Positions 1 through 64,000 of a stretch of DNA of 64,000 nt are shown in pieces. This stretch comes from Camelus ferus. Taxonomy: Eukaryota. The position numbers and the translations under genes were made by a program. The notes beneath the pieces were generated by a model. The model was not told the origin of the DNA and did not search any database. It was given only the letters and a program-made list of their open reading frames with translations. The stretch's first letter is position 1, and every line of letters starts with the position of its first letter. The stretch lies in assembly GCF_009834535.1 (NCBI RefSeq), contig NC_045696.1:82462001-82526000 (forward strand), written 5' to 3'.

Positions 1-46
1 CGAATGTAACCAACTTTGGAGGATTCGTTGTTTGAGTTGCAATTGG

Positions 47-105
47 AAAAAAAAAAAACCACCAAAAATCAAAAACCAAAAAAAAAAAAAAAAAAACCAA
101 ACAAA
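47..105. repeat. A-rich low-complexity tract (poly-A / CAAA)
   Basis: Runs of A interrupted by C/CC, seen directly. Confidence 0.85.
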
Positions 106-459
106 CCCTAACTTCATCTTTTAAGATGCCAGTGGAATGTCTCCTAGCTATTAAATTATGTTCCCTGAAATTGAGATTTCCAGAAGCAACTGGATTATGA
201 GCACACCGGGATGAAGTAGTCTATCTCTGTGGATAGTTGTCTGGCTGTGTGTGTGGGGGGTGATTTTATGGATGTTTACTTATTTTTAGCAAGTGGTAAA
301 AGCTGTACAAGGCTTACTGAGTTCATTATACACTTCCCAAACAGATTAATGAAGCAAACATTTTACCACTAATATACTAGTAATCTCAATAGTACTTGTG
401 ATAAAAATGCTAGTAGAAATAACTTTTAATTAAGCCTTGAAATAAAGAAGCAAACTCAT

Positions 460-590
460 GTGTTTGTTCATCCAGCTCATATTATCATGAGCTTCCTATG
501 TATAAGCACTATCTAGGGCCAAATAGGGGAACACTATGATGAATAAGACAGGGGTTGTTGTGTTAACTTTATAGTTGGCTAGGGGAGCCC
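460..590 (-). mobile_element. L2 LINE 3' end fragment
   Basis: ttcatccagctcatattatcatgagcttcctatgtataagcactatctaggg...gatgaataagacag resembles the reverse complement of the L2 3' terminus. Confidence 0.55.
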
Positions 591-764
591 TGAACATGGT
601 GATAAAAGGCATATTGAGAAAGTTAAGCCAAGGTCACAACTCTTCCTAATACATCTCTAGCCTGCCTTTCTTTTGTTTAGATAAGTTCAGATATTTGTGC
701 AAGATGATGTCTTTTATAAACACATGTATAGTGCTTACACTATGGGCCAGAAACTTTCTGAAAA

Positions 765-890
765 CTGTAGAGATGTATGGTTATTAACCCCCATTTTACA
801 GATAGGAAAATTGAGGCACAGAGAGGTTGGATAACTTGCCAAATTCACAGGAGGAGAAAGATTTGAACTTAGCAGCCCAGCTTGAGTCTT
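765..890 (-). mobile_element. MIR SINE
   Basis: MIR core reverse complement: cccattttacagataggaaaattgaggcacagagagg...taacttgccaaattcaca. Confidence 0.85.
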
Positions 891-1491
891 CCCAGGCACT
901 GTGCTGGGCTGTCTCTCCAAAGTGGTTGCAAACATTGGTACAAACCAAAGAGAAGTGTGAGACACGGACTGCTTATTAGCTGGCAGACTGGTCTCTATCA
1001 TTTTGGGCTGTGTGAATACATGCTTGTCCTGTCCTTCTCAAGCAGTCATGTGCTTTTGAACTGTGGAAATCAAATTGCTATAAACATTTGAAAAGAAACA
1101 TGGGAAAGAGTTATCCAAAGGAATCCAACATGGGTAATGTGAAGACTCTTTTATACAATAAGCACCAAGCCTTTTGTTTATCTATTGTGAGGTGTAGAGT
1201 TTCCTTTTTCTTTTTTAAACATTGGGCATTTGTTTATATTGCTTTTATTGATTTGAAATTAATCCAAGGGTGTTTATGCACAAGGGTAGCTCCTGGCCTT
1301 GATTTAGGAGGAAGATTTACTGCTAGAGGAAACATAAAGCCCTCTTTAAGTGAAAGAGGACTATTGGATGGGCATCCTTAAAATCTAGTCTTTCACTGAG
1401 GGTTATGGGAGTGTGTACATAGATACATCTCTCTCTCCCTTTCCTGAAGCCATTGTGAATATATGCTCATCAGAAATTCCTGTGCTTTAGT

Positions 1492-1522
1492 TTGTGTGTA
1501 TGTATGTGTGTGTGAGAGAGAG
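1492..1522. repeat. compound (TG)n(AG)n microsatellite
   Basis: tgtgtgtatgtatgtgtgtgtgagagagag seen directly. Confidence 0.8.
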
Positions 1523-1764
1523 ACTGACATTAAGGGAAAGGAGAGATAGGGAAGAGAAGGGAAAGTAAATGACGAATCATGGAGGAATGAGCTGAATTCA
1601 TGGATATGTGAGTTCATCAGTTTTTATAAGTAAAAAGATTACAAGCACCATTTTTCTTTTCCTATCCCATTAGCTCTAAAAAGGAAACTAAAACCTACTT
1701 GTCTAGTTATACTTAGAAGGATATTTAATGAGGGGCTGAACTTCACCTTAGTTCCTTCCCACCA

Positions 1765-1851
1765 GGTACTCTGCTTTATTCATTTCCCCCTCAGTGCCTG
1801 GGAGAGAGCCTGGCACAGAGCAGGAGCCCAGCGGATGGATGTGGAATGAAT
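1765..1851 (+). mobile_element. L2 LINE 3' end fragment
   Basis: cagtgcctgggagagagcctggcacagagcaggagcccag...gaatgaat matches the L2 3' terminus. Confidence 0.65.
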
Positions 1852-2739
1852 ACACCTAGAGGCCCTGGCTTCTGCAGAAAATGCTCTACACCTTCAGAGA
1901 AGAGACCTTCTCCTCACCGCAGACTGCAGTCACTGGCCAGATGCCACATTGTCCTTGAAGTCAGGCTGCTCCACTGAACTCACAGGCTTTGAAGCAGAGG
2001 CCTGCTCAGGAACCCAGCGGGAAGCCTTGTGTCTGTGACCCGGGCCCCGTGGGTAGTGTCAGGAGATTACAGTGTCCTTGCTCCAAGGCCAGAGATGCAG
2101 GCCCAGATTACTCAGGGTCACAGGTCCACATTCTTGAATACAACAGGAGCATTAATTAGTGACAATTACCTATTGGAAAAAAGAAGTCGAGTCCTAAGTG
2201 CTCCTTCCAAAAAACTTAAAGACAGAAGGAAGCTTCTAACAATGGGTCATAGGAGATGCATTTCCGTCCTGATGTTAAAAACAAGGCACTGTCTAATTGA
2301 TGAGTAGTGGGGGCTTGCAGAGACGCTTTGATGAACCATCTCCTGCTTCCTGATATTGTGACCCCCTCAACAAACACTGACAAATAAAACCAGCATGCTT
2401 TCAATATAAATGAGGGCACACTATCTGAAGAGATGCTTCGTTCTCAGGATGTGGTTGAAATCCTGTTATGAATAAGGTTTACATCCTTGCCACTGAAATA
2501 ATATTTTTGTACTGTGGAAATCAATGGTAAGGAAAAAAAACCGGACAGTTCACCCAATATGTAAACAATTTAACTTTGATGTAATATCTTGCTTGCTGGA
2601 TTTGGTCCTGGGGAAAGTCAAAGAACGTGTCACTTAGCCTATCTCTCTCTCCCTTTTCTCTCTCTCTTACCCATCTAACGTCTCTCATCTTCTCTTACAT
2701 TGGGTAGCATTTTGATCATGAATCCAACCCGGAACGGAG

Positions 2740-2815
2740 TTTTGTCAGAATTTCTGTTTGGTCATGTAGCTCTTTTTTTTTGTCAGAATTTCTGTTTGGT
2801 CGTGTAGCTCTTTTT
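2740..2815. repeat. 38-bp tandem duplication (2 copies, 1 mismatch)
   Basis: ttttgtcagaatttctgtttggtc(a/g)tgtagctcttttt at 2740-2777 and 2778-2815. Confidence 0.95.
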
Positions 2816-3534
2816 TCTCCTGGAGTAATCCTTAGGCATCTAGGATTTTGTTAACTATGATTTAAAATAGAGCCAAGAGAGATTTGGTCTGAGGGAAGGT
2901 GAGAGCGTGTATTTTGTCAAGTTGCAAACTTGCCGAGAATTTGTGGATACTACGTTTCAAACAGAACTCAAATCTTTTGAGGCTCAAGTTCCATTTGCTC
3001 TTGGCAAAACACAATTTCCTGGTTCAAAAGAAAATAAGCACATAAAAAAGGGCCCCCAGCTTCTTGGACATCAAAGCATAGGAGACACTCTTATAAAAGA
3101 GCATTTTGATGATTTTTAGATCATAGTAACCAGGAACATACAGATTAAAACTACCCTTGAACTACATTTAAATTAAAAAAAAAAAAATCCAAGGGCAAAG
3201 ATGTTGGCAAAGTACATTGCACTTTGGATGTTTTTGCCAAAAGTGAGACATTTTAGTTAGTTTTCCTGCTCTCTCCTCAACTGAATTTTTTTGGGTAAAA
3301 TCTCAGCTATGTCAAATTCCATTCCAGCTTCTTCCTGGTGTCCACTAAACCTCATACCTAAAAGGGTAGTCAAGATCCCTTTGAACCAACAGTTTCTTTG
3401 AAAATTATATTTATAATATTATTTACTGTTTAAGCAACTTTATGGGTTAATGTATCCTTGTACATAGGACCAAATATTGGCCAATCGATCAGTTAAAAAA
3501 TACACTGTTTAAAAAAAAATCATTCTACTTGAGT

Positions 3535-3750
3535 GGTTGGTTCTCAACTATGGGTAGTTGTGATCCCCATGGGACACCTGGCATATCTGGAGACACTTTT
3601 GATTGTCATAACTGAGGGGTGGGGTGCCTATTGGCATCTAGTGGGTAGAGGCCGGGGATGCTGCTCAACAGTCTCCAATGCACAGGAGGCCCCCACAGCA
3701 AAGAATTAGCTTGCTCACAATTTCAATAGCACCAATGTGTAGAAGCCTTG
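3535..3750 (+). mobile_element. MER20 (hAT-Charlie non-autonomous DNA transposon), near full length
   Basis: ggttctcaac...tctggagacacttttgattgtcataact...ggcatctagtgggtagaggccggggatgctgct...aatgcacagga...caaagaatt follows the MER20 consensus. Confidence 0.9.
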
Positions 3751-4499
3751 TTCTAGACTCTAAGAGAATCATCGACACTTAGCATCTTTAGATACTTGCC
3801 TTTTATCCCATCCAAACTGATGTGCGTTACTGATTTCTGGGTGCAGATTATTGGATTGGAGGAAAAGGGGAGAAGAAGAATTGGAAGAAAGAACATGATA
3901 GCTGCAAGGCTAGGTTAATCTTTCAGATCCCGAGGTTAAATATATCCCATCATAACTAAGGAAAATAAAATATTTCTTTAAAAGTTAAATAATGATTCTG
4001 AGGCCTGAGATGGTTAGATGTTATAAGAATGTTCCTCAAGTCAGAAGGAAAGCAGTAGAAACAGGATGTGTTAATGTATCAATTGTTTGTCATTGTTTGT
4101 TTTTATATGTTATTACGTGCAACCCCCAAGTGAGGCTGATGCAACACTCCCATTCTTTATAACTGCCTGGCTTGCTTGTTTTGCCCCCATTGGAAATCGT
4201 TCCATCATTCATTCATTCAGCAGACATTGATGCACCCTTGGAAAGGGCAGGAGTCAGGGAAGAAATGTGTGAATGGAAGCCTTCCTAGGCCTGATTGAGA
4301 TCTGCAGAACCTTGTTGAGAAGTCAGCTGAGGCAGAAGCGCAAGACCCCTTTCTGTCTTGCAATCCAGCATAATGCATGGGTTTTCTGGATAAATGGTGG
4401 CAGTGGCTAGAAATTGTGTTCGTCACTCTTTGGGAATTTGCAAATATCTGTAACTACCATGCAAGTGGTGTCCCAGGAGACAGAGCCGTACCCTTTGGG

Positions 4500-4680
4500 G
4501 AGGGTTTCCTAAGCTTAGAACCACCTGAAACATCTGTCCCAGACCACAACAGCAACATGTCAACAAAAACAGATTCCTGGGCCTCACCTCAGTTCTCTTA
4601 CTCAGAATCTCCAGGAAGAAGGGGTGTTCAGTCAAGTGCCATAAGAGATTCTCATCATTATGCAAGTTTGAAAAGCTCTC
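4500..4680. mobile_element. MER5-family (hAT-Charlie) fragment
   Basis: cagattcctgggcctcacc...actcagaatctcc...gattctcat...gcaagtttgaaaag is MER5-like. Confidence 0.55.
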
Positions 4681-4769
4681 CTTGTAGGACTTGTAAACCA
4701 GGAAACTTTCAGAGGGAACCTGAGTGCAGAGTCCCATCGATAGACCTACCATCACCACCGAAGAACAGA

Positions 4770-4885
4770 CTCCTTCACTCCTTCATCCAGCAAACATCTG
4801 TGGCACACCTGTTGGTCTAGAGGCTGGGGGTACTGTGAGCAAGACCGACAAGGTCCTTGCTCTCACAGAGCTTATGTTCGGGTTC
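4770..4885 (-). mobile_element. L2 LINE 3' end fragment
   Basis: ttcatccagcaaacatctgtggcacacct...ctagaggctgggggtactgtgagcaagaccgacaaggtccttgctctcacagagcttatgttc. Confidence 0.75.
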
Positions 4886-5054
4886 GCAAATGAGAACTGA
4901 AGAAGTAGCTGTAGAGTATTTTACCTGAGAAGTTCCTTTTCTAATGCAGATTGGAAAGGCAGAAAGAGGCTTTGCATTATGGAGACATATAGCAAGATAC
5001 TCCCTGTAATGCACAAGTACCCAGCAAATACACTTCTGGTGTTCAGAAATACCT

Positions 5055-5245
5055 ATTATACTATTTGTGTGAACTTGGGAAACTCACTTCATGTCTCTGC
5101 ATGCAGTATCCCCATCTGTAGAATGGGGACAGACACATGATCCACCACACAGAGTTGTGAGGAGTAAATTAATCAATACTTGTAGAGTTCTTATGCTGGT
5201 ACTTGTCCTAGGGAAACACAATAAATATCATTTGCTGTTATCATC
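5055..5245 (+). mobile_element. MIR SINE
   Basis: tgtgtgaacttggga...ccccatctgtagaatgggga...agagttgtgaggagtaaat...caataaat. Confidence 0.8.
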
Positions 5246-7220
5246 CTTATCATTGTCATCATCATTATTTTATTCTCTCCCTCTCTTCTTCAACCAAATC
5301 CCATGATTCCCAGTCTCACTGATGGAGAAAAAATATGTTTGGCGACCTTAGCAGATTGTATTCCTCTGTTTACTCAATCATCCATTCATGTATATGAATG
5401 GCCAATCTGCCTCATTCAGGGCTTGGATTACTAAAACTAAACTAAAAAGCTAGTTAGCAGTGGAGTAATTAGCTCCATTCAGGTAGGAAGTGATTAAGAG
5501 AGTACAGGTAAAATATTCTGAGGGTTCATGTGGGAAGAGAGGAAATTGGGATACCCTCTGGGGAAATGGAGTAATCAGTATATTCTGGGAAAATATAGTA
5601 AGGACCAAATAAATGAATTGAATTGAGTTGACTTGAATAATTCTCTATCCTCCCTCCAAGCCATGCCATAAATGTAGAGTAGAAATATCAAATTTCTTAG
5701 AAACAATTGGGCTAAACAGGTCTTCATGGGCTAGCTTGGGCACCTAACAGCTACCGATAATGGAATTTCTATGGGAAAGCATGCTCTTGCATTCCCAAAA
5801 CCAACACAAGTGGTCATTTGACTTGCTGCTTGTTTGTGAGGGAGGTGGATAATTTGAATTCATTGTTGATTAGAAAGGAAAATGAGTAGGGTTTGAAACT
5901 TCTTGTTTGCATGGTGTCTCATGTGTCACCTTCCAATCGACATGTCTCACATGTACTAAGACCTTTTATAGACGCTTAAACAGTGCTGTTCAACTCTTAC
6001 TTTATTCCTTTCCCACCAGTTTGCATTTAGCTTATCTGAACTTTGGTATGTCATTTGGAAATTGGGCTATGTTTTCCTTGCTTAAATTGAAAAAAGAAAT
6101 GATTAACTGAAAAAACACTGCACATTACTCAGGTTTAATTATGTTTGTAATACATCACCTGGTGATATGGGGCAACTTCTTGCTGTTCATTTTCCATCAT
6201 GCGTTTCTCGTAACATATGGTCCTCGTGAAATAGTTTTGATTCAGAGTCCCCAGTAGCATATGGTGGAAAAAAAAAGCCCCTCAAGTCAAATGCAAAGTA
6301 AAGGCCAGCCTCTGTGCCCCAGAGGAGCCTCCATCGACTGCAAGCCAGCCAGCCCGGAATCTGAATTGGTGTCAGGGTTTCACTCATCATGAAGATTTTA
6401 CATTTGGTTTGGGACTTTGGAGCATGAGGTTCTGGATGTAAAAGTCAGAAGAGATATGGCTTTTGTAATGTCTGCAGAGATTCCTGTGTCGATAAGGTCA
6501 GCGGAAAGTTAATAGATTTTTATCTTCTCATCACATGAACTTAATATAGTGCAACTGTTTGGTGGGGGTGGGCTGGTGGAATGGGTGGGAATCCCATCAT
6601 GCTTCTCAGATTTTTCACAAAGGATGTTTTAGGTATTTAAGTGCAGTTTTGCTTAAGGTTAAAAAAAAATTTCTCTCTAACATTTAAATGATGAAACTCC
6701 TAGAAAAACTTTATTTAAATGCTGTGCAGCAACTCTGGCTGAAAACACGTATCATCAGAGCAGAACATGTTTTTCCTTTGTGCTGGTTATTCAATTACAT
6801 AGAAGTAGGAAAACCTTGCATTTATGGTGCTTTAACAGAATGTGAGCTGGTTCCACTGAAATGCTGTCAAGCAAATGCTCTGAGCCAGAAGGCAGTTCCA
6901 TTAGGGCTGCTTCATTCTTCCACCAGACTCTTAGTGACGACTGTGTGCCTGCCTGCCTTGAAGGAAAGGCCCTTCTGCCAGGCACTGGCACACGCCTGGA
7001 AGGTCCAATTGAGGGAGGGAGGTGTGTATGAAACCTGCCACCCAGCCCAGCTCTCAGAGGGAACCTGGGGGGATGCAGGAGAAAAACCACCAGGCTGTGT
7101 CCAAAAGCCACCTTTGAAAACCTCGAAGCCATACTCCCTTCAGACCAACCCACTGACTTGACATATGCTCCCTCACGGCCACTCTGACCACGCTGCCCCA
7201 ATAGGCCATCAGAGTGGATT

Positions 7221-7239
7221 CTGCCACCTGGGGGTGCTC
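7221..7239 (+). promoter_or_regulatory. candidate CTCF motif
   Basis: ctgccacctgggggtgctc resembles the CTCF core CCACCAGGGGGCGC with two core mismatches; motif match only. Confidence 0.35.
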
Positions 7240-8309
7240 GCCGTAGGATGCAGCAAAGCTGGGAGCCTGAAATGCAAGGAAAGTCCATGAAGGGACAGCG
7301 CTGGGTCAGACTGACTAGCAGGCCTCAGCGATCAAACACGTCACACCTGTCTTGGCCACTGGTGCAGGTGTTCTAGGTCAGCTCTCACTGTGGTTATCAA
7401 TCGCTGACAGTTGACAGTTTAATTTTACACCACAAGTACCTCATTACTTGTGTAGGCACTTGAAGAACATGTGGGCACTGGATCGGATCAGTGATCAATG
7501 ACAAAGGTTGCAGAGGGTGCAAGTGGTAGCAGTGAAACTGAAGGTCTCCGTGCACGAGTTGGCAGCGGTGGGGGTACATGACAAGGGGAGTTTAACTGAC
7601 AAACAGTCTGTCAGGTTGAAAAGGATGGAGATTTGCCAGGGAGCTAGCTGGAGATTATAACGTATATCTCTTGATTTGAGGGAAAGGAAGGGCGGAAATC
7701 CTTATCCCAAGCAGAGCCCTCCTTTCTTGAAAGTGCTTACGCAAATTTCATGAATGTGTGGGACTGTAAATTTTTATTCTATGAGCATTTATCTCATGAC
7801 ATAGATCCACCAGGTGTTTAGGAATTTAAGATTAGTAGGGTGCAGTGATGCTATTTTATAGAGATATGTGTGTGTGTGTGCACATGTGTGTACATACATC
7901 ACCTCTACCAAACCAGACCATTGCTGTTTTAGATTGCCCTGCAGCAGCTCATTGTGGATATTCAATAATAAGAAAGTTGTTCCATATGAGCCCTTTTATT
8001 CTTATCAATACAATTCATGGTCGACATCACCAAAATAGATTGCTTTATGGTGGTAGGAAAAAAAAATCCATTCTTTCAAGTGTCTTTTATGGTGGTATTT
8101 TAATAAATTCTTTGCCATTTTCCTCTCCCCTCAACTTTTTATTTTCTAAAAAGGAGTCTTTTTCATATTCTTTTCCTTATAAAAATCTTTCTGTTGGTGT
8201 TGTTATTTTCTTAAAAGGCACTGACTTAAAGGAAAAGGCCACATGGCACGAGTTTTATTCCTGAGCACATGCCTTGTCTGTTGGAGTAAGATTGACTGGG
8301 TGCATGGTC

Positions 8310-9070
8310 CATGGTATAGTAGAATGAAGATGGGTTTTCAGACTTACAGACGAGTTTGAGTTCCACCTCTGCAACTTCCTGCTGTGGTGCTTGGGCGAAT
8401 TACTGACAGCAATAATGCATTATTTGTTTTAAAAAAATAAAGTATCATAATATAAGATTGTTGAAAGGGCTAAGTGAGGTAAAATGGCAGAGACTGCAAA
8501 TTGCCTCCAATATCTATTCCCCTCCTCTCTCCTTTTAATAACACAACCACCTGAACTCTAGTTAAGAGTATGGCCATTCAGTTATTGGTTACATTTCCAG
8601 CATCCCTTGGAGTTAGTTAGATATGGCCTTACCATTAGGGTTCTGTCCCATGGAATGTGAGCAGAACTGTCTTTAAATTATCTGCAGTTTAGAAAAGGAA
8701 GCTACCTGTTCACCATTTCCTCTCCCCCTCCCCCTTCCTATAGGCAGGAAAGTAGACTGATGACAGTGAGTCAGCTCTGACCCTGTTGGTGAGAACACCA
8801 CCCTACGAAATGACAGAGCAGTAAGCTAGGAGGAATCTGGAACCCTGGGTGACCTTGCCAATTGGAGCTGCCTACCTGCCTGGCAGTGATGCCTGCCCCA
8901 CTCTGGACTGTTACGTGAGAAAAAGCACACTTCTCTCGTTTATGCCACTGTATTTTGGGGTCCCTTTGTTATAGCAGCTTAGCCTATATGCTAACTGATA
9001 CAACTAATCTATGAAAAGCACCAAACAGTAAGTAGGCTGGTACATAGCAACACATCAACATACCTATTGT
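8310..9070 (+). mobile_element. MIR SINE split by an MLT1 LTR (pieces ~8310-8482 and ~9003-9070)
   Basis: The 5' part (gtatagtagaatgaaga...gagtttgagttccacctctgcaacttcctgctgtg...) resumes after the LTR as taatctatgaaaagcac...ctggtacatag. Confidence 0.65.
8483..9002 (+). mobile_element. MaLR solo LTR, MLT1J-like
   Basis: Starts tggcagagactgc, contains acatttccagcatcccttg and ggaatgtgagcagaa, ends gccactgtattttggggtccctttgttatagcagc...ctaactgataca. Confidence 0.85.
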
Positions 9071-10416
9071 TGAAAACAATGTATATTGTTTCATTTCTAA
9101 TCAAGGTAGTGAATACTACATGTAATGCGTTAAATATTAACCAGAAGGCATCTGCTTAGTGGGTTAGCCTGGGTTAAATAATCATTCTTTTTTCCCCTCT
9201 AAACTGGTCTTACCAGTCAACTGTCACCTGTCTGGAAACAGTTCACCGTTTCAGGTTACTGTGGTTTCTGTCCAGAATCATGTCCCTCACTCTGTGATAT
9301 TTCCCTCAAGATTTGGGGGAATGAATGAGTTTCACTTTTCCTTGCAGCATCAAGTGCACTATGTCATTTATAAACCCTAGTTTACCACAGTTACTTACCA
9401 TCTGTTATCCATGGCCTCTGCTTTAAAAAATGGGGTAAAGTTTAGGACGTGATAATTTCTAGAAAAAGAGGCACAACATTCCAGAACACCAATCAATACA
9501 CTGATGATTTAGAGTCCATAGGCATCTCAGGGTGACCTAGATCACTTTTCACTGGGACCTTCCCTTCACCTGATCACACAGCAGTCTCGTCCCTCTCTGC
9601 CTCTCTTTTCCTCATCACCACCCCTTCCTGGGGGCACTCTTTCTGTCTTGCTCAATCTTATTGTCCAGCAAAAACTGGCATCCTCCAGAACTGTCCACTT
9701 TTAACTATAGCACCCAGGACTAAGAAGGTGACTGCTCCCCATTGCTGTGGCTCGGATAAAATTTTGTTACTTCATTTCTCTTCTGGAGTCAATGTCTAGT
9801 AGCCCATCCCTGCAGAAAAAAAGAAGAAAAACTAGCATGTGTCCGAGTTTGGAAATATATAACTCTGCCTTTTTTTCCTTTGTGTAGTTTCCTTTTAGTT
9901 CAAATAAAGCTTAAGGGACATGACGGCTACCATAAAATAGCTGAAAGGGTTTGTTTTTTAGGGGTGGGATTAAACTTACTCTGTCTGGAGCTCAAGGCTC
10001 TGTCTCGGTCCACTGGTTGGAAGTTACATGGGAGGCAATATAGGTCATCTTCCTTCCTTGAATGGTACCTTTGAGTCTGGGAATCTGAAAGCCAGGCTAT
10101 CTTATAGGCATTTCCGCAATTGGCTAACGCTCCCACTCAGAGTTTCTGACCTTTCATCCTTATCGTGCTGCCTTGGAATTTATATGTGCTTCTCCATGGT
10201 ATCTTCAATGAAAGACCAGTGTTTGTTCAATTCAAGCAGAAGGAGATACTAACTTCATTCTATCTTAAAGATGACTTGTGTGGGGATACGTAAGGGAAAG
10301 GGAGGAGGGAGATCACCAGAGAGGACTGTTTCTATAGCCTCAATGTCCTGCAGCTTCATTTTTGGTCATCAAGTGCCCAGTTTTAGGGGCTGAGAGGTTT
10401 CTCTGTTATATTTCAA

Positions 10417-10435
10417 CTTCCTCTAGAGGGCAGCT
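10417..10435 (+). promoter_or_regulatory. candidate CTCF motif
   Basis: cttcctctagagggcagct; CCTCTAGAGGGCAG fits the CTCF core CC(A/T)SYAGRKGGCRS; motif match only. Confidence 0.45.
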
Positions 10436-10764
10436 GATGGAAGGGTACTCTGCAAGTCCCTCCTGTGTCTCTTAAACAGTTGTAGGGCCCCTTCATTGGA
10501 TTGTGCTGTCAAGGAGCCTGCTTCAGGTGGCAGTGGGGAAGCAAGTCCCAGACTCCTCCCCAGGGGTCAGAGAGGCCGGCCTGGGACCATCCCATCTCCT
10601 TGGCTCCCTGTGTCTTCAGTTGTGTGACCCTGCTGTCTCACTGCTCCCCTTGCAAAATTCCAGTCCTCCAGTCCAGTTTTCTGCCTGGCTGCTTCCACAG
10701 GGCTCAGGGGCACAAATGCAAAACAGTCCTGGCCAGAACTGTTCTTCCAGCCCATCATTAACAA

Positions 10765-10842
10765 GGTATGACCTTGGGCCAGTCATTTAACCTCTCTACA
10801 CCTCAGGGTTTTCATCTGTGAAATGAGAGGCATGAACTAAAT
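10765..10842 (+). mobile_element. MIR SINE core fragment
   Basis: tgaccttgggccagtcatttaacctctct...cctcagggttttcatctgtgaaatgag. Confidence 0.8.
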
Positions 10843-13737
10843 TGTTGGTTTTCGAACTGTACTCCACAGCATCCTCTCAGGGGGACTGAGAGTGTGTGTG
10901 TGTGTAAGGGAAAGACAGAGAGAGGGATATTAATTTTTCCTTATCACTCATATATTTAAACCATTCAAAACTCAGCTAATTTAAGCTGTGTTTCAGGGAA
11001 ATCTTCCTTCTACTCAAACACAACTCATTAGCACCCTTCTCCTCCCAGCTGCCTGCTCCCTCCATATCCTTCTCCTTTCTCTCAAGGAAATTGGCCTGGA
11101 GGAAAAAAGTCAACTATATAAACTTTTTGAAGGTGGGATTGTAGTTAGAGGAAAGTGCAAATTTCATTTCATTTATTATTAGCAGTGGATTTTTCTTTTG
11201 AGGCCAATGACCAATCACGGGTAAGATCAGAAACAGATGGAAAAGTTTGCCCCTGTCAACTAACAGAACAGCGTTGGAGGGCATTTTTGACCTTTAACCT
11301 ACATGTGGCATATTATCAGTTAGATGTTGGAATTTGTGTGGTTTTAATCAGTATTATTTGTGTCTTTTGCATCTTTGCAATTCACAAAGTTCATATGGCC
11401 AAACACATGACGAGGACTGACTCTTCGTTTTGGGATGAGATTCCTTTTCAAGTCTCCTGGTTATGACGGGAGCCTGCAGATGAAAAGTAGTTCTGTGTCA
11501 GAAGAAGTTTTGTCAACTCACAGGCTCAGTGAGAACACCTTTTTGTTAGAGGCTTGACACCCAGGTCAAGGTGTGGTGAGAGGGTTTAGCAGCAAAGCTG
11601 CCTCCTATCAGGGGTGTTTTTGCTGGTCTGGTGCAGGACCACGGTTCTGGAACTCAGCATTCCCACACAGTCCAAAATTGCCATGTGAAAGGCCTGATGA
11701 ATTCTACCCAACAATCCATTCTTTGTGGGAATGAGGCATCCCTGGTTTGGCGTCTCTGCTGCCTTCCTCTTTTATAAACCCTAAAGGTGTTAGGGACTTC
11801 TGTGGAGAGTAGTTTTATATTTGGCAGAACCACCAAATTTTTTTTTTCCGGTTTTAAAAGAAATGGTTTTAAGCCCTAACCTACTCATCAACTCAGTTCC
11901 CTGCAGAGCTTTTGCCTTGGACTATTTTAAGCTGGGGGCTGGCTCAGGGAAAGGCCTTGTAAAACTCCAGGGTTGGTTTGAATTTGGGATTTGTGGCGAC
12001 ACCTAAGTGTAGGTGCCCTGCCACCTGGCTTTTAGCTCCATTCGAAGGGTCTTCCTGGCTTTCATGGTACATGTAATTTTGACCACTAATAACTTTAGAA
12101 AAGTCTAACGCTGGAGCGATTATTGCATAAATCTCCAGATGTAGAAATGGAGTTTTTGAAGTTTGATTGCATATTCCTAGCTGCAGTCCTAGGATCCTGA
12201 ACCACTGAATGAAAATATTGCAAAAGAAGAACGGAAGTACTGTAGAGTGTTTCTCAGGTTGGCCTTTCTACTCTACTTTCCAAATGAAGAAAATAATTAG
12301 TCCTTTTCCTCTATTTAAACATTTTGCCATTGTGTCTTGGAGCTCAGCCAAAAATAATCACCTGAAATTTTGTTTATGATTTGTTCACAAAAGTGGCCAT
12401 ACTTTTTAAAGGAGAGCAAAAAGAACATTTAAAGAATGTGTGAGCTCATTATGAGCCCAATATGTTTTAAAAACATTCAACTTGTAAACTCCTGAAATGC
12501 GGTTTATAATGGAAACACCAGCAGAGTTTCCTGGAGTGGACTGAGTCTACTAACTTCTAAGCCTTTTACAGACCTGGTTTCTCTTGTAGGAAGAAAGTTA
12601 TCTCGGCCTCTGAGTAACTGGTGTTTGTTTTTGGACATCTAGATGATACTTAGTATATTTTTGGGATATGCACGCATGTGGACTATTTACAGAAACTATG
12701 CCTAACTTCCTGTTATGTATTTAAATCCTTTTTTCATTTAAAAACTACAGTTGAATAATTCTTGGTTTTCTCTCCTATTTTGGCTTGGTTTTTAATCCCT
12801 TGAGGAACATTTAAAATCTGCTATATGTTAAATCTCTTGTTTTATTTTATTTTATTGTAAGTCAAGAGTTAGTTGTGCAGGATGTTATACACCTATAAAA
12901 TAAACTCTCAGTTGGCATTGTCTTAATTATAACTGTCCTTTAGTTGGCAGGCTTCTGCATGTATAAGAGAAAATCATAACGATATAGAGGCTTGTAACTT
13001 CTTGAATTTCTGTTCGAATGATCAAGGGATGATTAAAATATAATCAACATATTAATTTTGTTGTGGTGTTAAGTGTATTTGATTCTTTTCCTTTCCTTTT
13101 TTCCCACAAGTTACTCATTTATGTGTAATATAGCATCTGATCAACTAAGTCATTTCTCCACCATTTCCCGCGAGAGAATTGAGTATTTGCGTTATGGAAC
13201 ATTTGCCTGAAGCTTATATTGGGAGCAAGCCTATTCTTGTTTAAAAATTAACCATATAATAGCTTGTTCTTATCATATATTTCTCATAAGTAGGTTCCAT
13301 GGGATGCACTGTATAGCTCACCTGGATGCTTTTGGGTCTTCCCCTGTTGAATGTAACTCACTTGTGTTTCAGTTGGGCAAAATTACATGTAAGGTGTGAG
13401 GATGGGGTTTAACAGTTTTCTCAATGCCCTAAATGATGGAAGTGGAGTCTGAATTAATATGTCCGTGTCCACCAGGCCAAATGCAAGAATTTGACGTAGA
13501 CTCTTTCTAAAGCTACATATGTCATATCACAACTGACTTTATTAGGGAGTCACATATCACATTCAGTAAGTCATAGGCTGAACTGTGATGTTTCCAAAGT
13601 TCCTCATGTCTCTTTCCTTTGAGCTTCATGATTTCGATGCTTGTTCCCACACTTCCTATCTGGCTCATTTGGATCTATTTTTGTCTCCTATTTTCTTAAG
13701 ACCTGTTTCTTTGCTAGCTAATCCGATCCATTAATTC

Positions 13738-13925
13738 ATGATAATAATAGTGTCATTAGATACTTAAGAATTTATTATGCACCAGCTACTGTGTGGGTTG
13801 TTTTCCATATTCTGATGAAGAATATCATCACCCTTTTATGGGTGAAGACCCTGTAACTCAGGATCTGATGGTAGTTTAAGGTGGAGGTGGGATTCAAAAC
13901 CATGCTCTGTCTCTGATACAAAGCT
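13738..13925 (-). mobile_element. MIR SINE (diverged)
   Basis: ataataatag...tattatgcaccagctactgtg...ggtggaggtgggattcaaaaccatgctctgtct. Confidence 0.55.
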
Positions 13926-16900
13926 GTTTCAGCTGTGCTCTATGGAGATACTTTTTAAATTCCATCCCTCACTGCCCTCCACCCTTTCCTTCTCCCAAAT
14001 TTTCTTTTGATTCTTGTGTGAGATTAAAAACTTTTCATTTGTTTTACTACCAGATAAATATTTTTGAGACATTTTTGGACAGTTTTAGAACTTGCTGTTT
14101 ATTTCATATGATGCGAATTGCAGCTGAAAAGATGCAATTTCAGATAGATTGCATCTAATGCTAATTTGAAATTAGCATCTAATTTTAAAGTTTATTCAAG
14201 GATGTTGTTCGTTCATTGGATACTTTCAAACACTTAAATTATTTTCAGATTGGTAGCAGGACAATTAAAACTGGTGAAGAGGAAAAATGAGCTCTTTGTC
14301 CCCTTACCAAGAAACTTTTAATGTTTTTATTCTAGTAAAACCAATCAGGCAACCATACTTTGAAGTTCCGGAAAGGTTAATATTGGGTGTTTTTCTCTTA
14401 CTTATGGTTTCCTGCAAGGGCAAGAACTTGGGCAACTCTGGCTAGAGCTGGAAATACCAATTATCTGATGAGCTTGCTTGATTTTCAGCCTAAGTTTTTG
14501 TGCATATCCTGGCTTGGATAAACAGTAGACCACCATCCATGTTTAGTGTGTATTTATCTACCTAAAATGGCTAGCTTCTCACTGTATGTCTCCAGGCTTC
14601 CTTTAATGATAACAGGCTCCCATTTCATCATCCCAGGATTGGAACTTCAGGGTATTAAGTCTGTGTGTGTAGACATGGGCTCATGGGCTGTTTTGCCAAC
14701 TTCACCAAGAACTCAGAGTCAGAGACCCTGCCAAAGAGAGGTATTACAGTTTGTGGGGCAGGTTAAGTCACTCGGAGTGGTCAAATGTCTAGAGGTTAGT
14801 CTAAGACTATTGATGCAGTTCAAAATCGCAGGCTGTGTATTTGCTTATTCTACTTTTTTGAAAGAAAAAAGCCCAACATGACTCTTTAAAAACATCTGGT
14901 CTGTGCTTGCTCAGATATTGCCTGAATACGGTGCGTTTAGCAGTACATACATTGTCCTTCCCGCAGGCCACGTGATTCAAAGTTCTCCACGGGTCCTGGG
15001 TACAAGGCTGGGCCTGTCTTCATTGGTTTTCCTGAGCAGCTCTCCTTCACCTCCCTGGAGTTGTCACACAAAGACTCTTTTGTCAGGCAACATTGGACTC
15101 TCCTCAAAATCTAAGCACTTTCAGGAAAAGACTTGGAAGTCTATCTTCTCAGTTTCCACACCTCTTTGCCCTCTGTGCTGTCATTTAGTGTGACTGGTTG
15201 TTAAGCCCCCCACCCTGCTCCTTATCCAGTTCATTAGTGGATTGGATTATTACTGTATCTATCTTTCCAAACATATGTTGAATCATCTCCTAACAAGCCC
15301 CTGTCTTCTATTTTACTTAATCTTACACTTTGATAAGATTGAGATTTTCGTTACTTTTTAATGTCATGCTGAAGTTCAGTGAGATATTGAATCCTTCTTT
15401 TACCCTAGCTTGGAAACATCCCCCACCCCTAACCCTACACTTTACCTCCCCACTCCCGAACTCATACAAAACTTCTGTTTTCCTAGGAAACATTTTCTTT
15501 TTAAACTAGTGTGATTTGATATGCTCTACTTGAATAAGAAAAAAATGCTAATGTGTTTGACTAGTCCAATTTATATTCATAAAATACAGTCACAAAAGGA
15601 GACGCATTTCTTTAAACTAAGGTATTCATAACTATATGAAATTTATATTGGAAAGTTTATATTTAATTTAAGAATAGACTGTGGTCGTTCATGTTGTTGT
15701 TAGGTGGAAACACTAATTAATTTTATTTAATAGTCGGTTTTAGTTTTTAATTTTTTTAGGTTTTTTTTTCTGTCAAATGGCATTTTAATTGTTTATGTGC
15801 TATAGGGTGTTCTACCTACATCTCTTTTGTGCTCTGTGCATGGTTAACAGACATAAGGATTCAGCATCTCTGTGATATGAACACTGCAAGGCAATTGTGT
15901 GTAAGTGAAACTGATTCCCTTCCTACGTATATTGAAGATACTTTACTCATTATGAATTTGAATTCTGCTGAAAATAGTTTTCAAGGTAGAGATGCAATTA
16001 TATGGTGGTCTACATTGAGGAACTAAATAGGGATTTCAATTAATAATGCACTCTCAGCCCTGAGAGGTTTTACATTCACCCTGATCCGGGGCTATCCATC
16101 ACTGCCCAGGCTATGGTGGTCTCACCTCCCTCCTCCTCTTGTGTTCTGTGCATGCGTTCATCGGTATGCCTGAGGATGGCAAGTTCTTGGCACAACAGTT
16201 TGTACTGAAGTGCTTTTTTTCCTAAGGCCAGTGACACTGTTTCTGAAGACTAAACTTGCTCAGCTTTCAGAAGTATAATATTACAATTATATATAACATT
16301 TTAATGAATTAAAGTAATTATACCTTCTGAGAAAGTGGAGTAATTGTCAATAATGAGTTCCATCCAGTTATTAAGTTAGGATGCCCTATAATACCCTGAA
16401 TAACACAATTACTTTCAGTCAACTAATTTATCAGTTTATCTTGTGTTAGTTTTCAAAACAAACAGAATAGAAACAAAGTATTATTATTATTATTTAAAAA
16501 TTATTTCTAGTGAGCTAGTGTCTGATTGAAATGACTCTATGAATAAAAAAGATCTGTTTTTGAATTTGGATTTGAAGGTTTTTTCTTCAGTGTGCCAACA
16601 TTTATTTAAAATAATGTCTACTTTTAAAAAATATCCCCTCTCTGGTTTTGGCATTTGTGTTTCATGTAGAAGAATGGAGTCTCCATAGTATACGTATCCT
16701 ATAACCAAGTAACTGCATTTATATTGTTATAAATTTTTGAGGTTGGAATCTCAAGCTTTTAAATTAAATAACTACAGTTAACTGTATTAAGTGTAAGGTT
16801 GAATTTGATCAAAAATAAGAAAAGCATTTATGACAACCCCTGTAAATGTTTAAATACTTTAGTTGTGTTTGTGAGCATTAAATTGTATTATAAGAAGCCA

Positions 16901-17871
16901 GCATTGAGTATACCAGTTCCTCTGGGACACATTTGACTTTTGGGAGATAAAAAAAAATCTTGCATTAATGAAATTCTGCAAGTTTTTGATTTAGTAGACA
17001 ATGTTTCTAGTATATGTGAAGCAATTTTAAAGTGTACATATGTATAATTACTTGTAGAAACTGTTTAACTTTAATGGGGCATTTCTCGATCACATAATAG
17101 GGAAAACTAACAGCTTTAATTAAGATTTATGAAGCATAGAGGTAATATATTCTGCTAAATTAGGTAGCCATTGGTGGGTAGTGTGCTTTTAGAGGTGAAT
17201 TTTCTACGTATACTTCATTTCCTTGTGCATTTTTTTGGTTTAGAAATATAACTTGTAATATTGGAATCCCTACATCCATTAGTAGGAAAAAAACCCTAAG
17301 CTTTGTTTTCTTTTTAAACTTTTAATTAATGGTAATAATTTAATGATGGGCAGATACTATTAAACATTTTTTTAATGACTGATTTCAGGTGGTAGCCATA
17401 TGAGCCTGACTTGAGGGAAGGAAAGAAAATTCACCATTTCATTCAAACAACTGGTTAATTTGAAAGCTAGTGCTTAGAAACTGATGGTAGGACTTAAGTC
17501 AACCAATCAACCAATTCTTTTAACATAAAAAAATAGTTGGCGAAGTTAAACTGTTTCCCCCTCTCCCCTTGCCCTACCATTAACTTTGGAATGTGGATAA
17601 AACTTTTAGAGCCAGGCCGTATTATCTGTGTCTGTGTGCCCTGACAGGCCTGCGGTGCTGCCTTGTTCTTCGCTGTGCTGGTATGATTAGCGATGGATAT
17701 TCATAGAGTATCAACTCTGATGCTCAGGATAAGCTTTGTGATAAATGCCAGCAGTGTGAAATACCTGCAGACAGACTGGTGGGGCAGATGGGCCCCAGTC
17801 TCCCTTGTTTAGCCTGGTGAGGCTTGAGAAGGGCAGACAGAAGCTCCTTTTCTGCCAGTGTTCCTTTAGGG

Positions 17872-18030
17872 CAGCGGTTCTCCACCTTTAGCCTGGAAGG
17901 CCTGTTAAACTAGAGTGCTAGGCCCCAACCCAGAGTTTCTGACTCTGTAGAACTCAGGCGAGGCCCAAGGATTTGCATTTTAATTGAGTTCCCAGGTGAT
18001 ACTGATACTGCTGGTCCAGCTACCACATTG
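17872..18030 (-). mobile_element. MER5A (hAT-Charlie)
   Basis: cagcggttctc...cagagtttctgactc...atttgcattttaa...gttcccaggtgatactgatactgctggtcc matches reverse-complement MER5A. Confidence 0.88.
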
Positions 18031-20717
18031 TTAGGGAAGAGAAGTGAAAGTTAAAAGGAAGAGGAGGAGGAGGAGGATGGGGAGGAACTCTATCCTGTCT
18101 CTACCAAGCACAATCTTGAAAAAATTAATTTCACTGAGTTTGTCCCCATCTACAGAATGCAAGGTGAGGCTAGAACATTGCTGAATTTTCTTTCCTTGGC
18201 TCTAACACTCTGCACTGGTCATTTGACAAACATTTAGTGACTAATAAATAAATAAAGGAATACATACATATCTCAACTTTTTATACATATATATATTATG
18301 TTTTATAATTATTCACATATACTGTGTTTTATGTATACACACATATAAGCCCCATGAAATGTGTTTGCATATAAATATCTGTCATGTATATATAATCTGT
18401 CTATAATAATAGAAGGAGAAAAACTGGGTGCAAAGATGAGTAATACTTCATCCCTGCCCTCCAGGGAGGAGCTTCATTTTTACCCATAGGTGTTTCTGAT
18501 TTTAACTTAATAAGGTGTGATGGATATTCTAATGGAGTAGCTCAGAAAGCTGGGGAAGGGGTTCTTGGGGGAGGAAATGTGGTGATATAGGGAATAGACC
18601 CACATGACAGCATTAGTAGACCCAACAAATTCCATGCTTAGGAACATCATGGAATATTTGTACTTTAAAATTATAGTGGAATTTCCAAATAGCAGATTTC
18701 TAGAATTAGTGTGTATATAATTGTGGAAAATGTTGGCAGCTGTTTGGCTTTAAGTTCCCTGGTTGACACGGAGGGTGCCAAGGAATTTTAAGACAAGGAC
18801 TTTGACTCCAGCCAAGAAGGTAAGACTGTCACCAATGAAGCGACTAGAGAAGTTTAGCTTCTTAATTCCCTGGGGCTCAGTGGTGAGGGCTGTAGAATTT
18901 CAGGTCTGAAAGAAGCTAATGTACTTGGATGAAAGTCCCTGGTAAAGATGGGGCACTGGGGAAGGATTTGAGGGAACTAGAGAGAAGGGGAAGATGGGGT
19001 GAGGAGAGGATGGACATGGCGGGTGAGAGGTGGGAGAGGGCTTCTGTGAAGGTGCAGGGAAGATAATGTTGGCCAAGGAGACTGCAGTTGGCTGATGGAT
19101 AATGTGCGGGCCAGAAATAACGAAGCCTTCTGGCCTTGAGGCAGCCGCATCGCCTTTAGGCATGTGGACAGCACAGCACCAATGCCCAACTTTTGCCGGT
19201 GAAATAGCCAGTTTCTGGGAGCAGCAGACACCCTGGAATTTTTTTATCTCATGTTTTGTTTGGGTTTCTAGTGGTGTGTTTAGGGTTATTTGGGTTTGTT
19301 TCTGGCTGAGTGACTCTGAAGATCGTATTGTGAGGGATGAGAAGAGAGAATGGTTGAAAGGTGACTGCCGTGGACGGTAGAACAAAAGGGTCTGAGTCAA
19401 AGTCAGTCAGCTTTCTGTTCTCCTTCGGGAAGTGTAAACAGCCACCTCTCTTCAGTTGCTTGGTTTCTAGAAAAGGAAGGTGAACTGGGCAGGGACCAGG
19501 AAAACAACAGCGTTGGTTATACAAGAGTATTTGTTATGGAAAATTATTCTCTCTGCCGGTTCTGGGTCATCTGCTAGGAGGTAGAAAGCGCTTGTTTTCA
19601 ATGGAATTTTCCTTTTAGGAAAGAATTTTATCATATTGTTGCTGGAGACTGTGTTATTTGACCCATGGATTTGAATCTTTGTAATAAGGAACCCTCCATA
19701 TTATAACAGGTTCCTCTTTAATTTTGTTTTTGGTATGAGATCATCTTTTCAAATCCACACGTTGTATTGGTCCATTCAAGTGAAATAGGCGATTAGCACG
19801 GGTTAATGGCTATGTGTCATAACAATGTGATATCGCAGAAAGTGTGTGGGCTTTGGACTTAGCCAGATGGGGCCACTTGCTGTTCTTTGTCTTATAAATA
19901 CATGAGTGTCTAACCAGGAGCAGAAAACCCAAAGAGAAATATGCCTTCAGCCGTATTTGCTAAGCAGTACTCCTGAATTTCTCTGTCTGCTTTGTGCCTT
20001 GGACCCTTGACTGTCCAATTGTTCTGGGACTCCTCAGTCTGCAGGCTGCAAACTACCCGCAGGAGGTTACTTTTGGTTTTGTTAAGCCACCATTTCCTTG
20101 AGTTCGAGAATGACTAAACCCACATTTTAAACTGGAGTCATATCAAGTTTACTACATGATTAATTGAAGCATAATTGCATGTAAAATAATAAATGATGTA
20201 CCAAGTGATTCTGTTATTTATTTCCAGTTCCTCCCCACTAATAAGTGAGAGGATGGAGAAGATTGCCACAGTTCTGGTGGGGTCTGGAGTCTTCTAATTC
20301 CCAGTGAAGTAGTATCCCATGCCGTTTTTGTTTTTCAGTTGTTCCAGATGAGGAAGTTGGCATCCTTGTATCAGACTGCTTGTTAGCACAAAGCTAGTGC
20401 TGAGATATTTGCTCAGTTTCCCTTTGATTAGGGAATCTTTATCAACCGTTTTCTCTAGCAATGTCTGCAAAAGTTCTGCTATTGGTTGTTGTCGTCCTCG
20501 ATTGTACTCTGCATTATACTATGCTGCAGGGGTGGTAGAGATGCTTTCTATTTTGCCGCCTTTAGTAGAAACAGTAACTTCCAGATTAGTGTCTTAGCTA
20601 AAAAACTGATTCCATGCCAGGCAGACATGTGAGCACCTTGTTACTTCTGGTTTAATGCTATTAAATATTCCTTCTAGCTGCAGCAGCTGAATCATTTTAA
20701 TGTACAGTTGTTTCCCA

Positions 20718-20862
20718 TCCACTGTCAAGTGGCTGTGTGAAGACTTTCAGAAACCTCAGTTTTCCCTTGTGGGACAGGGGCATAGTAAGAACCCCACCAC
20801 TGATTTGTCGAAGAAGGGGCTTTAAATAATGCATGGAAAGGACTATACCTGACATACAGGAG
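20718..20862 (+). mobile_element. MIR SINE fragment
   Basis: gctgtgtga...cctcagttttcccttgtgggacagggg...taaataatgcatggaaag...cctgacatacagg. Confidence 0.6.
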
Positions 20863-21879
20863 AGATTAAAAAAAACAACGAATCCTTCCCTTGTACCTAC
20901 ATGATGGGCCTGAATCTCAGAGAAAAGGATCTCTGCTAACTTACTCAGACTCGCCATTTCTTGTCTTCTTAACAAGTGGGTCTCTGAAAACCACCCCAGG
21001 AAGGACATTCTGCACTAACCATCCCTCTGCGGGAGCACATTTGGCCAGTCACGCTCGCTCACCAGCGAGGACACTGAGACTTGTTCTACTGGAGCACAGA
21101 TAACTCAAAATATCTGCTGTCTTTGTTATTGTTCTTATTAAACCTATTTTAGCTTCCTTATTCATCTCGGTATTTACCCCACTGCCTAGAAAAGGCTTCC
21201 CAACTTTCATACTTATTTATCACACAAGTAGATTTTCTCCAAGAAATGTGGCACATTTCAAAGATATATTGGTGAAAACTGATACTTACTTAGAGGGCTT
21301 TTTGGCCCTTGTTTATAAATATGCAAAACAAAACCAAACTTTACTTGAGTGAACAAACAAATCTGTTGTTTATCTGCCTCTGGTTCAGGTATAGAATAAA
21401 ATGGAAAATGCGGGGATGAACAGTTCTAAGACCAAAGATGCTGAGAAGGGACTGTGGTGAATAACAGAGAAGATGAAGAGGAAATGCTCACATTTTAAAC
21501 AACCAGGGCCCTGCAAGTAGGTTGAATTGGTATCTTCAGTGACAAAAGAGTAGTGGTGATTTCAGGGGTAGTCATGGGAAACCGGCTTAGACACATTAAT
21601 TTTTCTTCAGAAATTGCGTGTGAACACAGACATGTTAATGTAGGTAGATGGTTATGATGGCTATCTTTATAGGCAGATAGATGAATGGGTTTTTTTTTTT
21701 TTTTTGTATGTGAGTCAGAATTGCAGCTTAGTTATGAAGGTGGGCAATACCTTGGTTTGACCGTTGCGGGACAGGCCAGGTTAAACCCAGAGCTCATTGT
21801 ACTGACCAGCTATTCTGCAATAAATCAGGGGGGATTGGCAAATGGAGGGAGTGGAAATAGTGCCATATTACATGGCATG

Positions 21880-22035
21880 AGATAGAATCATAAAATGCTG
21901 GAGCTGAGGGACCATTACAGAGTGTTTTTTCCATCCACGTCATTTTACGAATGAGGAAACAGAGACCCCGAGGGGCAGCACGAAGTTCCCAGGACCAGCA
22001 GTGACTGATAAAGTCGAGAGAAGAATCTGCGCCAG
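21880..22035 (-). mobile_element. MIR3/MIR SINE
   Basis: agaatcataaaatgctggagctgaggggacc...cattttacgaatgaggaaacagagacccc. Confidence 0.75.
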
Positions 22036-24064
22036 CGTGATGCCTTCTTGGTTTCCAGGGAGGTGCAGGGATGTGGGATAACCAAATCTGACCTATTGTC
22101 AATCGATGAGGTTTTCAGTCACTTCTTACAGATAAGAATAGTGATGCTACTCATCTTTGTATCTCTCGTGAAGCAGGAAAGCTGTGTGTCTCCGGGGGAC
22201 GCTGACAACATAGGTGAATATCCCGGGGCTTTCACCTCCATCTTCATTTAATGTTGAGTAAAGAGAAAAATAGTCCACACGTTAATAGCATGGAATTTAT
22301 TATTATTTCTCCCAAACTTGGAGATTTGGGAGGCAAAACGAGGGGAATCATTTGGATTAGCAATTTTCAAATGCTACCACACAGCTATTTGAGTAGAGTT
22401 TATACTCTGAATTTTCACAGTTGAGAGCACAAGATATGGTAGACCTAAAAATTGAGGTATGGAACACTCATGCTTTTTTTTCTCTCTAATTGGGCATTGT
22501 GGTTCTTGAAGAAAAGAAAAGAAAAAAAAAAAAAAAAAAAACTCATGCATTTTATCTACCTACAAGATGCCAGAATTCACATTTCTGTAGGAGATGTACT
22601 ATATTTTTCAACTCTGAGAGTCCAATGTTTTAAAATGAAAAAGCCCAATTCATATATAAATATCAAAGAATACCTTCTTTGACTCAATCCTTGCTTGCCA
22701 ATGTGCCCTTTTATGAGATAGGCCCATTTGTCATGCGGGAAAGCAGGATTAATTAACTGTGGAAAAGGGACCTAATATGGAAACTGTGAGTTCTAAAATG
22801 TTTCCACATAAAATACAGGAAAAGAAGTATAGATGAGCCTAGAAATCAGTGTAACTTTTTTTTTTCTTCAGAGAGCTTAAAAAAAATCTCTATATCACAC
22901 AAATCAAACAGCCTATTATACTCACAGTCTTCCCATATGTCTGACACAGAAGCAAGCAAGGAATGTGCTTCATTTCCACATAAATTGTGTGGTTTTGAAA
23001 TTCAGTTCTCTTCACCCTTGAACTCTGGTGAACGTGTCACTTGTGTGCCTAACAAGATGGCAGAACTTTTAATGGGAGGAATCATGGAAGCGGAGAGCCA
23101 CATAATGTTATAGCTTACGAAGGAATCAAAACAAAACAAAATAAAAATCACCCCACAAAATCTCTATAGAAAAATGAAAAAAAAATTTCAAAAGGAGTTG
23201 CCAAAGAGAGATATATATAAGCCACTGCAGCCTTGAGGAAGTCGTCATTTATGAGCCAGCAAGCCACTCTATGTTTATATGTTGTTATTTACTCTGCTGT
23301 TTGAGAAAATGAACATCTCTGTTGAAAACTTCAATATTATATAGAAGATACAGCAACTACTTCAAAGATTAAAAGATACTCTATGCATTCAAATGTGTCT
23401 TTATGTAATTTTATTTTGCTTAATACAAATCATAAAGATTCTTTTCTATTCATTTGTAATTTTCTTTTGGTTTCTGCAAATAAAATGTGGTCCAGAGAGC
23501 AACAATTTGAATTGTCATGCCAGTTAAATTAACAAATTGATCTGGAACTGCATGGAGCTTACACTTATCCCTGGCTACTTCTGGAGCTGAATCTTTCAGA
23601 CCAGCATTTAATTTTGGCTAAAGGGATTAATTTAAATGTGATTTTTACCCCCTGGTAGGTGAATAATAGGACTTTTCAAACAAATAGAAAAGTGCATTTT
23701 TTAAAATACAAGACACAGAGATGGAACCAGAAAGCCTTTGTCCCATGAAGCATTAGACTATGATGCTGTGCAAAGCAATGCTTTCCAACCAGATAACCAG
23801 ATCAGTACAGTCTCCCAGTGGCACTTGGAGCTGTATCTGTTGGCTTTACACTTCCCTCCTCAGTATCTTATAGGCTCCAGGGTCAGGTCTTTGTGTAATT
23901 CCTGTACAGGATATTAGAAAGAAAAGAATGAAATCCGACAAATATTTGGATCTCCTCCACTCTCTCCTCTTTTGTTCTGCAAGGTGCCAAATAACTAGTT
24001 TGACTGATTTCCCCAACCTGCATTGCCCTGACTAGTTGTTTGAATTGGTCAATTCAGCAGGTGA

Positions 24065-24085
24065 TGTGTGTGTGTGTGTGTGTGT
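24065..24085. repeat. (TG)10 microsatellite
   Basis: Seen directly. Confidence 0.95.
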
Positions 24086-24349
24086 TCATGTGGTAATGAG
24101 CCACAATCCTTATAGAAGAATCCATGCCATCACAATGTAAAAAAAAAAAAAAAATCTATTACTGTTTTCTGAGTATTTACTGTTTTTAGGTAAAAGAAGT
24201 GATTATAAGAAAGATTTGGGTAATTCCGGGTTTTTTGGGAAACATTGCTGAATCAAAACACAGGATGGTCATTTCTCTGTTCTAGGAAATACTGAGAAGT
24301 CAAAGCATGTGAAGTGCCTGGCAAAAAACAGATGCTCAATAAATACTGG

Positions 24350-24560
24350 ACTCAGGCTGTGGAACGCTGGCCCTACCTTTTATTAGCTGTGATACTTGGA
24401 GCAATTATCTAACCTCCTTTTGCCCCAGTTTCCATATCTGTAAAGTAGGGAGTAATAATTGCACTTTTAAGGTTATTGTGAGAGTTAAATAAGTTAATAC
24501 ATATTAGGTGCTTAGAACAGGAACCAGCATATAGTCCTCAACAAGCGTTACTTGTTATTT
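24350..24560 (+). mobile_element. MIR SINE (preceded by a short L2/MIR 3' tail at ~24312-24348)
   Basis: tagctgtgatacttggagcaattatctaacctc...cagtttccatatctgtaaagtaggg...ttgtgagagttaaataagttaatacat...gcttagaacag. Confidence 0.85.
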
Positions 24561-25689
24561 ACCAGTACTGTGATTTCTTCTTCTACTTTTACTGCAGCAG
24601 CACCAATATCAACTGCTGGTTCCCAGTAAATGGGACACTATCTTTAAAAGCCAGTGTACAGAGAGTGTCATCAGATGGTTATGCTTTAAGAACTGCTCAA
24701 ACTGAGAAATTTCACTTGTGTAACTGGTCAGATCGAGCTTTATTATCACATAGACATAGAGATCTATTAAAATAGACAGATAAACAATCAGAACTCAGCC
24801 CCCTGTCTGGTTAAGAGAAGAATCTAAACTCAAATTATATGTTCTTTGGGGAATGTTACAAGGCAGATGCTTTTTTGGGATCTAGTGAATCACAAGTGGA
24901 CACCCATATAACAATGAATTGACAAATGGTAAATTAAAACTTTCTTGCCAATGTATTCTTCTTCAAGCCAGATTTTATTAGCCTGAACCTTAATAATATC
25001 AGTGTTCAACTATTCCTTAAGGAGGGTTGGGAAAATTAATGTTGGTAAACTTTCCAGAGGTATAATAGCCGTGCAAAATAGTATTGTTATTTATATTACA
25101 CTGCAAATCTGTGCCCAAGGCAATAAATAAATTATGCTAACAAGATGGAAACTAGTTTTTGGCTTTAGATACTTAAAATATAAAGGTATGGGGAAACTAA
25201 AAGGAGAAATTCAAATGCGCAGTGTGGTTTATAATGTAAAAAAGTTTTAAAATTAGGTAGTATGTTTATAAAATTCTATGGTTTCTCATGATGCCTTCTG
25301 CCTGGGGATCAGACATTCTCACTGCCATTTTACTTGCAGAGAAGTGGATAGAATAATGTAGCTTTAGAACTACTTACTGATTAGACAGATATCTGGAAGT
25401 TCTGGAAATGAAAATATTAAAAAAAAAGGAATTGAAGCAATTATTCTGTGTGGGACTATTGGTTTTATTTAAACATTTTCCCCCTTTTGATACACCCTGG
25501 TGCAACTTGCTGATTGTACATATTCTTTCCTAGGAATATAATAGGAAGAGGAAGGACAAGAAGTTAGAATTAGTATGGGTTTGCATCCAAGGGTACAGGA
25601 CCACCTGAGAATGATCCTAACATTGTTTTCTTATCTGGGAGAATTAAAAAAATGTTATTCCTAAGCAGCACTCAACAAATCTATTGACT

Positions 25690-25810
25690 ATATTTAACCA
25701 ACAGTCACTAAGTACTTTCCACGTACCAGAAATGGTTGTAGGCACCACGGATTCATTAATGAACAAAACAGACAAAACTTCCTGCTCTTGTGAAGATCTA
25801 GCTCTCAAAA
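25690..25810 (-). mobile_element. L2 LINE 3' end fragment
   Basis: taccagaaatggttgtaggcacc...aatgaacaaaacagacaaaacttcctgctcttgtgaag. Confidence 0.7.
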
Positions 25811-26249
25811 AGGGAGGAGTAGGGATGATATTCTACATAGTTTACCTCTAGAGTAGGCACCAAACCAACAGGACACTGGCAAGTATGACTTTACAGGCGC
25901 CCACAGGACTGACGGTAACACCTAGCTCTTGGACCCTGTGTTAGGGACTCTGAGTGGGAGGGTGGGGTGGGGAAACTAAGATGAGTATATAATATTGCTT
26001 ACCCTCAAGAAGCTTATAGTTTAATAAGTGAAATGAACTATGTACCCACAGAAGTAAAATAAAAAAAATAGAACTTCAACAAACTTTTATTTTTATGGAA
26101 TGATTTTCTGTAGAGTTTTAGAGAAATGAAATACTAGACTTCTATTCTGTCATTGTCTGCTTCCATCCTTAAATCTCCAATTCAGCACAATTCAATTGCC
26201 TGCTCCATTCCCAAGCATTAAACTTCAGGGGTAATGACATCTATCTCTG

Positions 26250-26745
26250 GGATAATAGAATCATACATTTGGTAATGATTCAGTATTTAGCCTCCAGGCA
26301 GGTGAGGACACAAAACATCTAAGACAGATGGTCATTGCTCCCATTTTAAAAAGATTTCTAAGGTCTCTAACCCATAACTTCTTTTGGTCATTTCTTCCAA
26401 TACTTAATAACACTCCTGTATTTACTGTTGCCAAGAAGATTTTCTTTATTTTTGATCCATTTCCCCCATTGCATCTTATTTGATCATTTGTGGAAATGGA
26501 GACTCACCAGTCAGCATCATTCTCATAAGATTCTTTCACATTTGGTTTTTTATCACTTTCTTTGGGCGAATTAACTAGAATTTCTTTTATCTTTTCCTCT
26601 TAGGATCTATTTTTCATTCTATTAGTGCTTTCTACATTGTTCAATTTTAGTTTATTTTCATTCTTTGAAATGTGAATAGAATGCTGGGCCACATGGAGTA
26701 TTTTATATGGTTCTTAGCATTACAGACTTTAAGAGAAAGGACGAC
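26250..26745. mobile_element. possible CR1/L3 LINE remnants
   Basis: gggccacatggagtattttatatggttcttagcattacagactttaagag resembles the CR1 reverse-transcriptase 3' region; highly degraded. Confidence 0.35.
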
Positions 26746-27708
26746 TTCTCAGGTGCCGAATGTTGTACCCAGTCGTTAAATCCCACTTTCTTTAGAAACA
26801 AACAGTAGTTTACCAGTAGTACTCTCAAATTTGACAGGAAATGTACTAAAATCTTCAAAATTCTTTCTTTTGAACTTCCCAGGCTTTCTCTAACCTTTTC
26901 TTCATTTTCTTCTATCTGACTCTATTCAATTTCATTTTGTTTCTCAAAAACCAACTCTTCAGTTTTTGAAATTTAGTTTAAAGTTTATTGCTGTTTTTTA
27001 ATGTTAGCTTGGATTCCTGGAATGAGAATATCTTCTACATTTTGATTTGAGTAACCGATAACAAAACTAGCTTATGGACTCAAGAGTCTTATTCATATTA
27101 TATTAAGTATATTAAATAATGTTACAGTGACTATGATTTAAGTGACCTGCAAAGTACAAATTCATAGAGTAAAAGTATATATGTATATCTAGAATATTTG
27201 GGTCTTGAGATAGCCAGAATTTGGCCATTTCTAATATTCTGAAAGTAAACATGATTGATCAAATTTTTAAGAATTAGGCTACAATAAAATATTTGTCAAA
27301 AATTTGATTTTAAAGTTTTTACTACTCTTGAACATTATCAAGCCATAATTATGGACATTAATTCTCAGTTTATGCATATTTAGGAGTAATCTTAGGAGAC
27401 TGGGCTGATATGTACTGTTCCTAGGATGTGAGTGGAGATCTAAAATATGATGGTCCATTTGAGAGAGAGAGAAAGGGAGAGGGAGAGAGAACTTGTCGGT
27501 TGTCAGTTTGGATTTCAGGTTTTGGGGAGTAGAATGTACAACTGCACTGTGGTAAGTTTATAGAGTTATGTGTGTGTTCCCTTCCCACATCTTCAGTAAT
27601 ACTGAGGGATATCAGTAGAATTACTATTGATTTCTTTATGTAGAAATTGAAGGTGAGAAACACTTTCTTAAAGTCCAGGCACAAAAAAGAGTATTACTAC
27701 TCCAACTA

Positions 27709-27895
27709 CATTCATTCATTCATTCATTCTCACTACTCACGGGGTGCCAGGTACTTTGCTAGAACTTTATAAAACATAATCTTTTAATCCTCCATTTTGT
27801 GATTGAAGAAACCGAGGCTCAATGAGATCAAGAAAATTCCCCAACATCGCAGAGCAACCACAGCTGGTTCCTTTCCAAGCCTGTGTGTGGACTTT
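27709..27895 (-). mobile_element. MIR SINE with (CATT)n tail
   Basis: cattcattcattcattcatt...gtgccaggtactttgcta...ccattttgtgattgaagaaaccgaggctca. Confidence 0.75.
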
Positions 27896-30800
27896 TCTCT
27901 GTGCCAGGCAACCTTCCTTTTGTTCATTTGCTCTTTTGCTGCCTGTGTGTCTATTTGTAAATCACGTGTATTTCTTTTTATTTAAGTTTAGGGGCAGGGG
28001 ATATTTAATTTTGTCGTATACCCCAGCTGAAAGGAAATCCCAAATAGATGTGCTGAAACTGACAAATCACAAAGAATATCCCAAGTGTTTAAATCAAGCC
28101 ACCTAGGAGGAAGGCCCTAGAAGGAGCATGTGTGATATGGTCTTTGTGGCTGCTGCTTGGGAATCGGCGGGTCAAATAGGACTGGGGTTTGCTGAAAGCT
28201 TCTCTGTCATGGAGGGCATTTTGAGATACAGGGGAAAGGATAAGCCTCAAGGGACTTGGGTGGGGTCATGCAGAGACAAAGGAAGTGTGTGAGCACCTGA
28301 AGAGCCTGGGATTTTGTTTAGTGGATACTTAGCACTCTCTGAGGATACAGAGTTTCATAGGATAAACTCACATAGGAATGCCAGTTGCTTCTTTTGGAGT
28401 TCCCTCTTTAATAGTTCTCTGCTAGTTTCCATTTCCCCCTTGACTCTGAATCCTCTGCATTCATTTTTCTCTTCTTCCCCCTTTCACTTTTCCCTCTTTG
28501 CCTTTTCTCTCCTTTTGCATTTTTGGACCTTAGTCACTGTTGCCTTCTTCTTTTAATTTTTGATTTTGTTTTGTCTCTCCTCTTTTTCCCCCTTTATTCC
28601 ACCCGTCTCCTGCTGCCCACTCCCCCAGACCTCCTCCCCTCTCTTCCTTCTTCATTTACTCTCAGTTGATGTTCCCTGCAAAGAGCTGTCTGGGTCCCCT
28701 GACCTCACAAGAAGCTCTCTGATGAAACGCTTAAGAAAAACAAGGTATTATGTATTATCCTACACATTCTGCAATCGCTCTAGCAATTTAGTAACTACAG
28801 TCCAATTTAAAGCAGGCCTCAAGGCAACAAAAATTGCACCAAATGCCAACTAATTTACCAAACTTATAGAAGGAATATTTGGGAGCCTCTTGCCTTCAAG
28901 CCATCTGATTCATATTATTGACTCATTTAGAAAACAGAAAGTGAACAGAGACAAGTTTTTAAGGAGTTTGGTTTCATGCAAATGACTTGCAATTGCAGCC
29001 CATTATTTTTATACCACGACTTCATTAGTCATATCCCTGTCAGACCTGTGACCAGTGTCAAATGTTTTCAAAAAGCACACCAGGACAAGCATGGAACTCA
29101 TCAGCCTGTGTCAAAGGTCGCGCTCATTAAGGAGTCAAAATGAAAACTTTCAGTGTCTCTAACACATCGCATAGCTCTCCCTGGTGCTCCCACCCCCACT
29201 CCTGAAACCCAGGGCCGGCTAAGCACCTCCAGCTCCCCAGACATTCAAATAAGATCAAGATGACAGGGCAAGAAAATGAATAGGGCTCTTACTCGGCTGG
29301 ACTTCATAATCTGGTACTGATTGAAACAACCAGAAAGCTGTTTGCCAGGTCTTACAGCACCATTTCCTGAGGTTAAACATAACATCTCAAAATGAAGCAA
29401 TTAGGGATTTCTCTAAAACAGGAGTCTTCAGTAATTAAAAAAGGGAAAAAAATCAGAAAGAAAGAAAGAAAGGAGAAAATGAAGACTATCATTGTAGATG
29501 CTGACTGGGCCCATGACTAAGGGTTTGATGGTGGAGGCATTTTTTTTTTTTTTTTTGCCACTTGGGAGGTCAATTTTTGATTACAGAAGCAGTAGGCAAA
29601 AAGAAGTTATCTGTAACAGTGCTATGAGTTTTAAGGAATTTGAGGCCCAGAGATAATAAGAATAAAACTGTCTTTCCTGAAATTCAGTTGCATAATATGA
29701 ACATTAACAGCACTTGGTGCTACCTTTTTGGCTTGGTTTTGTTTTGAATTATGACTTCTTTTCTGAGGAACTGCCCACTGAGTGAGCACAGTTACTGTGC
29801 TATGATATGTGGCTTTGCTAAAGGGCTCAGATGGTGTTTTTTTTCCCCCTCTGGAATCTTCTTCAGGGCATGTTGGTGTTGGATTTGGGTTCCTAGAAGA
29901 CTTGGAACATGGATTACATCTTTCCACTACCATATTTGGCTGGTTACAGTAGCTTTAAGGTTGACAAACAGATATTTCCAGCATCATGTGGGGTGAAGGT
30001 CAAGGAAGTCTCTAGTTGTCAATATGACATTTTGCAAAAACAAAACAAAATGCAATCTAACAATAGGAAATGTCAAAATGTGATGACTCTATATTGATTT
30101 CTAGAGAACGCACAACTTGCTTTCAAATTTAGAAGTCATTTGGGGCAACTTGATCTAATTCTGTGCTAATGTCTGTGATTTTCACTCTTCTTACTTACTC
30201 AATTAATTATTCACATTCTCTGGGTCTCCATGAACTGCCTTTTCAGGAAAGTAGGTACCATGCAAAAGCATTTTTGCCTCATATTTATTCTCCAAAATCT
30301 TGTTTATAGATTTTCTTGGACTCACCTTTGATTATTTTGATGCAAGAATACTTCTAGGTTAACCAGAGATGAACATTTAATTTCATGTATTTATATTTAG
30401 GTATGTGATATTTAGATAACTTCATGGTGAGCTGAAGGAAAAAGGAGCAAGATCATGAGCAGTCTACAAAATGCATCTCTGATACTGTGATGTGTCAGCA
30501 AGTCTTAAGATCACAACCCAAATAGAAATATACATGTCCTAATCCAGAAGCATGGTTTTAAGCCCCCACATTTCATTCTCAAGTCCATTCATCAATTTAT
30601 GTGCCACACAGGACAAGCAAAGTGTCTACTAATAAAGTGGCAAACCTCCCACACTAAGGAGAGTGCCAGATACTGCTGTAAAATGGACTTCTGATGCTGG
30701 ACTCCAGTTTACTATCCTGTGGGTCACTAGCACTCTGTAAGATGCTCACAGAGGGCTCTGTGCTCAGTGCTTGGCAGAGAGGGACACATCAAATTAACAG

Positions 30801-33469
30801 TCAGGGCACGGCAGTTTTTGTGGAAGCCTCTGTTGAGTGGCAGAAGATGGATATGAAAGGGGAGAGGAAATGGGTGTGTTGTGTGAACAGTTGCTCAAAT
30901 TTTGTATGGCGTTGCGGTGCATGTGGGGCAGAATCTTTTGTCTTCTTTCTAAGCTGCTGTTTGCAGACCAGCTAATTTGGGACATCATTGAACCTTACCT
31001 TGGATAGTAGTGGAATATCATGTGAAGTCAAAAGATTCCTGACATTTTTATCTGCCCACCCTCCTTCCCCCGCTGCGTGAAGAATTCAAGGGCTTTTGCT
31101 TGTGGAGGGCTACTCTTTGCTTTCTTCTCTCTTTAACAACAGATCTATACTCTTTGGGTCCTGGGGCTCACCCTGTTACCTGTGGCCTGTCGGTCTCCCA
31201 AAGGTGAAGCATGGTGAAGCAGCGTATCCTTGTTGTGAATCTGTGATTGATGCCCTTGGCCTAGGGGCTCCCTCTTACCCCCTTCAGGAAACAGGAGGGC
31301 TAGAGAGATAGCGCTCAAGTTTTCTTTCACAGTCCCTGTTTCCTAACTTTAATCACCTTCTGCTGTGGGAAAGAGATGAGACGAGGCCTAAAAAACAGAT
31401 CATTGTCCGCCTCCTAGATTAATGCAGAGAAAGCGGTATTGTCTGTTGAATGGATAAATCTTCCTGCTGTCACTCAAAACCTAAATTCAACGCTACTTCA
31501 TTTCTAAGAGGCTTATCTTCCTTGAATAGACCCTTGCAGCTCAAGTAAGAGGCGATGTAATGAAGCGTGTTTTTTTCTTAAGTGAGAAACCTGCGGCAAA
31601 GAAGAGGGGAAGACTGTGCAGCTGTTCGAAAGGGGCTCTGCAGACTCTCGAAAGACTGGTCATTTATCTGGTCTTGCATGACATCAAATGATGGAAGATC
31701 AAGTTCAAAATCTGCCAGAGCGGCTCAAAAGGGCTTCTTCATCTGTTAATTAAATAATGGTTATTAACATACAATGTTGGGCAGCTGGGATTCCTATCAA
31801 ATGTTACAGGAAAAATATTGCTGTGGCTTTCAACACTTTCCCTTCAGTCTGTGTTTATTAGGAGGCGACTATCTGGAGAAATGGTGACTTTTTTTATTGA
31901 ATCCGAAAGTTAATATTGATGTCATAATATGTGGTTAAATGAAAGCGCAGCCAGACAGGTGGGTATTAGGCAGATGGATGCTGAGATCATTGAAGAGTCT
32001 ACCCTTTTGTGTACGCTCATAATTAATTCAGCGGTCCCCACAATGTGTGTTCACTGACTTCTTCTGGCAGGTTAAATACATGCAATATGCACACATACAA
32101 TTACTATAAATAATTGCTTATTTACTTTGGTCCAGCTCAGGCTACTGTATTACGCTGAAGTTTAATTTGAACTTTGGAATGGAATGTCAAGATTTTCATC
32201 ACTGCAATAAATTTTGCTGGATAAGGATAATTTTAGTAACATTTCATCATCCGCCAGCTTGGGTTTGTGTGTACAAGTTACAAAATTACATTTAAATATG
32301 TCTTGCTTTATTAGTTCATGTGTAATTAAAAGGCACTACTTTTAAGCTTGGAGCTACAAAAAGGAGACCATATCCTTCCAGAAAAAAGTGGTTTGGAAAG
32401 GTGTGAAAGCCTAAAAAATTTCTGTGCTCCATAGTAATTTCCTTAAGAATTATGTCTTGAGTTGTATCACTGATGTAGTCCTTGATAGGTTTTTAATTCC
32501 CATTGGGTAACTGAGCTTCAAGGAAATATTGGCAGTAAAATAATTTGAAAAACCTGTATTTTGTGATTTCAAGTCTAAATCATACACTTTTAAGTTTTTT
32601 AAAGGCAGTTATTTTATACTGTTAATGGACAAGTCTTATAATTTAGACTGCCCTTAATTTATAGCAGTTAGTTGTCTAATCCCTGGTTATTTATGACAAT
32701 AAAAGCAGTATTAACAATTAACAATTAATAAAAAAAAATCCTCCTTTCTTGGTACCAAACATCAGTTCTGATTGTTTTCCCACATGCTGCAACATTGATT
32801 ATTCATCCTAATTTGGCTGAGGAATGCATATTCATTGATTAACTGATAATCCCTCAATTTTAATTTACTCATTAACTTTGACATTTTCTCCAACTATCAT
32901 TTGGGTAGTGAACAATGAACCCTATTAACTGGTTTGAAGTTTACTTCTGTCTTCTTTCAGTCCTCTGTTGAAATAACAACAGAGAAATTTCGAGAAGGTG
33001 TGGGATAGAATGGGGAGGAAGTGGAAAGTACATGGAAAATATACAAATTATTCTGCATGTTGAGAGTTGCGTGATTTCAAAGAAGACCCTGCATCTATAA
33101 ATTGAACCCCCAGTTGGATTCTGTGAGCTTCTCAGCCCTGTCTGATCACTCATTCATTCATAACACCTCCAAAGAGCCTCACACTATGGGTCTGGTCTTT
33201 TGTGAACCCTCCACCCCTCTGTCTGCCGTTCAGTGAAGGTGACCCATGGAAAAGCCAACTCTGTGGGGTCTTAGCTAGTTGTCTTGTAGATTCACTAAGT
33301 TCAAGAAGGGTTGAGGGAAGAGAGTGAGTTGGATGGCTAGTGTAAATCCTCTTTACTGATAGAAAAGCAACAGGCGGCCCTTGGCTTACTCATGGGGCCT
33401 CAGTAATATTGCCTTTTTATCCAAAAAGCAGCACATTATCTGCTTCTCAGCCCTAGGACTCCAACGACA

Positions 33470-33722
33470 CAATATCTTTGGAAGGACTTCCTATGTGCTG
33501 GGCATTGTACTAAGCTTTTACTATATATTAGCTCATTTTACCCTCACAACCAGCCTGTGAAGTAAGCTACTATTATTTTCTTCACATTTTTTTAGCTGAT
33601 GAAGAACTTGAGGCAGAGAAATAGCAATTAACTTGCTCAGAGACCCACAGATAAGTTGTGGCAAAACCAGGATTCATAACCATAAAATCTGGTTCCAGCG
33701 TCCATGCACTTAACCCTACTCT
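33470..33722 (-). mobile_element. near full-length MIR SINE
   Basis: ctatgtgctgggcattgtactaagc...ctcacaaccagcctgtgaagta...gatgaagaacttgaggcagag...taacttgctc...ccaggattcataaccataaaatctggttccag. Confidence 0.88.
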
Positions 33723-33944
33723 AAACCAGGACAAAAGAAGCTTCAGCAAGTGAGGAAGTTGAGACCTTTAGCATAAACTTCTACCTTGGCCAGGCTAACG
33801 CTGTGTTTACATAGATCTAAATTGGTTATTTGATATTAAATTAGCTCCAAATCCCCAAGCTTGTGGATGGCATTTATCATTCCTCAACTCTGTGTGTGTG
33901 TGTTAGATACAACTCTAGGAAAACTGACAGTGATTCCTGAGAAC

Positions 33945-34075
33945 AGACCTTAGGCAAATAACTTAACCTTTCCGAATTTCAGTAAAATAAATAATTGCAT
34001 ACTCCACTGTTATACAGAGAAATACATTTTAAATGCCTATGATAGTGTTTGGTAGAGAGTATACCTGCATGATTG
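33945..34075 (+). mobile_element. MIR SINE fragment
   Basis: gaccttaggcaaataacttaacctttccgaatttcagtaaaat. Confidence 0.6.
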
Positions 34076-37000
34076 GAGGTGGTGCAGAGGGCTGCGGTTT
34101 CACTAGCTAGTTAAGTAATGAATGCTTTGCCAGTAGAGAATTTATTGTTTGTTGCAGAATGTCATAAAGTTGAGGAAGGCCACGTTTAGTGGTAAGGTAT
34201 GCATAACCTCCCTCACTCCGGCTGAGTGAAGATTCTACTACATTTTCTGATCTGCCACGCTGTACCACGGCTGCTCTGGGACCTGGGGTGCATTTCATCT
34301 TGAACTATGAATTGCAAAGTTTTTTATTGTCTTCTGTCACAAACATAGCGTCCTTTTATTGTGGTTTTTGATGCGTTAAATATGTTTTTATGGCCCCCTA
34401 TGTCTACTATGCCTAGCATACAGTTGGTACTTAATAAACGTTAAATAATAATAATATATGTGCATATGAGATTTGTGGAAAGAAATGACATATGATTTTA
34501 GGGATCTGGGATTGTGCTTCTGGTGCCGGGGGAAAACATACAGATGAGCATATTACTGGGGATAGATTAGAAGGAGCCATCAATAGCGATGTCATCTCCC
34601 TAAAATATGATGTGGCTCTGTCAGCACAAATCATAAACCCCATCTCCTTCCTTATATCACCGTAGAACTCTAATGTGGGAAGTTGAATTCCCAGATTAAT
34701 AGAAGTGGGTATACAGACAGGCACTTTAAAATTTCACAAATTAACAAATGACACTGTCTTTTCTTGCACATCAGTAAATCTGTACAGTTTACAGTGAAAT
34801 CCAGTGAGTTCTGGATTGTTTCTTTTTAACTCTTCAGAAACCTATCTAAGGAGATTTCTGCCTGTTTTCTGCTTTTTTACTCCGGGATGAAGATGGGCTG
34901 GGGGGCGGCTGCAGATACTGGCGTTTCTAGGGACCATTTCCCCCTTACCCGATATCTCTGTCAGTAAGGAGACACCTGCATCCGCACACGTCCACCAAGC
35001 TGAGTGACACACCATTTCACAAGATCCCTTCCTCTGAGCTGGATGTAGCCCAGAAAATCAGCTCTCCATGTCGTGCCAAAAATCCTTCCAAGTCCAGTGC
35101 AGAGGTGTTTGTGTAAGATAAAAACGGGACAGTGTGGCATCCCCAGACAGCTCATCTGTTTACATGTGTCACTTGGCTCTGTCCTGATGTTATCTCATCA
35201 GCAAAGAAGGCAGGAAGACGTGCAATCAAGACTTTATGATTCATCAGGTCTGTTCCCCTTTCGGGATACAATGTTGGTATTCTCTGCTAGTCCCTCAAAA
35301 GTCTGTTTTTTTCTTTCAGTCTCTCAGGGAAGAGTTTAAATTTATGCAATATATCCCTCCTTTGCCCCTCCCTAGAACATACCTTCTGTGCTGAAAAATA
35401 GATGGGTTAGATTCTGAAAGGCAGTCACTGCTTTTAGTTCTTTTTAAAAAAATATTTTTTTTTCCTTTTTGCTTTCAGAAAACATATTTTGGTGGAGGTG
35501 AATATTAAGGTGAAGCTTTCTTATGGGCTGTGGAAACTGAGGATCTTTAATGCCTTTTATGTTCAAAGGTTCTTTTTGAGGGGCTTTTGTGGGGACATAA
35601 ATTACGGTAGCAACAGGTATATTTTTCCCTTCGTACAAAAGCCAAGTGTAATTTTTTCACAAGTTAAAAGGGATCTGTTCTTTTATTTTTGACCTTGATT
35701 TTTTTTTTCCCCGATATTCTGCATGGCCTCCGCTTTGGTCGTATTATTCTCTGACCCATCCAATTACCATTTCTATCAGCGCTTCGGAAAGATTATGCTT
35801 TTTGGGTGTTCTGTAGATGTCTTTCCAGTGGCTTCACTTGATGAATGTGACAAGTTTTGTGTGTTCTCCCTCCCCTCATTGAATGGAAAAGTTTTTTTGA
35901 TAAATACAGGCCAATAAGTGCCCAAAGGCAGTGTTTCAATGGCTGCTAAGTCTTTCAAGGTTAGGACTTAACCTCCGTTCTCCCTAATTCAACTCCAACC
36001 TTCAGTCTGAAGCCAATCAAGAATATCAGATGATACTTAAACAATGAAGGATTTCTGATATTCAGGTACTGCCTCTGTTCTATAGGATTGCAAATTCTTT
36101 GTGTGGAGAAAGTCGGTTTTGCTCTAAAGTACTGTCACAAAAAGTGAAATTACCATTTGCTTGGAATGATGCCATTCATCATTGTCAGAACACTAAGCAT
36201 GGTAAGTAGCTAGGCCTCTCCAAATTAATGCCTTGTTTTGCATCGGCTAAATTTCCCAAATCCTCGAGGATGGGTCATACAAAACTCATCTCACTGTTTT
36301 AATTTATCAATCCAATATGAGTTCTGTGAAAGGGAGCTTCATTCGGTCTTAGCCCTTTTATTTACAGTCTAATTCTAAAAGAAAAGGAAATAAGATATGA
36401 AAATAAGTTGGAAAATAAGATAAATCTCTCAGTGAAATCACCAGATCTACTCAGTCCTGTAGCAAAACCTCCATAATTCATTTGTAGGTCAGCTCAAGGG
36501 ATTAGCCATGACGTATTTGGAAATTCATTTATTTTTATTTTATTTTGCTGTTTCTTATGCATAAGGGTAATGCTGTCCCCAAGGCTTTTCAGGTAGCCCT
36601 CAAATCTTGACAACATTTGCTGTCTCTGAGGCCTAAGCCAAAATTAATTTTCAAATAAACAGCATAAAAATGTATGGAGTTGTATAAATTTGAATACAAA
36701 ATGCATTTGTTTTGTTTGCTTACATACATACATACATACTGTCTGTTCAGCCAAAAACCATAATATGACATTGAAATTAATGGCCATATGTACATCATGA
36801 AAGTCAAAAAAGTTTTTCTTTGAGTTAAAAAAAATACAGAACATGCAGCATTTTATTTCATTTCCATCTCAATGGGGTCTTTAACATATTTTCAGAGGAT
36901 GTTTTTAATTGTTAAGTTTTCCTAGAAGGCAATTAAAAGTCATCTGTAGGAAAAACGTAGTGCTTGGAACCTCTATGGCTATTCTTAGTTCAAAAGATTC

Positions 37001-38234
37001 TGTTGTCTTGGGAGATGCAAAAGTATTTTCTTCCAGAAAGTAAAAAAAAAAAAGAAATGAAAAGAAAGAGGTAAACGATGTTAGGCTGCTTGCTTTCCTT
37101 TCTCTGATAAAAGACAGATAAAAGCAATGTAGAAATAAAATGGGATGATATCTGCTAAGATTTATGTTGCACTTTAGTTTTGGTGGCTACCAGGAAAAGA
37201 AAAAAAAGATTCTGAGGTTACACAAGATAGTCCAGGAGGCAGGTTGTTTGGCAGGGGGGCCTCTGCTGGGGCCGCCGAAGTCAGATACCTGCGTGATATT
37301 CTTCTCATGAGGACCAGCCCACAGGAGCCTGAAACATCAGGAATGCCACGGTACTGTAGTCCTCAAAATGGTTTTTAAATATACTTCCACAAGGGGGCTT
37401 TGTGGACATTTGCAATTTTTTTTGTTTGTTTGTTTATATGTTTCTTAAAAACATTAAGTGAGTTTCTGCAGAACAAGGCAGAGAAGTTCCATTTCTCGGC
37501 CTTTTGAAATCTTCATTATACAGAAAACAAAACCAGCTCCTCCCTCCTGCCCCGGGGCCTCTGATCTGGAAGAGGTCTGTGAAAGCAGAGGGCAAGGGGG
37601 AGACGGCTTAGAAGTGGGAGCGGGTGTCCAGCCTCTGAGACTTGCTTTGGGCCGTGGGCCTTTCAGCTCTGTTTCAGCTTGTGGTATGAAAGCGTCCACG
37701 TTGTCCAGTTTTGATTGCCCAGTTGAAAATGGCTCTATATGTGGTCACTGTTTTTTTTTTTTTTTTTTTTTTAATTTAACTCATGTTCTAGGTGTTTCCT
37801 GTGATTTTGCCTGAGTGGTGATTTTGCCAGAGAATACAGAATTTTTCATGGCTGTGCATAGTTTCACTGCCTGAAATATGTAAGAAATATGAAATACTAT
37901 GGCAATTACAAACTTGAGAGAACAAGACCAAATGGCCGCATCTCTGCAAATTTTCGTCAGGGCATCATGAAAAGAACCCTGAGCTGAGAGTCTGCAGATT
38001 GGAATTCGAGCCTCCACCCTGCCATCAGCCAGTTGGACTTTACTAGGAAAATATTTTCATATTTAGGCACATACTTGTGCTTCAATTCTTCATTAATGAT
38101 GATTTTCAAGGGCCTTTCTGTATCTGACATTCCGTGAAGATTGGGTTGCTTTATTCCTCCCTTTCAGCTATTCAGGGCAATATTACCAAATATAACTATT
38201 TTAATGACTAAAATAACAAAATCAGAGAAGATGG

Positions 38235-38422
38235 TATGTACAGCATGACACGTGAACTTTGGGTTGAGAGAGTCTTTAGTTCAAATCCAAGTCCTTCTAT
38301 ATGTTACCTGCGGGAGCAGGGACGCTAGGAAATGGCCAGGTTATTCTCTGAGCCTCAGCTTGTGTAAAATGAAAGGTGGCCTAGAACTTTTTCTGAGGTT
38401 CTTTCCAGATGTATGTTTCTAG
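38235..38422 (+). mobile_element. MIR/MIR3 SINE
   Basis: gttcaaatccaagtccttct...ctctgagcctcagcttgtgtaaaatgaaagg...ctgaggttctttccag. Confidence 0.65.
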
Positions 38423-38649
38423 GAATGGTGGAATATTTGAGCACTAAAAGTGTCCCAGTGGCACATTTTTTAGTGTTCGTGTCTCTGAAAAGTGGTCCAG
38501 TCTTGGTTGGGATTTTGACTCTCCTGGTTTTCCACCTCTAATTCACACTCTATTATTCATCCTGGTGGCCAAAGGAACCTGAAAATGGAGGCAAAGACAC
38601 AAGACACAGTTTGCATACTAGAAATGAGAGGCCCAGCCCTGACCTGTGT

Positions 38650-38770
38650 CCAGTATGTGGAAACTGAGTCCAGAGAAGTTTAGCTGATTTGGGGGAAGGC
38701 CAGGATGAGAAGGTAGAGCCAGTGTCAAATGTAACTTAGGGTTTACATCCTTTTTCCTTACCATGTTGGA
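38650..38770 (-). mobile_element. MIR SINE fragment
   Basis: tgtggaaactgagtccagagaagtttagctgattt...gtagagccag. Confidence 0.55.
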
Positions 38771-38984
38771 TGAAAACTTAAGAAATTCATGGTATAGAAC
38801 TTGTACCCAAGGAGAGTGATTGACCAGGTGTTCATGTGTCCCTTCCTGCGTAGGTGGGTAAGAGGTGAGGATGTAGGAGGATTTGGAGTCCCAGTAACTT
38901 TCCATTGAGATCAAAAGCTGTTAAGAAGGTGGACCATGGCAGAGACCCGAGCAGCCAGGGTGACCTGTGGGCTGGTGTGTGGTG

Positions 38985-39165
38985 GAGTGGGATCCAGATT
39001 GGCTCTTTCACTGGCGGAGGCTTGGACAGATCATTAAACCTCCATCTATAGTCTCATCTGTAAAATGGGGGAAATAACAATACCACTGATGGGAACTGGA
39101 ATAGGGAAAGAAACTTGCATGGTGCCTGGCAGTTAGTAGCTATCAGCAAATTGTGGTTGTGGCTT
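38985..39165 (+). mobile_element. MIR SINE
   Basis: cttggacagatcattaaacctc...ctcatctgtaaaatgggggaaataacaatacc...gtgcctggca. Confidence 0.75.
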
Positions 39166-40007
39166 TGCTATTATTATTGTTATTTTAAAACTGTCTGATA
39201 TGCAGCATAGACTGGGCACATGAGAAGGTGCTCCCTGAAGCTCCCAGCAGGGGAAGGGTGCTGTGCAGGATCCCCTGAGGGAGGCTGGATGGTGTTCAGG
39301 CTCTGCCACTAGGCACATGCCTAGATACCTCTTCCCATAGTCTCTATGTCTTTGCCTCTTAAAACCCTTCCCCAGACTAACTGTGATATGCATGCTGCGG
39401 GCTACCAAACCTCCCTGACTCTTGCCTCCCCTTCCCATGTTGGAGAACTCAAACACCTTACTGAAATTTCTAATAACTAGATTCCAACTCTCTGCCTAAA
39501 GCCCCTCTAAGAAAGCAGTGTAAGAGTCCCCGACCCACGGGACCTATCTGGAGCCCCATTCTCCATGTCCACCTGCAAACTGGTAGGATTTTGGAACAAC
39601 ACTGTCTGTGGGGAGCCAGGATCCCTCAGGGCCTGAGTAATCCCAAATAGCCAGAGGATGGAAGCCACGGCTGGCCCACAACTCTGACGTCGGACCAGTG
39701 TTTTCACGGCTACAGGTTCCCTCAGGAAGTAGAGTGAGGAGCAAGCAGACTTAGGCCCTGTTGAGGCTGGCAGCTATGTGGGAGAGCAAACCCATGGTGG
39801 GAGGGTAGCTGGAGCTAGGGAAAGGTATTGGTAAGAAGAGGGCAGTGATGAAGGAGAGGGCCAGATGGAGCTAGAAAAGATCTGAGTGATGAAAATTGCT
39901 CAGTTCACGGCAGACTGGGCTGACTCCTTGTCCTTACTATTACACACTGCATCTTGGCCTTCTGATGCTGGTCTCCAGATAAACCTAAGTGGGCAGGCTT
40001 TACCAGT

Positions 40008-40105
40008 CAGATTCAGTTCAACATTTACCAAATGCCTACCCTCCTCCTGGCACTGTGCTAGGCACAGGTGCTCTGAAGTGAAGAGTGGTTCTCCCCTGCC
40101 TCATG
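40008..40105 (-). mobile_element. L2 LINE 3' end fragment
   Basis: attcagttcaacatttaccaaatgcctac...ggcactgtgctaggcac. Confidence 0.65.
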
Positions 40106-40372
40106 GTGTAGCCTCTGGGTCCCACTTAGCCAGCCCAGCTCCACTTCTTCCTCTATTGTGGGAACAACTGTGTGTACCCCCTGGGGTCGTAGTAAGGACT
40201 ACATGACATGAAGCCCTTAAAAAGAGAGGGACATAAAAGATTTCAATACATTTTTGTTCCACCCATTCTCCTGTACTAACCTTTTTCAAAGTTCTCTAAT
40301 ATTCATTTCTATGAGTTCAGCTGCCTAAACAGAGGGGTCTTTAGGTGAATTTTCTCCTGAGACTGAGGTGGG

Positions 40373-40375
<3 letters not shown>

Positions 40376-40422
<47 letters not shown>
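40376..40422. repeat. (TG)23 perfect microsatellite
   Basis: Seen directly; long and uninterrupted, so likely polymorphic. Confidence 0.97.
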
Positions 40423-40425
<3 letters not shown>

Positions 40426-40615
40426 TCCAGGTACCATTTCCAGGGTTGGTTTGGACACCTGAAGGGTTATGATTTTTAAATGAGGTGAAATTCAGATGTA
40501 GGGAAGTGACTTCTTTATATCAAACCTTATTATAGCAAACCTCTTATTTTTCACAGGAAAAGAAAAGTGGGGTTTTTGGCAATTAATCTGATAATTGAAA
40601 CAGAAAACTTGACTT

Positions 40616-41595
40616 ACTTGGGCAATACTCTTTTTATTTTATTTATGTATTTATGTATTTATTTATTATTTTTTAATAAGAGAATTTAAATTTATTAAGA
40701 AATGTAATGTTGACACTAAGTAAGGAATACAATTTTAAGACATGTGAAAAGCTCATGCTTTTGCCATTACTTTGTCTTCTTATGGAAGCATATATATGTA
40801 AATATGTATATAGAATAAAAAACAAATGAGTCCTTGTTTAGCAGGTGATGAAAGTCATGTTGCCAGGAAGCTCATGGCTAAGTCTTGGAGCTTAATTTAT
40901 AGTAGTTTTTACAAGCTAAGGTTTTCTTTTTTTTTCTTTTCTTTTTTTGTTTTTAGTTTGATATAGATTTATTTTTCTTTTCTTTGTTTTAAAATTTTTT
41001 TACTTGAGTTATGGTAATTTTACAATGTTGTGTCAAATTCCAGTGTAGAGCACAATTTTTCAGTTATACATGAACATACATATATTCATTGTCACATTTT
41101 TTTTTGCTGTGAGCTACCACAAGATCTTATATATATTTCCCTGTGCTATACAGTATAATCTTGTTTATCTGTTCTACACTTTGAAATCCCAGTCTGTCCC
41201 TTCCCACCCCCTGCCCCCTTGGCAACCACAAGTTTGTATTCTATGTCTATGACTCTGTTTCTGTTTTGTATATATGTTCTTTTTTTTTTTAGATTCCACA
41301 TATGAGAGACCTCATATGGTATTTTTCTTTCTCTTTCTGGCTTACTTCACTTAGAATGACATTCTCCAGGAACATCCATGTTGCTGCAAATGGCATTATG
41401 TTGTCGGTTTTTATGGCTGAATTGTATTCCATTGTATAAATATACCACATCTTCTTTATCCGGTCATCTGTTGATGGACATTTAGGCTGTTTCCCATGTT
41501 TTGGCTATTGTAAATAATGCTATGAACATTGGGGTGCAGGTGCCTTTTTGAAGTAGAGTTCCTTCTGGATATATGACTTTGGCAATACTCTTTTT
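40616..41595 (-). mobile_element. 5'-truncated young L1 (camelid-type 3' end) with 3'-transduced flank and target-site duplication
   Basis: L1 3' region ~41002-41575 (ttacaatgttgtgtcaaattccagtgtagagcac...ggcttacttcacttagaatgac...gttgatggacatttaggctgtttc...ctggatatatg). TSD ACTT(G/T)GGCAATACTCTTTTT at 40616-40635 and 41576-41595. T-rich tails at 40631-40674 and 40922-41001. Confidence 0.9.
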
Positions 41596-41732
41596 AATGT
41601 AAATGGCTCTTGCTAAAGTATTTTTTTTGGGCACCTGAATTATTGTTATCTCCATTTGGTTAACCTAAGACCTACTGTGGAAAACTGAATTATGGGATTT
41701 TAAATATATAATAGAGTTTCTCATTTATATAC

Positions 41733-41784
41733 CCTATTTATATGTGAGAAATATATAGCCTATTTATGTGTGAGAAATATATAT
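41733..41784. repeat. 26-bp tandem duplication next to a (TA)n tract
   Basis: cctatttatatgtgagaaatatatag (41733-41758) and cctatttatgtgtgagaaatatatat (41759-41784). Confidence 0.85.
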
Positions 41785-43799
41785 ATATATACACGTATAT
41801 ATATATTTAGTTTTATATCTCAATATAAAGATGCTTATTGAGATAGTTTTTTGTCCCAATAAGTATAAGTGCTTTATTTTTCTTTAACAGAATTTTGACT
41901 GTTTTTTCCTGTATTATAATTCTTTGCTATGTTAATTTTAGGTAAGCATAGACTAGGAAATTAAGCTCAAGACTTGTTTTCTCAATGTTTGACTCAAGTA
42001 TTGGTGAATCTTGGTTGTTTTATGTATACAACATTCTGTTTCATGCACACCAGTAGATTTCTTGTATGTTTAGGTTGCCTTAGCAATTGAAATCAGCTTT
42101 TTCTTTTTTTTTTTTTTTTAATTAAATACCTTGTGGCTAGCATCAGTGCACTTGACTCCACAGCTTTTCTTCAATTTTTCTAATGCTACCAGTTACTTCC
42201 TTTTTTTGGAAAAAGCTGCATTTCTTTTTCTGTGAAATCATCAAAGAGCTCATTCCTGATAAGACATTTTAATACATTCTGGTCACCAATTTTAAGTGAA
42301 CAACTTTGGTTTTACAGCTCTTGGCCAGTCTTGTTTTTCAGAGCCCCTCCAAAGATGGAAGGGAGGTTGAAAGAAAGAGGAAGAAGCATCTGAATGCCTG
42401 GAAGAGCATATGCACTTGACTTTTCTAGAATGATTGTGATAACTTCGAGTAATTCTAGTTAGTCTTATGATAGAAGGAAGTTTTGAGAACTGACAGCCTC
42501 CTTTTCTTTCATTCTATCCTAAAAACACCTGTGACTCTTAGCAGAGGAGTATGTGAATTACCATCTGCTGTCCACACATTGTCCTGTCTAGTACCCTCCA
42601 CAAGGGAACTAATCAACTGCCCTGAATGAAGAATGACTTGTAAGGTGAATTCTGAGCAGTCCTGAAATAATCAGGAAGTGGGGGACACCATCCTTCAGTA
42701 TGATTTGCTCCACTTTCCAAATGTGCCTCCAGAGGCAGACTAGATGGCCAAGAAGTCATACAGCACACATTTTGGACTTAATTTGCTTTGACCATTTTTA
42801 GGCTACTTGTTCTGGAAAGATTTTTTCAAGGGAGTGGTAGCTCAAAACATGGGCTATGTCAGTACCTTAGTCTTCTGTTACTCAGATTTTTAGTTTGAAT
42901 GGATCACCTGCTGCTTTGATGTTGAGACAAAGTGACCAGTTGCCCTTGCACATGGTGGTAGCGTTGTCCTGAGCAAGTGAATTAGGCCTGGTGAACCTGG
43001 TCACCCACCAGGACTACTTGCTCGACTGACAGAGCTGTCTGCCAGGGCAGGGCTGGTGTGCCGGGACGGCTCCTGTGCTGGTTACCTTCAGATTCTGATT
43101 TATCTGCCAGGTGCCCCCTCTGCTGGAACAAAAGAATAATCATTTGCCTCTAAGAAAGTCAGACTTAGAATCTGGGCCCTTTCTAAGCAGTGGTCTCTTC
43201 TTCCTTAACTGCAGGCCTGTGGGATAAGCACAGCTCCCAGGGTGACGAAGGAGGCCTTTCAGGACATGAAAGCGCCTGGTCCGTCCATGCACAGCTCCTT
43301 TCTGGAGAACTTTGGGGTTTCTGGAGGCACTGGGAGTCTCTAAGCCTCTCTGGGTTGGACAAGTCAGTGTCCTTGGGATTTAGATAGCTTAAAGTACCAG
43401 ACTGATGATGCTATACAGCTAAACAGCCACACCAAGCTGTAACACCAAAGCACTTCATACAGCCTTAGTGTTTTGGAGAATCACCTCCCCTAGCACAGTT
43501 AACTACAGTCTTTTCTGGTGGGTTGTCCCTTGCCCTGCTTCCCCAGATAAATATAAAGGCAGGAGAAACATTTCGAACGTGCCTGACTCCACAGAGCAAG
43601 CGGAGACAGCACCTGAGAGCCTGCAAAAGGTTTTCCTTAGCTGGGTCATCCTCTGAGTCCTTGTCGGTGCCAAGCACTGTTTATTTCCTTCAGTGCTAAG
43701 ATATTTTGGACCCTTGCAAGGCAGTTCTCATTCTTTTGAATGAAAAGGGTCAGTTTTAGGTGCTCATTGTTACTTTACAATATTCTATGGTAAATATTA

Positions 43800-44700
43800 A
43801 GTAAAAAAAGACAAAATAATGGATACCTATGTATCTGCAGCTACGCATCCAGCTGTCTCTAATAATACTTTGCTAATATTGTTTCAAGTTCTTCTCTTTC
43901 TTCTTCTTTTTATTTTTTAATGACCATTATGGATTAGAATGGGGTCTTCTGGAATCCCAGCCCCAATCCCATTCGTTTTTCTTTCCAGTGTTGTCATTGT
44001 CCTGAGTTTGGTGTTTAGCTATCCCACACACATTTTTATACTATTGCTACCCTGTATGAGGCTATAATATCCCATTGTTTTGCATGTTTTAAAAGTTTAC
44101 TTAAATGGAACCAACTGTTTATATTATCCTGAGCTCCTTTCCTCACCCAATATTATGCTTTTGTGATTTATCTATGGTGTTCCGGATAGATCAAATCCAT
44201 TCATTTTTATTGCTTTGTAATATCCTGTCATACGAAAATAGCACAATTTATCTCTTTCCTCATTGGTGGAGATGTGAGTTCTCTTTAATTTTTCACTATT
44301 ATGAACAGTGAACATTTTTGTAGTTTTTATATGCATGTGTGTAGTTTAAATATGTATCACATTTTCCAATTTTATTAGATGTTTTCAGGTTGCTCTCTAA
44401 AATGATTGTACCAATTTTTACTTTTACCAGTTGTGTATGAAAGTTCCAACATTCACACATCCTCACAACAAAATGTATAAAACTACACTTTTTATCTTTT
44501 TTATTTTTACGATGTAGAATTATATTTTGTTATTTTACTTTAATTTTCTCTGATTATTAGTGAAGACTGAACATTTCCCTCATTTTTTTGCTCTTTAGGT
44601 TTCTTTTTCTGAATTATCTGTACATATTTTTCTTTTCAAGAATTAGAGTTATTTGTGTTTTTCTTATTGGTCTGTGAGGATTTTTATAAATTATTTGATG
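43800..44700 (-). mobile_element. old L1 (L1ME-like) 3' region fragment
   Basis: ccattcatttttattgctttgtaatatcc...gttgctctctaaaatgattgtaccaattttacttttaccagttgtgtatgaaagttcc...tctctgattattagtgaagactgaacattt. Confidence 0.75.
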
Positions 44701-44719
44701 GTTTTTAGAAAACCTCCCT

Positions 44720-45150
44720 CTTATTATAAAAATTAATGTACCTACACCAGAGAAAATTAGAAAATATAGAAAAGAAAGAAGTCACCATTAATTCCACTAC
44801 TTCTAACCAAAATTATTGATTATTTTGTTCAATTTACTGCTACTCTGTTAATCACAGTGTGTATGTAGCCTATACTCTGTATTTCTCGGTTAATTATCAT
44901 AAACTTTTTTTTTTTAATGCGGTTGTGTGGTTTTTGTAGCCATCATTTTAACTAGCTGCATGATGTATCATTTAATGTATCTGTCATTTCCTTATTGTTG
45001 GACATTCAGGTTGCTTTTTATTTTTTCATTTTATAAATAACATTATGATGAGTACTTATGCCTAAAAAGTTTTTGATACTTTAAATTATTTTCTTAGAAT
45101 AGATTCACAGGAGTCAGGTTACTGGGTCAAAGAGGATATGCATTTTTTAA
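44720..45150 (-). mobile_element. old L1 (L1ME-like) 3' end fragment
   Basis: gaaaattagaaaatatagaaaag...ttattgttggacattcaggttgc...ttcttagaatagattcacaggagtcaggttactgggtcaaag. Confidence 0.75.
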
Positions 45151-45724
45151 AAGTAAAATGCATTACAAAAATATTATTTAATCAGTGCTGACAATCTAAA
45201 GAAAACAAGGTTCAAGAAGACTCAAGGGAGCCCGGCAGAAGTCTAAGTGTCTGACTCACCTTCCTTGGCAGAGAGAAAACTCAAAAGACTTTGGTTTCTC
45301 TAGCCACCCTTCTGACCCAATGCACCATTCAGCACAGATATTTTCCATCCTACTTTTGCAACAATTTGGTTTTGAAAAAAAAAAAAAAAGAATTTTCCAG
45401 GGCTAAAACTTAATTCTTATCAAGGTTAATACGATAAATGAATTTTTATTGATTCTTAAATGCTGATCAAGGAAAGCAGTCTGTTTATTTTAGGACACGG
45501 AATTGGATATACAAGTAAAGGTATTATCTAGAGGCAGAGATGCTCTGGCTGATGGTCTCTAGAACATGGGCATCTCCTCACGGCTTGGAAGGGCTTTTAT
45601 GTTTGTGTGATTTACTCTTTGGCATTGAGGCAGAATAGAAGGGTCAGGTTATCCTGTATGAAAAAAAGCATTTATTTGGAAATATGTAATACATGTAATC
45701 TTTAATTTACCATCACATTATATT

Positions 45725-45860
45725 CCAAAAGTTCCTTTACAAGTCAGTTAATTAGAACTCAGAAAGCATTTCCACTTAGAAGCAATATTGTAAGTGGTGG
45801 TATGGTTTCCAGACTGGTACATAAAAGCCCATTTAATCTGTCATATATCTGTAATGTAGC
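45725..45860. mobile_element. TcMar-Tigger-like DNA transposon fragment
   Basis: gtcagttaattagaactcagaaagcatttccacttagaagcaatattgtaagtggtggtatggtttccag...aaaagcccatttaatc resembles an old Tigger-related repeat (from recall). Confidence 0.45.
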
Positions 45861-46030
45861 CCTGGTTTCAAATCTAGCTTAGTTAGAACCTATTGTGTGA
45901 TATTGGGGCCCTCGTGTTATTAAATTCATAGTCTATGGATGAAGTAAGATTTTTTGTGAGGATTATCTGAGATAATTATATGAAAATGTTTTATGAACTA
46001 TAAAATGCCATATGAAAGTAGTAGCTATAT
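45860..46030 (+). mobile_element. MIR SINE (diverged)
   Basis: ctggtttcaaatctagct...tgtgtgatattggg...ttgtgaggattatctgagataat. Confidence 0.55.
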
Positions 46031-46514
46031 TGTGTTTGCCCACCAGACAAATAAGTATCAAAAGGCAGAGCAGCAGAATAACACTGGGACTTCCAAGTGG
46101 GGATTATGAACCCCAGGAGATAAGTAGGTGACTTCCTGGGGTGTAGTAGGCATACACTGAATGGCTATGCATATATTTCTTCTACTTTTTATTTTTGTGA
46201 GTACACATTCCAGTAGAATAGCTATATTGATATCTATATCTGTATATAAGTGATGGATATGCTCACAAATGATGGATAATTTGGAGTCCATTAGCCTATT
46301 CATATCTGTTCCCTCCAGCATGTAGGGCATATGGAAGGTGATGCCAGTTAAATAGCTAAACTGATAGTCTTCATTTATAACATTATTACTAGGCAAAATG
46401 TACCTTGTGTAACTACAGCTTAGACAATACAATGTCTTTTTCCTTTTAACTTAGCTCCTGTGGGTGGAATATTGGCATTCCTAGCTTTGGAAGCTCTAGG
46501 TAATATGCTTACTT

Positions 46515-46555
<41 letters not shown>

Positions 46556-46627
46556 CTGTGTGTGTATGTGTGTGTGTATGTGTGTGTTTGTTTATGAGAG
46601 ACAGAGACGGAGAGACAGAGAGAGAGA
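46515..46627. repeat. interrupted (TG)n followed by (GA)n-like microsatellite
   Basis: Seen directly; it produces the CVCVCV pseudo-ORF 46516-46782. Confidence 0.95.
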
Positions 46628-47188
46628 TGTTTTGGATTGAGGATTGTAGGGTATTAATACCTCTCTATGTTGGCATTCACTTTTTTTTTTTTTTTTTCTG
46701 GGAGTTTAAGGTTGGGAGGGACACTGGATGCTCTTTCCCCCTAGGTTTAAGCATTGACAAGTTGAATACTTCTTATGGCTGATTCCTGGAGTTCTAAGGA
46801 TGAGAGTAGGAGGGGAAAGGGAATCGTGGCAGTTGTTTCTTAGTAGTTATTAACTTTAGGCTACTGAATTAGGAAAAGCATTAAAAAATCTATTAGTCAA
46901 AGCTGTATGTTGAAAACTGCCAAAGGGCCTCATTGTTATTTCATGTAAGTCAACTTTCTGGGCTGGGACCCAGAATGGCTAAGTGGGTGTTGAGATACTT
47001 ACTGGATAGATTTAATGATACCAAATTAATGCAACAAAGGAGATTTCTGCCAATTATTTCCAGAAGAAAAAGCCAATGAAATACTTTAATTTTATCACAG
47101 GCATCCATTTTAGCAGTGGGCACTCAGAGTTTTATGTGAAAAGGTAAACCCTGCCTTGAGATCCAAAAGAGAACGGGCATCAGTGGTG

Positions 47189-47610
47189 AGGGTTCCGTGA
47201 TATGGAAAACACATCAGAAAAACAGGAGAACGGAGGTGAATTATAACGGGGTTGACAAAAATAAGCAAGATTAAATAAGTTTTTGAAAGCAGTGGCCCAT
47301 TCAGTTATTTCTTTCATTTTTTCATATGTCTTTTTCGATTCTGCAAAATAATAAGAAACAAAAGAAAAATCTGCTGAATGCCTAGTCATAGTTTATTGGA
47401 GCAGGAAAATAAGCCATTCCGAACCATTCTCTGATTTGCTGTGAGTGGCAGAATCATTCACCGTGGTGAATCATAGCAGGGAGAACCATTTGGAGTGATT
47501 ATTTTCTGATGTTAAATTGCACATGGCACATGTGGAATCAACAAAGGTATGAATTATTTTTTTAAAAATCTTTTAAAAAATCCTGTTATGGAAAATGTGT
47601 ATTTGCATGA
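47189..47610. mobile_element. ancient conserved repeat, MER121-like
   Basis: Begins agggttccgtgatatggaaaacac; core gtttattggagcaggaaaataagccattccgaaccattctctgatttgctgtgagtggcagaatcattcaccgtggtgaatcatagcagggagaaccatttgg has a central palindrome. Family assignment is from memory of the consensus. Confidence 0.5.
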
Positions 47611-48579
47611 CCAGTTTATGACTTCATTTCACAACAGCCAAGCCAAACCTTAAGTATGTCTCTTTGTTTTTACATTTGACTAATTGAAAGCTTTCCTGGT
47701 TAATATTTCTGTGTCAAAAATAGTATATTGTCCTAGAAGCCCCATGATGAGAATAATGGTGGGAAAAAATACACACAAGCATTTGGTTTGACCGGCTGGA
47801 TTAAAGAAAATGTGTTTCCTGCATTTTACTTTAGTGAGTAGGGAACCTGTTGGCTGTTAAAGTAAACTGAGGAATTAGCACTACCTGGGTGAAATGTTAA
47901 TGACATGCAAATGGTTTATCATTACTATAACAATAGGCACTATTTACTGCTAATCCTGCGAGAATCCCGGATGGTGAGGACAATATACCTGAAGTTTAAG
48001 ATGAAATATTATCTACTTCCAGTAATCTGGTGCCTTTTTTATGTTGAAAAGCTTCAGGTTGCCTGGCCCTTTAAGGCAAATCTCTGGTATTCAAATTGAT
48101 GAAGTAAAAAGGTATTTTATGCTCCAGTGTCTGCTTTGTGAGAGCACTTAATTTTAAGAGGGCAGCTTGGAATGCTTCTATTTAAACTACAGGGAGGGTG
48201 ACCACATTCCATGAAGTTCCACTTTGGCCCCTGTTTTCCCTTCATAAGGGGAGACATCTGATTCCTAGCTGGGATTGGGGTTCGATGGTTGACCTCAATT
48301 TTTAGTGGCCTTAAAAACTGTTTTTGACAAGGCTTGTTCTGAAGAAGGAAAACAAGGTTTCCAGAAGGGAAAAAGCACCTAGCTATCCCTGACACTGGGT
48401 ATCCTGGCTGCACACAGAGGGCACTCAGTGCCCGCTCTGTGAAGAACTGCCTGCACATTTAAGATCGCACTGAGGGAATCCAGGCCTGAGGGACACAATA
48501 GGGGAGGTAACTGCACGGATGTGGGTGCATTCTTAGTACCCCTCACACTATGGTCTGGAGGTGGACATGCTGTCACCCC

Positions 48580-49048
48580 TGTATTATTTATTGCTGTGTA
48601 GCAACATTTCCCCCACATTTAGCAGCGTAAACCAGCAAACATTTATTATCTCTACTAGTTTCTGTGGGACATAGCTGGGTAGTTCTGGCTCAGGGTCTCC
48701 CAGGAGGCTGTGGGCAGAAGTTGCCCTGCAGTCATCTGAAGGCTGGGGATTGTCTGTTTACAAGCGCTTCATGAGGTCTGTTGTCAGGGGCTGTCAGGTC
48801 CTTGCTACTCGGTCCTCTCCTTAGGGTTGTTCACACCATGGCACTTGGCTTCCCCAAGAGGGAGTGATGGAGGTGACACACGCTGCCCGTTGTGGCCTTG
48901 TCTCTGACTTACATACTGTCACTTCTTATTCTATTTCTTAGAAGCAAGTCATTGAGTGTAGTCCACCCTCAACAAGAGGGGACTATACCAGGGCATGAAC
49001 ACCAGGAGGGAGGGATGCCCCAGGGCTAACTTTGAGTCTGGCCCAACT
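48580..49048 (-). mobile_element. MaLR solo LTR, MLT1H-like
   Basis: tgtattatttattgctgtgtagcaaca...catttattatctc...tagctgggtagttctggctcagggtctc...gcagtcatctgaaggct...agaagcaagtcattgag. Confidence 0.85.
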
Positions 49049-50369
49049 GTCCCTTTGATGATGCTAATTTGGTTTAGTTATCCCACGACTTAAAATATTC
49101 TGAAGATCTTCTTGGACTGTTTTCATTATAGGAACTTTAATTCACCTTCAGTTCACCTCTGACAAAGTCACTCAAGGATCTGCCCCAGCCCGAATCCAGC
49201 AGACCAGTGGAGGGTCTTATTGGAAACATCATCATCACTGCCACCATCCACTGGCTGTGAGCCCCAAGTCAGCCTTGGGAGGAAATAAAATCATTCAGCT
49301 GAATTACATGAAATTAATGTGTTGGCTTCAGTCCAGTTCCCACTGGATATGTGTCCTTGTCATAGGAGAAAGTACTAGTAGCTTTAATTGACCATCTGAG
49401 GAAGGTGACAAGGAGAAAAGACATTCATGAACATGACATTCTCAATCTGGGACAGGGTCACCTCTCTGAAAGGGGTTTGAAGAATCTGTCATTTTACTAA
49501 CCCAAAAGAATTCCACCTATATCTTCATTTTTACGATTATGGAAGATTTACTTACTTGCTTTAAGTAAGTCTAGTTAAAAGAGTGAAAAAAGCAAAAAGC
49601 ATATATAGTTTAGGTCACTGATATTCATGACTTGTCTCTTATTTCATTTTCTTTAAAAAAAAAGCCCACTGTTTTCAGAGGTCAATCAAGTGCCACGGAA
49701 TTTGAAATGTCAATCAGCAAGGGTGAAGATGCTGGCGTGTAGTTGAGAGGAGATAAGTGATGAATTGCTTCTATACAATGTGATCCAACATACTGAAGGG
49801 TATTCATGGAGCCCCAGATCAGATATCCTAGGAGAGGGACCACATTAAAGGATTTGTGAGTTTGTACTTCAGCGAGAATCTTCGGAGCAGATTTAGCTGG
49901 GGAAAGCTGGAGGAAACCAGAGAGAAATAGTGCCCCAGAAACTTGGGAGACACTTTCTTAGGACTTAAAAGTGGGTCAGAAGCCAATATAAGTCATCGTC
50001 TATAGATTTTTTTCATCATCAGCAGCAGCTCTCCCTCTAATTTCACTCCCATCAGGTCCCCCAGGGTACGATATATGGCCACAGGCTAGGCAGTGACTTG
50101 GCTTCATACTCTTGTCAGTATTAGGGGCGCAGGCAGGAGACCAGGTTAGGAGGGGCAGTGAACATGTCCAGGACTTCCTCCTCTGACTCTAAGACTTGAT
50201 TTTTCCCTTGAACTTCTGAGTCTGCAGCGCAGTTATTTTACATTGTTACAGTCCCATGTGGATAAAAGCTGCTGTCTTTTCGAACAAAGTGCAGAAGAAC
50301 TGTGTGAAGCAGATACTTTTTGGGGGTCCTGCCAGTATTTTCACTTGCACCCCCATTTTCCACTGATAA

Positions 50370-50600
50370 TTCCCTTCTCTGCATTCCTAGAGCACCTTGT
50401 AATGCCAATATAACAGTGATCACATTTTTATTTGTACTTTCCTTCTCAGTTCCTCCCCCAAATCCAAGTCTGTGAAATCCTTGACAGAAAGGATTGGATT
50501 TGACTAGTTTATTTATCTCTAGTCCTTAGCAGAGTGCCTGGCACCTCTGAGGCATGAATAATGATGCTGAATGAATGAAGGAAGGAAGGAAAGAAGGGGA
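50370..50600 (+). mobile_element. L2 LINE 3' end
   Basis: ctgtgaaatccttgacagaaagg...tatctctagtccttagcagagtgcctggcac...gctgaatgaatgaaggaagg. Confidence 0.75.
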
Positions 50601-51421
50601 GGAATAGGCAGGCTGAGGCTTGGATTTCATCGCTCAAGCTCTGAGTTATGTTTCTGGGCTCCTAAAAGAAAACCTAGGCACTTTAGAATTGGTCAGATGC
50701 GTCTGTTACTGATATAAATGATAGGAAATCATCATATTTCTTCTGGTAAACTTATTTAGAAGTTGAAGTTCTGGCCACCTGCATTAGCAGCTCAGATGGA
50801 GTTTAGATTGGCATTGAGATTAGCTGGCTCTGTTATTCAGTGACTTTGCATACTTGTTCAAGGGCACTGGAGTCAACCAATGTTTATTTTTGGATTCCCC
50901 ATTGCTCTTGGGATCACCACAGTGAAAAATGGTACCCACCCCCCATCACCTCCTTCACCTTGTTTGTTATTCCTGGTCCAGGGAGCACTGCAGCCCAGAT
51001 TTGGCCCGGTGAGCTGCTCTTTGGTGCCCTGTTATTTTTAGAATATGAACCACAGTAGCAGTTGGCAATTAAGAGTTGGCCCATAAAGGCTGATTTTTTT
51101 GTGTGTGAGGTTGAACCTTGGGTTTAAGAATATTGGGAATCTTCAGTTTTTATGTCTTTGTATTATCTCATGATAAATGGTATGTTTAAGACCCGAGTCT
51201 GTGATGTGCCAATGTGCTACGGTGAAAACTTGCTTTAAGAGGTTTCTGTCTGGTTTAGGGCTCTATATATTTGGATGAGAGTAAAGAAATTAGGAAATGA
51301 GGAGTATCAAAAAATAGTTAAAGCCATAATTCTGTAGGAAATCATAAAAAAGAGACACTTCAGCTTGAATGACAGAAAGTTACTAGGGAACTCTGAAGAG
51401 ACTCGACTGGACTGTGGAGGT

Positions 51422-52261
51422 TGTGTTGGTTAAGATAGGCTTCCTGCTATAATAAAGAAATCTCAGCTCATGTATATTTTTCTCTCATACAATAGTCCAA
51501 TGTTTACCTCTGTCAGTGGTCCAGGGTGGGAGTTCTGCTCCTCTATTTTCAGGTACCCAGGCTACTGGAGGCTTTGCATCTTCACCTTGTAGCTTCCAGT
51601 GTCATCTCTGGGGTCAGTATCCTGCCAACAGCTGGGGAAACAGCATGGAGGATTATGTGTGAAGGTTTTCACAGCTCAGGTCAGGAAATGGCACTCACTG
51701 CTTCTGCTCAGATCCCAGTGACTGGAGCCATGTGACTGGTTTCTACCTAACTGCAAGGGATGCTGGGAAATGTAGAGTTATGGATGGGATTGTGAGTCCC
51801 CAGATTCATATGCTGAAGTCCTAACCCTCAGTACCTCAGACAGGTTCTGACTTTATGTGATTATATTCGGAGAGAGGGCCTTTAAGGAGGTAATTAAGTT
51901 AAAACGAGTCTGTGAGAGTGGATCCTAATTCAGTCTGTGTCCTTATAAGAAGAGATTAGGACACACAGAGGGACACCAGGGATAGGCATGCACACAGAGG
52001 AAAGGCTGTGTAAGGACACGGCAAGAAGGTGGCCGTCTGCAAGCCACGAGGAGAGGCCTCGGGAGAAATTAAGCCTGCAGGCACCTCGATCTTGGACTTC
52101 CAGCCTCCAGAACTGTGAGAAAATAAATTTCTGTTGTTTAAGCCACCCAGTCTTAGTTATTTTGTTGTCATAGCCCTAGCAAACTAATGCATATAGTCGA
52201 GTCCAGGAGCACAGAAAAAAGTAGAAACTGCCTCAGCGATGAGCTAGCATTCTCTGCCGTA
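51422..52261 (-). mobile_element. older MaLR LTR (MLT1K/J-like), interrupted by a younger LTR
   Basis: cacagctcaggtcaggaaatggcactcactgcttctgctcagatccca...cctaactgcaagggatgctgggaaatgtag resumes after 52191 as ...gagctagcattctctgcc. Confidence 0.75.
51776..52191 (+). mobile_element. MaLR solo LTR, MLT1A0/MLT1B-like
   Basis: gttatggatgggattgtg...attcatatgctgaagtcctaaccc...gtccttataagaagag...cttggacttccagcctccagaactgtgagaaaataaatttctgttgtttaagccacccagtc...ctaatgca. 5-bp TSD tgtag/tatag. Confidence 0.92.
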
Positions 52262-52275
52262 ATGTGGAAAGCGCC

Positions 52276-52430
52276 ATTTACTCATTGTTTGTTCATTAGT
52301 TCATTCATTCATTAGTTCATTCATGGATTCATTTGTTCATTCAATATTTGTTGAGTACTCTTATAGGCACTTGAGTAGAGTGACCAAAATAGACCAGAAT
52401 CTCTTCTCTATAGTAGCTAAGTTTTTATTG
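52276..52430 (-). mobile_element. L2 3' end with (TTCA)n tail
   Basis: ttcattcattcatt...cattcaatatttgttgagtactcttataggcac. Confidence 0.7.
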
Positions 52431-52439
52431 TATATTAAA

Positions 52440-52662
52440 GCAACCAATTACCATCAAGTCACTCTGCTTTTATTTTCTTCTTAGAATGTATCACTATCTG
52501 AAATTATCTTGTTTATGGATTTGTTGGCTTATTCTCTCCTCCCTCCCCTTTAAAAATGAGCTGGAGCCCTTTTTGCCTTATTTCTTATTGAATCTTTAGT
52601 GCCTCAAAAATGCCTGGCACACAGGAGGCTTTCCGTATTTATTTGTTGAGGATTGAATAAGA
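52440..52662 (+). mobile_element. L2a-like 3' end
   Basis: gtcactctgcttttattttcttcttagaatgtatcactatctgaaattatcttgttta...tgcctggcacacaggaggc...atttgttgaggattgaat. Confidence 0.75.
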
Positions 52663-52939
52663 TAACATGGAATTAAACTTCAGGAAGAAAAAAAATAGTA
52701 TAAGTGATTTCTTGATTATAAGGGAGAGTGAATAGAATTTCCATTTTTTACATTAAAAAAAAGTACCTGGTAGTCAACCTTGTCTCTTAGCCCCTGAGGT
52801 CTTTTCAGCCATTTAATTCTAAAATTCCTAGGTGTTTTCCATAGAATATTCTGAGTTCAAAGTTCTTGACATGCACAATGTACTAAATGATTGAATATCT
52901 GCACCTGAATATGTCTTGGTTTGCCATTGATGTAGTTGC

Positions 52940-53110
52940 AGACTCAGACTGGTTGGGGACTTGAGATGGTGATGTCCCAGATCCTCACTTTAGAGATCAG
53001 GAGAAGCAACCAAGAGACCCAGGTTTACAGAGCTTGCATGTGACACAGTTTAGACCATATCTCCAGATTAGGCCCTACAGTGACTCATTTAGTACTCTTT
53101 CTACAACACT
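52940..53110 (-). mobile_element. MIR3/MIR SINE (diverged)
   Basis: ggggacttgagatggtgatgtcccagatcctcactttagagatcaggagaa. Confidence 0.5.
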
Positions 53111-53144
53111 GATCCTTCTCCTTTTCATCAAAGGTGAAAGTGAA

Positions 53145-53400
53145 TGGTAGTTATGAGTGCCAGTTCTGGACCAGGCTGGCCGGGCTTGGATCCCAGCTCC
53201 ATCATCAGCTGGCTGTGTGACCTTGGATAATCTCTCTGTGCCTCATTTTCCTATATAAAATGGAGATAAGAATAGCACTCACCTTTTAAAGTTGTTCTTT
53301 TAACTCTTTTAAGGGTTAATATACATACAGTACTCAGACTAGTGATTAGTACATAATAAGCACTCCATAAATACTAGTCAGTATTAGTATGATTGCTATT
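53145..53400 (+). mobile_element. near full-length MIR SINE
   Basis: ggtagttatgagtgccagttctgga...ggatcccagctcc...gctgtgtgaccttggataatctctctgtgcctcattttcctatataaaatggagataagaatag. Confidence 0.88.
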
Positions 53401-53604
53401 TTAATGTGGTTGATTACATAATACAACAAATGTTAAAAGAACTTTCAGGTTTCTTTTGTAAGTATATGAAGAATTCCAATATGTTTTCTAATACTTATTG
53501 ACAAAGAAAAAATACATGGAATATTAAGTTTTGATCACACCTGAAGAACTGAACATAAATCCTAACTGTAGTTTCTTCACCAAGAGGTTTTTCAAATACA
53601 GATC

Positions 53605-53797
53605 TTTTTAAATTGAAGTATAGTTGATTTATAATGTGTTAATTTCTGATATACAGCAAAATGATTCATTTATATATATATTCCTGTTCATATTCTTTCC
53701 CGTTATAGGTCATTACAAAGTATTGAATATAGTTCCCTGTGCTATGCAGTAGGACCTTGTTGTTTATCTATTTTTATATAACGTAGTGTGTGTCTGC
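53605..53797 (-). mobile_element. cetartiodactyl-type L1 extreme 3' end
   Basis: tttttaaattgaagtatagttgatttataatgtg...attgaatatagttccctgtgctatgcagtaggaccttgttgtttatctattttatata. Confidence 0.85.
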
Positions 53798-53804
53798 AAA
53801 TATG

Positions 53805-54395
53805 TTTTTATTGAGATAGAATTGACATGTCATAAAAACTACACCTTTAAAGTGTACAATTCAGGGGTTTTTAGTATATTCACAAGGTTGTATAACCATC
53901 ACCGCTATCTACATTTCATCTCCTAAAAAGAAACCTCATACCTATTAGCAGTCACTTCCTATTCTCCCTCCTTCCAGTTCCTGGCAGCCATTAATTTATG
54001 GATTCTCCCTATTTTGGACATTTCAAATCAATGGAATCATACAGTATGTGGCCTTTTTGGTCTAGCTTCTTTTACTTAACGTAGTGCCTTCAAGGTTCAT
54101 TCATACTGTGGCATGTATCAGAACTTCATTCCATTTTATGGCTGAATAATTTTCCATTGCATGGGTACACCACATTTTGTTTATCCATTCATCAGTTGAT
54201 GGACATTTAGGTTGTTCCCATTTTTTGGCTATTATAAATAATGCCACTATGAGCATTTGTGAATGAGTTTTACATGGGCATCTGGTTTCAATTCTCTTGG
54301 CTATGTACCTAGGAGTGGAATTGTTGGGTCATAGTAACTCAAGGTTTAACTTTTTGAAACACTGCCAAACTCTTTTCAAAGTGGCTGAACCATTC
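53805..54395 (-). mobile_element. L1MB-like 3' region
   Basis: tttattgagatagaattgac...tttaaagtgtacaattcag...aatggaatcatacagtatgtggcc...ccattcatcagttgatggacatttaggttg...cctaggagtggaattgttgggtcatag. Confidence 0.88.
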
Positions 54396-55739
54396 GCAGA
54401 TATTTAAGATACAATACTTGATGATTAATTTGATCTTTTAAAATTGAAAGTGAAAGAGGAATCATTTGAACTCAATATTCATAGTAAAGACTTGCCATTG
54501 TTCACAACCTTTTGAGAGCCTGCGTCTCAGCTACTGTGTTGAAAACTGCATAAACTAAGATAGATGAGATGTAGTTTCTGACTTAAAGGCATTGATAGCA
54601 ATTTGTGGCATTTCACAGATGACCCTTACCCTTTTTAAAAAAAAAGTATAAGTGGTTATTTTTCTTTTCTATTTTTTAATTTTCTTCTTCTTCTCTTTTA
54701 TATTTTTTTCTCATTTGGCCACCACTATTGAGCTTTTAGGGAAGACTCTTGCTGGAGTATTAGATGTGTCAAGACTAGAGGGCAGAAGGGAGCATGATGA
54801 GGTAGATATTGGGTAGGAAGCCAAGATGTACAAGACCAAGAAAATCCTGTCAGGGGATGATTTGAGTGTAACCAATTGTCAACTGTTTCCATGATGGACA
54901 GTGGCCTTCTACCCCATCATGGACATAATTTAAAAAGAAAAAAAAGCTATTTCTCATAGAGACTACATTTGTTTTTCATGTCAAGACTCTGGTGGAAACT
55001 TTCTTTTTCACAGAATTACCCCCTTGTTTTGGTTTGGGGTCTATATAGTCATAAAATTTTGTGAGCTGTGGTGAATTGTATGTATGATTGTATCCACAGA
55101 TCTCTGGCTTAAGAAGCAAGCTTCCAAGGATTTTGTTTGGTTATTGCCTACTGAAATGTATATTTCTTAAGGACAAGCAGATGGTACTTTCCTGGATAGA
55201 ATGCAGAAATTTACCAGGACCTCCTCGAGCTTCTTGTTTTGGGACAGCTTGGTTCTGTTCCTTCCCTAGGAGTTCTAATATTCATACCTTGCCAAGCAAC
55301 TTTCAACCACTGTTTCACTTCACTGAAATGGGTGACAACTACATATTATCTTGAAGCAAAAGTTTATTTACTCTCTATGTAAACAGCTAGGAAAAGTAGG
55401 CAGATGTATTTGTGGAAAGTACAGTGAGCCTTTAATGGTCCTATGTCAGAGATTTTCTTTTCAGGAGCCTCCACCTCAAGGTGGAGGTGAGTTAAGTATG
55501 GGAGATAAACAGGGCATCCTGGCCTGGGAAAGAACCAGGAGCAACAACTCTATGAATTTACTGGTTTTATTTGATATTTCCTTCTTTGCCCAGCACATCA
55601 GCTATACTAATTTTATGCTCTGTCTTCAATAGCAGTTGTCCTCCCTACCCTCCTTCTCTCCCTCCCAAATCACCTTCCTCAGCCTTCAAGGTCCCTCTCA
55701 AGCCAGCCCCTCCTTCCTATTTTCCCCTAGTCTCCTCAG

Positions 55740-55950
55740 CCTACACAGATTTCTCTTCTCTTCAGACAGACTTCAGAATGGTGAGAGTTCAGCTATAATA
55801 GCTTTCTAATGGATTGATGCATCTGCCCCATAGATTGCAAGCTCTCTAAAGGCAAAAGTTCTTTCTTACACTAGTTTGGAATCTGCTTCAGAACTGTGCC
55901 TCACCCAGAGAGCTTCATCAGTAAATAACCACTGGTTGGATGGATAAACC
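55740..55950 (+). mobile_element. L2 fragment
   Basis: tctgccccatagattgcaagctctctaaaggcaaaag...agaactgtgcctcac. Confidence 0.55.
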
Positions 55951-56489
55951 TACAAGGGCCAGCATAGAAGCTCTTGATTCTCATGAGAACACTTAGTTTC
56001 AGAAAACCATGCTGGATAATTTCTAGGCTCTACTGATCTGACAAATGACATGTGATCTTTTCTGGCTTTTCCTTCCCCCACCTCGGTGGGCCCCTAGCAG
56101 ATGAAGAAAGGAGGGCACATGGAAGATCTTGGGCAAGCTGTAGCACTGGGGGAGTATGGTTATCCTCCAGAACAATTTCATGGAGCTCACACCTGCTGCT
56201 TCACGACTAGGGTTTCAAAGCGTTCAGGACTGCTGTATGTAAAGCTTGCCTTTTGAGATCAGGATAAGTTTCAGTGGATTTAAATGGTGTTGTAATCAGA
56301 TTTAAGCACAGGAAGGTTTTTTTTTTCCTGTACTTACAATGAAGCTCTCTCTCTTTAAGACTCTTTGGTCACCTAAACGTAAACAACCTTGTCCAGTTTT
56401 CTTGGTGGCTCCTAAATCCTTTCTTCTAGAGTCCTTCTCCAAGTGGGTGGGGGAAGTTATAAGGAGGCAGGTGTCAGTTTTATTTATTT

Positions 56490-56665
56490 ATCACCCAGTT
56501 ATGGATGATCTACATTATTTAAGCTTTCTAAGCCTCAGTTATTGCATTTGTAAAATGGAGACGATAACATCCACCTCTTACAGTTATTGTGAGTATCAAA
56601 TGCTGGAATGCACGTAAAGCACCTGTAATAGAGCCTGGACTAAAACAGTGTCTAATTAATAACAC
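56490..56665 (+). mobile_element. MIR SINE
   Basis: ttctaagcctcagttattgcatttgtaaaatggagacgataacatccacctcttacagttattgtgagtatcaaatg...gtaaagcacc. Confidence 0.82.
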
Positions 56666-58106
56666 TTCGTCTCTCTTATCCTTTCCTTTGGTCTGAATGC
56701 TGAAGATTGACTACATTCATGCTAGAGAGAGCCCTGCAGCCAGCAGGGACATAAAGTGGTCTCCTCTCGCATCTGCACATCTGCATACAAAGGGGATACT
56801 TCTCTATTGTCCTATTCTTAGAACTGCAGTGTGACTTTCAAGTTATCGAACTATCTACCTGAATCAAGGAAAAAAACAAGGAAGAAAGTGTGGGGGGGTT
56901 TCATTCTTTTCTGCAAAGGGGAGAATTAAACATTTAATACCATCTTAATTTTTAAAGTTTGTATTCCAAGGAACTAAAAATTCTTTGCTTTTTCTGTATC
57001 CATTAATTGTATCCCAACAAATTAAATTAGGAGTGTTTATATACGAAGTATATGAAACATAGCTATTAAGTATATATGAAACATGTATATGACATATATG
57101 AGCTAGAATTTATTTATTTATATATCTACTGCTTTCCTTTACTTTGCAGATGGATTAGGGGATTGGGAGGAAATAGACCACTGTCAAGCAACCTGTCTGT
57201 GTCTACTTGCACACAAGTTCCTACCTGATTAATTAAATAGAGGAAAAAGATGGAATTCTAAAAATAAATGACTTCAAGTTAGGGTTTCAAGCCACAAAAT
57301 CAATTCCACAGTTTATTTAAAAGTTTTTTTTTTTGGTTCGTTTTTGTGTCTTGCTGTGGTCTGTAGTCACATTATTAGTTGATCTAGGGTTTGAATAAGG
57401 TCTCGTTTTTTACTTTTCTTTGTATTCAATTATGCATCTTCCAGAGGAAAGAAAAATGAAAAAAAAAAAAAGGAATTAACAATAAGTGAAATGTCTTCTC
57501 TTCTCTAAAAGGAGAAATAAGGTAATGAAATTGGTTTGGAAAGGTTCTAATACCTTTCCTCTCAGTCAAAGAGAGTCGTCAGTGAAGACTAAATAAGCCC
57601 AAAGGGAAAAGGCCACTGCAGCTGTGGGATCATTGGTGTTCTGTGTCAGGCCACGGAGGGGACTGTAGCGGTCATCCAGAGAGACAGTGATGAGCTGGGG
57701 CTGTAAGAACAACTGTCCTGCCGCCCAGTCCGGCCCTCCCTGTGGAGCTGGATTTCTCCATCAGCAGCTTAGTAAGCAAGGGCAGAGCTCTCTGCCAGGA
57801 GGCAGAGGTAGGCAGTGAGGCAGACAGGAAGAAAAGCTCGCACCAAACAGGCTAGCACTGACATTGTCATCAGAAAGAGGCCCTGGCACTTCTCAGCGAG
57901 AGGAACTAGGTGGCCTCGTGGAGCCCCCGACCCATCAGGCTGATCAGTAGTCAGCCTGAGTCCTCAGCAGCAGAAAACCCGCCTGTACCCATCCTCACTG
58001 CCCAGGAGAAGGGGGACTATTGGAGTGAGCTTTTATTGAGCTCGTTTTATTATCATTCATCCCGTTTGATCTTCATGGCAACCCTCAGGTAAATCCTGAA
58101 TGTCAG

Positions 58107-58390
58107 TGTGTTAGTTTTCTGACTGCCATACAAATCCCACAGACTTGATGACTTAAAACAACTTTCTCTCCTAGTTCTAGAGGCCAAAATCCAGGAGTTT
58201 GCAAAGTTGGTTTCCTCTGCAGCTCTGAGGGAGAGTCTGTTCCATGCCTTTCTCTCACTTTTGTCGGCTGCAGGCGAGCCTCCGCGTTCCTTGGCCTGGA
58301 CTCCAGTCTTTGCCTGTATCATCCCCTCTGGGGCCTCTCCTCTGGGTCTCAGATCTTTCTTTCCTTTCTCTTAGAAGGACACCAGTCTTT
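58107..58390 (-). mobile_element. MaLR LTR fragment, MLT1C/D-like (adjacent to a MIR 3' fragment at ~58010-58095)
   Basis: tgtgttagttttctgactgccatacaaatcccacagacttgatgacttaaaacaac...gttctagaggccaaaatcc...ctctgagggagagtctgttccatgcc...aaggacaccagtc. Confidence 0.85.
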
Positions 58391-59574
58391 ATATGGGATT
58401 GCCAAAAATACAGAAGACTATATAGTGAGATAAGGTTCTTGTGTATAAAATTTTAAGAGAATTAGAAATAAAAGCATTATAGCAACAACACATGTAGAAG
58501 TTAGTGTGGATCTATATTTTGGTAGGAAAAGAAGTTTAATTCAACTAGAAAATAAATTATTGGCTCAATTCAAGAATGCATTTTCTCTTTAAAATAATAG
58601 CTTTACTATTACCACAGTAATACCTCCTCCACGCAGAGCTTCCTTGACATGACTGATACTTTTCTTAAAACACATTTTCACTATGGTGAGAATTTTGATC
58701 TCCATATATAGAAATTTCAAAGAATTCCTTGGATAACTTAAAAAAGAAAAATAGAGGATTGGGAAAAGAAACCAAAAGTCAAGTGGTTTATAGAGCTGGA
58801 GGCGGGGTTTGTGATAAATGAAGCTGAGGGGATGGGCAGTAGGAGATATGTATGGGGGAAGGGGAAGGGGGCATTTTCAGGCTGCGTCTCGAGCACAGGC
58901 TTGGGAGTTGGCACTGAATCTCAACCGGATGGCACTCCTGTTAGATGGAGGAATGGAACAAGAAAAAAATGTCTTCTTCTTGAGAGCTTTGCAACAATGC
59001 AAAGTGAATTTTTAAAGGGTTGAAATTGTGGAGAAGAAAGAGCCCAAAAAGCCTCGAACAAAGGAAAGAGAAATTACTCACTTAATTTTTACGAATTTAA
59101 GCTGGAAAGATTTTGTTGATTGTCTCGATTTTGTGTACTGACTTATTTTCCTTTGTTTAGCAAAGGTAAAACTTTCTAAGACTTGCATATACGTCTTTTC
59201 CAAGATTTTCTTCTTACCTTTGGTTTTTCTCACCTCTTTAGAACATAAAGACTCTACATAAAGATTCTACCCCTGGGGCATTTACATTGAGGAGAGACTA
59301 CTCAAGTTTTTTCTTTGTTTGGCTTGTGAACTCCAGCTCGTGTTGCGTATATAAAGTCCTACTGTTAGCCACAGAGCAGTGTCTACCACGGAATAGGAGT
59401 TTAGTAAAGTGCTGACTTGTCATGTGTAACCAAAAGCAGTTTTGTAGCTACTACTCATACTACTGTCTTTCCTGTGTGATACTGTGTTACATCGTACTTA
59501 AACTGGGGACATCTACACCATTTTTTATAAATGAAAGTCTGACTGTTTGGCTAGGTACTTGTCACTTTAAGGAT

Positions 59575-59670
59575 GATGATGGCCACTAATATTTATTAGG
59601 TGCTTACTATGTGCCAAGCACTGCTTTAGCGACACTAAGTCATTATCACATTTAATCTTATAAACAACTC
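59575..59670 (-). mobile_element. MIR SINE 3' part
   Basis: ctaatatttattaggtgcttactatgtgccaagcactgctttagc...catttaatcttataaacaac. Confidence 0.8.
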
Positions 59671-59999
59671 TAACTGGGTTAACTAGTTAGTAACCAGTTA
59701 AATCAGTCAAAATAGTCAAACTACGTACAAACAAAATAAAATGTGATTTGTTTAAAACTGGTATATATATATTTTTTCTAAAGAATGCAGACAAGTTTAA
59801 AGTGAGTATCACCGTACGAAGAAAATGTAAAGATTTTGACTAATGGATGGATTGTAAAATTGGATTATCTTATTTAGGGAAGATTATAAGCAAGAATAAT
59901 TTAAGGAAATTGTATTTTCTCCATTTGTTGACAGTATAAAATGATTTTTTTGGTGTTTTAAAAATTGTATTCAATTTATTTAAACTAAAAATGCACAAC

Positions 60000-60700
60000 A
60001 GTTACCCCCACCCCTCCCACTGCCCTGCTGTTTTTGCAACCACCAATCTGTTCTCTGAATCTATGAGCTTGGTTTTTGTTTTGTTTTTGGTTCAGATTCC
60101 ATACACAAGAGAGATTGTACAGTCAGTACTTGTCTTTGAGTTATTTCACTTAGTATAATCCCCTCAGGGTCCATTCATGTTGTTGTAAATGGCAAGATTT
60201 CATTCCCTTTTTATGGCTGAATAATCTTCTATTCTCTATCTGTTTATCTATTTCACACCTTCTTTATCCATTCATCCATTGTTGGACATGTAAGTTGTTT
60301 CCATATCTTGGTTATTGTAAACAATGCTGCAGTGAACATTGAGGTGCATATATCTTTTTGAATTAGTGTTTTCATTTTCTTCTGATAAATACTCAGAAGT
60401 AGAATTGCTGGATCATATGGTATTTCTATTTTTGATTTTTAAAGGAACCGCCATGCTGTTTTCCTTAGTGGCTGAACAAATTTACATTTCCACCAATAGT
60501 ACATGAGAGTTCTTTTTTCTCCATGTCTTTGCCAACACTTGCTATCTTGTCTTTTTGATGATAGCCATTCTAACAGGTGTGAGGTGATATCTCATTGTGG
60601 TTTTGTTTTGCATTTCTCTGATGATTAGTGATATTAAGCTTCTTTTCATGTGCCTATTGGCCATCTGTATGGCTTCTTTGGAAAAATGTCTGTTCAGATT
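60000..60700 (-). mobile_element. L1MA-like fragment (ORF2 C-terminal region plus 3' UTR)
   Basis: caaccaccaatctgttctctg...ttatttcacttagtataatcccctc...gaattgctggatcatatgg...atagccattctaacaggtgtgaggtgatatctcattgtggttttg...ggaaaaatgtctgttcag. Confidence 0.9.
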
Positions 60701-62850
60701 TTTTTTTTTTACATTTTATCATGCTATAATCATGCATTGATTTTAAGATGTGTCTGAGTTTTTTAAAATTGCAATTCAGTCAAAATTTAGTATTTTTATA
60801 TGAAGCCAGGTTATTCCTATAGCAAATAGTAAATATTTACTTGCATTCACAAGTCAGCTGGATGAGGCACAGAATAATGACTCATTCAATGGCCACAGCC
60901 AAGGATTGAACCCTGCAATTTGGTTTCTTGCTACTTTCTCTCTCTACTTGATTTCCTCGCCCTCCTTTTCTCGAAATGTGAGAGCACGTATGTATTTTAG
61001 TACTGGTGCCTAGTTGTTTTCCCAAGTTGAACTATAGCTGAGAATGACCCCAATTTCAAACATCCCATGTTGATTTTTAGAAAAGGCAGAGATGAGAAAC
61101 ATGTAAGTCTGGTACCTTACAGGTTCACATTATCATGGATTCCAAGCTGCTTCAATTGTCAGTAGACCATTACAGCCTGCACGTGGTTTATTTGGTTTGG
61201 AGTTACTTCAACTTTCCAAAGACATAGTGAATTTGTAAAAACAGATCATTACTGATAACCCAGAACACTTATGTCTGAAATATGGGGTGGATGCAGCAGT
61301 TAGGATATTTTTGTTTCCTGATGGTTGTCTATTCTTTAAAGGCAGGGCTGTCTAGAGGCCACCGGATTGACTGCTTCTGAAGATTAGCCACTCATTGTTT
61401 GAATGTTTTCATAGCATTGTCGTAATAAAGCATCTTCATACTTCACAATTGAGATCTTGACTTTGAGAATAAAAAAAAAAAAAGTCAGAGGCTAATCATA
61501 ACAATTAGCTAATGTGTCAACAATTAGCACTTTCCATCAACCTGCTCTAAAAGGAGACTCTTCTTATCCACTTGCAGACAAAAATGCAATGATGTAGTTA
61601 AGAAAAGCACTGAAATTGGCTCTTAGAGTCCCATGCTGTAGCCAACTGAATCCCCAGGGCATTGTTTACAGCGATTATTCTGCCATTATGATGTTATTGC
61701 ACAGGCGGAGGGGGGAGTAGTATGCTCAGAATAAGTTGGTTCTTTTTTTCTAAAAGACAAAACAAAGCATTAAAAAAAAAAAAATCCCTTTTTGGCTGCT
61801 TTTGGAAAAGTAGAACAAAAACTGCTGTGAAAGGTCAGCCAGTTACAGTACTTTAGTGTTTAACTGGTAAATACTAAGAAAAAAAGAGTATATTTTATAT
61901 TTTACCATTTGGAAAATTTTCAATGTGTTTCAAGTCCAGCACGACTCAATCAATGTAAGATTTCAGAGGTCTCTGGTGGGGATTTCTTGACAATGGATAC
62001 ATTATACTCTGCGGCCATCTATACCACTGCTTGGTCAAAACATGTTTTCACATCTTTCATATAATCCTTCTAGTAATACAAGAACATTTATGCTGCACCT
62101 TTTATAAAGAACCACAGTGCTTACACAGGCCCATATATCTATGTAAATACCATAAGTTTGTCTTTAAAACAGCCTTGAAACAACTTGTAAATCCCCAGTA
62201 GCATCTCAGAATTCTGAGGGTAGGAACTTTTTTTTCCCCACTAAAACCGGGATCACCTTTCAGGCAGCCCCTGTGAGTTGGGGCAGGCTACTGTTAGAGT
62301 GCGGAGGATGCGAGGCAGAGGAGAGGTATGCTGGCCAGGCAGAACAACTAGCCAGTGCCAAGCCTTCTCTTAATGAGGCAGGACGGCTTGAAAAGTGACG
62401 CCCTGAATGGCAGTCAGTGCTGTTGTCTTAGAACAAGGAGAGCGCAGGAGGAAGTGTGCCATCCTGTGCCACCGACTCTTGGCAGGAGAAGTTTGGGAGC
62501 CCGTGTCCATGACAAGGGAACACATTGGAACCATCTGCAGAGTTGCAGACAAAGACAGGCATTGGGCTTTTGCAACAAGCAGAAGCTGGTGAACCAGCTC
62601 AGTAGGGGCTTCCCGGAGGATGTAGAGAGCACAGAGAGGCATGTCCAGCTAGGGCAGGGTTACAGCAATATGGCAACGGCAATGGTGTTTCCCTCCAGAA
62701 TTTCAGGAAACTGGTTGCTACCAAGATGTCAGGCAGATTTGATGGACATGATGTGAAGCAGAGCTATCATTTGTTTGTTGGTTTAATTTCCACAAGAATA
62801 GGTCTCAATCAACCTCACTTTCTGGGGTTCATGGTCACTAAGTTCTAAAG

Positions 62851-63016
62851 CCTTGTTCCTCAAAGTGTGGTCCTTAGTCTGACTGCATCAGCATCCCCTG
62901 GGAGTGTGTTAGAAATGCAGATTCTTAGGCCTCACCCCAGGCCTACTGAATCTGAATCGGCATTTAAACAAGATCCCCAATGAATTCTAATGCACCATAG
63001 AGTTTGTGGACTACTC
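62851..63016 (+). mobile_element. MER5A1-like (hAT-Charlie)
   Basis: ctcaaagtgtggtcc...gcatcagcatcccctgggagtgtgttagaaatgcagattcttaggcctcaccccaggcctactgaatc...aacaagatcccc. Confidence 0.88.
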
Positions 63017-63039
63017 CTCTGAAAGATGTAAGGGAGCAT

Positions 63040-63411
63040 ATTTGTTCACTTATTTTTCAATTCATATGATTAGTAAAAAATTTGTTGAGGATGTGTACTG
63101 GAAGGAGATGGTACCCTACATTCAAAAGACTCAACGGTTAATGATGGAGACAGACGTGTAAAAAAGAGGTCTGTGTGAAAGACATTGTGTTCAAAGCAGT
63201 GCGACTTGGAGAGAGGGGAGTGTGTCTAACTCTGCCCGAGGAATTCCTGTAGGCTTCATGGAGGTTAAATTTGAGTGTTGAGTCTATAGGGAGTGCAAAT
63301 ATGTCTGAGAGGAAGGAAAAGAGTCTTTCAGCCAGTAGAGGTATTATGTGAAAGCCTGAAAGAACATGGGTCATGGAGAAAATGATGAGAGATTTCAAGT
63401 TGCTGGAAACC

Positions 63412-63455
<44 letters not shown>

Positions 63456-64000
63456 TATGTGTATTATAGCACCTGAGTGTGAGGCTTGATGAAAATATAG
63501 CAGTGTTTTCTGCTTTATCCCCTGTGTCTAAAATAGTGCTCAATACATATTTTGTGGGATGAATGAGCGAAAAAAAAAAAAACAAGCCAGGAGAGGTAGG
63601 CAAAATCTGATTATGAAGCTAATAAATGTGGACTATATCTTAAAGGCACTGGAGACTTTTAAGCAGAGCAACGACATGACCATATTAAATCTGGGTGGCA
63701 GCAGAGCAAATGATCAGAGTAGGGGGAGATTGGAGGCAGGGGTCCAGGGAGGAGGCCACAGCAGTAATGCAGGAGAAGGATGATGAATGTCTGAACAAAA
63801 GTAGTGGCACTGGGTATGGAGAACAGGTCAAATTACAAGATGCTTAGAAGGCAGAATTGTGACAACTCTCTGATTGCTGTGAGGGTGAGGGAAATGGAGA
63901 GAAAAATCTCAGGGGTGTTTGTTTTCTAGTTTAGGTGACTTGTGAGAGAGGCAACAGCAGAAGGACTGGGGGAAGATGCTGAGTTTGTTTTGGAATGCAC
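63040..64000 (-). mobile_element. fragmented L2 LINE (~63040-63410 and ~63590-64000) with an inserted + strand L2 tail at ~63500-63566
   Basis: aggcttcatggagg...tttgagtgttgagtct; ggagacttttaagcagagcaacgacatgacc...ggagattggaggcaggg...gttttctagtttaggtgact...gagtttgttttgga. Confidence 0.7.
63414..63455. repeat. (TG)15(CG)3(TG)2 alternating purine-pyrimidine repeat
   Basis: Seen directly. Confidence 0.95.

Follow-up and report, generated by a model that had tools for sequence, protein, structure and literature searches.

An L1 insertion with a probable partnered 3' transduction in the Camelus ferus genome, and a second genomic copy of its transduced segment

Background

L1 3' transduction, the copying of DNA from downstream of a donor L1 together with the element, was reportedly first described in the founding papers of Moran (1999), Goodier (2000), Pickeral (2000) and Szak (2003). 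The endonuclease of L1 nicks the strand opposite to the element.

The closest described systems are found in human genomes. In one study, about 25% of human L1 insertions carry a transduction, two tails are typical, and 274 of 349 transduction end points have a polyadenylation signal 10-30 bp before them; the same study describes short transductions, under 60-100 nt, which are ended by a signal just behind the source (PMC13009371). In 1,019 genomes, transductions accompany 497 of 4,429 polymorphic L1 insertions, and 448 of these are 3' transductions (10.1101/2024.04.18.590093). The motif of the L1 endonuclease is given as TT/AAAA in a third study (PMC13174262).

In dogs, 3' transductions of LINE-1_Cf are described, "parentless" ones among them (PMC7980453; PMC13103737). 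The flank has been used as a source tag, with 322 loci and ten of them sharing one tag (PMC13103737). A study of a Great Dane placed 17 of 18 tags at loci without an adjacent L1, the source being dimorphic (PMC7980453). No study of camelid transductions was found in the open literature, and a camelid repeat survey, in its available portion, mentions transduction once and in general terms (PMC8605555).

Here we describe an insertion from Camelus ferus that lies in a window of 64,000 nucleotides (the whole stretch of DNA analyzed); all positions are counted from its first letter. Like the human partnered transductions, it combines a 5'-truncated L1, an old tail, unique flank, a polyadenylation signal, a new tail, one pair of target site duplications (TSDs) and a TT/AAAA target. 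It differs from the human cases, which are polymorphic or somatic, in that the camel-genome copy is old, decayed and apparently fixed in the germline. The structure is also that of the canine LINE-1_Cf transductions, in another non-primate mammal; unlike the Great Dane tags, the second camel copy of the segment may still adjoin an L1, and the element is old.

Results

One direct repeat encloses the whole insertion

The features of the insertion are as follows.

41576..41595, no strand assigned: TSD, copy on the L1 5' side, 19/20 letters alike; next to it stands AATGT, right half of the target TTTTT/AA
41289..41575, minus strand: 5'-truncated L1, last 287 nt of ORF2 with the stop codon (41291-41289), identified by an ORF2p match
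41002..41288, minus strand: L1 3' UTR, 287 nt, identical at 125 of 174 letters to an independent L1 3' end at 53772->53607
40922..41001, minus strand: first A-rich tract, 71% A over 40918-41001
40955..40973, minus strand: AATAAA (40973->40968) and 13 mostly non-A letters, within the first tract
40665..40921, minus strand: probable transduced segment, about 257 nt, 30% GC, with the edge at 40665 deduced from 30-nt contig overlaps
40691..40696, minus strand: AATAAA polyadenylation signal, 16 nt before a tail at 40674 or 26 nt before a tail at 40664
40636..40664, minus strand: second, decayed A-rich tail, 69% A, private to the locus by contig breaks
40616..40635, no strand assigned: TSD, tail-side copy, ending in the T run that would have primed reverse transcription

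The two copies of a 20-nt direct repeat (40616-40635 and 41576-41595) are alike at 19 of 20 letters, the mismatch lying at 40620/41580, and the unit between them is 940 bp long; a repeat of this kind had been claimed in an earlier, sequence-only reading, and it stands. One extra A beyond the repeat also matches (40636/41596), and reading the TSD as 21 nt would move the cut by one. On the minus strand, the order is the end of ORF2, the 3' UTR, an A-rich tail, a single-copy segment (no second copy of 40675-40921 was found within the 64-kb window), AATAAA and a second tail. The two A tails thus enclose non-L1 sequence, all within one TSD pair.

We scanned for direct repeats of complex 20-mers (low-complexity sequence excluded) with at most one mismatch and 100-7000 bp apart. 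The whole window holds three such pairs, namely the TSD pair of the insertion, a pair shared by two older L1 fragments and a pair at 1054/2505, and each of five locally shuffled windows holds none. A private TSD was found neither for the L1 half nor for the segment half, the best candidates being T-rich 8-11-mers, and both halves are enclosed by the one pair.

Removal of the unit and one repeat copy gives an empty site that reads CTCTTTTT/AATGT on the plus strand, i.e., TTTTT/AA, in agreement with the previous proposal of a canonical L1 endonuclease target. The motif TTTTTAA has 71 matches in the window and so is common by itself; what weight it has comes from its position at the insertion. 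Contigs without any differing letter span the junction of flank, TSD, tail and segment in two of the four sequencing runs described below (X5 and X11), and an empty site was seen in none of the four, which had been chosen for holding the filled site.

The L1 part is truncated at its 5' end and intact at its 3' end

Translated, 41504->41292 yields a 71-residue peptide that matches human L1 ORF2p over residues 1208-1274 (E 2.1e-19, PDB search), and 41574->41494 weakly matches the ORF2p residues immediately preceding them (E 0.03-0.08). Pfam returned no L1 family for either of the two ORF2 pieces, its sole hit being unrelated and below threshold. Relative to two older L1 fragments in the window, the ORF2 piece carries a 3-nt deletion and a 1-nt frameshifting insertion in 287 nt, and the deletion is visible against human ORF2p too. 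Only 2 CpG are left in the 574 nt of L1.

Likeness to an older L1 at 60.1-60.7 kb, which is about 300 bp longer upstream, ends at 41578, the edge of the right TSD copy; the L1 5' break adjoins the TSD, and at most 3 letters can be assigned to either. At the other end, the alignment with the independent L1 3' end scores 113, compared with 56 for the best of 200 shuffles, and both L1 3' ends stop at the column of 41002. The description of this part as a 5'-truncated L1 3' region running from 41575 to about 41002 is therefore borne out by the ORF2p match and by the end shared with an independent L1. Neither AATAAA nor ATTAAA was found inside the L1 part. Its end reads AGTAAA (41004->40999), which is a weaker variant of the polyadenylation signal.

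The older L1 material in the window has features of its own. The independent 3' end (53607-53772, minus strand) is short and lies directly downstream of an older ORF2-end fragment (about 53820-54400) with a differing 3' UTR, the two being adjoining old L1 pieces. The fragment at about 60084-60700 (minus strand) is an older 5'-truncated L1 that holds the end of ORF2 and is 72-75% like the L1 of the insertion.

A-rich tracts, polyadenylation signals and the segment between them

The first A-rich tract would be the tail of the donor L1, possibly two tails or a tail together with an A-rich donor target. The AATAAA and 13 letters that split it (40973->40955) may go back to a micro-transduction of earlier date, or they may be part of an A-rich target at the donor site or of a tail that has decayed; because of this split, the copied flank may have its upstream edge anywhere from 40921 to about 40973. 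On the plus strand, the T-rich tract at about 40922-40956 ends in AG and resembles a splice acceptor, as does any decayed tail that is read backwards.

The AATAAA at 40696->40691 probably ended the read-through transcript. Of the arrangement proposed from sequence, in which this signal is followed by 16 nt and a second tail at 40674->40631, the signal is confirmed and the tail is to be shortened, since it probably begins at 40664, in which case the copied block would be 10 nt longer. Positions 40665-40677 are apparently common to the second genomic copy described below, so that the new tail would comprise only 40664->40636, with AATAAA 26 nt before it and the boundary set by contig overlaps. 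With either edge, at 16 or 26 nt, a polyadenylation signal is present 10-30 nt before the second tail.

The sequence that follows the end of the independent older L1 is unrelated to the segment (score 32, compared with 55 for the best shuffle). The placement of the segment outside the common L1 3' UTR is based on this one L1 of an older subfamily in the window and on low copy number. The earlier reading would have been undermined if the segment belonged to the 3' UTR of the L1 itself; we found instead that the independent L1 ends at 41002 and that there are two versions only of the segment among the contigs listed. A coding role was considered and rejected, the longest stop-free frame being 54 codons. 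The window has 0 Rfam matches, and exact-pattern scans gave 0 loci for a segment motif in metagenome contigs and 0 loci for an L1 end motif in metagenome and viral contigs. The segment is non-coding, and nothing points to a function at the insertion site.

A second copy of the segment lies outside the insertion locus

Public sequencing contigs were searched with positions 40430-40921, a query that consists of flank, TSD, second tail and segment and leaves out the L1. Seventeen of the 24 listed runs, under four organism labels, hold 0.96-1.00 of 47 sampled words of this query; two of the 17 may be the source of the window, and the four runs examined are not. These four, taken from a ranking for keeping the letters of the window, are DNA runs X5, X10 and X11 (about 2,000 million letters each) and RNA run X19, whose contigs were matched to the window at 80% likeness. 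Word shares of 0.00 in four listed runs and 0.30 in RNA run X20 are no evidence.

At 80% likeness, 2-6 contigs per run fall on the stretch, and two versions occur among the contigs listed. A version of 40874-40921 with 3 other letters is present in all four runs, and a version identical to the window in two of the four, this one not being among the listed contigs of X11 and X19. The two versions have depths of 9.0 and 9.9 in X10, where the flank has 9.6, and of 14.2 and 19.7 in X5, where the flank has 11.3; with each version near full depth in these runs, neither resembles a half-depth allele.

The breaks between contigs are informative as well. Logan contigs are built from 31-letter words, the word length also of the index, and an exact 30-letter overlap between them marks a branch. 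Exact 30-nt overlaps were observed at 40665-40694, in the runs that list both contigs, and at 40874-40903, and in all three DNA runs the next contig begins 13 letters before 40678, which suggests that another sequence joins at 40665 and that a second branch lies at 40903/40904. The flank (40401-40664) is unbroken in X5 and X11, where one contig reaches 40694. Given the breaks at 40665 and this unbroken flank, the block common to both copies ends within the second tail and does not take in the flank; the contig comparison itself skipped 40629-40677 as repeat, so that the boundary at 40665 comes from contig geometry. In the other direction, the second version continues beyond 40921 for exactly 107 letters before breaking, in each of the three DNA runs, and the version of the window breaks 117 letters past 40921, 37 nt inside the L1 end (X5 record 13). 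The 107-letter run-on fits a slightly shorter tail and an L1 beside the second copy, and any repeat could produce a similar break.

A second copy of the segment therefore exists outside the insertion locus, sharing 40665 to at least 40921 and not the flank. It is most likely the donor; this is the simplest assignment, because any transduced segment must derive from a donor flank and the contigs listed hold two versions only. We infer that an L1 lies beside it. A segmental duplication including the flanks was rejected, the flank contigs being single.

Depth over the segment is about 1.2 times that of the flank (11.8 and 9.6 in X10, 46.4 and 40.2 in X11), whereas identical copies would give 19.0 and 65.4, respectively, and only X5 record 11 reached about twice the single-level depth. 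Differences between the copies that are hidden by merging would explain the low values. Contig depth is not copy number, and contigs may drop out unnoticed, so that a third copy could be missed; likewise, the gaps in contig coverage at or close to the second tail in X10 and X19 prove nothing. In RNA run X19, the flank, the segment and the other version all have depths of 2.0-2.3, which gives no hint of an abundant transcript; low, flat depth in one library cannot show transcription.

Two details of X5 concern its assembly paths. Records 14 and 15, which share a 30-letter overlap, belong to a single path. The second version of 40874-40921 is broken again at 40879, with depths of 7 and 19.7, and this break may reflect two alleles or a further copy in that organism.

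Discussion

Partnered 3' transduction and its alternatives

We consider it highly probable that the insertion arose by partnered L1 3' transduction. Transcription of a donor L1 at another place in the genome would have run past the weak end of that element, through its A tail and into about 260 nt of downstream DNA. If AGTAAA was already present in the donor, as we infer together with the order of these events and the place of the second copy as a donor with an L1 beside it, the read-through would be explained. Polyadenylation would have taken place 16-26 nt behind the first strong AATAAA of that DNA, and the RNA, should 40665-40677 belong to the donor, would have ended within or just past a short run of A. 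The L1 ORF2p would then have nicked the plus strand at TTTTT/AA, primed on the new tail and reverse-transcribed the flank, then the old tail and finally 574 nt of L1 before stopping, with repair leaving the 20-nt TSD and the insertion decaying neutrally afterwards. This explanation is supported by the paired tails and by the signal placed 10-30 nt ahead of the end, both of which the human study gives as hallmarks of partnered transductions (PMC13009371).

The central proposal of the sequence-only reading, one L1 insertion with a transduced downstream flank, is thus upheld by the single TSD pair, the lack of private TSDs for its halves in our searches and the second copy outside the locus. Its description of the segment as the tag of an active element was overstated. 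The copy has decayed, as seen in the deletion and insertion in ORF2, the mismatch in the TSD and the difference from the second copy, and it tags an element that was active long ago. Because differences inside merged contigs are hidden, the 3 differences in 257 nt between the copies are only a floor.

The same single TSD pair, AATAAA and tail, and second genomic copy would be equally expected from a template switch, in which reverse transcription started on the poly(A) of some cellular transcript, with the segment as the 3' end of that transcript, and then moved over to the tail of an L1 RNA. On this view, the second copy would be the gene of the cellular RNA and would have no L1 next to it. 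Chimeras of L1 with other RNAs, formed by template switching or RNA ligation, are documented and, like the present insertion, place two sequences of different origin within one TSD pair, as far as the accessible text of that study describes them (PMC13174262). There, however, the non-L1 RNA lies at the L1 5' end, which is the reverse order: here the foreign part is on the 3' side of a complete L1 end and tail, and the L1 5' break adjoins the TSD. Moreover, the second copy keeps its likeness as far as the edge of the first tail at 40921, its break 107 letters further on resembles that of the copy in the window, and the low depths in X19 (weakly, from one library) give no sign of an abundant transcript. 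We regard a template switch as very unlikely. Two separate events deserve slightly less credence still. In that scenario the segment, as a retrocopy or local DNA, was present first and the L1 inserted beside it, the direct repeat coming from one of the events or from chance; A-rich tracts do attract L1 insertions, the TTTTTAA motif is common, and the window has another 19/20 repeat at 1054/2505. Against this scenario, no TSD was found for the L1 or the segment taken singly, the repeat copies coincide exactly with the L1 5' break and with the far end of the second tail, and the second copy lacks the flank of the insertion locus.

The segment could also belong to the 3' UTR that members of an L1 subfamily regularly carry: the second copy too seems to adjoin a repeat upstream, and small lineages can arise from a transduction that has become fixed. 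Many contigs would be expected of a subfamily, whereas 2-6 per run and two versions were obtained at 80% likeness, and the independent L1 (though of an older subfamily) ends at the 41002 column and shares nothing downstream. We hold this explanation to be barely plausible, and we give just as little credit to the possibility that the second version is allelic or was created in assembly, in which case the insertion would still be one unit, with a donor flank lost or too diverged and an origin that is untraceable. The segment depth, well under twice that of the flank in two of the three DNA runs, would suit an allele or artefact, but three DNA runs with three different organism labels all show the same 3-letter version, break points and 107-letter run-on, and each version is near full depth where both are listed.

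Meaning of the insertion

With partnered transduction as the preferred reading, the insertion is a clean, ordinary example of a well-known process. Its biological weight is small: going by the studies cited above, about one in four to nine human L1 insertions is tagged in this way, and dogs have hundreds of such loci (PMC13009371; 10.1101/2024.04.18.590093; PMC13103737). Its use is that of a marker. The tag can link the insertion to a donor locus, the two copies together can serve to time the event, and whether other camelids carry the insertion would be a nearly homoplasy-free character.

The AATAAA and 13 letters between A tracts (40973->40955) have the form of the short human transductions. 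They differ from the known ones in that they would be nested upstream of a second, longer transduction, and a decayed tail or an A-rich target is equally possible. On a tentative two-step pedigree, which we think rather doubtful, a grandparent L1 with the AGTAAA end would have been read to the AATAAA about 30 nt on, leaving a 13-nt micro-transduction, and its daughter at the donor locus would have been read through both signals, carrying a further 257 nt to the present site. If true, three generations of a camelid L1 lineage could be traced, as the genome apparently still contains the donor. A literature search for serial transductions brought up nothing relevant.

Other repeats in the window

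The second 19/20 direct repeat (1054-1073 and 2505-2524) has its copies 1451 bp apart, and inspection by eye revealed edges without L1 or A tail. A tandem duplication of 38 nt is located at 2740-2816 (97% matches). Finally, 130 bp to the right of the insertion, positions 41726-41783 contain a 26-nt tandem repeat in 2.2 copies, followed by an AT-rich palindrome.
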